A stretch of DNA of 55,937 bases, filler included, from Catajapyx aquilonaris (lineage: Eukaryota), in NCBI GenBank assembly GCA_000934665.2. It is 2 parts of 2 records of this genome, joined end to end, with 100 filler letters (N's around TTAATTAATTAA, not from the genome) between each part and the next. Parts side by side here need not be neighbours in the genome. Positions count along the whole stretch, not along the records: positions 1 to 27,558 come from JYFJ02005052.1; 1 more part is not named here. One strand, written 5' to 3'. The position numbers and the translations under genes were made by a program. Below, piece by piece: positions 1 through 55,937 of this stretch. How positions within the stretch are numbered: the stretch's first letter is position 1; each line of letters starts with the position of its first letter. The notes under the pieces are model-generated. The model saw nothing but the letters and a program-made list of their open reading frames with translations. It ran no database searches and had not been told where the DNA came from.

Positions 1-150
1 AATATAGGCCACAGCCGCTTCCTTCCTTCCCTTTCCCTGCTTCATTCCGAAGATGAGAAAAATAGTAAAAAATGGAAGAGTTCCAGACAAAAAAAAATTG
101 GGAAAAATCCCCCCCTAGGAAGGCCCGTAGGCTGATAATGGGGTATCAAA

Positions 151-212
<62 letters not shown>

Positions 213-275
213 TACACACAGTAACTGTAACATGAAAGAAATAGCGTAGTAGTAGTAATAATAATAATAATAATT
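151..275. repeat. (TTA)n microsatellite with facing (TAG)/(TAA)n tract
   Basis: Direct reading; explains the poly-Ile/poly-Tyr ORF 42..278. Confidence 0.95.
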
Positions 276-1699
276 CATAATACATGTTAGTAATAATTAT
301 TAACTTGGCACAACAGTCAATCTTTTAAACTATCAATGATGTGGGAAGGGAAGTAATTCAAACAACACAATCACCCCAAAAAGAGTGAGAAAGGGAGTGT
401 TACATTAATTAATTCGCATTAAAATGGCCAATTATGCTGCGGCATAAAGTGGCCGCCAATGAACATCAAGTAACGTTCTGTGGCACTAGTTTATTCACTT
501 AATCGACGAGTGAGTGTACAGCACAACACGCACTCTCGCTATATTACCCTCCCAATCCCGCCCCTATACACACACACTCACTCACTCACACCACCCAACC
601 CCCCCAGGCTCCAGCCTTCCCCCACCCACTATTCCTCTCCTTCCCTCCCTTCCCCCAACAACCCTGCCTGGCACCAGCATGTCTGTTGCAGACACAACCT
701 TTACATCGCAGAATTGTTCCGCCATAAACTTGGCCCATCCGAACCTCTTTCATGGACTCGAGGCTTATAAATCTTGGAGAGTGAAGAAAGGATGGGACGT
801 GAAAGTGGGGGGGGGGGGGGNGTGAGAGGAGAGATGAAGGGATGATGAGGGGAGGGGGATGGAGCCAATATTGCCCCAAAAATGAACCATATTTTTTGGG
901 AGTTGCCACATGCGACAATTGGATAAGGCCTTGTTTTGGTTCCACTTTTTGTAGGAGACAGTTGTGACACCTGCGAGCCCAGCAAGTTGATATACTTCCG
1001 CGCCAAATTAGGGCGCAGTCTGTGATATTTCACCAGTGTCCACTGCTTTCAGGTACAGCATCATGTAATGGAATTCTTCAAATTGAGGAGATACTTGCGT
1101 CAAGCACGCTTGAGTATATGCTGTACTACACATGTACAGTACAAGTGTGGAGAATGTTGCTCAAAGTACTAAAATATTTTTTTAAAGTGCGCCAATGATA
1201 TTGGAGGTATGTTGATGAGACTCACTTCTGGATAACAACTCTTATAAGTTAGTAATATATTATTATGGCATCAACATTATGTGCAGCTTCTGATTGTTGA
1301 TTGTCTAACACTACTAACGTTAAGTCTGAAGATTTCGGTTTGTGCATAAGTTTTAGACTGATGTCAAGAAAGTAAACCAACCAGAGCGTTTGGTGCGCAT
1401 TCCGCTTCTCTGACGCATTATCTGTAGACTTATGCATTGTGAACAAACTTTGCTGTGCGTCTAAGCGTACTTTTATTGTAATTTTAAATTATAATCTAAT
1501 GTTGATGTTGATATTTGCCTGACCAAATTTTTGCATAGCCTACTGCATTACAATAAGGCTATGCCATAAATTAAAAGTTTAAAACCAAACATTATTTTAT
1601 TAGATTTTTTTTAAAAAAAAACATAAGTAATTTTTGGGGGTATTATTTTTTGTTGAAAAGAATGGATATTCCATTTCAGAATATTCCAGCTGAAATAGT

Positions 1700-2034
1700 C
1701 GTTTCAGTTAGTGAATTTTGCCATCAAGCTGCTTCTTTTAATACATTACTTTTAATGGCCATGAAAAATGTATTAGCTGCTAATATTAGGTTGCCTGAAT
1801 CCATCCTTTTGAAAGCCTAAAAGTGGGATCTGGCTCCCAAAAATAGATTCTATCATTGACTTTTGGAGCCTACTCTCCCAACACGCCTTCTACAACGGCA
1901 ATTCTTGCTTTGAGAAATAGCTTGGATTGATCATTTGATAGTTCTAATATTAGCAGCTAATACTTTTCGCATCGACTAAAATACCTTGAAAATTAAAGGC
2001 TCAGAGTTCCAAAAAAAAATCCGTAACTAAAACG
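1700..2034. repeat. Old, degenerate inverted-repeat element
   Basis: Perfect 20-bp IR at 1770-1789 / 1944-1963 plus outer CGTTTCAGTTA / TAACTAAAACG. Confidence 0.55.
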
Positions 2035-5000
2035 AACATTTCAATAATTGCAACACTATGCATAATCCGTAGTGCTTTTTAAATAACTAAAAGATCTCCG
2101 GCAACGTTATTGTTTATATGAACAAAGGAGACTGTTTTATATTACAACTGCCTATATCTCCATACTAATGCATAACTTACGAGAAAAACTGCACATTTAA
2201 CGGATGTTAACAAAATGTTGCCTCTGTGCTAGAGGAGTCGCCCCTAAGCAGAATTTACATTACGTTAACTGTGCCTATCCGCTTTCTAAAGTAGTTTTTG
2301 TTCATCGTCTAGAAAACACGCAATATAACATGCCACAGTTCACTTGCACAGGAACAGTTTGGAAACAAAGCATTTCATGCTTTACAGATATTAATAACAA
2401 GTAATAAAAATAACATGTAGCAGGTAAGTTGATCATAAAATGAGCCAAGGCCAGTCACTTCCACAATTCCAAGCCCTGACAGCCATCCAATGAATGACAC
2501 TACAATACTAACTAGTAATTTAACAAAAATATGAATTAATTAGGACTACTCGATCACAATTGAACCACCACCATCACCACATCAAGGCAACAAATATTGC
2601 CTTGATCTACCACATACTACCACATAAGGATAAAATTAAGCCCCCATCCAGCCAAATCCAATTGTATAAAATGAAAATGCAATTTATAGATAAATGTTCC
2701 ATCAGTTCATTAAATTGTAAACCCATGATTAAATTAAAGTGTATCCGTATTCGAGGTGCGACGAGAATGGCTATACGAACAACAAAACACGAGGTGAGCA
2801 ATGCCACAAAACACGGGCTCAAAATGAAACCGGGCCGCCATGTAAAATGCATGCTCCTATTTTCTTTCTCTTATCTGCATAAAAGCTTAGTCTATTCAAA
2901 TAATTTTCGCCACGAACCACAATTTTAACCTTTTACAAAAGGCAAAGGTCCTAAAAACTGACGATTTGTTCCGGTTACAGAACTACATATTATTGAGCGA
3001 GTAGCGGTTACTTTTATGCTAGCCAGAGATTTTAATATCAGCGAGATTCTTCCTTAATTAATGTTTCGGTCAGCGTACATTGTTCCCACAGTATAAATAT
3101 AGTCCGGGGTTTCTAATTTTAAACCCGAGCCATTAACTAACCAAACACAGCGCAGGCCTATGCGACTGTGAAATTCGGATCATTGGGGAATAAACCCAAC
3201 TATCATCATCCGCCAACGGGTTTTGACGTACTAGAGCCCTGCAAACATTTGGAGAATCATCCGCCACGTTCCCACACTTCCACTCAAACGCTACTAATCA
3301 CCTACATCTCATTAAAAAGAGGGCTGGCATGCCATGGGTTTTTAGCGTGAAAGCAACTTCCCAAGGTCTTTTCTTTGCCGCTTCTGGAGCGAAAGTGATC
3401 TTCGACGAATCGTGCAATTATTTCCCGCTTCAACAATGCGAAGATTAGAGGAATCAGAAGAATGCTGATATAGGGAAAGAGCAACGGACAGTTTGGGAAT
3501 TAACGAATTGCAGAGGATTTTCACAGCATGGACAGCTTTGCTGGGAAAAACTGCAGGGCATATCACATATGATCGAAAAGAGTTCGAATGTGCACATCCA
3601 TGCTGGACATCCCTATATAGTAATGTCCATAGAAGATGATGATTGTGATTGTACTGGCGAAAAAAACGACGACATTTTGTAAGGAGTCATTTTCTCTAAC
3701 ATAAGACAAAATGACAATATAGCGGTGGTCATGCCAATGTATTGGAGACATACATAATGTACTGAACTGTGTCACATTTTGATATTGATACAGTGAAGGA
3801 ATGAGACACTTTTCACACTCATATTCCATACTTTTCTACCTCTTGGACGTCACGTACGAAGGATTTTATTCCTCTCGAGAGCAGCTGTTACCTCGATATA
3901 TTGCACTGTAATAATGTGAGTGTTTCCTTCCTGAATTCTTTTATTTTGGGAGCACAATTGTAGATCACATCATTTCTGCAGGCAGCACTTCGTCTGTATA
4001 CAGTATAACAGGGTAAACAGAAAAGCGTATGTTTTCCGCGACAGTGCAAAGCATTGCAGCATTTCAATTTTCATGACAGAAAATTGTTCATCGCTTGTTT
4101 CATCGCTTATTATACTACCGCAAGGCCATGCAAAAAATGACTAAAATTGGTATTGAGCTAGGAATAACCGAACTACCTAGCTCTCTATGTAACACCTTCA
4201 GCCCCAGAGTGATGTTTCAGCATTTTGACCTTTCATCATGCTGTCTGTGCCTTCAAAGCTCTGGCGAGTATTTTCATAACTTCGCTTGTTAGGAGGAAGT
4301 CATCCTCAGGGTAGGCTTCTTGAATATACTAAATAAGCTCAGCTGTTGTTTACCAGGAAGTGCAGAGGCGAGTATCACGTTGAACCTGGGTCATCATGCT
4401 AAGGAAGACTTTGCACTGTACTGTACTGCATGGAAATTGTACGCTGCTATTGATATTTTATCTCCCAGCACAGATGCAACACGGCTGCCCGGACTCTATT
4501 TACTCACTTTTCAATTTTAAATTGCATAAATAATAGAGCTCTGTCAAGCTTTAACCAAAAATATGACCATTTAGTATTGCAAGTAAACAGTCATATATTA
4601 AAGTTGTATTATTTCGATGGAGTAGGCCTACTAATCACTGCAGTACATTTTATAGAAAATGAAATAGACATCTCTGCGACTTTCAAAGGTCATAAGTGGG
4701 GGAAGTGCCCTGTACGGCTGTAATTCCTTCTGTCAAAGGGTCTACGAGCCTTGCAGACCATTTGACTTTACTCTTACAGTGCCACAGAGCTGCTTGACTC
4801 CCGGGCACACCGACGGACCTTTTCAAAACCGCACGATCTAAAGTTGCTGCCTCTATGGGGAAAGTCCTGGTGCCGAGGTAGCCTCACATGAACTGAGACA
4901 TTAACAACCTTTTTACACTACAGAGTGTATTTAATAAGTTAGCACACAACCACATCGTAAATGTCTCGCGGACCATAATTTCCACTCGTCCTTGCGACCT

Positions 5001-8000
5001 TACCTTCAAGTCTTCATGGAATCATACGTATACAGTACAGTTGAAAATCTCGTTTAATGGGCTTTTCAACGTTGTGTGTTACTTACTGGCAAATTGGACG
5101 TGAGGCAACAGGAGGTAATAGAAATGAGAAACTCGGATGTGAGCTAACTTATGAAACAGGAGGCATTACATAAATATTTTTGTCTGTGAATAAATGCTTA
5201 CTTCAGGTTAATGTCAGCGTAATTCATAAATAAAATTATGTAATCATTAAACTATTATCATTTATTCACATGTGTTACCGGCAAAAACCAGCGGGTCCGA
5301 TATAATGAATGTCTCACTAGTTAGGCATTTTCTTTTCTCCTCCATCCAGCACCTTAGGAAATGGAACACTTAAAAGCAGGAGGATGTTGGGCGATTCTCT
5401 TTCAATCTGAAGAGTGGTCTTTGGGAGCGGTTGGGACAATGACGAATCCATGCTCCAAATGTCAAATGGGGCCATTGTGGGTGGGCAGCCAGGGGCACTT
5501 CTTTTCAGCGGCTGGGGATAGATGGATGCTCCATTTACCAACCTCCCGCACACCTCATTTGTTCGCTATATCTCAGAAAGAGCTCCATCTCCGCCTGCCC
5601 TGCAAATCAACCCGCCAACTTGCTGCAAACATTTCCAAATCCAAAATGTGTCCAGTCAGCAGCGTTTCTGGAATTGAGCGATGTGTAGTCAGCCCAACCC
5701 AGCCTGCCAGTGCTTGCTGTCCCCAGAGTTCACAGCATATAACCTTCCGCTTCCATTACAAAGGGTAAAGAAGCCCTTTTATGTATTTGCATCCAATGTG
5801 GTCGACAAAATCTACGCCCTCAGACCATTAGCAGGGAATAAACATGGCAATGAGAGGCTGTAGTAATTGAAAGACTAGCCTGCCTGCTGTTAACTAGTGT
5901 ACCTGGAACTATTTCAACCCTAATTAACATATAACAAGTAAATTGCGGCGGTGACTATTATGCTTCTCTCTACAGCCGGTTGCGCATACACAACAGTAAC
6001 TGTGTACTATACACGATGAATTCGCAAATAATAATAACAGCAGCAACAATATTATATTCAATTGTATATTATTATAATATTGCATACATTAGTACAGGAA
6101 ATATTGCTTGCTATACAGAAAATCCGATATAGTTGACGGTATTGAAATTCGATCCACCAGGTGGTGTTGAAGCCAACAAAAACTATCATTTGCCCCCTGC
6201 TGACTTCGGACCTGCAACCTGGCGTGTCATTTCAAAGGGCGTACCGGTGTGGCGATGGCGTAGCAAATCCGGACTATAAATATCTACGACCAACATTTTT
6301 TTTTACATGTAAAGAAAATCGAAAAAGCTATAATGACCACTCCCGCAAAGTTTACACAGAAAATAATCCCTCTTTTATTTCATTTATAAATCGCAAATTT
6401 GATCATCCCAATAGCAAGTGAAAGGCAGTAAATAAGTTTGGAAGAAGGTACTCCAACCGAGCAAATTTTCTCCGCTGTCTGAGCAGGACCGTGCAAGCTG
6501 TATCTCTTGTCTGACTGGTGATTCTTCTTGGCGTTTCGCACGCAGAGAATTTGTCAATAAAGCATGAGGCCGCGAGTGAAATAAAGCAGTGAATGGGGAC
6601 GCAACGGGAGGAACGTGCGGCATCAAGCCTGCTGTATACTGTAGATACCATACCCGAAAGTTTCTAGACAAAATATCGAGTTTGATAGCAGTGATGTGTA
6701 TATGCATGTGCGTGGAAAGGGCAATCCCATGGGTCGGAGAATCTGAGCCAATCAGCTTGGGACTGACTCGAACATTTTGCCTGCAATCTTCCACCTCCTT
6801 CATGGCAATTTTTCACCTCCCCCATTTTAGGGAAGCTGCTGCTGCATTGGAGCTCTCCTCCTCCTCCTTCCCCCCTTACTCCCAGCATATTACCAAGGGA
6901 AAATTGAGGTCATCAATTCCAAGGAGAGACCTTTGTTCGTGTAGGATTATGGCCTGTAATGCTTATTAATCACCATAATTACTTCAAGTAAAATTACCTT
7001 CATTCACTTGTGATATCTGCTATTATCGCACGGATGGGCAAGACGAGTGTACGAGCCCCGGATTTTATGACTAGATCTGATTAGAATTAGGAGGAAGCTA
7101 GTGCCCAAGTAACGCTTCGTTGCCATCGAGCGGATAACATCACCTTCCCTGCTGAGATGCCCACCTGGCCATGTTCAGATTATTTGTATCACGTATGCAG
7201 CTAACTTATATAGGGACATGGTCAATCGTCCAAACGGCGGCTGCTGTGCCACCCATTAGCTCGGATAGTATTTTTCTGCACCCAATAAAGCACTCATACA
7301 CATTTCTGCAGTCTAGTTCCGAGCTGGAGCCGGGCCATAATCGGGGGCCGCTTACTAGTAGTGTATTAGCATATGATGAATAACCAACCCTTTTTCCGTC
7401 TGCGCATGAGGGAGTAACTGGGTAGACGCTCTCTATATTCGTTGAAAAATGAAACATGAAAGCTATTACATAGGCTTGCGTGTTGACAGCAAAAATATTC
7501 TAACCTTTCACATTTGCAAATGTGGAAAGGTACTGTACAGTGCAGTGGGCCAATGCCCAACAACATCTGCTCGTGTAAAGTAAACAAGGAGAAATAACAG
7601 TACTAATGAGTGTAGGGAATAGCCCCCTTTGTATACGTATAAAGTCGGAGCCTTTGTGCTCGGAATAGGAAGTAAAGCCGCCTCCAAAGATATTTTTTTT
7701 GCAGGTTAACTCGGCCCTAATAGAATTAAACTTTCAACATTTACACCATTAATTAGAAATCCTGTTCTGTCCGGAAATCTGATTATTCTTCTCTCCTTCC
7801 TAACTTATTCTTTTCTAGTTGCAGAGAGAAAAGGAAGAAGCAGAAACTGGGGGTGGATGGAAAGGGCACCATCTGTCTGCGTCAAAGACGTTCTTGATCC
7901 AGCCCCAAATCCCGTTTTAAAATTTATGACGTTTCGTGATTTCCATTAGGAGAGGCCAGAAGCCTGGGATGGGGTTTCCAGAAGTGTTCTCGGGAATCCA

Positions 8001-11000
8001 GACCAGCTTCAAGATCATACACCTGTCCCTCACCCTTACATTCATTTACCACCTTTCTGCACACATTTCTGCAAGAAGTGCTTTATGATGTACCTTTTTG
8101 ATTCAATCAATAAGCATGTTTATGGTGTTTTAGCAGTCGAGTTAACTAAGTCATTTGAGTTTATTTGGCGTGAAGATAATTACATCAGTAGACAAAATAG
8201 TCAACACATTTACTTCTATTCCGGGTAAATAAATTCAATTCTAGTAGTCATTAGTAGAGATGTATATTTAATGAGGTAATGGAATTAAATATTATTCATA
8301 GTGGAACGAAGCATTGCTGCACTACTTAGCGCAGTGGAAATGTCATCAATACTGCACGAGCGCACTCTGCAGCATAGTCTACAGTACCAACGAATTTAGA
8401 GCCAGCCTTCTGCACAAAGCAAGTCTAATATCATTCGTAATTAAGTATTTATAAGCGTTAACACCAAAAATTACATTTCGTGATACTCTATGTCTATAAT
8501 GTGATTAGACTATAGGCCGTGTGCTGCTACTTCTCGTCACAAAGTGCAAAAAAACTCTACATACAAAATTTTCTGCACTTTCCACGAATACTTGAAAATC
8601 AGACACATCGAAAGAACATCTCGGCAATTAACTTGGGTTATGGCAGCAGCTGCTGAGGATATACATAATTACAAAAACTTATATTGCCAATGGATTCCAT
8701 GATAACTGCGTGCTATTTATTACAAAGCCATGAATTAAATACCTCAGCAATGTGGCTGCAAACTACATGCAAGAGTATCACATGCACCAGACTTGCAATA
8801 AATATAGCCTGTACAGGATGTAATGAAATATTTAAATACGTAGTTTTTTTCAGCATTAATTAATTAATGACCGAGAATAATGCATAAGGCCCAACTTTCC
8901 TTACTACTATACTACTATACTAGGCCTGATTTCTACTTGAGTTTTATCACATCCGTTTGAGATATGCGCAGAAACAGCCATAAAGACACTATCCCCGGGC
9001 ATTCATCCGAATAACTAAATATATGAAGCCATTTTGGGAGCTATTCATTCTTCATCAGCCTTGAATCCTACCTTTTTCCTCATGAAAAAATCCATAGCAG
9101 AAGGAAAGAAATTTGACTCCAATGCTTGTTAGGCAGTTTAAAATATTTCTGATAACAACCAATCAGTGAGTAATTTGTCTAGGTTTTGATAACGAGCGGC
9201 TTGTACAGTGTTTTGGCATACCCATTACGGCATATTATCCAAACTTGAGATGCTCCGCAAAAAAGAGAGAATGTAGACGTCCAACTCCAACAATATTATT
9301 GCAGTTTAATTTAACGCAGAGGGAAATTACCGTACCGTACGGTAATGGCGCAAAGGAAATGATAATGGGTGTTCCGAGTGAGATCAAAGGAGAGAACATG
9401 TAAGAGCTTATAGGTATGCTGCAGATCTTGATGACATATAGGGAACACTTAGGCAGGGCATTAGTTTTCTCCTAGCCCTTCACGGCCTTTTGTTATGCCA
9501 ACAATGCACCAAACCGATTAAACGGGAACTGAATTTTTAAGAGCCAAGACCCCACCTCCCAGTAGCCTTTCACGCCAAGCCTATCTTGTTAATAAATAAG
9601 GGCCATGGCCATAAAAAAATTTTATGGCTGCACTCCTTTGTATCGCTCTTCAGAATGTGCTAAAGAAACCCAGTTGGGACAGAGAGAGGCTTAAAATACA
9701 TATCCACTAGCATTCAAGCAGAAAATGAGGCTATGTTTAACGTTCATACGTACCCCCCCCCCCTCCCCCATGGTTGTTAATCCGGTGAGATTAACTTGCC
9801 TACAAAATACGATTAAGCCTCACATTTTAATTAAGTTGTTGTTCGATTTCCACAAATTGCAGGCAAATAATGCCACGTTAAACATAGTTTCTAGTTTGAC
9901 AACAAATCGATATTCAACATCCTCGTTATTAGTCTATAATTATGTGCTTGAAAATGCGTACATATATCGTTTGACCAGCGATTTTGGTATGGCAGAATAA
10001 TTTTTAGTCACCACTGAAATGCAAATGTTTCCTTCCCGAGAGAGAGAGCCACAAGTTATCCATGGTATATTTTACGATTGGGTGTACATGCTAACATATT
10101 CCAATATCAGGTGCAGAAATTCAATAGTCTTCCTGCATGCGTCTGACGGATGATAATTCAATGACAGATGTACTGTAAAATGCTCAAATCTAAGTCCGTA
10201 CATTTTTATAATGTGCCTGAAACTTTGAATTTCACTTTATTACTGAGGAATGATCCGTGCATGTAACTTATTCATGCACTTCCACTTGTCAGGAAAAATG
10301 GAAATTATTCATCACTCTGGATAATTTTATATACTTTGTTCTAGTGCGTAAAATGTCAAATGCATGTATTCATTTCGTGCATAATCCATTCACTAAATGC
10401 ACGTAATGCATAAAAATATTCGCCCTATACTGCAAGCTAATGCATTAAAATTATGCGTCGTGTGCATAAAATTAGTTGGAATGATAAATAACTTCATGGC
10501 CTAGGTACAGTACATAAAGTGAATAGTTTATGCAAACATGTTCATATTTGATGTACTTTAAGTTTTGAGTGTGGAGCTCTGCAGTAGGCTGCTCCTTAGG
10601 CACGGCAAGTATAATTTTCCTATCAGAATATTCCAGAGTTAATGAAACCAGCACAAAAATGTTCACGCCTCATACATTCTGAGATACCCTGCATGCTGAG
10701 CACTAGTACTGCACACTGCAAACGCACAATATCGTTGCCAGTGCCAGATTGTGTGCCCTTTGAGGTGCTCTTGTGAGAGACGCAAACACGCGCGTATTAC
10801 CACTGCAACGATGTTTAGGGGGGGGGGGGGGATGTAGTTCCAGCAAAAACTTCGCCCCGAAACAAAACTAGCAAAAGCAAGTTAGGCGATAGCACGCCTG
10901 AGCTGGGCGAAAAAAAATAATCCTGAAACTGCTGCGGCTTGCAGATTAAAGACGCACTTAACGCATTAATGCTTGGCGAGCGGATTTTACAACGGCAAGA

Positions 11001-14000
11001 TGGACACGGTAATATTTTTAGTGGGTCCCAGATGGCACTGATGAGTCCCGAGCTCTGTTGCCATTTCGACCGCTCTTCCTGATGACGACTCTGCATACCC
11101 ACTAACTTCTGTTTCTGCTTCTCATCTTTGATCCTACGCCATTACAAACTCCGCGCATCTTTTAATGACCCGCCCCTGGGGTTTGAAAATACACTCGCAA
11201 TTTGCATGGAAAGAAAAGTGCAAAAAAATAAGAATAAAAACTAACAGCCCAGAAAACTGAAAGATGCGGCTGAGTTCACATGCAGTGGGACAAAAAAAAA
11301 TAAATGTCTGGAATTTTCTTTAAAATGTATATTGAGACATTTGTGGCTGTTCCAAACTCATTCCCGCCTTCCCTTAAAAATAATTGCTGAGCAGCGCAGT
11401 AAGCTGGGCAGCCGCTCGTAAATTAAGGCCAGAATGAATCCGAATGGTTTACTTGTAGCACTTAAAATTCAAAAGCGGCGTAATTCCAACAGCTAGTCGT
11501 GGCAAGTTGATTTGCCCGGATCCATTCCCCCTGCATTAGACGATTAGGCCCAGAGCTCCGGATCAGCCCTCTCATACGTGGAGCTTAAGGTTATTCCAGT
11601 TGATTTTCCTGCACAAACAACATACTAATATTACTGCAGCATTCGACATGCATACGAGCCTCCATTTTTTTTCAGTTAAAAAATGGAGTTTTTGACGCAA
11701 TCCGGAACTAACTGGGGCTAGCACCGAGCTTGATTTGGGGGTTCTCTGTACTCTTTATACATTGCAATGCAATTATTGGGTATGCGGCGTTTATTACAAT
11801 GTGTGGCTACTATACATCGCATTACACTTGGTAGGGCAAGCTCACATTTACTGCAACAAACGCAAATAATCATCATTTTTATGGAGGTAATCATCATCGG
11901 TGGATGCGGCTCCTGCATATATGGGAGACAGCCGATTCACATTCATAAACTGTGCTCTTTAATTGTAGCAGTAAAAATGCATACATACTCTTATTTAAGT
12001 AAATGATGTTAATTTGGCTAGAATAACTGTAAGTGCCCGTGAAGAACTCTCCTTTGTAAATTCATCGCTCAATTTATTATAAGGCAAGTACCTGCGTCTC
12101 TTTACCTACAGTATCTCTTAGAATAAAAATATTACAGTACATAATCAGTCATGTAAATGCTAGCCGCAGGGTTTTTAGTTTTTACATGGTCGTGGTCGTG
12201 CTTTTGACGAGAACTTTGTCTCAGAAAGTTTACATAATTTCCGCAATGAGATGAATACCTGTGGGCTGATCCTGGCTGGGGTACAGTATTAAAACAATAA
12301 AAACTAGTTGTCCGGTAGTATGGGATGAAATTAACATAAGCAGAGTCACAGCATACCGGTACCTACACACAGAGTGTTTTTAAAATGTTATAAGCGTGAA
12401 ACCACAGGTGCAGGACACCTGCGAGTGATAATGAAGTCAAAGTCACTCTATTTAGATGAAAGAGGCCTACATTATCCCACTGACATGGCGAACTCTCTAT
12501 TATGTTAAAAGACCTGAAGCGCGCATCACTTTGCCTATCCAACCTCTCCATACCTGTTTCATTGTGTCATATACAGTATTGCAACACAGGATTTTGACTG
12601 CAACAGCCTACCCCCACATAAAAGCCAAGAGAGGAAAATGCTGAAATATTGACCGCCACCTCATCAAGTGAAAATGCTAAAGGTACATCCAGTCAATCGT
12701 GCAGGCATGTTGCACCGAACGATCCATCGGAGCAGAAAGGTCACATTTTACAATAATGAACCCGACAATCAATTTTAATTAAACACACTTTCACAGGTTG
12801 GATCAGCCTCACCTCCGTACAGTATACACCGACAGTGCATAGCATAAGTCATCAAATTATTAAGACAAATCAGGACGATCAGTATGAGGCTCCAGACCCC
12901 CCAGCGCACGGTCTGGTACTAACTACCCCCCCCCCCCTCCCCTCGAAATGAACTTTGACGTCAATGTTGTTAGCTTCCCCCGACCTACACCTGGCAAGCA
13001 GATCAAGAGCCGGATGCAAGGCAATCGAATCCGGAATGCCGATCACACGCAGGCATAAAATCCGGGGACACTGAGCCTCCAGAGGAGACGAAGGCTCCCT
13101 CCCCCTTTAAACCCTCCCACTACCCCCCCCCCCCCCTCCTACACGAGAATCTTCTCTCATTCCGAGAGCTCCCTTCCTTCCGACCTACCTTGGGTAGGAC
13201 TGGTAGAGTCCTATGCCAACCCCGCTCCTCACATGGCAATTTCATGCAAAGCAGCCATCGTCCCTCAGATTGGATGCGGTTCCGGGATAACCGATTGGTC
13301 CCTCTTCCTGCTTTCACTCCCTCTCCAAATGCTGCTGCAGACTCCTCACCGGAACAAGATCAATTCCAACTATCCCACCTCCTGCTCAACTTAACTCTGG
13401 AACTCTTTTTTTTTTGTATGATTTCCTCACAATATTACTTTTGTCAGCTTTTACCCTATGAGGTCTGATTTCCCTAAGGTCGTTACTCCTGACCCGGTTG
13501 TGGTCCAGTAATATGCCAACAGCTAGGCTGTCTCACGACTCACTACACAACTGGTATTCACGCCATCTGTTAGCAAAACTGCCAACTCCCACTGGGGATA
13601 TCGCAACCCAATTGGAACAGTGAACGTACACTCTTAACCATTTACATTATAAATTACCTTCTATGTGCAAAATACCTTCTAAATATGGAAGGTAAGGAGA
13701 AATATAGAAGGTAAAGAGACACGTAGTGCATGCCAAGACGATATAAATATTAGGTTATCTTACTAATCTACAAAGGGCATTCCCCTCAGTGGCTGGTCCT
13801 GAGAAAAAGCGCATAAATTTTCTGGAATACGTTTTTCTTAGGAGGAAAGCAAAAGCTTCTGGAAATTTCTAACGGACCCATAATTTGCGCCTGCAAATAT
13901 CCGTCAAATGGACTTCCTTCCAAAGCAGTGCCGAACGACAGAAAAATATGGGACAAAACTGCGGCGATTTGACGCAGCTGCTTTTTCCTACACTACGTCA

Positions 14001-14932
14001 AAGTCCGGACTCGGCTGGAAGAGGGGGTGGATAGGGGGCGGGGGAGGGACTCTCGTTTGCCCGGAAAATCTGGGGCATTTTTCTTCATCTGGCGACACCG
14101 GAATGTAATTAGACTGCGGATTGAGGGAGATGGTGGAGGCTGGCAGGGATAGGAGAGACGAGGACTGAACTTAACTCCCCAATTTCCTCTCTGCCTCAGC
14201 GCCTCCAAAGACTCATCAGAAAAGCAAGGCGCTGGAAGAGATGCCTACCTGTCAGGATCAAACAGCACTAACTTCATCGGATATTTTTTTTTGTCGTCGT
14301 TGTCGTCGCTCAAAATTAATTTTGGAGGCTGTACGTGTCGCACCTGTTGTTCAACTCCGTCGAGCTTGGGTAATCTGCTCAAGTTCGGTGATTGTGACAC
14401 CCCAATGAGGATCCTGAATGTCGGTCGAGATAACTGATAATGGGGCTGGATTGATGGTGGGGAATGTGAAGCATAAGAATTTGCTTTTGCATGTTTCGAA
14501 CTGCTGAGCACAAAATAAACAGTTGAAATTTTATTTAAACGTGTGAAATTTACCATAATTATCTGATATATCCGGACAGCATAACAAAATAAATATATCA
14601 AAACTATTCAATTTATGGTACAATACTCGAATCGGATAACACTAGCGCATAGTTTCGGTCAAATTCAGTGTCGTGTGATATTGGCTGTGAGGCGCATCTG
14701 GTGATACATGTGTGTGTCGTTTATCTTGGTAGGTTGGAAAGTTCGATGCGATTGGTATTAATTGGTATTAATTCGTCAGTCAGAGCTGCCGGACTGATTG
14801 ATGGATTCAAATCTATCGTACAAGTGACCAGAATCAACTGCAAAATTTCTGTCAGCCATTTTAAGAGACGTACTGTATACACCCAAAATCTGTATTATTG
14901 TCAGATAAGCACAACTATGTACAGTTGATGTA

Positions 14933-15083
14933 CTATGTCGGTCTCAATTAGTTTCGGCCACTTTATCCTGGTCTTGAAGCAACCCTACGCACAGGCCCCA
15001 CGGCGAGGAGGTGATATGTGTGTCCATGTGAAGGGTTGCTTCAAGACCAGGATAAAGTGGCCTAAACTAATTGAGACCGATAG
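14933..15083. mobile_element. Hairpin MITE (Tc1/mariner-like, TA-flanked)
   Basis: About 50-bp near-perfect inverted arms TCGGTCTCAATTAGTTT..CCTGGTCTTGAAGCAACCCT, TA at 14931-14932 and 15084-15085. Confidence 0.8.
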
Positions 15084-18000
15084 TACATTCGAAGAGATTC
15101 TAATTCCACAGTCAAATATGTAGATGACTGAAAAAAGTTAACAGTTTATTACAGAAACCAGTTTTATGCTGCCCCACAACCATCACAAAGCAAGGCTCTA
15201 CCTACTTTCCCTAAAAGTGACGCCCGAATCCTCTTATTTTAATAAAGCAGAAACACGCCTCTATAAATGTATGACATAGCCTGCATGAATAGATTCTAGG
15301 TACCCAGCACAAAAACCTGCATGACATAAATACCGCCACAAACCCGTGGCACTTTTTGACGTTAATCACTTACCATAAATTTGGAATGCAAGTGTTTAAC
15401 CCCTCTCTGAGTTAGGCCATCCCTAAAAAAAAGGCTTGCGAGCTGGCTTGTAAAAGAGCATCGCGGAATAATCCTTCCCCAAATCCAGATAAAGTTAGTA
15501 CGAGCCTCGTGGGCACAACATCTGCGGCAACGGCCTGGAATGAGAACAAGGAATGAAACCGCCTCTCTGGTTGCATTCCACCAGGTCACTGTGTCCAGAA
15601 AACATATGCTCGATAATAATTTCATAAGTGTCGGATGGAAATCATTAAACCGATGCAGTGTGACAATTTTCGGAAACGCATAACAAGCAGCAGGGGGGTC
15701 GATGGAAGAAGGCGCAATACTTGTGACAGATCTGTCGCCAGCAAGTGGTCATATTTTCTAGAAGCCTTTCCGGGGCAATTCTCTCCAAGACCCATTTCCT
15801 TATATATCTGAGGGAGACAGCTCCCTGCATCTGGCTCCCTGCTGATCCTCTTCAAAACACCAAACCCATCCCCGCTAACTCCAAGCCAACTCCCACTAAA
15901 CCTCTTGCCAAAACACTCCAAAAACTTAGCTCTGCATAATATTCTCTGGCTTCTAATGAGCTTCCCCCCCCCCCCCACCCTGCTCCCCATCCACCCCCCC
16001 AACTTCCAGGGCCTCATTTCCCAAGCAGCCCAGGGTTTATTTCGCCTGATACAAAGGATCCCACCCCTAGCTAGCTAGCTAGATCTCTTACTCCTGGGTG
16101 CCTGCAGCTACCCTCCATGTATTGACTCACGTCGCGGATGGATGTCACCGGATCCGACAGACAGACAGGCAGCCAACCCTACCCGTTCATTCAAAAAATC
16201 ATGCCAGAAGGTGCCAACAGTGTTTATTAGCCAGTCATGTATAAATGAATGCCTATCGGGAACAGTGTTCATCAGTGCTGAGGTTTGGGCTATCGGAGTT
16301 TCAGGCCATATCCTGGCTGGTATGCAACGCACCCTTGTCGCACTAGCCTCCAGGCGCACCGAAAATCAGGGTAACCTCGTCCTTGCTGGACAACAACAAC
16401 AGTGTGAACTACTGACGAACACTGACGCTAACTGACGGACACTGACGGTCACTGCGTCCGTCAGACACTCCCCTGAAGAAAAGTCGTTTTTACTGTCTCA
16501 GTCAAACCCCTTCAGTTTGTGAACGTTGTTCTACAGCGTTCACTCCTGAAGAAGCCCTATAGTCTCGAACTATAAGGGGCTGGTAGAATAGCAGGTGAAA
16601 GAGGAGGCAGGGGAAATGGGCGAAGAAAAGAAGGTGTTGAGCGGACAGTGTGGCCCGATAATAAAAGGGTGAGAATTGCAGTTGGGATTTGCGGAGCAGA
16701 ATGTCTTCCGATGGAGAAGTCGAGTCGACAGGCAGCCAAGTTATATGGGTCCGCAACTATTCAGTCGCAACAGGAAGCCCCGCCGTCACAAGCTGGATCC
16801 AATTTCCATCGATCTTTCTCCAGGGCAATCACACCCTTCGCACTAAGTATATAGCCTTACTCTGATGTCCTGCGCCACCATCTATACACACTCCATTCTT
16901 TTCTTCACTTTTTTTTGTGTTGTTCACTGTTGCTGTCGATGCAATGCCAGCTCATTTAATTGCCGCAGGAGGCGGATATGCGATAATCAGATCAGAAGTG
17001 GCAGAGAGGCCGCACTATGCAAATGCGCCCGTGAGCCGACGAGGTTGATGAGAGAATACATCGGAAGCAATCGGTATTGCGGGTCTGCGAAACACACTGG
17101 AAACAGCGATCCGTGGGTCCGCTCAATACACATCCAGCAGCATCAGCTATAGTCAAAAAATGCAGACCAGAGTAATCCGGAAAAATTGCGAGCACACAGA
17201 GCCCGAATGGTATGAAAGGCGGTGCCTGGGCTGTCCGAACAAGTTTTCAAATGCGATCGGGACAGAGGAGCAGGCCTGATGTGATTAAGGCCGCTCCTCA
17301 TCAGCATCGGAGCAATCAATCCCGCCTGTTACCTAGTTAGGCGACCCGTGTCGGCCCCGAGGCCAAGTACCCAACCTGCCGACTAATAAACTGATTGGAA
17401 CTAATTCGGCAATTACCTGCCGCGGATTTCGTCTGCCTGTGCACCCAAAGGTGCTCGCTCCACACTCCCCACCCCAATGCTGCTCTATTCCCTATTTATA
17501 TAAAAAAAAAGATACCATTTACATTCCCTCTAATTCACAATGTAAGCCATCAGCAGTTAATTAGCCCTAATAGATGTAGTTATGCAGATGATCCAGGATA
17601 TGGGTATCAGATTGGAAAAAGAGCTGCGGGGGGGGAGGTGGCCGTATGGATTTGATTAATACCAGACCCACCCAGGCTGCTGTCGAATGGATCAGGAGTC
17701 TGATGTATACTTTTGCCATAATTTTGGACGTTAACCCGATTTCTACCACCCATAAGCGAATTAACAACACACTCGCAGTAGTTCAATGGTGGGATAAAAT
17801 GTTTCGCAAATAGGTTTTGTACATTATGATTAAAACTGGTCAGACCACATGTGAAATAAAACGAGCCACATAACTCTAAAAATGATTGCTGAACTGGGAT
17901 GGGTTGGGTGGGGAGAGGAGGAGAAAAAGTTAGGCGGATTCCCCGGACTTGGTCCCGGAGAGAGCCAAGAAACTCGAAGGGATTGGATCTGACAGTTGAA

Positions 18001-18809
18001 TGAAATTCATGGGTCCGAGACACATCTCGGAAGGCCCTTTTGCAAAACGGGGGAATTTTATATGGGACTTGGCTGGAGGGGCAGATCTAGGGGGCAAAAA
18101 AATAATAAAAAAAAAGAAGTAGTAAGGGTAAAAAAAGCCAAAGGAGCGTTCAGAAAAATGTGACCTGAGGCGATGGATGATGGGGAGGAAGGGCAAAAGT
18201 GTGAGAAGTCATCCGATTCCGTTTAATGGGACTTGTTTCTTCCATACTTCCTTTTCCAACTTGGGGTGTGCTGCACAAATCTTGGGTGTCATATAGGGCG
18301 GACGATTCATATTTCATTCACTGTACTATGCATATGCAATAGTGAAGCTTCAGGAAACATAATTCCAATTTCATGTTGACTTAGAGGCGGAGGATGAAAA
18401 TAACTAGACTATTCATATTGGAGTAAGTGGTTTTGGGTAAGACTGCAAGTGGCGCAAAGTTCACCATTTCGGACTCAATATCCACTGGCATTGGTACAGC
18501 CAGCGGCACACGGTGGCCACACTCTGAAATATCTACAACAGTGATGCTGTCCCGTGTACCGTATGTAATATGATGTAACCTTGAGTCTTGGACTGCAACT
18601 GTGATAAGGGGTCTTTAACCCTGTTTATGACAAGATTGTCGCAAATTTTTCGTTATGAAGGGGCAAAAGATCTCGTGGCCCACTTTTCTGTAAGAATATT
18701 CTCCAATAAAATCTAATTCAGAAAAAAATATTGATAGTTCCCAGTTGGTTAGTCAGCAGCAGACAGCACGAACTTTGATAGCCACTGTTAAGCAAAAAAT
18801 CATGGTTAA

Positions 18810-18854
<45 letters not shown>
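18810..18854. repeat. (CTA)n microsatellite
   Basis: Direct reading; explains the poly-Leu ORF 18745..18930. Confidence 0.95.
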
Positions 18855-20879
18855 GTCAAGGACTCACCGGCCACATCCCAATAATGATTTCTCTCGACTA
18901 ATAATGGCCATTCAACGTATGATAACATGAGCCGTATTCACACGAACCAAATTGAACCCTTGAATTCCTGCATGTCAGAAGCCCCATTGAAAAGGTCGCA
19001 CCCACAGGGAAGCATTATCCCTCATATATCCAAAGATAATAAGCAAGAAACTTTGCCTTGCATCATCTCGAAATGGTTTCCTTGTTAGTTACCCCCTTCG
19101 TCCATGGAGCCCTGCAATTATAAATTATACCACTGTATGCAGGAGGGAGACTTGCTGCATGTGTAAACATGTCTGAGCAGTACAAGCTTCATAATATAAT
19201 ATTAATCTAAGGAATAGTAATACACTCGTTACGTTGTACAAATTTCCCTGTCCCTGAAAGTGGTCATGAAAGGTCACCGCAGTTATATGCTTCAAATATA
19301 AGCACTTTAAAATGTGCATGCCCTTTGAAATTATGCTTTAAAAAATTGCGTGATACATTTCATTTTGAACATTTTCACACATGTGCACTGTACAGTACCA
19401 TCAATATGAGGGCTGTTTTTTTTTTGCTATTCTCAAGGATTAAATCATAATTACAGTATGGTGTTTTTAGATTCCATGATTCAACTGTACGAGCACATAC
19501 TGTATTGTGCTAGTCGAGTTCTGTACGTAGAGTACATTATGCCTTTTAACACCAGCATGTTCTGTTGCTTGTAAGGACTCCTCCCGTAATTTATTCTAAC
19601 CTTCCTGATTGCCTCACACAAGTCTTGTGTCTTCTTTTAAAGAAAATAAACTGGCAGATGTGACGTGAACAGTACAGAGCCATTTTATCTGACAAACAGC
19701 ATGAACCTCTCTGCATAATTATGATGTCCATAGCTTTCCCAATTTTTGGTATAAGTACAGCATAATGTACAGTAATGTAATTGAGCACTTTTGGTGATCA
19801 AGTGTCTGCTTTCCTGAGAAGTGACACCTTCAAATGTAATGGTGAATTTTAGCTGAATGTAAATTGATTCCTGTGCAACCAACATGTTGCCTTTATTTTT
19901 GTCATGCCTTGCAGTTAAGCTACTTACCTAGTTGCAACCAATTTAGGCTCCAAACTGAAGTGTCTGTAATTGATTGCTCTTGCAAGTAGAAGTACCTACA
20001 AAGCATTGCAGTAACCATCAGCATTCTCAGCTCCTTCCTATTACAAAAACCAGTTACCTGTCTTCTTCCTCACTACTGCATAGCATACATGGGGGAAGCA
20101 AAATTCAGAGTGCTGCAATAGTCTCTCTCCCTCTCTCTCTGTCACACACACACACACACCCCCACTTACACATGTAAATGATTCAATACATGTTATGTAA
20201 CCTCAAGTTTACCAGATTAAATCAAGACCTTGAAAATCTTGTCTGATTCTGGGAGTTCTTATCTAAAACTGCAACAAATACTATATGTACCAAATCAAAT
20301 ATTCACCAAGCCATTTAAACAGTTCAGACAAGTTTGCCATAACATCCTTCCGTCTTGTTTACTGCAGTGGTTCAGGACCAGCCAATAAATTAACCAAGTG
20401 CACATGAGTGCCAGCAGCCATGCCTGATTAATGGACAAGACTTGCACTGAGAAAAATTTGTAGCAGGAAACCTGCTTCTTAGGGTATTTGAAAATTAATT
20501 AACTGATCACACAAATTAATGCAACTGCTTTACGAAGCTGAATCAGGTGTGTGAATAGAGAGTCAACATCTGTGAATTACTCATAGAGGTGTTGGAAGTA
20601 GTGGCATATATCTAACAATTACTCAAAACTACAGAAAGTATCGAAATATCCATTTATCTGCACACATTTTCGCGATTCATTACAATCGCTTGTACTCCCA
20701 AAAAAATACGTCACACTAGAACCATCGACCCAAGACTTCTCGTATTGTAACCAAATACAGATAAATATAAAAACATTTAAAAATGTCTGCTTTTTTAAAC
20801 CTAATAAAAACACTTTGGTAGTTAATGAGGAAGGCTCTGACAGTCTTAGCATTTTTTTTTCTTCCCCCAACTTTATCCG

Positions 20880-20885
20880 TTTATT
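20880..20885 (-). terminator. Putative Pdi polyadenylation signal AATAAA
   Basis: TTTATT on the plus strand about 260 nt downstream of the stop codon; motif only. Confidence 0.45.
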
Positions 20886-21145
20886 AAATGCATTGAATTA
20901 ATTGAGTTAATAATTAATTAACACATTCCTTCAATTAGTTGGAATTGCAGGGGAAGCCAAAATAGAGCTCGGTTTGTCAATACAATTGAGAAGTAAAAAG
21001 CACTGCCACTTGCAAACATCCGTCATCTCTAATTATCCTTTTCTTGTGTCTTTCTTTTTCTTTTTTTTTGATGTGGCAGCTCTCGAATAATTACTAGTTG
21101 ATCACCAAGATGCGGACATTTCTTTTTTTTCTTTTTTTTGTTGGT

Positions 21146-21199
21146 TTACAGCTCATCCTTACGGGGAGCGTCGTCATCTTCATCCTCCTCTTCATCCTG
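21146..21199 (-). CDS. Pdi: Pdi last coding exon: [17 protein letters not shown]
   Basis: tttttag|CAG acceptor (tandem TAGCAG), acidic c region, KDEL ER-retention signal, TAA at 21146-21148. Confidence 0.95.
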   Translation of the reverse strand, partial: QDEEEDEDDDAPRKDEL

Positions 21200-24100
21200 C
21201 TAAAAATTTCATGTTGTTAGATTATTGCTCATTCAGTTCAGTTCGAATTGTTTTTTTCATAACTTTTGGGATTATTTCAATGGTTAAAAACACAGTCAGA
21301 CTAGTCTGCAGAGAAAGATGCAAAGTGAACTCTCCCCATTAGAAACGACACTCCATTGTGTCACTTGCAGTATGACATGCTTGGTCATAATGAATATTTC
21401 TCAAGGGAGAGCAGTTACAAAACTCTCCAGCAATCTAGCACGACACTGTTCTAAACCAATTCCTAACAGCTTGCAAACTAGTGAAAGCCACAGGTGATGT
21501 GCCCATGCAGGGAAACAACAGAAAAATAAAAAGAAAGAAGGTGGGAATCAATGGAGCGTAGTAACAACTACCTCAAATTCTGCCTGATCCGTGCGTCCTT
21601 CAATGAACTCAGACAAGCCTTCCAATGTTCGTTTTCCCGAATATTCTACCACCTAGTCCATGTCCAAAAAGAACCATGCACAGGACAGGACACCAACCAG
21701 AAAATAAATATGAAAAGAAAAGAAGAAGCCAAACAAAAATATTAGTGCCATGAAAGAAATATTAGTGCAGTAGCAGATCTACCCTACACTAGAAGTTGAT
21801 TTCCATCAAAGCAGTCAAGGGCCTGGAAAATAACTTACACTAGGTTCACTCTTTACCTCATCAGGGGCAGCCTGACCATATTCACCACCTGATTCCAAGA
21901 ACTTGGTCATCCCTTCCAATGTCCTCTCTCCATTGTATTCAACAATCTAGAAATGCATTGTTGGGTCAAAACAATAGACAAATCAAGTGACACTCGTTGT
22001 CCTGATGCTGCAAGAATCCACCTGAAAATATTACAAACCATGCCATCCAATAAATGCTGAACAGGTGTCCAGATATCATTGATTTTCCTTAAACTCCTGC
22101 ATTAACTCCCAAGGTTCACCTCAGTGTAACACAGTAGTAGCAATATGATCTGTTCCCATTAAAATTGAAACCTACATCATAGTAGTATACTAAATTTCCA
22201 CTGGCAGTTATCTTTTTCTTTTCAGGTTCACAGTTTTATAAAAACACTATTGAAAGTAGTAAAATAGTAAGGTTTCCTGTCAATGTTAAGTTTATCAAAT
22301 CGGAACTGGCATAGATCTCATAATTACAAGTTACGTTATATGGCAGATGCTTTGAGTGTGACATTAAATCAAAATCCTTCAGAAACACTCAAAATTCCAT
22401 TAATTCATTAGATTTTGATACTACTTTTATATCGTGTGCTTAGTTCTTTTAAAAATAATTATGCACAATATTAATAAAAATATATTATCGTGAATCAATA
22501 CTCATGTTTCCTGAACGTGCCTGCTGTAGCACCACACTACCATATATCTGAAATTTGTATACAAAGTGATGACTAAACTCACTCATTCAATATGACCCTG
22601 TAACCAACACTCACCTAAAATGCAATTGTCATTATAAGATTTTCAAATTTAAAAAAGAGCTGACCTTGTTGTCATCCTTCTTATAAAGCTTGATGGTTGG
22701 GTAGCTGATTATCTTGGTGTGCTCAAGCTCATTGGCAGTGGCATCCATCTTGGCAATAATGATGGATGGATGATCCTTGTACTTCTCAGCCAGCTCTTCA
22801 TAAATTGGAACCAGCTGCTTGCAGTGTCCACACCAAGGAGCATAAAACTCAACCAAGACATCCTTGTCCTTGTCCATTGCCACAGTGTCAAAGTTGGATG
22901 ACACCAAGACCTTCACTGGGGTCTTGTCCCAGTCATCAGGCAGGTCTTGAGACAGGAGGTGTTGCTAAAAAAATTCAAAAATTAAGTCAGTTGCCTGCAA
23001 CACAATAACGCTCTTTGTAGAGCAAAACATGAGTGCGAATACATCTCAAAAGACACTTCATACGAGTATTAGCATAGACTAATCTCCCCTGTGTCACACC
23101 TTGAGCTTTCCATCAATGAAGTCCTTCACGAATGACCTGATGTTCTCCTCAGTGAAGTCACTGCTGGGGGGCTTGTACTTGGCCATCTCATCCTCAAGTC
23201 GGATCACCCTGATGCCAGGAAGCTCATCTTTCTTCATGCCAAAGAACTCCAGGATTCGCTGGTGGTCTTCTTCATCAGTGTCGATGGTGACAAACAGAAT
23301 CTGTGGAAAATTAAATGTGTGAAAATGTACCCTGCTTGATTCCGCCCTGATTGGCCATGTTTAAAGCTCCTCTAACCAGGAGGATAGAAGCAGGGAATGA
23401 GTACTCTTCCAACAGATTGTCAGAAAGTTACAGGCATTTCAAGCCTGCTTTCTAAGGGCTGTTGGATGTTGTTTAAAAGTAACAATTCTCTTCTCCACAA
23501 GAGCCCCTTCCAAAATTCTGAGCTTAAAATTTAGTGAACTATAATTTGATTATAACCATGTTGTCACCAGTCACAGTAAGAAACAACAAAATGAGTATCA
23601 CATCCCTATTAATCATACAGGCCTCTGGGCCAAGCTACAAACTTGGTATGTACGTTATTATAAAGAAATATATCTGTGTGCAAAAAAAGTTTGCTCAATT
23701 TTTTCCACAGATTTATCAAATCGTTTTTGAATTGTCAATAACCATGCATCCATGCTGCAACTATATTTGCATGACTTGATGTGAGTTAATACCTGCCCAA
23801 GTGTTGACACAACTTTCAATCGAAACCTGGTACACTATTTAAATTTATTTGTAGGCAATAATCCAAGATGATCACAATATTTTACTGCACTAGTGAGGGA
23901 AAGGTGCAAGAAGTCCAGTCACTCAAAAATGTAAGGTAGCAAGCCTGACATAGCCCCCAAGAGACATGTTCCTCCCTCACGACTCATGAGATCTGGGGAA
24001 GATTTCATCTAATTTCAGCTTCAGGCTTGCTACATTGCATTTTCAAGTGACTGTACTTGGATCAGGATGGCTGAGGGGGTAAGAGTCCTTGCCTTTGATC

Positions 24101-27024
24101 TGCTAGGACAGGAGGAGTAGGAGGAGGTAGCTGCTTGGGGTAAACAGTGTGAACAGGATGAAAGTGCATGGGTTAGCAGTGCACAGGAACTTGACCTTCA
24201 GGCATGCTACCCATTGCCCTCCAATTGAAGTTTAACTACAATGATCGAGAAATGAACTCTACCTGGTCCTTGTAGTCCTTGGCAACTTTGCGAGCAACCT
24301 CAACCTGCTGGGCGAATTCGGCACTTCCCTTCGAGACAAAGAGGAGAACGTGGCTCTTGATTTCGCCACCAAAAATCTTCTGGGCAGTCTCATGGTTGAA
24401 TTCCACCACCAGAGGCAGGGCATTTGTCTTCACATGCTTAGTCAAGGACTCCTCGGTCATTCCAGCTGCTGGCAACTCATTCCTGCCCTCATCAAACTAT
24501 TAAGAAAAATTTCATCTTGTTACAGGTGAAAATATGCTCTATTCGTGACAGGAAAGTGTAACATGTCCCACAAGAAAGCTGCTGCACAATGGCTCATTGT
24601 TTTAAATTATTTGTCAAGTGCTCCATACGCCAATTAATATTGTTCAATTGGTATATCATTGCTTGATTGGACCAAGCACTTTCAATTAAATTGAAGTCAA
24701 TTTCTCTTGAAATCCTAGCTCACCTTCTTAAGCAGGAGGACAGTGCATTGACTAATTCCATATTCTGAGAAGACAGAATCATCCGAAGTGATGGCAAATG
24801 GGATGTCATCAAGTGCACTTGCTACAGCCAAGAAGGTCTTGGCATCTGCACCTTCCTGGTCCCTGAAAAATCCAATCACAGACACTTGTGAAGCTTCTTG
24901 GAATGCCTTTGCTTCTTCCACAGTGGTGATACTCTTTGCAGGTGGGCCTGTCTTCTTCTCTACCCAAGCGACAATCTCATCACCGGTACGTCCTCCTGCA
25001 AACAGAAAACAAGGTACACTTTACTTTTATCTGTGATTCCACCTCTCAATGTCATTCACCACAGGCAGCACAATGAGCATCCCTTTTCATTTTATAAGCA
25101 GTTACGTCACCAACAGAATCTGTGGAAAATTAAAAGTGTAAAAATGTACCCTGCTTGATTCCGCCCTGATTGGCCATGTTTAAAGCTCCTCTAACCAGGA
25201 GGATAGAAGCAGGGAATGAGTACTCTTCCAACAGATTGTCAGAAAGTTACAGGCATTTCAAGCCTGCTTTCTAAGGGCTGTTGGATGTTGTTTAAAAGTA
25301 ACAATTCTCTTCTCCACAAGAGCCCCTTCCAAAATTCTAAGCTTAAAAATTAGTGATCTATATATTTGATTCTAATCATGTTGTCACCAATCACAGTCAG
25401 AAACAAGTTTGATCAAAATGAGTATGATATCCCTATTAATCATACCCTCATCATACATGAGAGGCATATAGGTGCAGTATTCCTTAAAAAAACTGTCGTG
25501 GAGTGGAAGCATTACACTCAATTATGTTGATTGTTAACATTATACCAGTGGTTTCCAACCAGGGGGTAGCAGGCAGGGTCGCGAGCCTTGGTTCAACTGT
25601 TTTTTTGTGTGTGCAATTTCTGTGTCGATTGAACCATTTTGCGGCCGTACAGAGCGTATGTTTTCTGGAAAGGGGGTAACAGTTGGTAAAAGGTTGGAAA
25701 CCACTGCAAACCTGTGTATAGCGGAATCGCACGGGACCCCAAAAATTTTCCGTTATGGATAGGTTTCCACTATAACCAGATCATGGATGCTACTGATTTC
25801 TTTCTTTCTTTTTTTTTTTTTTTGCCCACGAGAAAGATTGGAAAATGGGGAGCGCAAAATTAAGCACCTTACCTCAATATGGTGCAAAATCATAATTTTA
25901 CCTGCTCCATAGGACCATCAACCCGGACTCGAGCAATATGTTGAACCCGTGTCAACCCTTTCCTCTTCCCCGACATTTTAAAACTGGACTGAACCGTGAA
26001 CTGAAAGGCACTGCTACGTTCATGGCCGTTTTTCGAGTTTCCCAATCAAAAATAGTCCCCTTTTCCCACTCTTTATCTTCAAGGCTACAGCCCATAGCAA
26101 TTATGAGACACAGGTCCAAAAAGGGTTACTCAGAGGCCTCCTGGGAGGGCCCGGAACTCAGCTGTAGTTTATATTTTTGTGACTCGCAGGAGAAAATGCG
26201 AACCTTTTGATTTCCGTTATGAACAGAGATTTTCTCTGAAGGGAGCCAAAAATCCCTTCCGTTTCCGCGTTGGGCAGGTTCCATTATATCCGTCAAAAAA
26301 TACATTGCATACCCTACGCATATGCCCATTCCTGGAAAAAATTCTGTAATGGGATAGTTTCCGCTATATCCAGGGTCCGTTATGGGCAGGTTTCACTGTA
26401 CTATAACCGCCACTCCACTCGAGCTCCCATTTCCCCCTCAATTTCCCATTTCTATTACAATTATTCAAGCTGAACACTACTGAAACAATTCACCAAGTAC
26501 TTCACATGTAATAGAAATACATTGCACACTTCATGCTAACTCATACCAGTTACCCTTGAGCCATTCACAAAATGTGAATAGCTCTGCATGTAGATATCAT
26601 CTGAAATCCCATCCCATATCCTCCATAACTTTCCACACAAAGCCTATCACTTCCCTCTCTAACAAAGCAGCTAACGTTTCATAACTCTAATTTTAAATGT
26701 TCAAAAAATCCAGTTCCCCCCTTGCGTAGCATGTCCACAGTGCAAATACACCATGTGCTCATCAGTAGACAGTCATCAATATCAATTAATTGTACCCTGC
26801 AAGAAATGAAAGAAAACATAACATACCAGTGTATTCAATTGGCTTCCCATCCCTGTAGAACTTGAGAGTTGGGTATCCCCTGATGTTAGTCTTCTCAGCA
26901 AGTTCAGTCTCCTCTGTGGCATCCACCTTGCCCAGCTTGATATCTGAGCCCTTTTCTGTCAGCTTCTGTGCTGCCTTAACATATTCAGGGGCTAGAGCTT
27001 TGCAGTGACCACACCAGGGGGCAT
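21146..27024 (-). CDS. Pdi: Protein disulfide-isomerase (PDIA1/P4HB type, a-b-b'-a'-c), 5'-incomplete spliced gene: complement(join(21146..21199,21857..21946,22665..22964,23100..23300,24263..24496,24724..24995,26827..27024))
   Basis: Seven exons with canonical GT-AG boundaries and compatible phases join in frame (1349 nt including stop). Two APWCGHCK thioredoxin active sites, YP cis-Pro loops (GYPTLKF, SYPTIKL), acidic tail and KDEL-stop. The signal-peptide exon was not found in the window. Confidence 0.97.
21572..21652 (-). CDS. Pdi: Pdi penultimate exon, variant B (duplicated, candidate mutually exclusive exon): [27 protein letters not shown]
   Basis: gactag|GTG acceptor, GAG|gtagtt donor, 81 nt, same phase as variant A, open frame, 11 of the first 18 residues identical to variant A. 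Confidence 0.82.
21655..21778 (-). promoter_or_regulatory. AG-exclusion zone with distant branch points and polypyrimidine tract upstream of exon B
   Basis: No AG on the minus strand for 124 nt; two CACTAAT motifs (21741-21747, 21761-21767) followed by a long U/C tract. Confidence 0.65.
21857..21946 (-). CDS. Pdi: Pdi penultimate exon, variant [31 protein letters not shown]
   Basis: ttctag|ATT acceptor, GAG|gtaaag donor, 90 nt, phase 0; YNGERTL motif that closes the a' domain. Confidence 0.93.
22665..22964 (-). CDS. Pdi: Pdi exon, x-linker and a' domain: [21 protein letters not shown]...[14 protein letters not shown]...[13 protein letters not shown]
   Basis: ttttag|CAA acceptor, AAG|gtcagc donor, 300 nt; second WCGHC; overlaps ORF 22632..22916. 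Confidence 0.97.
23100..23300 (-). CDS. Pdi: Pdi exon, b' domain: [44 protein letters not shown]...FIDGKLK
   Basis: ttttccacag|ATT acceptor, AAG|gtgtga donor, 201 nt; RILEFFG motif. Confidence 0.95.
23293..23618. repeat. Direct duplication, copy 1 (snoRNA, splice acceptor and first 8 exon nt)
   Basis: Aligns end to end with 25112-25445; core 23322-23519 is identical to 25141-25338. Confidence 0.97.
23323..23466 (-). ncRNA. Intronic box H/ACA snoRNA, copy 1
   Basis: Sense to Pdi. Hairpin 1 (TCCAACAG/CTGTTGGA base, internal pocket, AGAAAG/CTTTCT and CAGGC/GCCTG upper stems), H box AGAGTA (23402-23407), hairpin 2 (CCCTGCTT/AAGCAGGG base), ACA at 23326-23328 followed by TTT; 144 nt. Confidence 0.85.
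23916..24053. mobile_element. Tc1/mariner-type MITE in a Pdi intron
   Basis: 33-bp imperfect terminal inverted repeats (CAGTCACT...AGCCTGA / TCAGGCT...AGTGACTG), 4 mismatches; TA on the right, TC on the left. Confidence 0.6.
24263..24496 (-). CDS. Pdi: Pdi exon, b/b' junction: [12 protein letters not shown]...[23 protein letters not shown]...KDYKDQ
   Basis: aatag|TTT acceptor, CAG|gtagag donor, 234 nt; typical PDIA1 [16 protein letters not shown] motif. Confidence 0.95.
24724..24995 (-). CDS. Pdi: Pdi exon, end of a domain and b domain: [19 protein letters not shown]...CTVLLLKK
   Basis: tttgcag|GA acceptor, AAG|gtgagc donor, 272 nt (phase 1 to 0); overlaps ORF 24715..24921. Confidence 0.95.
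25112..25445. repeat. Direct duplication, copy 2
   Basis: Aligns with 23293-23618. Confidence 0.97.
25142..25285 (-). ncRNA. Intronic box H/ACA snoRNA, copy 2 (identical to copy 1)
   Basis: Same sequence offset by 1819 nt, in a different Pdi intron; H box 25221-25226, ACA 25145-25147. Confidence 0.85.
25546..25706. mobile_element. hAT-like MITE
   Basis: Perfect 15-bp TIR CAGTGGTTTCCAACC / GGTTGGAAACCACTG; no intact 8-bp target-site duplication. Confidence 0.75.
25707..26398. mobile_element. pogo/Tigger-like non-autonomous DNA element
   Basis: Right end ...CCGTTATGGGCAGGTTTCACTG|TA; damaged left end AAACCTGTGTATAGCGGAA abutting the hAT-like MITE; repeated subterminal TTCCGTTAT/TTCCGCTAT motifs. 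Confidence 0.6.
26827..27024 (-). CDS. Pdi: Pdi first visible exon, a domain: (Y)[65 protein letters not shown](G)
   Basis: ctaatgcag|AT acceptor, ACTG|gtatgt donor, phase 1 at both ends, WCGHC motif. Not in the ORF track. Confidence 0.96.
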
Positions 27025-27558
27025 CTGCATTAGAGCAAAAAAAGACATTCGTAAGTTGCTATTTCTGTGAGGTAGCGCAACTTCAAATTTATAAAACAGT
27101 CCGGCCCGGAAAATTCACTACCATTTAAAAAAATTGTCTGCAAACATAACCACCATAAATTTGAACTTGTTTTCTCTCTCTATAATGAATTCAATAGTAT
27201 CGAGACTTCTGCACAAGGGCCATGGCCCAGCAGGGAAATAAAACTTATAAACTTATTATTATTATTGAGACTTGATTGAATATCACAAAAAACTCAAACC
27301 AAAATTGAATCGTCTGACACGTGTGGATATTTTAAACACCTAGCACAAAACTCTTTTTTACTTTTGTCATGAAAAATTACTTGAATGCTACTCTGTGATA
27401 CTAAAATAATATAAGTTACTGCCAGATGTTTGGGTATGTGCAGGAATTAAACTTCTACACAAGCACTGCACCAACGGTACGCCTTTCCAGTGCTCAAAAA
27501 TTCGAAAGACTGGCAATGAAATACCTACATTTTTTCAGCTTTCCTAACACTCCCCGGA

Positions 27559-27658
27559 NNNNNNNNNNNNNNNNNNNNNNNNNNNNNNNNNNNNNNNNNN
27601 NNTTAATTAATTAANNNNNNNNNNNNNNNNNNNNNNNNNNNNNNNNNNNNNNNNNNNN
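27559..27658. other. Artificial contig join: N44-TTAATTAATTAA-N44
   Basis: Exactly 100 bp, symmetric, with a central 12-mer that has stop codons in all six frames. Confidence 0.92.
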
Positions 27659-30600
27659 CCCCCCCCCATTCCAACTTGCCAAACCCTAACTTTTTGCACA
27701 CACTCAAACCTCCTCCTTCCCCCTCTCATTCCCTCCCCTAGTTCCCTTCCATCACACAGTGCAAATCAGCGGACGTGAAAGGTAAGCCTCAGTTCATTTG
27801 GCAGGCTAGTCTGCTACGAGGATCGCTCTTCTTTTCCAAATGTAGCGCATGCTGAAAAGTGCTGTGCTTTCCAGTCCTCCCCGCTCCGCCTTCCCCCTCC
27901 TCACCCCCCAAAAAACCCCGCCCAGGCCCAGGAGGTGCTTCAACCTCACCTATAATCATACAAGCGCCTCTACCCCCCCATCTAGAAAAGTGTCTGCCGA
28001 AATGCAACCAAAACCTTTCATCATCTTGTTGACTCTTTCTCCCCCCCTCCTCCTCCTGAAACTCCCTTATGATATTACCAATCAAGAAGGAACTACAGGA
28101 GTTTGCTACTAGATGTTTATTGACGACTATGATATTGACCGTTTTTTTTTTTTTACTCTGAGCCCACAAGCCTAACCCTCCCCCAAACTCAGATCACTGG
28201 TGCTGAATATAAAAAGTTGCAGGCATTCAACTCTCTAAACTTGAGGGGGGGTTGAATTTAGTAGGGCGACTCGATGTGAATTACAAAAACCCTCCAAGTT
28301 AGGTTTCATCAGCATGAAGGTGGGGTCTCAAAATGGGTGGGGACCTCAACACCCATCCTGCCCGAAAAAAAAAAAAATCGGGAGGGGGAAAAAAAAGTGG
28401 AAGAATAGCATAACTGTGCGAAACGTTTATGTATACGCGTTGAAGGGAGAGAATGAAACGCGAGATATTTGCCAGAAGATGATGTCCGCAAATTCGGTTT
28501 GTAAGAGGAGGGAGCCTGGTTTTCCAGTAGGGGGAGAATACGCAGTGTGTTTGAACATTCTATTACCTTGAGTTATGTGGTGCAGAAGCGGAGTCAGGAT
28601 TCTTCCTCCATCCACCCTCCACAATCCGGATGGGGGATGGGGGAAAAAAAAGTTGCTGGACTTCTGATACGACAGAAGTCCGTTTAAGCAGTGAGAAACT
28701 GCGGAAGGCTGCAGATTTACTGAGAAATTCAAATGGCAGAATGGCAAGGAATAATGCATGTAGGGAATTGTTTTAAAAAAATCTCAGCGAAATTACGTCT
28801 ATAAGAATTTATTAAGCACAATCTATACGCAACCCAATTGTCAAACAAGCCGTTTGTCACAGGCAATAATCCGACAACTACCCCTCTGGCTCGTTTGAGC
28901 AGATGGTTCGACTCACCTTGTATTTCGCCCCCCCTCTGCCTTGTAATCGCTCCTCAGTCACCTTTACAACTCATTCGCTTAGCGATAACACACCAAATCC
29001 CCCCTGCTGATCGATAGATATAACTCCTATCAATTCCAGAGTGGGAGGCCCACATTTGCATAGAGTGCTTCTTCCGGCCAATGCGGGCACAAGTGCAGGG
29101 GTTTTTTTTTTAGCGGAACGGATCACACGTTTTTTTTCGCATACACTCGTGCAAAATAATTTTCCGACGTCACATCCGGCCATTTTCTTCCTCCAGGTTA
29201 CCGCATTCCTTTGGCCTCCACGTTCAAGTCATCCGGACTGCTCTTCCGTGAAACCCTATTTATTTTATCCGGTCGTTTGGAAACGCGGTTTTGTGCAGAA
29301 TGGCATGCATAAATAATGTGCCTACGGACATACGACCTGCGTATGCACATTCGAGTAAAAAAATTTGTATTTAAAGAAAAACCTCTAAACAAGCAGTTGA
29401 TTGCAATTACAGTTCACCCGCAGCTATTTCCCCTCACAAACATTACCCCCCCCCCCTCCCCCCAAGCGTTGCTCTCTCGCAGCGGTAGATACTGCAAAGT
29501 TTACTGATTAATTAGTCGATTAATCGATTTTAAATAATTTTAAAACCCCCCGAATGCCAGAAACCTCCCCCCAATTTCAGTAATGGAATATTCAAAGTCC
29601 GCAATAAAAACTGTGACAATAAAATCAATGACACGAAAAAATATTCATGGCTTGCCCCCTCCATCCTAATTAGAATACTACTGCCGCACATAAAAATTAA
29701 TGGCAAAAACTCGCATTTTTGCTGTGTCACTCATTAATCCCGGAATCTCCCTCAAAAAAATAAAAATCGAATTGTATTGCACTCCTGGAAAATTTCCCCC
29801 TTGTAAAATGCTTTACTGCTTAATTATTTTTCCCTAGCTAAAACCAAGGAGGGCGGTTCAAGTGGCAAAAACTTCCTTCGAGAAAAACAAAGATGTTGTG
29901 TAAGAGATCCCGAATAATTCCATTCCTTCCCATCTTCCCCCCTTTCCATTCTTTTCCCTCCTCCAGCAAAAGACGCTCCGAAACAATTACTGCATGCTGT
30001 AAAATAATTTGATTAAAGACCCCCCCACTAATGAAAATGCAAGCAGTGGCACTCTGTTTACAAAAGTATAAGAGGGGGGGAGGGAGAGGGGGTGGAAATA
30101 TGCAGGGTTGGGGGGGGAGGGCCGAATATAGGCAATTTTCCTAATATTATCTTCATAAATCTGTCCAGAAAGCTAAGTTTCCAGCCTCCCCTGGAATATT
30201 ATAAGGATGTTTCTTTTACAGCCCACTCTCCATGGGGGGGGGGGGGGGTTTGGTGAGGATGATCTCCGGCAGCGTCATCGCACTGGTCTCCAATTAATTT
30301 TATAACCCCCTTCCTTGTCATCGCTCATTAAAATCATGACGCATTCAGCGCTACATCCGCAGCCACCCAAAAAGCTGGAGGGACAAGGGCCGAGGATGGA
30401 ACTGCAAATATGGACCAGAGGAAGAGGATGAGAGGGTGGACATCGCCTAGGGGGGGAGGTCCACACTACCAATCAACGATCCATGTGTGTTTCCTAGTCT
30501 CCAGTTTTTTTCCCCTCCTCATGAAGTATACAGGTTCCCTCAAAAATATGAAGGGCAGGGGGGGGGGGGGANGGGGGGGAAGCTAGCTTATTACCATTTT

Positions 30601-30725
30601 TGACAAACTTTAAAACAGTGCCGTCGGGAATATTTCTGACACCATTTACATAAAAGTGTGGGGGGGCATCAGGCAGTCAGAAAGTGAGAGAGGGGATGCG
30701 TATACATGGAGAAAAAAAATATGGT

Positions 30726-31039
30726 ATCTCCAACTCCCCACTGTTGCCATGTATATGCCTCAGGATGACCACCTTCCGAGCAAGGTGGTCATCCTGAGGA
30801 ATATAAATGGCAACAGTTGGAGATTTAAGATGAAGAAATAAATGCCTCAAAATGCGAAGAAATTTCGTAAGAAAAATGGTGGTAATCCCCCTCCCCCCCC
30901 CCCACCCTAAAAGCTTTTTAAAAATGCCTCAGGATGACCACCTTCCGACCAAGGGCATACAGTTAGGATTGGAGATACGCCTCAGGATGACCACCTTAGT
31001 CGGAAGGTGGTCATCCGGAGGCATATACATACAACAGTG
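30726..31039. repeat. Palindromic repeat cluster built from CCTCAGGATGACCACCTT
   Basis: Motif forward at 30758, 30927, 30980 and inverted at 30782-30799 and 31004-31021; long hairpin 30726-30824. Confidence 0.9.
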
Positions 31040-34000
31040 AGAAAGCAAGAAAATAGAGAAAATCCGAACTTGCTGGCTTACGAATCTTCACTATATAGGC
31101 GATATGGCAGGAAATACTCCCCCTATATAGAGTACAGTCATAACCGGGGTTTCCTTTTCAAACCCAATGAACATGCCCATCACCCCCAATCCTCGTCGCA
31201 ATAACACCCAGACCTTGAGACAATTTCATGAAAGTTTCATCTGGCCCAGGTTCGAGCAAAAATTGAGGCTAGTTCCGTAATCTAGACTGGTTTTTGTTAC
31301 GGAATGGGGGTTCCCGGAGATCAACCTTCCCTAGGCGGTTACCGGACCCCCGGATTCCCCGGATAAAAAAAAATGTGTGGGAGAGAGAGAGCGCGTCGCA
31401 TTTGAGTGGGGGAAAGGGGGGGGGGAGACAACAGCAACCGCCGACGGGGAGAAAATCGCGAGGGGGCCACTTCCGACAAGCCCTGGAATGGCCCCTGAAG
31501 ACTGCAACTGAATTGTCAACCGCCAATAAAATCTCGCCTTGCAGCAACATAAAATTAAGCCAGACAGGGTCATTGCGAGACCCGGGAATAAAGGCAAGGA
31601 TCTCTCTTTAGAGACACCCCCTCCAAACCTTCCCAGCAGGCTCAGATGCGACTCCATAACGTCGTCTGAGATTGATCCCGAAAGTGACCATTCCGATATA
31701 TCGATCAAGGGGACTCCGTCTCTTTCCTGGTTGAAGTTATGACACATTGTGTCACATTCATATTTAAATGGAAATTCACTAAAAATGATGGTATAATCTG
31801 TATGGTTTTGTGGCCCTGCCAGGCACGGTCTACCTGGATGATTTTTAGTTTGCAAGAATAGCGAACTGAGCGCTTATTGTGGGTGTAAATTTCACCTGGG
31901 CTAACTTTTATTTGAAAAAAATACGCGACTGCAAAAACTGTGTTGCTAGACGTCAAGGGACATGCGACAAACACTCCTGCATCCCCCTAAATAATGTCGC
32001 GCTTGTTAATTTATCTGAGTACACTTTAAATGATAGCACTGCACTGGGGTGATGCTCGAAAACGCAACAAAAAATTATTTAGCGTGATTGCCTAATTAGA
32101 GCAAAACATTCACTCTCTGCAACACAGCCCCCCCCCCCCCCGTATTTACGAGCAAAGTTATCAAACGGAGTGTCTTCGAAAACAAATTAGGGTCTCTTTC
32201 TGGAGGAGGAGAAAAAGAAAGAAAGTCCCGGATTATCTGATTAGCCCGCCAAGTCTTTATGAATCGGAACACAAAAGTTTAGCTTGCCACAACACAAAAC
32301 GACGCAGACTTGTAGGAACGGTGCTGCATTCAACCATAATTTGACAGAGAAATTATTCACACTGCTCTACACTCTAGATTAGGGTTAATAAAATATCTTA
32401 ACTCGCCCCCTATTCTTCCTAACGTCGTTATACCGGGCAGGGGGGGGGGGGGGCTTACAAAGCAAGAGGAAAGTTCTATTGGCGACAAACCACTCGCAAA
32501 AGTTTTCTGACATTTTTAAACGTGACTAATAATTAATAGGCAGCAAAGATCAGGAAGTCGCACCCTAAACACTAATTAAGATCAGGCAATCCCTGCCCTA
32601 TAACCTTTTATCATTGAATTCAACTAGCTGTGTGGGCATCAAATGTACAAATAATATTAAACCGGATTACCGGACAAAGAAAGCAAGTAAAGCCAGTCCG
32701 GAAAAACCTTCACGTCGCATTCACTCGATGATTTGCGAGCTAAATCAATCTCCAAATTGATTAGTCCCGAAAAATCAGGAGCTAATCTATGACGGGTCAT
32801 AAATCCCCTCTCACCAACCCCAGACTGCAATGCCATATTATCGTCAGTGGAAAACTTCATGTGAGAGCTTGCGTAAGAAGGATTTGAAGTTTTTTTAACA
32901 GCTCACACTCAGCATGAAAAAATATATATCATAATATCAACGCTAAAGCACTTGTGTCATGACTTGTGTGACCTTAATATATTACTGTTACAAGATCATT
33001 ATGACATGAACGTATTGGATACACGTATAACACATGCGTGGTGGTCAAACAATGACATACATACACAACTGTCTATTCAACATATCTGAAGTTGAGCGGT
33101 GCATACATTTCAAGTCCTGCATGTAACTTACAACCATAATGTCAACAGGAATATTTGCCAGAATATTAACATTTGCCGAAACCTGATGCGTGATGTTATC
33201 AAAACTTGTGATAATTCGCATACTATGTACATGGAATTATCCCGTCCGCAAAATATGGATGTCAATGATGAAAGGACGTTCATTATGCAGCATTATATTA
33301 AACCATCCGACCATATATTCGTAAACATATGATGCAACGCAGTATGCAATACCGCTTATCTCACCTCCGCTGCAGTATCTAAAAAAAAACTGCAATTTAT
33401 TTTACCGTTATTGCAGCTTATGAAACTATTGTGGCAACGATCGGCCAAACAGAAAACAATGCAACATAAAAACGATAAAGTATTCCGTTCCCGAATGAAA
33501 GCAACAAACAGCAAATGAAAATTCCTCCATAACAATCACCAATTCTCAATATCTCCCTACACGTCACACGCGTCCCATTTCTTCTCAAAAAACCCACAAC
33601 TCTGTAAGCAAATATAATATTCCTCCCAACCCACCCCCCTTTAAAAAAAACTCACCTGAAAATCGTTTTACAACTCTCCCTGATGAATAATTGCAGCCCC
33701 ATAATAGGGAAAAAGGGTGGCCTCGCTCTGACTTCCATTCCGTCATACGTGAGTCCCCCCAATTTCCATTCCCTTGCTCTTCCTCACATACACACAAAAA
33801 AAGGGGCACCCCCCTATCCCATTTATGCCTTGTTGTGGAAAAGTAGCATGCAAATAATATGAAGCCACGGATATGCCACATGTATATATATTTAAAGGAG
33901 AGTCCCGTCCCCTCTCTCTGGGGCAAAAAAATAAATAGCGAAAAGCCAGGGGAAAATTAATGGCCCCAAGCAACTGATTATTATACCACAGGTCAGCTCT

Positions 34001-37000
34001 CGCTTGGTTTTATGTATTCATATTTTCTTACTGTTTGCGCGCCCCCTACCTCATCCATTACTGGGCGCCGCGCGACGACACGAAATATTCATGCGGTTTT
34101 CTGCGAGCATCACAATCGCAATGGAGAGTAGTCGGCGGGCTTGAATCCGGAGAACTCTTGTCCCCTGCCAAACAGTCCCGGGGCCAAACCGGGGTGGTTT
34201 TGAAAAGTGCATGAGCCAACGTTTCCCTTACATACAAAAAAAAAAAAAGTAGAGAGAGGACTGAGCGAATCCACGGTACCGTAATTATTGTCCCTGCCAA
34301 CTCCGCCCCCGCCCCCTACCACCCTCTCTTCTTTTTTAATCCTTGCCAGCCCACTACCGCCCATGCTCACTTTTTAATGTACTGATTAATCACCAATCGA
34401 TTCCAATTGCACATGTGAGGGGGGACACTGTTTTCTGTGGTTCGGCATTCACCTTGGAAATTGCGTCTATTCAAAGCCAAACCTATGCCAAGAGAAGAGT
34501 GCAAGAAATTGCGGAAAATTAAAAAAATGCGGGTTAATCGAAAGGCAAAAAAACTACTTTTTCTTATAATATCGCCCAAAAAAATCAATGTTCTTTTACA
34601 TGAATAGCCCATAGGGAAACACCTTATTTAAAAAAAAAATATGCGACTTACGGATGATTCTTGCATTATTTATGCAGAAAACAACTGTATACACTTATGA
34701 AGACGTACTGAGTTACGTGGTTCAAATGGAAGAAATGGCATGATGCTCAAAACAGAAAAATATTTGATAAAATTTTCATCGGTACAAATATTTCATGCTG
34801 GCATTAAAAAGACAGTTTCATCCCAAATTGACAGTTCATTGTACAAGCCCAGCATACTTTCTCCCAGTACGTACAGTACACCCACGGCAAATGAACCAAA
34901 TTTTGCAATATTTCTAGACTTGAGAGAAATAGTCAAAGATAACGCCTCTTTACGAAAACTTTGCAGTCATAAGCACAAAATTTATAACAAGAAAAAGAAT
35001 CAAGTTGAAAAAAAAACACGGCTATGACGACATTAAGACCCGAGGGCAGTGCAAGGGGGGAGATCAAAGCCTCTTAGAGCGTTTGTAATTGATGCGTCAG
35101 TTGAAGCAAAAAGAGAGGCATTGTAACTTTTGCGACCCTGGGTACCCATCATTCCGGGAAATGAAATGGTTTGGAACCCTGCCACTAGCAATGTGTTTCC
35201 CTCTTCCTTTTATTTACTATCCATAATTCTTTTTCCTCCCAATGTTATTAGCAATGAACGAATCACAACAAAACCTAGCTGTGTTTCTTCCTATACGTCT
35301 AGTCCACGAAAAAAAAAAAACCAAGAGGCATCCCTCCTATTAACATCATTACAAAAGGCATCAAATACGTGCGGAAGGACTGAAAAAGCCCTTCCTCCAA
35401 GTCCTCTCCTTCCACTTTGCCAACTTTCTTTCCCCTCTTAAACCTCGTTATGTGGAACATCTTCCCCAACCCTTTGGACTCCTGAGGGGCCTATGAGGAA
35501 TCTGAAATTTGGACATTACTCCCCGCATCACAGTGTCACAAAGAGGGAGAGAGACTGCGGCAAAAAGGATGCGCTCAGGTTTTACAGTGCAACGCAAAAC
35601 TTTTCGTCCTTACTGGGTAGCATTTTTTTCTTTACCTAAATTCCCCCAAAAAACCTCCCCCTCAAAGTTTGTGAGGGAAAACAACGCTGGGGACGATGGG
35701 GGATGTGAGAAAATTAGCCTGATTCCAATAAAAGCTGTGATCTCTGTGGAATCGAAATGGGATCCGCTGACAGAAGACAACGAACGCTGCTACCCCCTCC
35801 ACCGATATTTGAAGTTGTGGAAAATCACTCAGATTGGGGGGAGAATCCCCCAAGAATTTTTTTCCCCCCCCACAGAGCGGGGAACCTTTCCTAACTGATG
35901 GTGTTAATTAAAAATTGTACTTACCAACAGCTCGGAAGAGGCCACCTACGCCCTCAGGCTTGCATAGGGACATGTACAGGCGGGGAGAAATCATCAACGA
36001 TGCAGTTTCATTCTGTCGTGGAAACTGAAAAAAGGGAGAAGATTTCAAGCTGTAAAATGTGCTGAATTGGTCTTTCCTATCCGTCCTTGGCACCTTTGAT
36101 GGCACTTCAAAAAAACAAAGAGTTACCACATCTTAAAATTTAAAAATAAAACAACAATTGCTTAACAATGTAGCAGTCAAAGCTACTCTTCCACTTGGTT
36201 ACTTTTCATCCTTGTATGATGCAACCAAAAATACACGATGCTACAATCCTTTACGCGAAAGAACAATCTGACGTCACATCAGTCGTGTTTTCTGAGCATG
36301 CGCAGGAGTATTGTTGCAATGAGGCGGGTGGAGGCGGGGCTGAACGTGACGTCACATCGTTCTTTGCATTAACGGACAGTAAGCCGCATTTGTTCTGCTC
36401 TATCGTCTGGTGAAGTCTACTAGTCCTAAAAATTCATAGTGAACCAACAATTTTCGGATTTTTTGGACTTTTCACTTTCCGACGATATGTTACAGGCGAC
36501 AGACACATTTGAGACTATTAAATGAAAAGCACACAAACCCATTTCACCAAAATCAGTCAATAGCAGACTTGCAAGCCACAATGCACCAATATCTCTCTTA
36601 CAGAGCCCCACATTGTGACACACGTTTGTCAATATGCGCCCGAACGAGGTCATACACCTCTTTTTATTTAGCAGCTTAGCCCCTTGTCCCACGCACAAAC
36701 AACCCTATTAACAGCCCAGGGTCCATCCTCCGTGCGGAACCGACCAACCCACTGGATAAAAATCTGTAGAAAGCCAAGCTCAATAAACAAGGGGGTGGAT
36801 TTTTTCGGGTGGGTGGCAGGCAAGGGATGGCCAGTTATATATAACAAGATCCGGACGCCGGTACAGTAAACAAGCGCCAAAAAGGAGGCCGAAGTGGTGG
36901 TGCTATCCGCCGAATTGGCCCCGATCAACCCCCTCCTCCAAGCACTATCCTTACGCCCGTTTAGATTCTCCAAAGATACAGCTCTCTCCTGCCTTATTTC

Positions 37001-38571
37001 CGATAAAAGTTTCGCAAGTTCTCGTATAACTTATTCGACTATAAAAGATTCCCCTCCCCCTCCCCCACCCCTCCCTACCGTATACTTCTTATCGAAAGTG
37101 GGCGCTCTCCATAACTCTGAACAAACATAATAGTGGACTGACAATATTATTTTTCGAAAAAAGAAGGACCGACCCTGCGTCATCCGAAACTTTCAACCAG
37201 ATTAAAGGCGCAAAAAAACCATCGTAGAAACTGGACGACGTCTTCGAAACAACTACAATCAATGATAAATTGGTCGGCCGCCATGTCCGAAGGAAGCAAA
37301 GATGCGCGCGTCTTCCTTAATAAAGGGATGAGCATTAGGGCTGTCTCGATATATACGGGGGGCTGTAACAGCAGCTGTAATTCTACGATGGTAGGGGCTC
37401 ATTAAATTATCCTTTCAGACGTTGCCAGGAGGGGGGGGGGGCTCTCCCAAGATGACATTGTTTAGGAAGCCTTTTCAGGAAAAGGTGATATCTACCCTCC
37501 CCCCTTCCTTCGTGATATTAAATTCGCGCGCTTGTTGTAATAAGAACCGTGTGATTTGATTCAGGTCGATTTACAGTGCATGGCCGGCGTGCCACAGTTT
37601 TCACGGTTGCAGGTAATTAGCCGCGACTCCATTGGTGTCCCGCGTCTTATTTGCCCCCAATTTGCGTGTACGAAACAGGCGCGGCGAGGATGAAACATTC
37701 ATGGGCATTGCAGGTGCGACCTCCAGAGAACAAACGATGCCGGGGGTTCCGCTCGGTTGGGTTTTCCAAGCCACATATGTCCTTAAATCACCGCATGATT
37801 TTCCACAGCAAGCCCTCAGGATAGATCGCCACAAGAATGCGAAGATCTTTTTCCCTCCTTCTTTCCCCACAAAAAAAATTTGCATAAAAACGCAATCTTT
37901 CGGGTCCTCCGCCCGCCGTCTCCTTTGATATTCATGCGGCAATATGAGTAGAATTGCCAACGCGTGTCCTTCCTACGAAATGCCACCTGGAAACGTGTCT
38001 CCACACACGAGTGTACCGAAAGCTTAAGCTCCTGGACTCATCACAGGGCTTTACCAACGCAACAGTCTACAAATGTTAAGAAAGCAAACTATATACCCAA
38101 AACAAACTGCTTCTCTATGGCCCCCCATCCAAAGTTTATCGCGGCCGCTTCAATCTGCCAAGGAGCCCCCCTTATATTCCCCGGTTCGCATCCAACACTC
38201 CATCCTCTCTACGTCAAAGACCTAATTTACGGCGCCCGCAACGTGTCTTAATGTCACGCCCTGCGGCATCCCACCTAAACCACTCTTCTCCGCATTCACC
38301 CAAACTGTGCCTTCGTCGCCCCCCCTTTCCTTTACCCAGATCCCCCCCGATGCCTCCAGACACTTATGGGGCAATAGATGTTGTGATTTTGGGGGTCCCG
38401 GAGATAGAGCCCAGATCCGGGCTGTTATTCATCCTGGAAGCAAGGCAACCCATCTGGACCAAACGTCTTGGGTCACATTTCACTGTAATAAATATTCATG
38501 TACCGACTTGGAGATGGTACAGTGTTGGACATTAATCGTGTCATGCTGCATGCGGCAGAAGTGCAAATCGA

Positions 38572-38692
38572 AGCCGTGCGAGTAAGAAGAGGTAGGCCTT
38601 GAGTGACGTCACCGGCTGGGGGGCAATGGAGAAAAGGCTTGTCACCAGCCAGTGATGTCACCCAAGGGCTACCATTTCTTATTCGCACGGCT
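38572..38692. mobile_element. Hairpin / MITE-like inverted repeat
   Basis: About 48-bp imperfect arms AGCCGTGCGAGTAAGAA...GGCTGG / CCAGCC...TTCTTATTCGCACGGCT. Confidence 0.65.
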
Positions 38693-38771
38693 CGCACTCT
38701 ATCACTTCAATTTGCACGTCTCCCGCATCGGAATATGTCGCTAGCAGTATGACGGAATTAATGTCCAGTAC

Positions 38772-39195
38772 TACTTTGTGATCAACAAATACGGTCCACG
38801 GTACTGACTTGCAGACAGCCCATCAGATGTGTCAGTGCCGGACATAAGCAGTCCCTAAATGTTTATTTTTATTGGCATAGGTGGAGCTGGCGTTATCTGG
38901 CAACTAAATAAACATTTAGGGACTGCTACTAATTATGTCCAGCACTGTACTGACTTGAAAATGGTATATCACGATGTACCGACTATAGGAGGTGTTATTT
39001 TGTGATCAACAAATACCGTATGCAAGTCAGGACTGTAGACGGTATTTGGCGTCCAAGTTGGTACATGAATCGGTACATATACTGATGTACCATTTTCAAG
39101 TCAGTGCATCTGACCGATGGCCTGTTTACAAGTCAGTACCATTGACGGTATTTGTTGATCACAAAGTACCACCTCCGGAATTGGTACATGAATTA
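38772..39195. mobile_element. Foldback-like modular inverted-repeat element
   Basis: Arms TACTTTGTGATCAACAAATAC..GTACTGACTTG / CAAGTCAGTAC..GTATTTGTTGATCACAAAGTA, with a third internal copy near 38998 and repeated TGTACCGA/GTACTGACTT modules. Confidence 0.7.
38833..38947. mobile_element. Tc1-like MITE nested in the foldback-like element
   Basis: CAGTGCCGGACATA..AGCAGTCCCTAAATGTTTATTT / AAATAAACATTTAGGGACTGCT..TATGTCCAGCACTG|TA. Confidence 0.75.
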
Positions 39196-41409
39196 CAATG
39201 AAGTAAATACTCATGTAAATCATGACATATTGGATGAGTCGATGGCCTTATTACGTCGCCATAAAAAAAACTCATTCCTCGCTGATTTAACAAAGTAACA
39301 CGAGTTAGTGCTAAAAATCCGCCTAACATGATGTTTCACTCATTACACACCTTTAATTCTGCAAAGCGATTTTTATTACTCTATGTAAGTCCCATCTCAG
39401 AAAATGAAATTTTGTAGAGTCGCCCCAAAAATTACCGTCCATGTTTCAACGTTGTAATAATTTTTTTTTTTTTGTTAAACGCATCAAAAACCTCCCTGAG
39501 GGTCCTAATGGCAAGCCTTTGATTCAAAATAACAGTACATTCGCTGCATCAACATTCATCTCTATTTCAGAGGACTAAACAGGCCGACTTGATGAGGTTG
39601 CCTCGCGTATGGTCGGGGAAGTGTATTATTGCGGTCCGGGAGCAAAGCTTGTGACGCCCCCTCAACAAGGCCAGTTCGGGTAATTTCCCCGTTTCTGAAT
39701 ATACATTACTTTGCTGTACGAGCCTTGTGCCAAGTTGCTCCCCCCACCCCCACCCCCTCCCTGGCGAAACCCCTGCCTCATCCCGTGCATGGACCTTCAT
39801 GCTAATTTGCTCGATGTAATTTTAATGCCTACAATAAGCTTTAGCAACGGGGGCGCCGGCCTGTATAAACAAACCAATTGCGGCTGGACAAAGATAAAGA
39901 ATTGCAGACTGGTGCAGCTAAGGCTAGACCATTCTCTCAATAAGTCGAAACTTTGCAACAACCTATATACAGAAGCGACATTTTTGTCACCAATTGTTAC
40001 CCAAGACAAAAAAAAAGGGGGGGGGGGGCACCTCACAGGGTGTAAAATGAATGCTCGTCTGTCGTCTGAGCCTTTAAAAATATGCGCGCCCGACGCGTCG
40101 AAATTGCGAACCCAGGCTATGAACAGACTGTTTACAAGTGCAGGCTTCCCCGAGAGTTCAAAGGATCGTGAGGGAGAAGGGTAGCCTCAGGAAACACAGG
40201 CAAATATTAAAATTGGGTAGAGGGGTGGCCCACCCAGTAGATTCATTGGAAAACGGTAAAAGTCACCCCCGTTGAATTGCAAGGGGCATATATGCCACCA
40301 TCCTTCCTACCCAACCCCCCCCCCCGCCTTTTAATGGATGCCTGGATTCTAGTGTTGATATTTCGGCATCCGTGGTCACTTGCGGCTCACCTAACCATCC
40401 CCTGGAGGCAAAATGGTTGCAAAGGCTCGAAGAAGATACACACGTCTTGTCTGCACCTGGCAACCCCCAAAGACAAGCAACTTCCCCCTAATTAGAATCA
40501 ATTTGCATTGAGTTGCTCTGAAACAGAATGACTCTAAACTAGTTGGTAAATACTATACCCAAAGCTTCAGGGGCGGGGAGAAAACAGGTTCGCTCAACAA
40601 GATGGTGCCAAACACAGTAAGCGATTCAGCAAAGTAACGTTCGATGCAGGCGGAAAATACTTTGAAAAAGATAATGAAGTTTGCGATAAGCGTTTTGCTT
40701 ATTGTTCAACCCACTGGTGTGGGACATTTTTACGAGCAAATTTGACACCTGCCAAGATGCGGTAACTCGACACTTTGCTCGACACTGCGCAACAGACAGG
40801 AAATATTCGATATCTGCATTTCTTTGCACTAAAATGTTGCAGAATGTTCCCACGACGCAACATGACACGTGCTATATTTTTATCAGTGAAGCTGCGATTC
40901 GTGGGAAAGACCCCATGTAATATATGCTGATTTTTAAGAACTGACATGCACCAGATTAACCCCGCTCTAGTTACAACGTACCACCAGACTATCGCAAAAC
41001 AAACGTCCTCAAAAGCGCTAAAAACCACAATTCCATTTCCTTGCAAAATCACGCTGTACTGCCCACAGCACTCAGCCATCACCATTCTCTCTCTCTCCCC
41101 CCCCCNNNNNNNNNNNNCCCCCCCCAACTCCCCGACCTTATACATGCAGAGTATATAAAACCTGGCACCGATGATATTCTTCCGATTCATCTGAGCGGAG
41201 ACACGTTTTCGCACTTGGCAACCACCAAAACTGCTGGGGATGTTGCGCTCGACCAGTAAAGCAGTACGAGCACCGTACGGTTGCTTCTTCCTCTGCTTGG
41301 GCCCCCCACACTTATTTCCTGCCTAGGACGTGACAAGGGGGTCCACTTGCAAGAAGTTTCCTCCACCACAACAGCTGATGAGCTGTACGTGAATCCCCGC
41401 CAATACTAT

Positions 41410-41570
41410 TCATGTACCGATTTCGGAGGTGGTGTAATAAACAATACTGTCTATACGGTACTGACTTGTGTGCCAGATGTACCGGCTTGAATATCACGAT
41501 GTACCGACTTGGACGTCAAATACCGTATACAGTACTGACCTGTCTAGACCGTATTTGTTCAGAAAAATTA
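41410..41570. repeat. Diverged, inverted partial copy of the 38772-39195 element
   Basis: TCATGTACCGATTTCGGAGGTGGT...GGTACTGACTTGT...ACTTGGACGTCAAATACCGT is collinear with the reverse complement of about 38996-39191. Confidence 0.75.
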
Positions 41571-44500
41571 TTATCAAGCCATGAATTATACAGTGGACGA
41601 TGTAGGCATATCCGGGTTAAAATAATTACACGAAAAGCCCCAACAGTGTTAGATCGACTGTACAGCAAACATCCTTTGTCAACATCGCACGTTTCCGGCC
41701 AATTCAGCTTTTTTTTGTACAAAAATTGTAGACAAATGTACCGAAAACAGCGATACAGGACCCCGGAGTGTGTGGAAGGGAGGGGTGTGGGGGCATCATC
41801 ACACGCAGGCTGGCCGTATACATGGGGACCAATCGCGGTGAACGACAGCGAAGAAGATAAATAGCGCCCGCGTTATTATGTAGCGGAAAGATGGGCACTA
41901 AAAGAGAAATGACCTATTTGTGTCAATTTGCTGGAAATTAGCCCCTGACACGGAGACCTGTGCAGATAGGTGAGCGGGAATATCCGCCGTTCTGCTGATT
42001 TACTACACCCCACCCACCCTACATCCCCCATCTCTTTTTTTTCTCCCCTAGCCCACACACACATACACACACACACGCACCGCTACAAAAATAAAGGTTT
42101 AGCTCAAAGTTTAGAAGCCGTTTTTCCCATATAGCTTATCGCCAAAACTGGCATGTTTTTTCCGTGCAAATTTTTTTTTATCTGACAATTTTGTAACAGA
42201 CAACATGTTTGCACTGCTTCAAAATGTACCGATACGTAAATCTCCACACAAATGGCGTCAATACTGTGGTATCTACCAGATGGGGAGGGGGTGGCTGCTT
42301 CCTGTGTAAATAGAGAGCATATTTACCAACACCTATTTGGCAAACAGGACACTCCTAGCCATGCAGTCATGCCCCTACAAACAAACGGGGACCAAAAACT
42401 ATACACTTCCACCTACAGATATGAGCGGCATAAGTCCCAATGTTACAGGTACGTACATATTTTAATCGTTACACCCCAATCACATCCACTTGTACGAGTA
42501 ATTAAAAATCAAAATGAAAATCAAATATTAAATGCGACTGTTTCTTGGCCATTAATTTATCAGGTTTTTAAAAAACTATCCGAAATTCACGCCAGACAAT
42601 TCCAGTTCCATTAAAAAATTCAAAACCTGCGAATTTAATGTTACACAAACATTTGGAGCTGACCACCACAGATGAACAGTTGGGTTAGCCTGGGTAAAAA
42701 AAATCTGCGGAGTCTGTCATAAATTACCGATCTGCCGCAAAAATACGCTGCAAATACATGTAAGTGCTCAACATTATTAAATCTACATGCTATTCACTTT
42801 TCTATATCTGTTTCGGAATATTACTGTATACTGTACCCCTCTGGAAGTAGATCCCAAGGTAGCACGCAGTATGAATTACAGTGCAAATCACCAAAATCTG
42901 ATATTATAAAGCTCAAAGTAAATGATAATTGCATCAATATTTATACTGCCACGTGCAAATAATATGGATTATATTCCATACGAATCCATAGATATTTCAT
43001 GGAAAAAAAATTGCGATTGCGAATGCACTTCTTGTAACCAACAGCATTGTCAGCAAACACAACTCCCAACAATCAAACCCGTTGTTTCACACCCACTCTA
43101 AACACCCTACAAGTCACACGTCACATGGTTTGTGTAAATATCTCTCACGTGGCGTTCTCTCCCTCTGTAGCCGGAAGATACCGCGCAGGCAGCACAGGGC
43201 TTGACAACCTCAGGACCTCGCCAAAAATGTTGCGTGAGAAATCATCTGTCAGAGGTCCCCAAAGTGCGTGGACCTGTGAAAAGCCGCCACTACCCTTGTA
43301 ACCTCTGAAACTCCCCTGGTTTTATTCCAAGACGGGGGCCCATTTGACTTCATCGCCGCAAGTCCCTTCATAAGCGCCCGGGTTCCCCCTTGGCACAAAC
43401 GAGCCAAGTCAGAGGGATCCATCAAGGTGGTTTGGTTTTCCGAGGGAGAGAACCCAGAGAGGTGGGCTTCCAAGACAGGCGATGCTTACATAGGGATTAT
43501 AGTGCGCAAGGTGCATGATAAACTCTAATGACCCCCTCCTCCTTTTCCCCTCCCTATACCCCTCACTGGTATAATAAGGCTCGTCTTCTGCGGGACATGC
43601 AAAATCCATCAGGACATCGGACCCTCTTCAACACCGCGGTCCTCTCTCTTCATCCCCCCCGAGAAACTTCCTCTCTCGGCTAAAGAAAAACGGAGGGGAT
43701 AACACGGCCGAATGAAGCCTCCAGATCTCATTTCCACAACTTATGAGTTGCCATTTGTTTCGTGGAAGTGGCTCTGCAGGAGCTCCAAGTGGAAACACGT
43801 CCAGACGTCGAGAAAAAAAAAAGTGCTGATTGGAAAGTATAGGTGGCAGCACTCTAGCAGCGCCATCTGTCTGCCAGTTGGTGGAACTACATATTTTCTT
43901 ACACGAAGTTGTTGGTGTGACTTTACTGTGGCAAAAAAACCGTGGACACAAACGGCAACACTTCAAATTTTATTCTTGGCATGGGTCTGACGACTTCCAA
44001 ATTATTGTCACGAACCACTCGCGCGGTAACATGATTTTTGGCAGCAGGACTATAACCCGGCCCAGTTCGATTGGCTCCTATACAGCAAAACGATGTTTTA
44101 CATAATCTCTAGCAGCAGAAATCTCATTGTGCGGAAGTCCAAAAGGGGGTCCTCGCAAAAATGATGCAAGGCGCATTATAGCAATACAGTTACTGTGTGC
44201 AAGAGGCCGTCTCCATCAATACAGTCGGCGAATCGTTCGCCGGTTTGGTGCGGATATAGAAAGAAACCCTACCCAAAAAATGCATTTGCAATTCAGATCA
44301 GGCACGAACAACCTTCTCACTGTACTTTTGGTAGTTACATCGTGGTATCAGCAGGTTTTGCGTGTCACATTACACTAAACCTACCTTCTGTCGGAGGGGA
44401 AAGGGTAAACTAATCGCGCACTTTAGTGAGCGGGGCCACAACACTGAATATGTCCACTCCCCATATTTTTCCCCAAGTTTTTTGAAAGAAAATGTCAAAA

Positions 44501-47500
44501 AATTGCAAATCCCACGAAAAACCAGGAACAGCCACAATTCGAAATTAAAAAACTATTATTTCGTATGAAACTAATTTTAGATGACCGATTTTTAAAGTAA
44601 TATTTTTAGAAAAAAAAATGCTGTGTTACGATGTATATTGATAAAACATTGAAAAATTTTCACTCCAAATTTTTTGGAGACTTCCTGCACTATCCGCGAA
44701 TTCATCCAAGCTAATCAACTTAAGCCCCAAGCCTTCTCTTCCCCCCCTCCCCTCCTTCCAAAAAAAACCCATTATCTACTTTACATTTTAATTTATGCGC
44801 CACATTAAACTTCAGCGAATTTTTAGGTCACCCTTCTTGCACCAGTTTCAGAAAAGACACATGTCGTAAGTCACATCACACAATTACGCCCAACCTTGAC
44901 ACCAAGCTCAAGGCATATGGAGGGGAAACACCATAAAAATCCCTATGTATTGAGCTTGAAATTGCAACCAAAAAAGTCCACCCTCTTTTTTTAAAAAAAA
45001 TATATTTAAAAAAAGTGATTCCTCCTTCTAAGGGGCTGGAGCCAACTCAGGAAGAAACTGCTTTCGATTTGAGCTCCGAATAACCATTATGGAACTCTTT
45101 CTTGTTTCACACCAAGTTGCACGTTCAGCTCCCCCTTAAACCCTATCTATCTAGCCTGTATAATTTATAGCGCCGAGTAATGGCAAGCGATGTCCCAATC
45201 ATTGTGTTTAAAATGCTTTCTCAGCCTCAGGTTTTGCCTGCCCTCGTAAACCAAGCACTCCATCAAGGAATCCCCCCACCCCCCTTCCTTCCCCCTCCAT
45301 CCCCCTCCACTTTTTCCACCCACTTCACTGCAACACTTGCATTTATTTCCGCATTTTCAAGCCTCACTCCCAATATATATGGGGATAATCTGTAATCAAA
45401 TTTAGCGCAATTGTCTCCCATGCAGCACCCCCCATTCTTTCCGAGTTATATGGTGTGGAAAAAGAAGATATAGAGTTTATTTTGTGAAACACTGGGAAGA
45501 AAGTGCCGGGGGAGGACTATATTTTAAAAAGAGGAGAGAGAGAGGGGGGGGGGGTGTTCTAAGATAGCAAAAAGCGAGAAACTTTGATCGGCTCCCGGTG
45601 TAATAAGGGGAAATTTGGGCTTGGATTTGGTGAGACGACTTTGCGCTGTTTCGACAAAGGAATGGGATATAAGGGGGGGAAGAGGCCAAAGGGAGGAAAG
45701 AGGAAAATAGAGTCGACACTGAGAACAGTAGAAGCATCGTTTATGTCAGACCCCTCTTGCGATACTGTCCTACCCTCGAATTGTTAACGAGCCTTATCTG
45801 ATATCGTCCCCCCCCCCTCTCTTTTTCGCAGTTTATCCGTTTTCAACTCCTCCTCTTTTTTTTGGAGCTACACACACGTCGATAAACACATGTGTGTGTA
45901 ACCTCCCCCCCCCCCCACACTGTGCATAAATCCTGTCAGTGTGGGAGGTTGGTGGATGGGTTCACAGAAAGATACCTAATTTATCGAGTAATTTGGGGCC
46001 TCAACCTGGTTGCGAATATGAAGTGTTTACCCGCGCCCCACTGGAATGTTTGCGTCTGTCCCCCAAAAGAATGGCCAGGAAACACACGGCCCCGTTGTCG
46101 ACCTAATAAAAACCCGCACTTGATGCTAATCAAGTGTAATATTTTTTAGGGGTGGGTTATGGTGAAGGGACCTACGCCTACCACACAATGCATTCCATAT
46201 GTGTGTGTGCTCTACGAGTCATTCGCATTTCGGCCCCGTTGTTGACACGTTAATTGCGGTTTTCCGACTAAGAATGTTCGGCCTCCCACCTGGTGTAGCT
46301 ATAGGATGAGTTCAATCGGACTAATTAACAGCTCCGGAATGACAGTGCTTGTATCGAGTGTGAGTGATATTACTGTGCGAAAAAAATATCATAGGGGGCC
46401 ATGTTTTTCCCCCGGTTACAAGTTTTCACTCTGTTTCAAAGGGATCACTCGCCTAAATTAAGAGCTGATGTTCAAAAAATCAAACTCGGATAGTGCTAAT
46501 TAATCATTCACAGTGTGTGTGCGTGTGTGGGTAACAATACCTGTCCCCCTTAGAACCCAAACAGTGCAGGTAGCATCAGTATATTCGGTATGGAAATATT
46601 TCCGCAAAAAAAATTAAAATATCAAGAACTGCAATTTTTCTGCCAATATAGCAGCTCCATCCCTATTTTTTCCCCCACCCTAATACTATCCAATGGCCAA
46701 ATTCTCATAATTGGCCTCCTTCACAATGAATAACACGGTATTGCAAATGAGTCCCTAGGTTCGGGGGAGATGGGAGGGGTATAAAAATGCTACTTCTATT
46801 GTCCGAATTTTTTGAGGCATCCCGAAATCTAATTCTTGATCACCCACTTTTCTGACTGCGGCCATGAATATTTATGCATCATTTAGCTGATGAGTTGATA
46901 ACGGAAAAAAGGTTGGTTAGACAATTTGCAGACTGTAGGAAATGTAGGCTGCCTGTGAGTGTGTGGGGAATGCAGTTTACGTGATAAAATTAACTAATTG
47001 GCATTCGGCGGGGCAGGAATAGGTGGCCGAGGACACGCCTCATGTACTATATGAAATCGCTCCGATGAGAAATCGCGCATTATGTTATTTTGCCTCGTTC
47101 CACAGCACTTTTTTTTCGGGGGGGGGGGGGGGGGNNNNNNNNNGGGGGGGGAAACCCACCCCTCCCCCTACAGCTAAAAAAAAACCTCCCGGAAATATGG
47201 GGGGAAAATTGGCAAACTTACTGAATTGGTGAAAATCCGGGTCCCAAATCGGTCTCAACCAACCACCTGAAAAGAGGAAAAACGCATTTTTAGTTCTTCT
47301 CTCGTGGCACACATAGCTTACGATAAACACGACGTTTATTGCCATGATGCTCTAACAATGCGAATTCCATCCGTCTATTCCAGGCACACAGTCGACATGC
47401 AGAAATTCGGTCCAAATTTTGGCCCCCTAGAAGAGCAAGCCATTTTTGTCTTCAAAATTGTTTAGTTTCTTGGTTTATGTATTTCTTCACTGAAAACTTA

Positions 47501-48398
47501 CCGAACCATCAATTTTCTCGATATTCTCAAAAAACCTCTCCTCAATTTTATTTGCAGACATTTCCAAAAACCCGCTTTAAAAAAAAAACCTGGTCGGAGA
47601 CACACCTTTATACACCCTACTTTTTTCCCCGAAAATCCTCCCCCACCTACCCCTTTTCCGAAAAAAAAAAAAAGTTGTGAGTGTTCATAGGGTGTCGTGA
47701 GCCCGTTGCAGCAGCAGCACGCCAGGGCCCAGGCGGGATTTGGGTAATGGCTAAGCACCCGCATGTTGATTGGAACGCCAGCCCCGAATGCTAAACAGGA
47801 GAAGAGCAAAAAGTCGCCTGGTTACAAAAAAAAAAAAAAAGGGCCACCACCCCTTGCCAGGATGGGGGCGAGAGAGTGCACTGGTGGTATCCCAAAAAAA
47901 GGGGAGAAAAATAAGGAAAAAGGTGAGAGATCTAGGGTAGGGGGAAGGCGGGGGTGTGAATATAAAAAAATAAAAAAAAATCCTCCCCCTCAAAGTTCAT
48001 TTTCGTATTCTCGGGACGACGGCACCAAACTTGCAAATTCTGCCACCGGTAGAGGACCTAAATTGTCAATTATAAGAAATTCTACGGGGAATACCAAAAA
48101 TTTCAATTGATTAGAAGTAATACCAGGACTCCTTTTCCCCCCCTTCCTTCTTCCCTCCCCATTTCAAAACTCTCGGGGTGATGGCTGAGGTGCCCGCAAA
48201 TATTGGAGATTGTTTGGTGAAACCCCCCCCTCCGCCCCTTTCGCCTTCCCCCCCCCCTCCAGAACCACATTCGACTTTCAAATTTCGATTCATCATTAAT
48301 CGAGCTAGGAGATAGCAAAGATGATGCAACGAAACTTAATATTATTCAGGTTTTCAGGCCGGACCGCCCATGCATTATGAAATATTTCAAGTTGTTTC

Positions 48399-48832
48399 AA
48401 TATTTCAATCAGGATCATCCAACTGAATTTACTCCGTATGACCATATTCACTTCACCTATAGTGAATATGCTTATAGTCAGTAAATGACTAAACATTGAC
48501 TATATGACAGCTCAAAACCTATGTGAGCCAAAAAAAAACACACTTCAAATGTGTGTAATGTTCATTATCATATGCGGTATGTCAAAGTGTTTCTAGCTCA
48601 ATATTTCAATCGAGATCACCCTTGCAACTGAATTTACTCCGTATGACCTGAATGACAACTCAAAATCGCAGCATTTGCCCCAAAAATCACTTCAAATGCG
48701 TGCAATGTTTGTTATCAAATATCTTCAAATTTCAATCGAGATCATATCCTTACTGAAATTAGAATATTCACTTCACCCGAATAATTATTTGCCCCCAAAA
48801 ATCACCTCACATAATATTATGTGCAATGTTCA
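48399..48832. repeat. Degenerate tandem repeat, about 3 units
   Basis: Units start AATATTTCAATC..GATCA near 48399, 48600 and 48727; they share CAACTGAATTTACTCCGTATGACC (first two) and CACTTCA motifs. Confidence 0.75.
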
Positions 48833-51800
48833 ACGATATGGCCTAATGCGAACATTGCATTGGCCATCATAACACCACACCCCCAAAATATTCAATCTTC
48901 CTAACACAAACAATCATCAGAAAAGCGTGGCCCTTTGCCAACGTCATCTACACCAGCCCCCGCATCCTAAGGATGACACCTTAATAAACTTCCATATACA
49001 CTGCATAAGAAAACAACAAAAAAGAAAACTTTGGGTGTGCCCATCACTTGTCCATTTAGGACCCATAAATGTTATCTAACCGCCTACATTTTTCTGGCAA
49101 GCACCGAAAACGACACCACAATTCTCGCTCCCAGGCAAATGGGCACTGCCTCTGCATTATTTTTCCGCATTGGCAAAAACTTCCGTAAACTTCAGAAAGC
49201 CGCTCCATTATCTCCATTGCTTCCCATTGGCACTTGTCTCGACCCGACTCAAAAACCGTCTCTTTCTTCCACATTCTTAGCCCCTCCCCTTCCTTACATT
49301 ATTTTTTTTTATCCTCCTTACTTTTTATTCCTTAGTTTTTTTTTTGTACCCTCCTTCTTCCAGAGCTCCGGAAGGAATCAAGTACTTAAAACATCGTGAC
49401 CCTGAAACTTGTGCAAACCGCAAAGAGCGGCAGTTTCTCAATTAAGTTTTCGTTTAATTACTTTGGTCATAAAGTAGAGGAAGAGAAAATTATTCATTTC
49501 GACAAGGGAAGAAATGCGAGGGAAGGGGGAATGAAGAAAAAAAAAAGTAAGGGGGGGCGACAAAACTTGGAAGAATAATTTTTAAAACGCCGTACGGTAC
49601 ATCACGAATCGGACTTTTTCTCCCCAACCCAAAATTAAGACCAAGTCATCATGCACAAAAAAAATTCCTTATTTGTGACTCGACTGCCGGATAAGAAAAA
49701 AAATTGATTAAAAACTCTCGCATTAATCGCCAGGATTAACGCATATTGTGCGCATTACACTTGACAAGCGCAAACTCATCTTATCTAATTAAATAGCCTC
49801 ATTACACACGCTCCAGTGTGCTCTTATTCGTCAGCTAAAAAAAATTCGGGGCCCTGATCTGTCTTAAACCTGGTCTGAAAATATGACTGAAATTTTGGTG
49901 TGGGGGGAAGTGCAGATCGTAAAACATTATATTACACCTCCCTGTAATTATTATTAAACAAGCTCTTAGATCATGCAAGCTCCCAAATATACCTAAGCCA
50001 ATTTTTTTCGACCCCCGAAAAAAGGAAATAGTCCATCCCAGGGAGATGAAGTGCCTTGAAATATTTCGCGCCTGGTTCAGGTGTAAAGTCATTACTTGTC
50101 ACTGTGAAGACGACCGCGTCTGGAAGCTGTACAATTAAGAAAATTACTTTTACGAGCACGACAAGTCATAATAAAACGCCCCAGTTTTGCTCTGCCATAT
50201 GGACATGCCGTGTAAAAACATATCCGGCTATATGGGTGATATCATACAAAAATGCATAAGTTTATTATAATAATGTGTGATTACACAACACGAACATTTA
50301 CACTAAAATCGTGCATATGCTCCAAGAAATTTTTAAACACATTGCACTATTTTGTCGTTTGTACGAAAAATAAGTCCGAACTTATTTTTCGTGTACAAAC
50401 GGAAAATTTTGCGCCGCCGACAAACAAAATTTCGTCGGGCCCCGAAATTCTGTATCGGGCAACAGGCTTGCTTTGTTTCTCTTCAGATTCGCTCGTAGAA
50501 GTTTCGGGCCTCGCGCGCGCGTTTACACGAAAACAAATCAACACAACACCCAAACAACCACATTTTCAACCCAAAATTTGAACACACTGATAGGACACAA
50601 CTCTGTACAAATGCTGTACAAATCTCGCACTTAAACCTCAATTTTTTTTGACATATATATACTACACAGTGCAGCAACACCATTATTAATGAGATTGACT
50701 AATTATTATTGTAGTATGCAGCATGTTACTTTATTTACATGTTTATTCCAATTATTTTAATTCCAATTTGGGCAATATTTGGCCACTATTTATTTAATTA
50801 CCAACCTATATGTTTTTGGCTGATATCCGCGGCATGTCGAATCCGGATATTCCAAAAAAGCCATCAATCGCAATTAGTAAACATCCCTCCATAAATACGG
50901 AATCCGGCTTGAACCCGCTTAAACCCCCCCACTACCTATATCCCCTCCCCAGCCCTCACTTCATTTTTAAAACAATCCACTACACAACCCCCTACCAACT
51001 CATAAACACGGCACAGTTCCGGGGGAATCGCCCCGGAAAACCTCCCGGAATCGCGCCGCCCGGGGGGAAAAGGGGACCCCCGGATCCGACTCTCAAACTT
51101 CCCGCCCTCACACGCGCCTTTTTCGCCCCCTAAATGTGCATGTGTGGAGCGTGTGAGGAATCTTATATGATTCGAAAGCCCTCCCCACACACACACTGTA
51201 GTACTGGACCACATGTGGAATCGCAATCGGACTAAAATCCCCCTGTAAAAATATGCTTGGCCTTGTAGACGCTTCATATTATATTTATCCCCGTATAAAA
51301 ATCCCAAATCAGAGCATAATTCCTACAGGGAATTTTCCCCCCCTCTAAAAAAAATTTTTACAAAAAAAAAGGGGTCACTGTAGATTCAAACAGAAACAGT
51401 CGGGATTAGAACTCTTTGGGTCCCCGTGGGTCTCTTCCCGACTTTTTCCTCCTAGCTTCAGGGGGCCCCTAGTCAGTTTTACAGTGTAATATCACCAGTA
51501 CATAGTTACACAACATTCTCCACATAATTCGATAAATCGGGCACCAGTGTGTTTTCGATGGTCCATATTATATCATATTTAAAAAATTTCAGACATTTCC
51601 CGCAGGTAGCCAAAATATGTTGATCAGGCAAGCTTCCGCGGGCGGTAAGTAAACAAGACGAAATTCATCTCCCGAGATTGCGGCCGCACAATTCCCGCCC
51701 CCGTGTTTAATTATTGCGCCGAAAAACACGGACCCTCCCAAAAAAAAATATTTCCTTGCAAGAAAAAAGCCTTGGTAACTGCATATGCTAAACGTGAATA

Positions 51801-52521
51801 AGTTACTAACAATCACAATGTAGCAGCCAACTTCTCATACCTATAAGAATGCACTTTTTCACAAAACAATCTTTCCAAAGTAAATATTCAAAAGAAAACA
51901 AAATGGGTTCCGGCAAATATTATTTTACGGCGCACTGCAGTAGTATCATATCATTATTGCCGACGCCGAAACTATAACGTTGCAAAGTCAACCAACGCTC
52001 AAAATTTGCAACAGAAATGTTCCCAGATGTTCCTTGAGAAATTCGGACATGCTCGGGTCCCCCCCAAAAAATGTGTCGCATTATAATAAAATAATATAAT
52101 ATTTTGCAGCCCGACGCAAAAACTATTTCTCGTATATATAAACACGCATTTCCATTATTCCCCTGGATCACACATTAGCAGAAAAGTCCTGTAACCGGGG
52201 ATCATCCTCGAAAATGCACTGCACTGCCCCAGTCTTATCCCGTAATTCTCTTAAAATGGGAGGTCCCCTAAAATTTACATTCGCCAAAAAAACTGCAAGC
52301 TTTGCACTTTAAAAAAACACACATACACTGACTTCCCCCCCGGTACACAAAAATATTGCGGAGCTACTTCCTCGTTTACTCAAAATGCCGGAAAACTTCC
52401 CCCAAGCGGCGGGAAACAAGAGCTTGGATTCATGTCCCACAGGATAATTTTAAGGACAACTAGGAGTAGCCCACCACCCCCTAAAAAACAGCCCCCCCCC
52501 CTCCCAAAAAAAGAGTACATA

Positions 52522-52670
52522 NNNNNNNNNNNNNNNNNNNNNNNNNNNNNNNNNNNNNNNNNNNNNNNNNNNNNNNNNNNNNNNNNNNNNNNNNNNNNNN
52601 NNNNNNNNNNNNNNNNNNNNNNNNNNNNNNNNNNNNNNNNNNNNNNNNNNNNNNNNNNNNNNNNNNNNNN
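52522..52670. other. Assembly gap
   Basis: 149 N. Smaller gaps at 41106-41117 and 47135-47143 lie inside poly-C/G runs. Confidence 0.99.
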
Positions 52671-55362
52671 GGGGACCCCCCCCCCCCCCCCCACACTTTG
52701 TATAAGGGTGCACCCCTAACATTTTGCTTCGGTATTTCCCGGAGCAACTTACGCAAGATGGTTGTACCCCTCTTTCGCATTGAGTCAATACGTTTAAATA
52801 TACATGGACCGTTTTAGCAAACAAGCTCTCTTCACTCACTTTTCCTCACGTTATTTACATGAAGAGTGCGCCATAACCCTTTTCCTTTGACTCAAGTCTT
52901 TTCCCCTACAATGTGTGCCAAGCTTGCTGTTTCTTCTAGTTTTCCCGAGATTAAGCAGAACTTCCAACTCCCCCTCCCCCCCCAAAAAAAAAATTTGAGG
53001 GTAAGAGACAGGAAGGGACTAACAACGTGCAATTTTACCCACACTGTGAAATTAGATGTAAATAGAAAAATTACAGCCCTTTTCCGCAACAAATCGGACA
53101 TTGCAATCGCGGCAATCACGCCGAAATTGAACACGAAAAACCTGTCCCCAGCCAATGGTTTTTGGAGCCGATGGTCAAAGTGCTTCCGATAAAGCAATTA
53201 TCTTACAGCCAAAAATTGGACAAAATTCGGGCGGCCTTTTGATGACCCGATACAAAAATTGGCGAACAAAGACTCATTTCATATATATTTTTTTTAAACC
53301 CCGTAATTTTCCCGACCTATTTTGTGTAAGTGCTAAACTGCGCTAAATGTGACCGGACCGCCCTCTCCAGTATTTTTTTCGCGCCCGAAACATTATCTCA
53401 ATTTGCAAATTTTGAAACTTGCGCGTAACATCCGGCCAAAATTTTTAAATCCGTAAATATTCAGCACCTTTTGCAATTTTATTAAGTTTAAAATCGCAGT
53501 AAATATTTCAACCCGGCAAAGGGGTGCTGAAATTCTGCAAATTGTAACAAATTTTAACCTGATATTGCCAACCACATCTTCTGCAAGTAATTAGCCAAAA
53601 TTTTGCGCACAATTATGCCAAAATCATATTATTCCTCTGCATATTACAAATGTGGAAAAATTGCCTTCGCATATGTAAATATTGCCAAATATTTAGCTCA
53701 ATTTTTTTGCAAAATCATAAATTATCCGTAACATTTAGCGCACAAATTTTGCAAAATCATAAATTATCCATAACATTCCGCTTCAAATTAAAAATCGCCA
53801 CTGACATATCTTCGGCATTGAAATATGCAACTTTTGCCAAATGTTTTGCGCAAAATTTTTGCAATATCGTCTTAATAAGTTCTCATTGCTCCATTCCACA
53901 TCACGGCCTGGTTCTCCGCCCGCATTTACACACAAACCCAAACAATTCGCAACAATATAACCCCAAAAATTACTCCGCAACAAGACACCCGTCCGCTTGT
54001 TAGTTTGGCCCACTTCTCTCTATAGCTCTCCCTCCCACTTTTTTTTTTTTTTTTTGCGTGCCCATCGCTAAAATGCGCTACATACAACTTGTTACACAAT
54101 CGCGGCCCGAGGGATACAATAGGCCCTTCGTACGGAAATCCAGGCCTCAAATGCTGATGTCCCCTCACCTCAATACTTCCCGATTCCTATCAATTGTGTT
54201 CGCAATACCTGATTCTTTTTGCCACCATTATCACGAGCTAATTCTCAGAACGGTTGTTTATTGTTATGCCTGCAAAAATTCCACGTTTTGTTAACCTATT
54301 CGCAAATTGGAGCATTTTTGAAAAGAAAAAAAACAATTTCATTGATATCGCTTTTTTCCCCCGAAATTCGGAGTCATTGCGGTTAACCCGTAGCAGGCAA
54401 GTGCGAATATGTCGGAGATACATTGTTTAAAAAAATGCTGACCAGTAAGAATTAATTTGCAGAATTTCGCGACTTGCCGTTTCCGGCGAGACATTCTACC
54501 CGGTTTGAAATAATTATGTAAGCATGATGTGCAAAAATCGCGTGTGGTTGCCAGATTACGCGGCGGGAAATCTCTTGGGTTGACAAACGATCTGCAATGA
54601 AACGCTGATAAATTATAATTGAGTACAAATTATCCAGACAATTGTTTTAGAATATTGGCCAAGATGTTGCCGCTATTTTTACATTACCGTGCGGAAATAG
54701 CTGCTGTTTTTAGTCACAAATTGGCATTTCCGATTTCTGGACAGCTCAAAAATGCTGCCAAAACAATTTACTGGCTATGGGTATTACTGCAATTATTATA
54801 ACAAAGCATACTTCGATTATTTCGTTGTAAAGGCCCGGTTTCAACACTGAATGTGCGCCGTCCGCTGAGATTTTATCAGTTGCTATTAGCAACAATTAGT
54901 ATCAAGGATAAATCCCTGTGCCCTCGTACTGCTTTCGTGAATTACTCCATCTTAACAATCTTACCTATTACAGATAATCGCCCTGAACATATTTACCTAC
55001 ATTATTCAACTCAAAAGGTATATGTTACTCACATAAAATGACGCAAGTACCGCAATATTGTCAGATTCCTTGGAATTTTCGTATTAAACACGATGCAGCT
55101 GCTGAATTTAATCTCTCAACAATATTATCTGCAGACAATATTACAATGACTACTGTCTAATTTCGCAACAATTCCATTTTCTCGGTTTTCATACGCATTG
55201 TTTTAGAAATAATTTTTTTAACAATGACGGAATCCTTGGGTACAAACACTATATTATCAAACGTGACACATGATATTCTGCTTCTTGCAATTTCACGCCA
55301 TTATCATGACCTTTTCCGCCTTCCATTCCCTTTACAGATTAAATACCCTCCAAATAATTTCG

Positions 55363-55569
55363 CAACAATGCCGACATTGCCATTTTCAGAATCGTCCCCA
55401 TACAATATTCAACCCCCTGGAAGCTGGCACACTTGCCATTTCTTTCGTGATATTTCATTCGATGATATTTTAGCCATTCCAAATACTTGTAATTTAATTT
55501 GACAACAATGCCGACATTGCCATTTTCAGAATCGTCCCCCATACAGTATTCAACCCCCTGAAAACTGGC
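55363..55569. repeat. Direct repeat of about 66 bp (55363-55428 and 55503-55569)
   Basis: CAACAATGCCGACATTGCCATTTTCAGAATCGTCCCC... present twice. Confidence 0.9.
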
Positions 55570-55937
55570 CCGAAATTTCGGACGCGCCCTATATGTCTAA
55601 AAAATTTACTACTACATTTTAAAAATCAAATTAAATTATATTTTCACCGAATTTAAATAATTTGCGCAATAAAATGTCAGTTCTTACATGAAAAAATTAT
55701 TTTATTCGCTCATTCGCCTATCCTAATGCCATCCACATAGTTTGACCCGCCCTCCACCCACCACCCCCTGAAAACGCCAACAATCCGTCCGACCTCCCGC
55801 TCCAAACCACGCCTGCACTAGTTTCGAACTTGCCTCCACCAAAACATCTATATATACAAAGCCTGCCCCCGAACCACGTGCATCGCACAACAACATATAG
55901 CAAGTTGGGAAAGGCCGCGCAAACTTCCCCACCCACC

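Follow-up and report, generated by a model that had tools for sequence, protein, structure and literature searches.

A candidate pair of alternative exons for the end of the a' domain in the protein disulfide isomerase gene of Catajapyx aquilonaris and other arthropods

The Pdi gene of Catajapyx aquilonaris

The window, i.e. the whole stretch of 55,937 nucleotides of Catajapyx aquilonaris DNA that was analysed, contains most of a PDIA1-type protein disulfide isomerase gene (Pdi) on the minus strand, on which all features described below are located. By alignment to full-length PDIs, exons were identified that code for the active site of the a domain (APWCGHCK...EYTG; 26827..27024), for the b domain and the last part of the a domain (24724..24995), for the b/b' region (24263..24496) and for the b' region (ILFVTID...GKLK; 23100..23300). 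The exons align along full-length PDIs, and the encoded protein has two CGHC thioredoxin domains, in which APWCGHCK occurs twice, with b and b' between them, as well as a C-terminus consisting of an acidic tail that ends in KDEL and is followed by a stop codon. The exon for the first approximately 40 residues, a part of which would form the signal peptide, was not found by tblastn in the window. Runs of N are present near 27550-27660, upstream of the first Pdi exon that was found. The PDI of the window is about equally distant from many pancrustacean PDIs (64-69% identity), and the best identity to its a' exon in the searched protein collection was 85%.

The 3' part of the gene is of particular interest here. 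The constitutive a' exon (22665..22964) encodes the second CGHC site, the cis-Pro and strand beta4, and its 3' end at 22665 coincides with a full codon (AAC AAG/gtcagc; the slash marks the exon border). An intron of 718 nt (21947..22664) separates it from exon A (21857..21946; 90 nt, 30 codons, ag/ATT...GAG/gtaaag), which codes for strand beta5, the Arg loop, helix alpha4 and a linker. After an intron of 204 nt (21653..21856) follows exon B (21572..21652; 81 nt, 27 codons, ag/GTG...GAG/gtagtt), which codes for a B-type version of beta5, the Arg loop and alpha4. The intron after exon B (21200..21571) has the tandem acceptor tag/cag/ at its 3' end. The last exon may thus start at 21199 or at 21196, with an extra Q being possible, and its coding part (21146..21199) specifies the acidic tail, KDEL and the stop codon at 21148-21146. 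All junctions around exons A and B are in phase 0. The coordinates, the AG...GT borders, the 204-nt spacing and the common phase of A and B that had been given in a preliminary description of this DNA are all present in the sequence. A third copy of the A/B module was found neither by tblastn (word size 2) nor by a six-frame scan of the window. Pyrimidine-rich direct repeats (D2/D4/D7) lie on both sides of exon B, and there is no further module beside them.

Homology of exons A and B

Exons A and B code for similar peptides. In their alignment, they agree at 11 of the first 18 residues, which confirms the identity reported previously. The two peptides reach a local BLOSUM62 score of 69. Residue shuffles of B score 19.3 on average and 47 at most, and none of 20000 such shuffles reached the observed score. 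Moreover, when A was compared with the 1892 stop-free pieces of the window (at least 20 aa, all six frames, whole window), B was its best non-self match, and the next piece scored 36.

The nucleotide differences point in the same direction as the earlier suggestion that selection has acted on the protein. The 18 aligned codons have a pS of 0.72 and a pN of 0.23, and the resulting dN/dS is about 0.12 for what is a small sample with synonymous sites near saturation. Four of the 11 identical residues are specified by different codons, and the codon differences that had been listed (GTT/GTA, TAC/TAT, AGG/CGA and GGG/GGC) were all found. Exon B has an open frame and AG/GT borders, and it has kept Gly, Arg, Thr, Leu and Phe as in nine other B exons. 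The divergence of A and B fits an old duplication with both copies being under constraint at the protein level.

Structural place of the exchanged segment

Within the a' thioredoxin domain, the segment encoded by A or B makes up strand beta5, helix alpha4 and, between them, the loop that carries the invariant Arg. The B-type isoform of Macrobrachium rosenbergii (P0125) aligns along the human PDI chain 8eoj_A with an E value of 3.9e-183. In an AlphaFold2 model of P0125 that was based on an alignment of 65 sequences and has a mean pLDDT of 88.1, the strand comprises residues 452-454 and the helix residues 461-468; the block has a pLDDT of 90, and the tail from residue 473 is below 50. Gly457 and Arg459 of P0125 are invariant in 65 of the 65 aligned sequences. 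According to a passage in PMC3017771, which cites Lappi 2004, the conserved Arg that modulates pKa at the active-site Cys sits in the beta5-alpha4 loop. The model, the alignment and this passage bear out the earlier view that the segment is the last strand and helix of the a' fold and carries the conserved Arg. Both variants in the window have kept the Arg, and the residue preceding it is Glu in A and Lys in B, this position being often Ala in the B exons of other species. The charge swaps beside the Arg (E-to-K and K-to-E) that had been proposed were indeed found in the comparison of A with B. In the RefSeq isoform pairs of other arthropods that are described below, the A form carries a ...SGG.YGQAAP linker, and the B form is shorter and has an acidic residue in place of a Lys of A.

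Paired forms in other arthropods

By searching with the a' exon of the window and subsequently looking up the 90% clusters, seven protein pairs were identified that show no mismatch over bodies of 445-450 aa and that carry either an A-type or a B-type segment. Five of these pairs are RefSeq isoforms, i.e. automatic annotations from species other than Catajapyx aquilonaris, and come from Daphnia pulex (P0154/P0147; XP_046445235.1/XP_046445239.1), D. magna (P0149/P0153; XP_032778565.2/XP_032778566.2), Macrobrachium rosenbergii (P0124/P0125; XP_066941627.1/XP_066941628.1), M. nipponense (P0060/P0123; XP_064084587.1/XP_064084588.1) and Pollicipes pollicipes (P0127/P0061; XP_037093583.1/XP_037093584.1). 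The other two pairs, P0135/P0134 and P0135/P0141, derive from JGI contigs with a length of about 2 kb. RefSeq names such isoform pairs also in Parasteatoda. Two further searches, with profiles that targeted the B form, revealed that B-type isoforms are named in RefSeq for Neocloeon, Palaemon, Penaeus and Ischnura, and that a Trinorchestia protein is of the B-type.

Among 319 fetched proteins, 237 contain one module, 17 contain two and 65, which are mostly other PDI paralogues and fragments, contain none or are unclear. The two-module proteins derive from mites, spiders, a centipede, an isopod, a springtail, a dragonfly, Daphnia and a prawn, and the order is A then B in all 17 of them. A search with the a' exon yielded 80 metagenome loci. 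A module was recognised by its pattern in 52 of these, and two modules are present in a single one. In this contig (L007), A precedes B, the modules are separated by an intron of 160 nt and the borders are AG/GT. At another locus (L078), which has introns and shows 80% identity in the a' exon, only exon A is present, about 180 nt before the KDEL exon. Thus, the B exon can be absent in a relative.

Type assignment and ancestry of the exons

For assigning the two exons to types, profiles were derived from exons of other species (19 of type A and 27 of type B), leaving the window out. Exon A of the window scores 71.2 bits with the A-profile and 44.7 bits with the B-profile, and exon B scores 44.5 bits with the B-profile and 34.1 bits with the A-profile. 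By these scores, exon A is classed as A-type and exon B as B-type, the call for B resting on about 10 bits. The B-type isoform of M. rosenbergii matches exon B at an E value of 0.002 and exon A at 0.04.

Several positions are diagnostic to different degrees. At position 15, which is located in alpha4, all 19 A exons have Lys; the B exons have Asp or Glu in 18 cases out of 27 and Lys in one, and the window has Lys in A and Glu in B. At position 7, before the Arg, Glu is present in 18/19 A exons and Ala in 11/27 B exons, with Glu in A and Lys in B of the window. Position 3 is Glu in 16/19 A exons and Asp in 17/27 B exons, and both exons of the window have Glu at this position; exon B contains VVEY as in A exons, and VVDY is found in most B exons. 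Positions 19-20 are occupied by Thr or Ser and then Gly or Asp in A exons and often by Gly-Lys in B exons; the window has Ser-Gly in A and Gly-Arg in B. Over the 18-residue core, exon B of the window scores higher against the A exons of most species than against their B exons.

When species were compared in pairs, the combination of A with A and B with B beat the cross comparison in 167 of 190 cases. In a tree of the A and B exons, which is based on only 20 columns and does not settle the placement of the B exon of the window, the A/B label needs two changes as compared to a mean of 15.6 for shuffled labels. In the same tree, 14 pancrustacean B exons form one group with an SH-aLRT support of 91, the spider B exons group with spider A exons (support 87), and A exons as a single group are not rejected (p-AU 0.43). 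Thus, a common origin of the A/B pair within Pancrustacea is supported by the exon sequences. Across arthropods, given the grouping of spider B with spider A exons, the pair may have originated once, or it may reflect repeated duplication or gene conversion.

Splice signals around exons A and B

The acceptor of exon B differs from those of the rest of the gene: it is preceded by an AG-free zone of 124 nt, as compared to 17-44 nt at the other seven acceptors. The last 100 nt before exon B are 69% pyrimidine, and two copies of GCACTAATATTT contain candidate branch A residues, at distances of about 109 and 89 nt upstream of the exon. This acceptor region is the signature of a distant, predicted branch point. 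The donor of exon B (gtagtt) is weaker than that of exon A (gtaaag).

Several routes by which the joint inclusion of two neighbouring exons can be avoided were considered. Policing by a frame-shift and nonsense-mediated decay is ruled out by the exon lengths of 90 and 81 nt, both of which are multiples of 3. Incompatibility of U2 and U12 splice sites was rejected as well, the donors being gtcagc, gtaaag and gtagtt and all acceptors AG, judged against the U12 consensus. In steric hindrance, the downstream branch point lies about 50 nt or less from the upstream donor. In the window, the distance from the donor of exon A is about 77 nt for the start of the AG-free zone and about 95 and 115 nt for the CTAAT motifs. 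The predicted branch region would thus be at least about 77 nt away and a steric block is not expected. In L007, TACTAAG is located 29 nt from the donor of exon A and is followed by a long pyrimidine tract, a layout that would fit a steric block in that organism, which is a distant relative; however, two acceptors of L007 have long AG-free zones. The AG-free zone itself was considered as a conserved mark of exon B and was discarded, as it measures 127 nt at exon B of L007 but 128 nt at the last exon.

A local helix scan of the Pdi introns was used to look for docking and selector elements. The best pair of intron arms, 22450-22430 in the intron before A with 21687-21667, which is 15-35 nt upstream of exon B, has a score of 34 that was matched by 4 of 60 dinucleotide shuffles and is not significant; the arms at 22430..22450 and 21667..21687 are therefore no more than candidates. 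For pairing of the intron after B with the A-B intron, 54 of 60 shuffles were as high, and for pairing of the intron before A with the intron after B, 25 of 30. No second selector for such a pairing was found in the scan.

Alternative exons, relic or cassette

Taken together, A and B probably originated by tandem exon duplication in an arthropod PDIA1-type Pdi gene and serve as alternative exons, one of which would be used per mRNA. The preliminary description had gone further and had called the two exons mutually exclusive. The seven same-body pairs uphold the alternative use in relatives; a strict exclusion is less certain, as RefSeq also names for M. nipponense an isoform of 525 aa (P0126) that contains both exons. 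Three other explanations have to be weighed. A chance resemblance of A and B, or a B that is part of something else on either strand, is hardly credible in view of the shuffled peptides and of the rank of B among the stop-free pieces, and the tandem layout recurs in 17 other proteins and in L007. It is also unlikely that exon B is a silent relic of an old duplication that is no longer spliced in Catajapyx aquilonaris. Such a loss would go along with the weak donor gtagtt, with the L078 relative that lacks B and with the single module in the neopterans whose tails were read among the hits, such as Gryllus, Nilaparvata, Bacillus rossius, Apis and Neodiprion, although the searches concerned were aimed at the B form and the absence of a module was not their target. 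However, a relic would hardly be expected to combine an open frame and AG/GT borders with the five residues kept as in nine other B exons and with a dN/dS versus A of about 0.12 at nearly saturated synonymous sites. Moreover, exon B follows the B-type pattern at the diagnostic positions and in the profiles, and its long upstream pyrimidine tract has been maintained.

The possibility that exon B is an ordinary cassette, included together with A, appears quite improbable, even though it would be compatible with the reading frame: since the lengths of both exons are multiples of 3, the co-inclusion of A and B would not be removed by nonsense-mediated decay. Besides the 525-aa isoform of M. nipponense, 12 other gene models have a clean in-frame A-B join (13 of the 319 proteins). 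However, all 13 joins derive from genome annotation records (ncbi/uniref), and a further RefSeq two-module model has a short in-frame insert between A and B. The three Logan contigs in which both modules occur have intron sequence left between A and B, and A and B are adjacent in frame in none of the 80 metagenome loci. In a joined form, moreover, a complete thioredoxin fold would be followed by a second beta5 and alpha4. The exon pair is also of relevance for annotation, since it accounts for the excess of about 25-30 residues in several arthropod PDI gene models, in which both exons have been joined.

If A and B are alternative exons, each mRNA would contain either A or B, placed after the a' exon and before the KDEL exon. 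The outcome would be two ER-retained PDI forms that differ only in beta5, the loop of the invariant mobile Arg, alpha4 and the short linker that leads to the acidic tail. Exon B would then be used in Catajapyx aquilonaris. The weaker donor of exon B, its long AG-free and pyrimidine-rich acceptor and the distant CTAAT candidates suggest that A may be the default and B a regulated choice. With the residue before the Arg being changed and the charge of the helix being reversed, the switch may alter the behaviour of the a' site or its binding properties. The functional difference could consist of altered dynamics of the Arg and hence an altered reactivity of the Cys, or of altered binding due to the reversed charge of alpha4 and the lost Gly-rich linker. 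It is conceivable, though rather doubtful, that all these pairs represent one old switch that is Pancrustacea-wide, perhaps even common to all arthropods, and that provides the main disulfide catalyst of the ER with two versions of the a' domain, differing in their chemistry or in their partners.

Significance and relation to known systems

The novelty that had been claimed for the exon pair was overstated, because public annotation already contains such isoforms, which RefSeq names in other arthropods, and because tandem-duplicated exon pairs are well known. Nevertheless, a description of alternative exons in a PDIA1-type gene was not found in open-access papers and bioRxiv preprints, and term look-ups in PMC3827500, PMC8373072 and PMC5740500 gave no account of such exons.

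Disulfide formation in the ER has PDI as its central catalyst, and the a' domain is the part that would differ between the two forms. A switch that is limited to beta5, the Arg loop and alpha4 and that shows the same charge pattern across lineages would constitute a natural experiment on the tuning of the site or on partner binding, and the two PDI forms could be directly compared in vitro. If the proposed switch exists, one gene would give, for instance, an oxidase-leaning and an isomerase-leaning form, or forms for different partner enzymes. For splicing, the pair would be a conserved two-exon case that fits none of the standard exclusion mechanisms tested.

The closest counterparts of the window are the RefSeq pairs of arthropod PDIs, in which the exchange affects the same place of the protein, the remainder being identical and the last exon common to both forms; the B exon of the window differs from those of the pairs by having kept VVEY, in place of the VVDY of most B exons. 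Dscam1, Mhc and 14-3-3 zeta are arthropod clusters of mutually exclusive exons that were made by tandem exon duplication. Like in these clusters, the Pdi exons are adjacent and homologous, have a similar length and the same phase, and replace one structural element. Unlike in the clusters, there are only two variants, no significant docking/selector pairing was found and both exons are multiples of 3 in length. In the alpha-tropomyosin gene, the joining of exons 2 and 3 is blocked by a branch point that is too near to the upstream donor. The Pdi pair resembles this case in the predicted signature of a distant branch point at exon B and, in L007, in the TACTAAG so close to the donor of exon A, and it differs in the window by the distances at which the AG-free zone and the CTAAT motifs are located from that donor. 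Finally, P4HA1 is the alpha subunit of prolyl 4-hydroxylase and PDI is the beta subunit. According to a passage in PMC8373072, human P4HA1 has tandem-duplicated alternative exons. The two cases concern different genes and proteins, but both are old substitutions by tandem duplication that affect an ER enzyme of the same complex.

Isoforms and gene models of the a' module in related arthropods

Four isoforms are named for the Parasteatoda tepidariorum protein disulfide isomerase (P0059, P0128, P0129 and P0130), in which the choice between the exon A- and the exon B-encoded module is combined with the presence or absence of IKKPK, five residues at the start of the tail. The sequences suggest that the latter difference is a second small alternative event. 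Moreover, several gene models of about 497-630 residues, which derive from the genome annotations of several arthropods, join both exons (P0152, P0157, P0161, P0162, P0165, P0166, P0170-P0173 and P0210). Since exons A and B are joined, beta5 and alpha4 are repeated in these models, which are likely annotation errors.

Three further proteins (P0045, P0046, named Anopheles stephensi, and P0052) contain one module each, ending in ...FVKFLEGE.DEQ. They were assigned to B by a simple rule, and this ending is closer to the B-type ending than to the A-type linker.

Arrangement of the module exons in two loci of relatives

Two loci that were matched by the a' exon, L078 and the metagenome contig L007, illustrate the layout of the module exons in relatives. 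L078 belongs to a relative with introns and its a' exon is 80% identical; in the region 4475-4809, the sole module exon is of the A-type and is located about 180 nt ahead of the KDEL exon, with exon B being absent. In L007, the intron between exons A and B comprises 160 nt (L007 2736-2895), and a TACTAAG motif lies 29 nt from the exon A donor and is followed by a long pyrimidine tract. The position of the motif and the tract would fit with steric exclusion in that organism.

Ends of the PDI gene and an intragenic repeat

The last PDI exon of C. aquilonaris is preceded by a tandem acceptor (tag/cag/, with slashes marking the alternative cuts) at 21196-21201. Judged from this arrangement, the choice between the two sites would add or omit one Gln ahead of the acidic tail. 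The relative protein P0104 lacks this Gln and reads ...[12 protein letters not shown]. The exon or exons encoding the first ~40 residues were looked for in the window and were not located. N runs at ~27550-27660, taken as assembly gaps, immediately precede the first PDI exon that was identified.

The gene also contains a repeat of ~290 nt on the minus strand, which occurs just twice in the window, at 23270-23580 and at 25085-25400, with a mean column identity of 96%. One of these copies lies in the intron that precedes exon 24995-24724; it carries the acceptor ttttccacag together with approximately 13 nt from the start of exon 23300-23100, which marks it as a decoy acceptor that was copied from inside the PDI gene itself.

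Follow-up and report, generated by a model that had tools for sequence, protein, structure and literature searches.

Two identical copies of a probable box H/ACA RNA gene in separate introns of the Catajapyx aquilonaris Pdi gene

Two introns of the Pdi gene of Catajapyx aquilonaris each carry one copy of a 144-nt element (23323–23466 and 25142–25285), and the two copies are letter-for-letter identical, lie on the minus strand and run in the sense direction of Pdi. Their predicted architecture, their boxes and their position in the host make it probable that they represent a pair of paralogous genes, each encoding a box H/ACA snoRNA, or possibly a small Cajal-body RNA, within an intron. The candidate probably adds a further case to a familiar gene class. 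If real, it would add one unlisted two-copy H/ACA guide RNA to the snoRNAs catalogued for an arthropod with poor annotation, while leaving knowledge of snoRNAs and of Pdi unchanged. Positions refer to the window, i.e., the whole stretch of DNA analysed (55,937 nt). An H/ACA snoRNA reading was already put forward in a preliminary description of this DNA, and the parts of it that stand are the architecture, the boxes, the sense intronic position, the presence of two copies and the local duplication that produced them; however, the candidate matches no Rfam family, and no significant rRNA target was found for it in foreign rDNA.

The minus strand of this region carries Pdi, as judged by Thioredoxin and Thioredoxin_6 domains (Pfam) on all five of the five exon translations and by top solved-structure matches to protein disulfide-isomerase (E 1e-59). 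The contigs of RNA run X5 are spliced and extend over Pdi exons only. One spliced contig sets the introns 23301–24262 and 24497–24723, and the next intron, 24996–26826, was placed from the loose end of an X5 contig. With these three introns defined, the copies fall one each into two different introns, as the preliminary description had proposed; these introns are not adjacent. The identity of the 144-nt twins and their orientation relative to Pdi were likewise found as claimed there. The 3′ splice site of the host intron follows 22 nt after the predicted 3′ end in the case of copy A and 146 nt after the element in the case of copy B (Table 1). The first exon and the promoter of Pdi were not located in the window, which has a gap at about 27559–27657.

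Table 1. Positions of the candidate RNA, its parts, the host introns and the duplicated segments in the window
Feature	Position	Strand	Details
Copy A, candidate H/ACA RNA, 144 nt	23323..23466	-	in Pdi intron 23301-24262
Copy A 5′ hairpin (hairpin 1)	23408..23466	-	8-bp lower stem, internal loop, 13-bp upper stem, 7-nt loop; -25.7 kcal/mol (predicted)
Copy A hairpin 1, candidate pocket strands	23454-23458 (CCCUU) + 23416-23421 (GACAAU)	-	
Copy A H box AGAGUA (ANANNA)	23402..23407	-	directly 3′ of hairpin 1 (one base past its lower stem), single-stranded hinge
Copy A 3′ hairpin (hairpin 2)	23330..23395	-	8-bp lower stem; -27.6 kcal/mol (predicted)
Copy A hairpin 2, candidate pocket strands	23382-23387 (CUAUCC) + 23338-23344 (CGGAAUC)	-	
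Copy A ACA box	23326..23328	-	one base past 3′ hairpin, then UUU
Copy B, candidate H/ACA RNA	25142..25285	-	same sequence as copy A; in Pdi intron 24996-26826
Copy B boxes	H box 25221-25226; ACA 25145-25147	-	
Pdi intron with copy A	23301..24262	-	GT..AG, 962 nt; spliced X5 contig, dinucleotides checked
Pdi intron with copy B	24996..26826	-	GT..AG, 1831 nt; X5 contig loose end located in window
Whole duplicated unit, copy A (source)	23287..23620	-	spans intron 3′ splice site and first ~14 exon bases
Whole duplicated unit, copy B (derived)	25106..25445	-	copied, apparently unused acceptor CCACAG|AUUCUG near 25120 and decayed exon piece inside intron
100% identical stretch, 198 nt	23322..23519 = 25141-25338	-	RNA plus 54 nt upstream and 1 nt downstream

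The whole 144-nt RNA is predicted to fold at −54.3 kcal/mol, versus a mean of −35.8 kcal/mol for its shuffled counterparts (z = −4.51), and an equally stable fold was obtained in none of 200 shuffles. This fold consists of two single hairpins in a hairpin–hinge–hairpin–tail arrangement, with the energies given in Table 1. The Pdi-sense strand is slightly better folded than its complement (−54.1 versus −51.3 kcal/mol), and it is the sense strand that holds the boxes. Both of the boxes named in the preliminary description are present, namely an H box AGAGUA (AGAGTA in DNA letters) reading from 23407 to 23402 and an ACA reading from 23328 to 23326 with three U residues behind it. The identity between the copies stops 4 nt after the ACA, and the mature 3′ end used throughout is a predicted one.

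In H/ACA RNAs, the canonical distance from the pocket to the box is 14–16 nt. In the minimum-energy fold of the candidate, the 3′ strand of the pocket begins 12 nt before the box in both hairpins, and the pockets are small, with 3 + 4 nt in hairpin 1 and 3 + 3 nt in hairpin 2. Opening the pairs U12–A47 and U13·G46 in hairpin 1 yields a 5 + 6-nt pocket at 14 nt from the box, and opening UCC/GGA in hairpin 2 yields a 6 + 7-nt pocket at 14–16 nt. The earlier statement that the first pocket starts 14 nt before the H box therefore holds only with these weak pairs open, whereas the minimum-energy fold gives 12 nt.

A custom scanner for H/ACA boxes and hairpins was applied to both strands of the window, with 16 dinucleotide shuffles of the window serving as the control. 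The real window returned four matches, namely the two Pdi copies and two weaker ones, whereas the 16 shuffled windows returned two matches in total, neither of them at energies of −25/−25 or better. The two weaker matches lie outside any evident gene and reach z values of only −2.0 and −2.4. The false-positive rate of this scanner in real DNA (112 kb) is not negligible.

The preliminary description had named Rfam as a check on class membership, and this check brought no support, since none of the 4227 families reached its gathering score in the window. When the threshold was relaxed to E values up to 10, for a 2.3-kb segment and for 171 nt, the sole H/ACA match was SNORA74, which aligned with its 5′ hairpin only; its 9.6 bits fall far short of the gathering score of this family, 71 (E = 1.9). 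The 5′ hairpin of SNORA74/U19 (RF00090) aligns to 23408–23466 and has a similar stem layout; however, its pocket strands are unlike those of the candidate, and with one hairpin alone involved the resemblance is of chance level and does not indicate membership. The relaxed search also gave a U4 match (15.6 bits) and a snoZ105 match in the flank of copy B (20.3 bits, without a D box), both of which were rejected as chance-level.

The closest known counterparts are the intron-encoded H/ACA snoRNAs of animals, such as Drosophila snoRNA:Psi18S and snoRNA:Psi28S, with which the candidate shares a hairpin–H–hairpin–ACA layout of about 140 nt, the occurrence of one RNA per intron in the sense of the host, and paralogues that arise by duplication inside the host gene. 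Drosophila H/ACA isoforms labelled a, b and c are reportedly found in the introns of one host gene (work attributed to Huang et al. in 2005). In contrast to these RNAs, the candidate matches none of the described families by sequence or covariance model, and it ends just 22 nt from the acceptor. Cis-duplication of snoRNAs is discussed in PMC2817437, and PMC13228274 gives the intronic share of expressed Drosophila snoRNAs as 95%.

Substrates of the putative guide were sought in rDNA and in the host transcript. A total of 109 eukaryotic rDNA loci were collected from metagenome contigs via an ITS1 primer, and eight full units were mapped with Rfam. Against three full foreign rDNA units, shuffled guides reached the best score of the real guides in 154–196 of 200 trials. 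The best candidate overall, which belongs to hairpin 2, is the 18S site GAUUCNN-U-GGGUGG. Its 12 unbroken pairs require an rDNA variant that has UG at NN, and even on such a variant this pairing is equalled by 25 of 400 shuffled guides. The invertebrate-like rDNA variants obtained have GG at NN, which places a G·G mismatch next to the target, and a contig scan for the metazoan-type 18S site recovered two 18S contigs, each of them a contaminant that carries GG at this variable pair. This 18S site is not mentioned in a Xenopus snoRNA paper, and the literature search gave nothing relevant on Psi18S-1347 or on a snoRNA in a PDI gene. Two 28S sites in the foreign rDNA, UUGAUUCU-U-CGAUG for hairpin 2 (6 + 4 pairs) and GGAUUGGC-U-CUAAGGG for hairpin 1 (11 pairs, one mismatch), do not rise above shuffled guides. 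A loose search that tolerated one mismatch yielded many hits, among them one of 13 pairs with the 28S antisense strand, which indicates that its background is high. For the host Pdi transcript as the target, 71 and 58 of 200 shuffles equal the real best of the two pockets.

That no rRNA target emerged from the foreign rDNA would be compatible with a guide for an snRNA, as in small Cajal-body RNAs. The CAB box, which is UGAG in the terminal loops, is the mark of H/ACA scaRNAs, the pseudouridine guides of snRNAs. The candidate shares the two-hairpin frame of these RNAs, and its hairpin 2 loop holds AGAG, which agrees with the CAB box at three of four positions; however, the hairpin 1 loop, UUGAAAU, is without a CAB box.

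The two 144-nt copies are embedded in a longer direct repeat, 23287–23620 versus 25106–25445, which is 93.8% identical over 340 columns. Copy A, beside the splice site in use, is the original, and an approximately 340-bp DNA segment over the intron–exon border was copied to the second intron upstream of it, giving copy B. The splice site and the decayed exon piece that copy B carries show that it arose by local segmental duplication. If the RNA is real, this is a clean and datable case of snoRNA gene multiplication, in which splice-site and exon sequence were duplicated together with the RNA. Within the repeat, the 198-nt core has no differences, whereas its flanks have 11 substitutions in 124 aligned positions (8.9%), a pattern with P of about 1e-8 at a uniform rate. 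In DNA runs X1 and X2, unitigs of twice the usual depth have the limits of this core, and their depth is what the two loci give when added together (42.1 versus 12–22.7 for the flanks in X1; 56.4 versus 19.6–33.1 in X2). Copy number was inferred from unitig depth alone, which is a rough measure, and a sensitive blastn search found no further copy in the window. The preliminary description held that many dispersed genomic copies would point to a transposon; they were not seen in the window, and the depth fits exactly two, so that the element is not a dispersed repeat. A DNA joint from 23326 to 25075, present in X1 and X2, was discounted, as its shorter side has only 21 letters and the joint does not keep the repeat register.

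On the 3′ side, the perfect identity stops 1 nt past the predicted mature end of the RNA, whereas on the 5′ side it overshoots the RNA by 54 nt (P = 0.007 by chance). Such an overshoot is unlike pure selection on a 144-nt snoRNA and is as predicted for a gene-conversion tract. Gene conversion thus accounts for the perfect 198-nt identity between diverged flanks as well as selection does, and the identity evidence is ambiguous because it reaches 54 nt 5′ of the RNA. Since the two copies are identical, they also provide no covariation.

The same overshoot gives some weight to an explanation that we regard as unlikely though worth serious attention, namely that the repeat is a duplicated piece of intron without function, in which the H/ACA shape is fortuitous or the relic of a dead snoRNA and the 198-nt identity is a recent gene-conversion tract. 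It would agree with the small pockets of the minimum-energy fold, with the two likely false positives that the scanner gives in 112 kb of real sequence, and with the outcome that neither a target (in foreign rDNA or the host transcript) nor an Rfam family was found. However, two stable hairpins together with both boxes are rare, as none of the 16 shuffled windows had them at such energies and the fold has a z of −4.5; the element is intronic and in the sense of the host, and its identity ends almost at the predicted 3′ end. A dead relic, moreover, would be unlikely to retain boxes and stems in both copies, unless the conversion was very recent.

Under the favoured snoRNA reading, general knowledge of the class suggests that the candidate RNA would be transcribed within the Pdi pre-mRNA. 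By analogy, dyskerin (Nop60B/Cbf5), Nop10, Nhp2 and Gar1 would assemble on the nascent intron by binding the two hairpins and both boxes, and after splicing and debranching, exonucleases would trim the intron to a particle of about 144 nt ending 3 nt past the ACA. Each internal loop would then pair with a substrate RNA and position one uridine for conversion to pseudouridine. Accumulation of the RNA, dyskerin binding and modification of a substrate are what we infer for the candidate from its likeness to the class. The perfect identity of the 198-nt core amid diverged flanks is most likely the result of gene conversion between the two loci, to which selection may have added.

The unusually short distance from the RNA to the acceptor is the one feature of wider interest, as a possible effect on host splicing. 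Because only 22 nt separate the predicted 3′ end from the acceptor, there is no room for the branch point except at or beside the RNA end, and a candidate branch point, UUCAC, places its A at −20. In addition, a predicted 15-bp helix pairs 23506–23520 with 23295–23310, covering the pyrimidine tract, the AG and the first six exon bases, with pair probabilities of 0.85–0.99 in copy A and 0.56–0.88 in copy B. These features would suit a compact structure in the Pdi pre-mRNA that acts in cis near the 3′ splice site and, with or without snoRNP proteins, governs branch-point or acceptor use and Pdi output, an explanation that we consider improbable. The helix is ordinary, since 1696 of 15,658 random segment pairs of the same spacing in the window (10.8%) pair as well or better, the single X5 RNA contig is spliced normally at 23300/24263, and pairing of the pockets with the host transcript is no better than that of shuffled guides (71 and 58 of 200, as above). 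There is precedent for control of host splicing by a snoRNA: PMC10324135 describes SNORD2 in EIF4A2, where a snoRNA–intron duplex conceals the branch point, and, as with the Pdi candidate, the surroundings of the intronic RNA overlap the splicing signals of the host intron. However, SNORD2 belongs to the box C/D class, and both its duplex and its effect on splicing have been demonstrated, whereas the Pdi flanking helix is matched by the stated share of random controls and the X5 contig shows no alternative splicing. A combined version, in which the element would encode a snoRNA and at the same time act as a splicing gate for its host Pdi, is slightly more improbable still; here snoRNP assembly or the flanking helix would set the efficiency of exon joining and silence the copied acceptor in copy B, and the output of an ER foldase would be tied to snoRNP assembly capacity. 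The idea that a small mobile element, either a MITE or a retroposon of snoRNA origin, inserted itself twice in Pdi is close to refuted and very improbable indeed, as the partly complementary unit ends and the repeat-rich window (e.g., 25541–25598 at a depth of 850–1535) are outweighed by a unitig depth of exactly two genomic copies, the lack of another copy in the window, the splice site and decayed neighbouring exon in copy B that mark a local segmental duplication, and the lack of a poly(A) tail.

No support was found for the proposal in the preliminary description that Pdi, an ER foldase gene, may as a host link the supply of the guide to the unfolded protein response. With a vertebrate-defined ERSE motif, two one-mismatch matches were found in the window versus 3.45 expected, both at 33.8–35.3 kb and neither near Pdi. 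Common hosts of snoRNAs include highly expressed housekeeping genes outside translation. In Drosophila S2 cells, ribosomal-protein genes host only 30% (73 of 239) of the expressed snoRNAs, according to PMC13228274, which suggests that non-ribosomal hosts are the norm in insects.

The coordinates in the preliminary description of a candidate box H/ACA snoRNA proved exact: copy A and copy B are identical over 144 nt, and the H box AGAGUA, then an ACA with UUU after it, are seen on the minus strand of both. On this strand, the RNA folds into two single hairpins (−25.7 and −27.6 kcal/mol), with AGAGUA one base past hairpin 1 and ACA one base past hairpin 2. Folded with some flank, it reaches −54.3 kcal/mol vs. 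−35.8 ± 4.1 kcal/mol for shuffles (z = −4.51), and 0 of 200 shuffles were as good. A custom scanner, which requires an ACA, an ANANNA box 48–85 nt upstream and two single hairpins abutting the boxes, returned four places on the two strands of the real window, i.e., the two copies and two weaker matches; when the whole window was dinucleotide-shuffled 16 times, two places were returned in total, none of them at −25/−25 kcal/mol or better. The two extra matches, with fold z of −2.0 and −2.4, are probably false positives, a reminder that more H/ACA-like shapes arise in real DNA than in shuffles. We lean toward reading the element as a two-copy, intron-encoded candidate box H/ACA guide RNA whose copies owe their identity at least in part to gene conversion. 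As such, it would belong to an already known kind of gene and be of low general interest.

Features of the candidate snoRNA copies and their surroundings, in window positions
Feature	Position	Strand	Remarks
Copy A	23323-23466	minus	144 nt
Copy B	25142-25285	minus	144 nt
Identical core	23322-23519 and 25141-25338		198 nt
Direct repeat	23287-23620 and 25106-25445		93.8% identical over 340 columns
Core unitig, DNA run X1	25141-25342		depth 42.1; flanks 22.7 and 18.2 beside copy A, 18.2 and 12 beside copy B
Core unitig, DNA run X2	23322-23519		depth 56.4; flanks 33.1 and 30.8 beside copy A, 30.8 and 19.6 beside copy B
Pdi intron	23301-24262	minus	GT..AG, RNA (X5) contig; hosts copy A
Pdi intron	24497-24723	minus	GT..AG, RNA (X5) contig; short middle intron without a copy
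Pdi intron	24996-26826	minus	GT..AG, RNA (X5) contig and located continuation; hosts copy B
Extra scanner match	395-560	minus	outside any evident gene; weak fold z
Extra scanner match	15434-15607	plus	outside any evident gene; weak fold z

The complementary strand of the element folds nearly as well (−51.3 kcal/mol), and thus the strand call rests on the boxes, three G·U pairs and the host orientation. The 3′ strand of the first pocket had been proposed to start 14 nt before its box. In the minimum-energy fold, however, the internal loops (3+4 and 3+3 nt) start 12 nt before the boxes, and the 14-nt start holds once weak pairs open: the canonical 14–16 nt spacing, with usable guides, is obtained only when each upper stem opens at its base by two to three weak pairs. 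Such opening is common among real guides and is assumed for this element. The candidate guides would then be CCCUU/GACAAU in hairpin 1 and CUAUCC/CGGAAUC in hairpin 2.

Judged by its coding sequence, the minus-strand gene around both copies is a classical protein disulfide isomerase (Pdi). All five exon translations tested matched Pfam Thioredoxin or Thioredoxin_6, the a′ domain exon matched solved PDI structures (E 1e-59), and the last exon ends in RKDEL. One contig of the RNA run X5 links 23300 to 24263 and 24496 to 24724, and continues past 24996 into sequence placed at 26828. This spliced contig places one copy per Pdi intron, as had been claimed, in the first and third of three introns and sense to Pdi. 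Neither the promoter nor the first Pdi exon, which would carry the signal peptide, was located in the window; upstream of the first exon identified (26827–27031) lies a run of N, read as an assembly gap, at about 27559–27657.

Many dispersed copies, which in the preliminary description would have pointed to a transposon, were not found. Copy number was judged from unitig depth in the DNA runs X1 and X2, contig depth being a rough measure. The shared core was assembled as one collapsed unitig, with limits corresponding to those of the 198-nt identical run, and in both runs its depth equals the sum of two loci and no more. A blastn search (word size 7) within the window gave no diverged third copy, and an index of other DNA windows gave no look-alike of the element. 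This is good evidence, short of proof, that the element is not a dispersed repeat.

The second copy arose when about 340 bp of DNA was duplicated locally, in line with the proposed spread by cis-duplication to another intron of the host: the direct repeat includes a splice site. It extends through the acceptor of the copy A intron into the exon; ATTCTGTTTGTCAC (copy A) aligns with ATTCTGTTGGTGAC (copy B), and similarity is weaker beyond. In copy A, the exon bases of the repeat encode the conserved ILFV of PDI, whereas in copy B their counterpart lies inside the intron, 106 nt upstream of the true acceptor, which identifies copy A as the source from which copy B is derived. The copied acceptor in copy B (25106–25125) reads UUUUCCACAG then AUUCUG, with a decayed exon piece, and this extra CCACAG acceptor is unused in the one X5 RNA contig. 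Retroposition is rejected as the origin of copy B, which has no A tail and has flanks copied on both sides. Cis-duplication inside a host gene is an established way in which snoRNAs evolve (PMC2817437).

The identity between the copies is unevenly distributed. Alignment of the units outside the core shows two indels and, over 124 aligned positions, 11 substitutions (8.9%); the 198-nt core has no difference at all, for which P is about 1e-8 if the rate were uniform. On the 3′ side, identity stops one base past the predicted mature end; on the 5′ side, it reaches 54 nt past hairpin 1 (P 0.007 by chance), and this extension folds weakly (−7.7 kcal/mol). Paralogues among real snoRNAs usually allow some variation in their loops. 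This pattern is not predicted by pure selection on a 144-nt snoRNA, and gene conversion over a tract of about 200 nt accounts for it at least as well as selection. By our own estimate, a random tract of ~200 nt within the repeat covers the entire RNA in roughly four of ten cases; thus, the identity is not strong evidence of function. Directly upstream of the core, on the minus strand at 23519–23545 (25338–25365 in copy B), lies an acceptor-like string, CACUAAA, a U-run and GCUCAG in copy A and CACUAAU, a U-run and GCUUAG in copy B, which, from its sequence, might be an older or alternative acceptor.

An Rfam search of the whole window, a check suggested at the outset, gave no match at gathering score. 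When the filters were relaxed on a stretch of 171 nt, the sole H/ACA family was SNORA74, through its 5′ hairpin alone, at 9.6 bits vs. a gathering score of 71. Targets were sought in foreign rDNA, i.e., 109 eukaryotic loci from metagenome contigs, among which eight complete units were delimited with Rfam. In a shuffled-guide test requiring unbroken pairing on three of the eight units, the real best was reached by 154, 196 and 181 of 200 shuffled guides for hairpin 1, and by 158, 192 and 179 of 200 for hairpin 2. The most promising candidate is the uridine of 18S GAUUCNN-U-GGGUGG, with which hairpin 2 forms 7+5 unbroken pairs where NN = UG (units L010 and L037); there, 25/400 and 49/400 shuffled guides score equally well. 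The fetched loci contain 40 copies of this site, with TA at NN in 22, GG in five, AG in five and CG in none; NN is also GG in two invertebrate-like 18S contigs from a scan of genome contigs, which places a G·G mismatch one pair from the target uridine. Other candidates in foreign rDNA are 28S UUGAUUCU-U-CGAUG for hairpin 2 (6+4 pairs) and 28S GGAUUGGC-U-CUAAGGG for hairpin 1 (11 pairs, one mismatch); the latter search also gave a 13-pair match to the 28S antisense strand, showing that the background is high. Pairing with the Pdi pre-mRNA was no better than with shuffles. The candidate RNA may instead have an snRNA target, as a scaRNA; relative to the CAB motif of scaRNAs, the loop of hairpin 2 has AGAG, agreeing at three of four positions, and loop 1 has none. 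In the flank of copy B, 25413–25459 (minus strand) contains AUGAUGA and matches the box C/D family snoZ105 (20.3 bits, E 3.1); it is rejected as a box C/D snoRNA, having UUGA in the D-box place, and copy A lacks a C-box-like string.

Coupling of the RNA to the unfolded protein response through its Pdi host, also raised earlier, found no support: the window holds two one-mismatch matches to the vertebrate ERSE consensus vs. 3.45 expected, both far from Pdi. Every intronic snoRNA depends on transcription of its host, usually an abundant housekeeping gene. Of the snoRNAs expressed in Drosophila S2 cells, 95% lie in introns and only 30% (73/239) are hosted by ribosomal-protein genes (PMC13228274).

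Only 22 nt separate the predicted 3′ end of copy A from the acceptor, which forces the branch point to the edge of the RNA; candidates read from the sequence are UUCAC with A at −20 and UUAAU with A at −11. A partition-function fold of the whole unit predicts a 15-bp helix between 23506–23520 and 23295–23310 (25325–25339 and 25114–25129 in copy B), which would close the whole snoRNA unit and cover the pyrimidine tract, the AG and the first six exon bases. Its 23506–23520 arm lies at the 5′ start of the identical core. Pair probabilities are 0.85–0.99 in copy A and 0.56–0.88 in copy B, but of 15658 equally spaced pairs of 30-nt segments from the window, 1696 (10.8%) pair at least as well. The helix over the copy A acceptor recalls SNORD2-EIF4A2, in which a snoRNA–intron duplex hides a branch point (PMC10324135), whereas the helix here is predicted only. 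It is improbable that the helix or the nearby candidate snoRNA would act on Pdi splicing.

Two further features lie in the host introns. In the copy B intron, 25541–25598 is a high-copy repeat of the genome, with unitig depth of 850–1535 in X1 and X2 vs. about 12–33 around it, and many contigs with differing loose ends continue out of it. In the copy A intron, 23911–24058 is an inverted repeat (38-nt arms, 87% complementary, 72 nt between) whose matches to families of plant miRNAs, at E 0.33 and 5.5, score far under the gathering level and are no better than chance; its depth is slightly raised, 23943–24008 is skipped by DNA contigs, and it may be a small foldback element.
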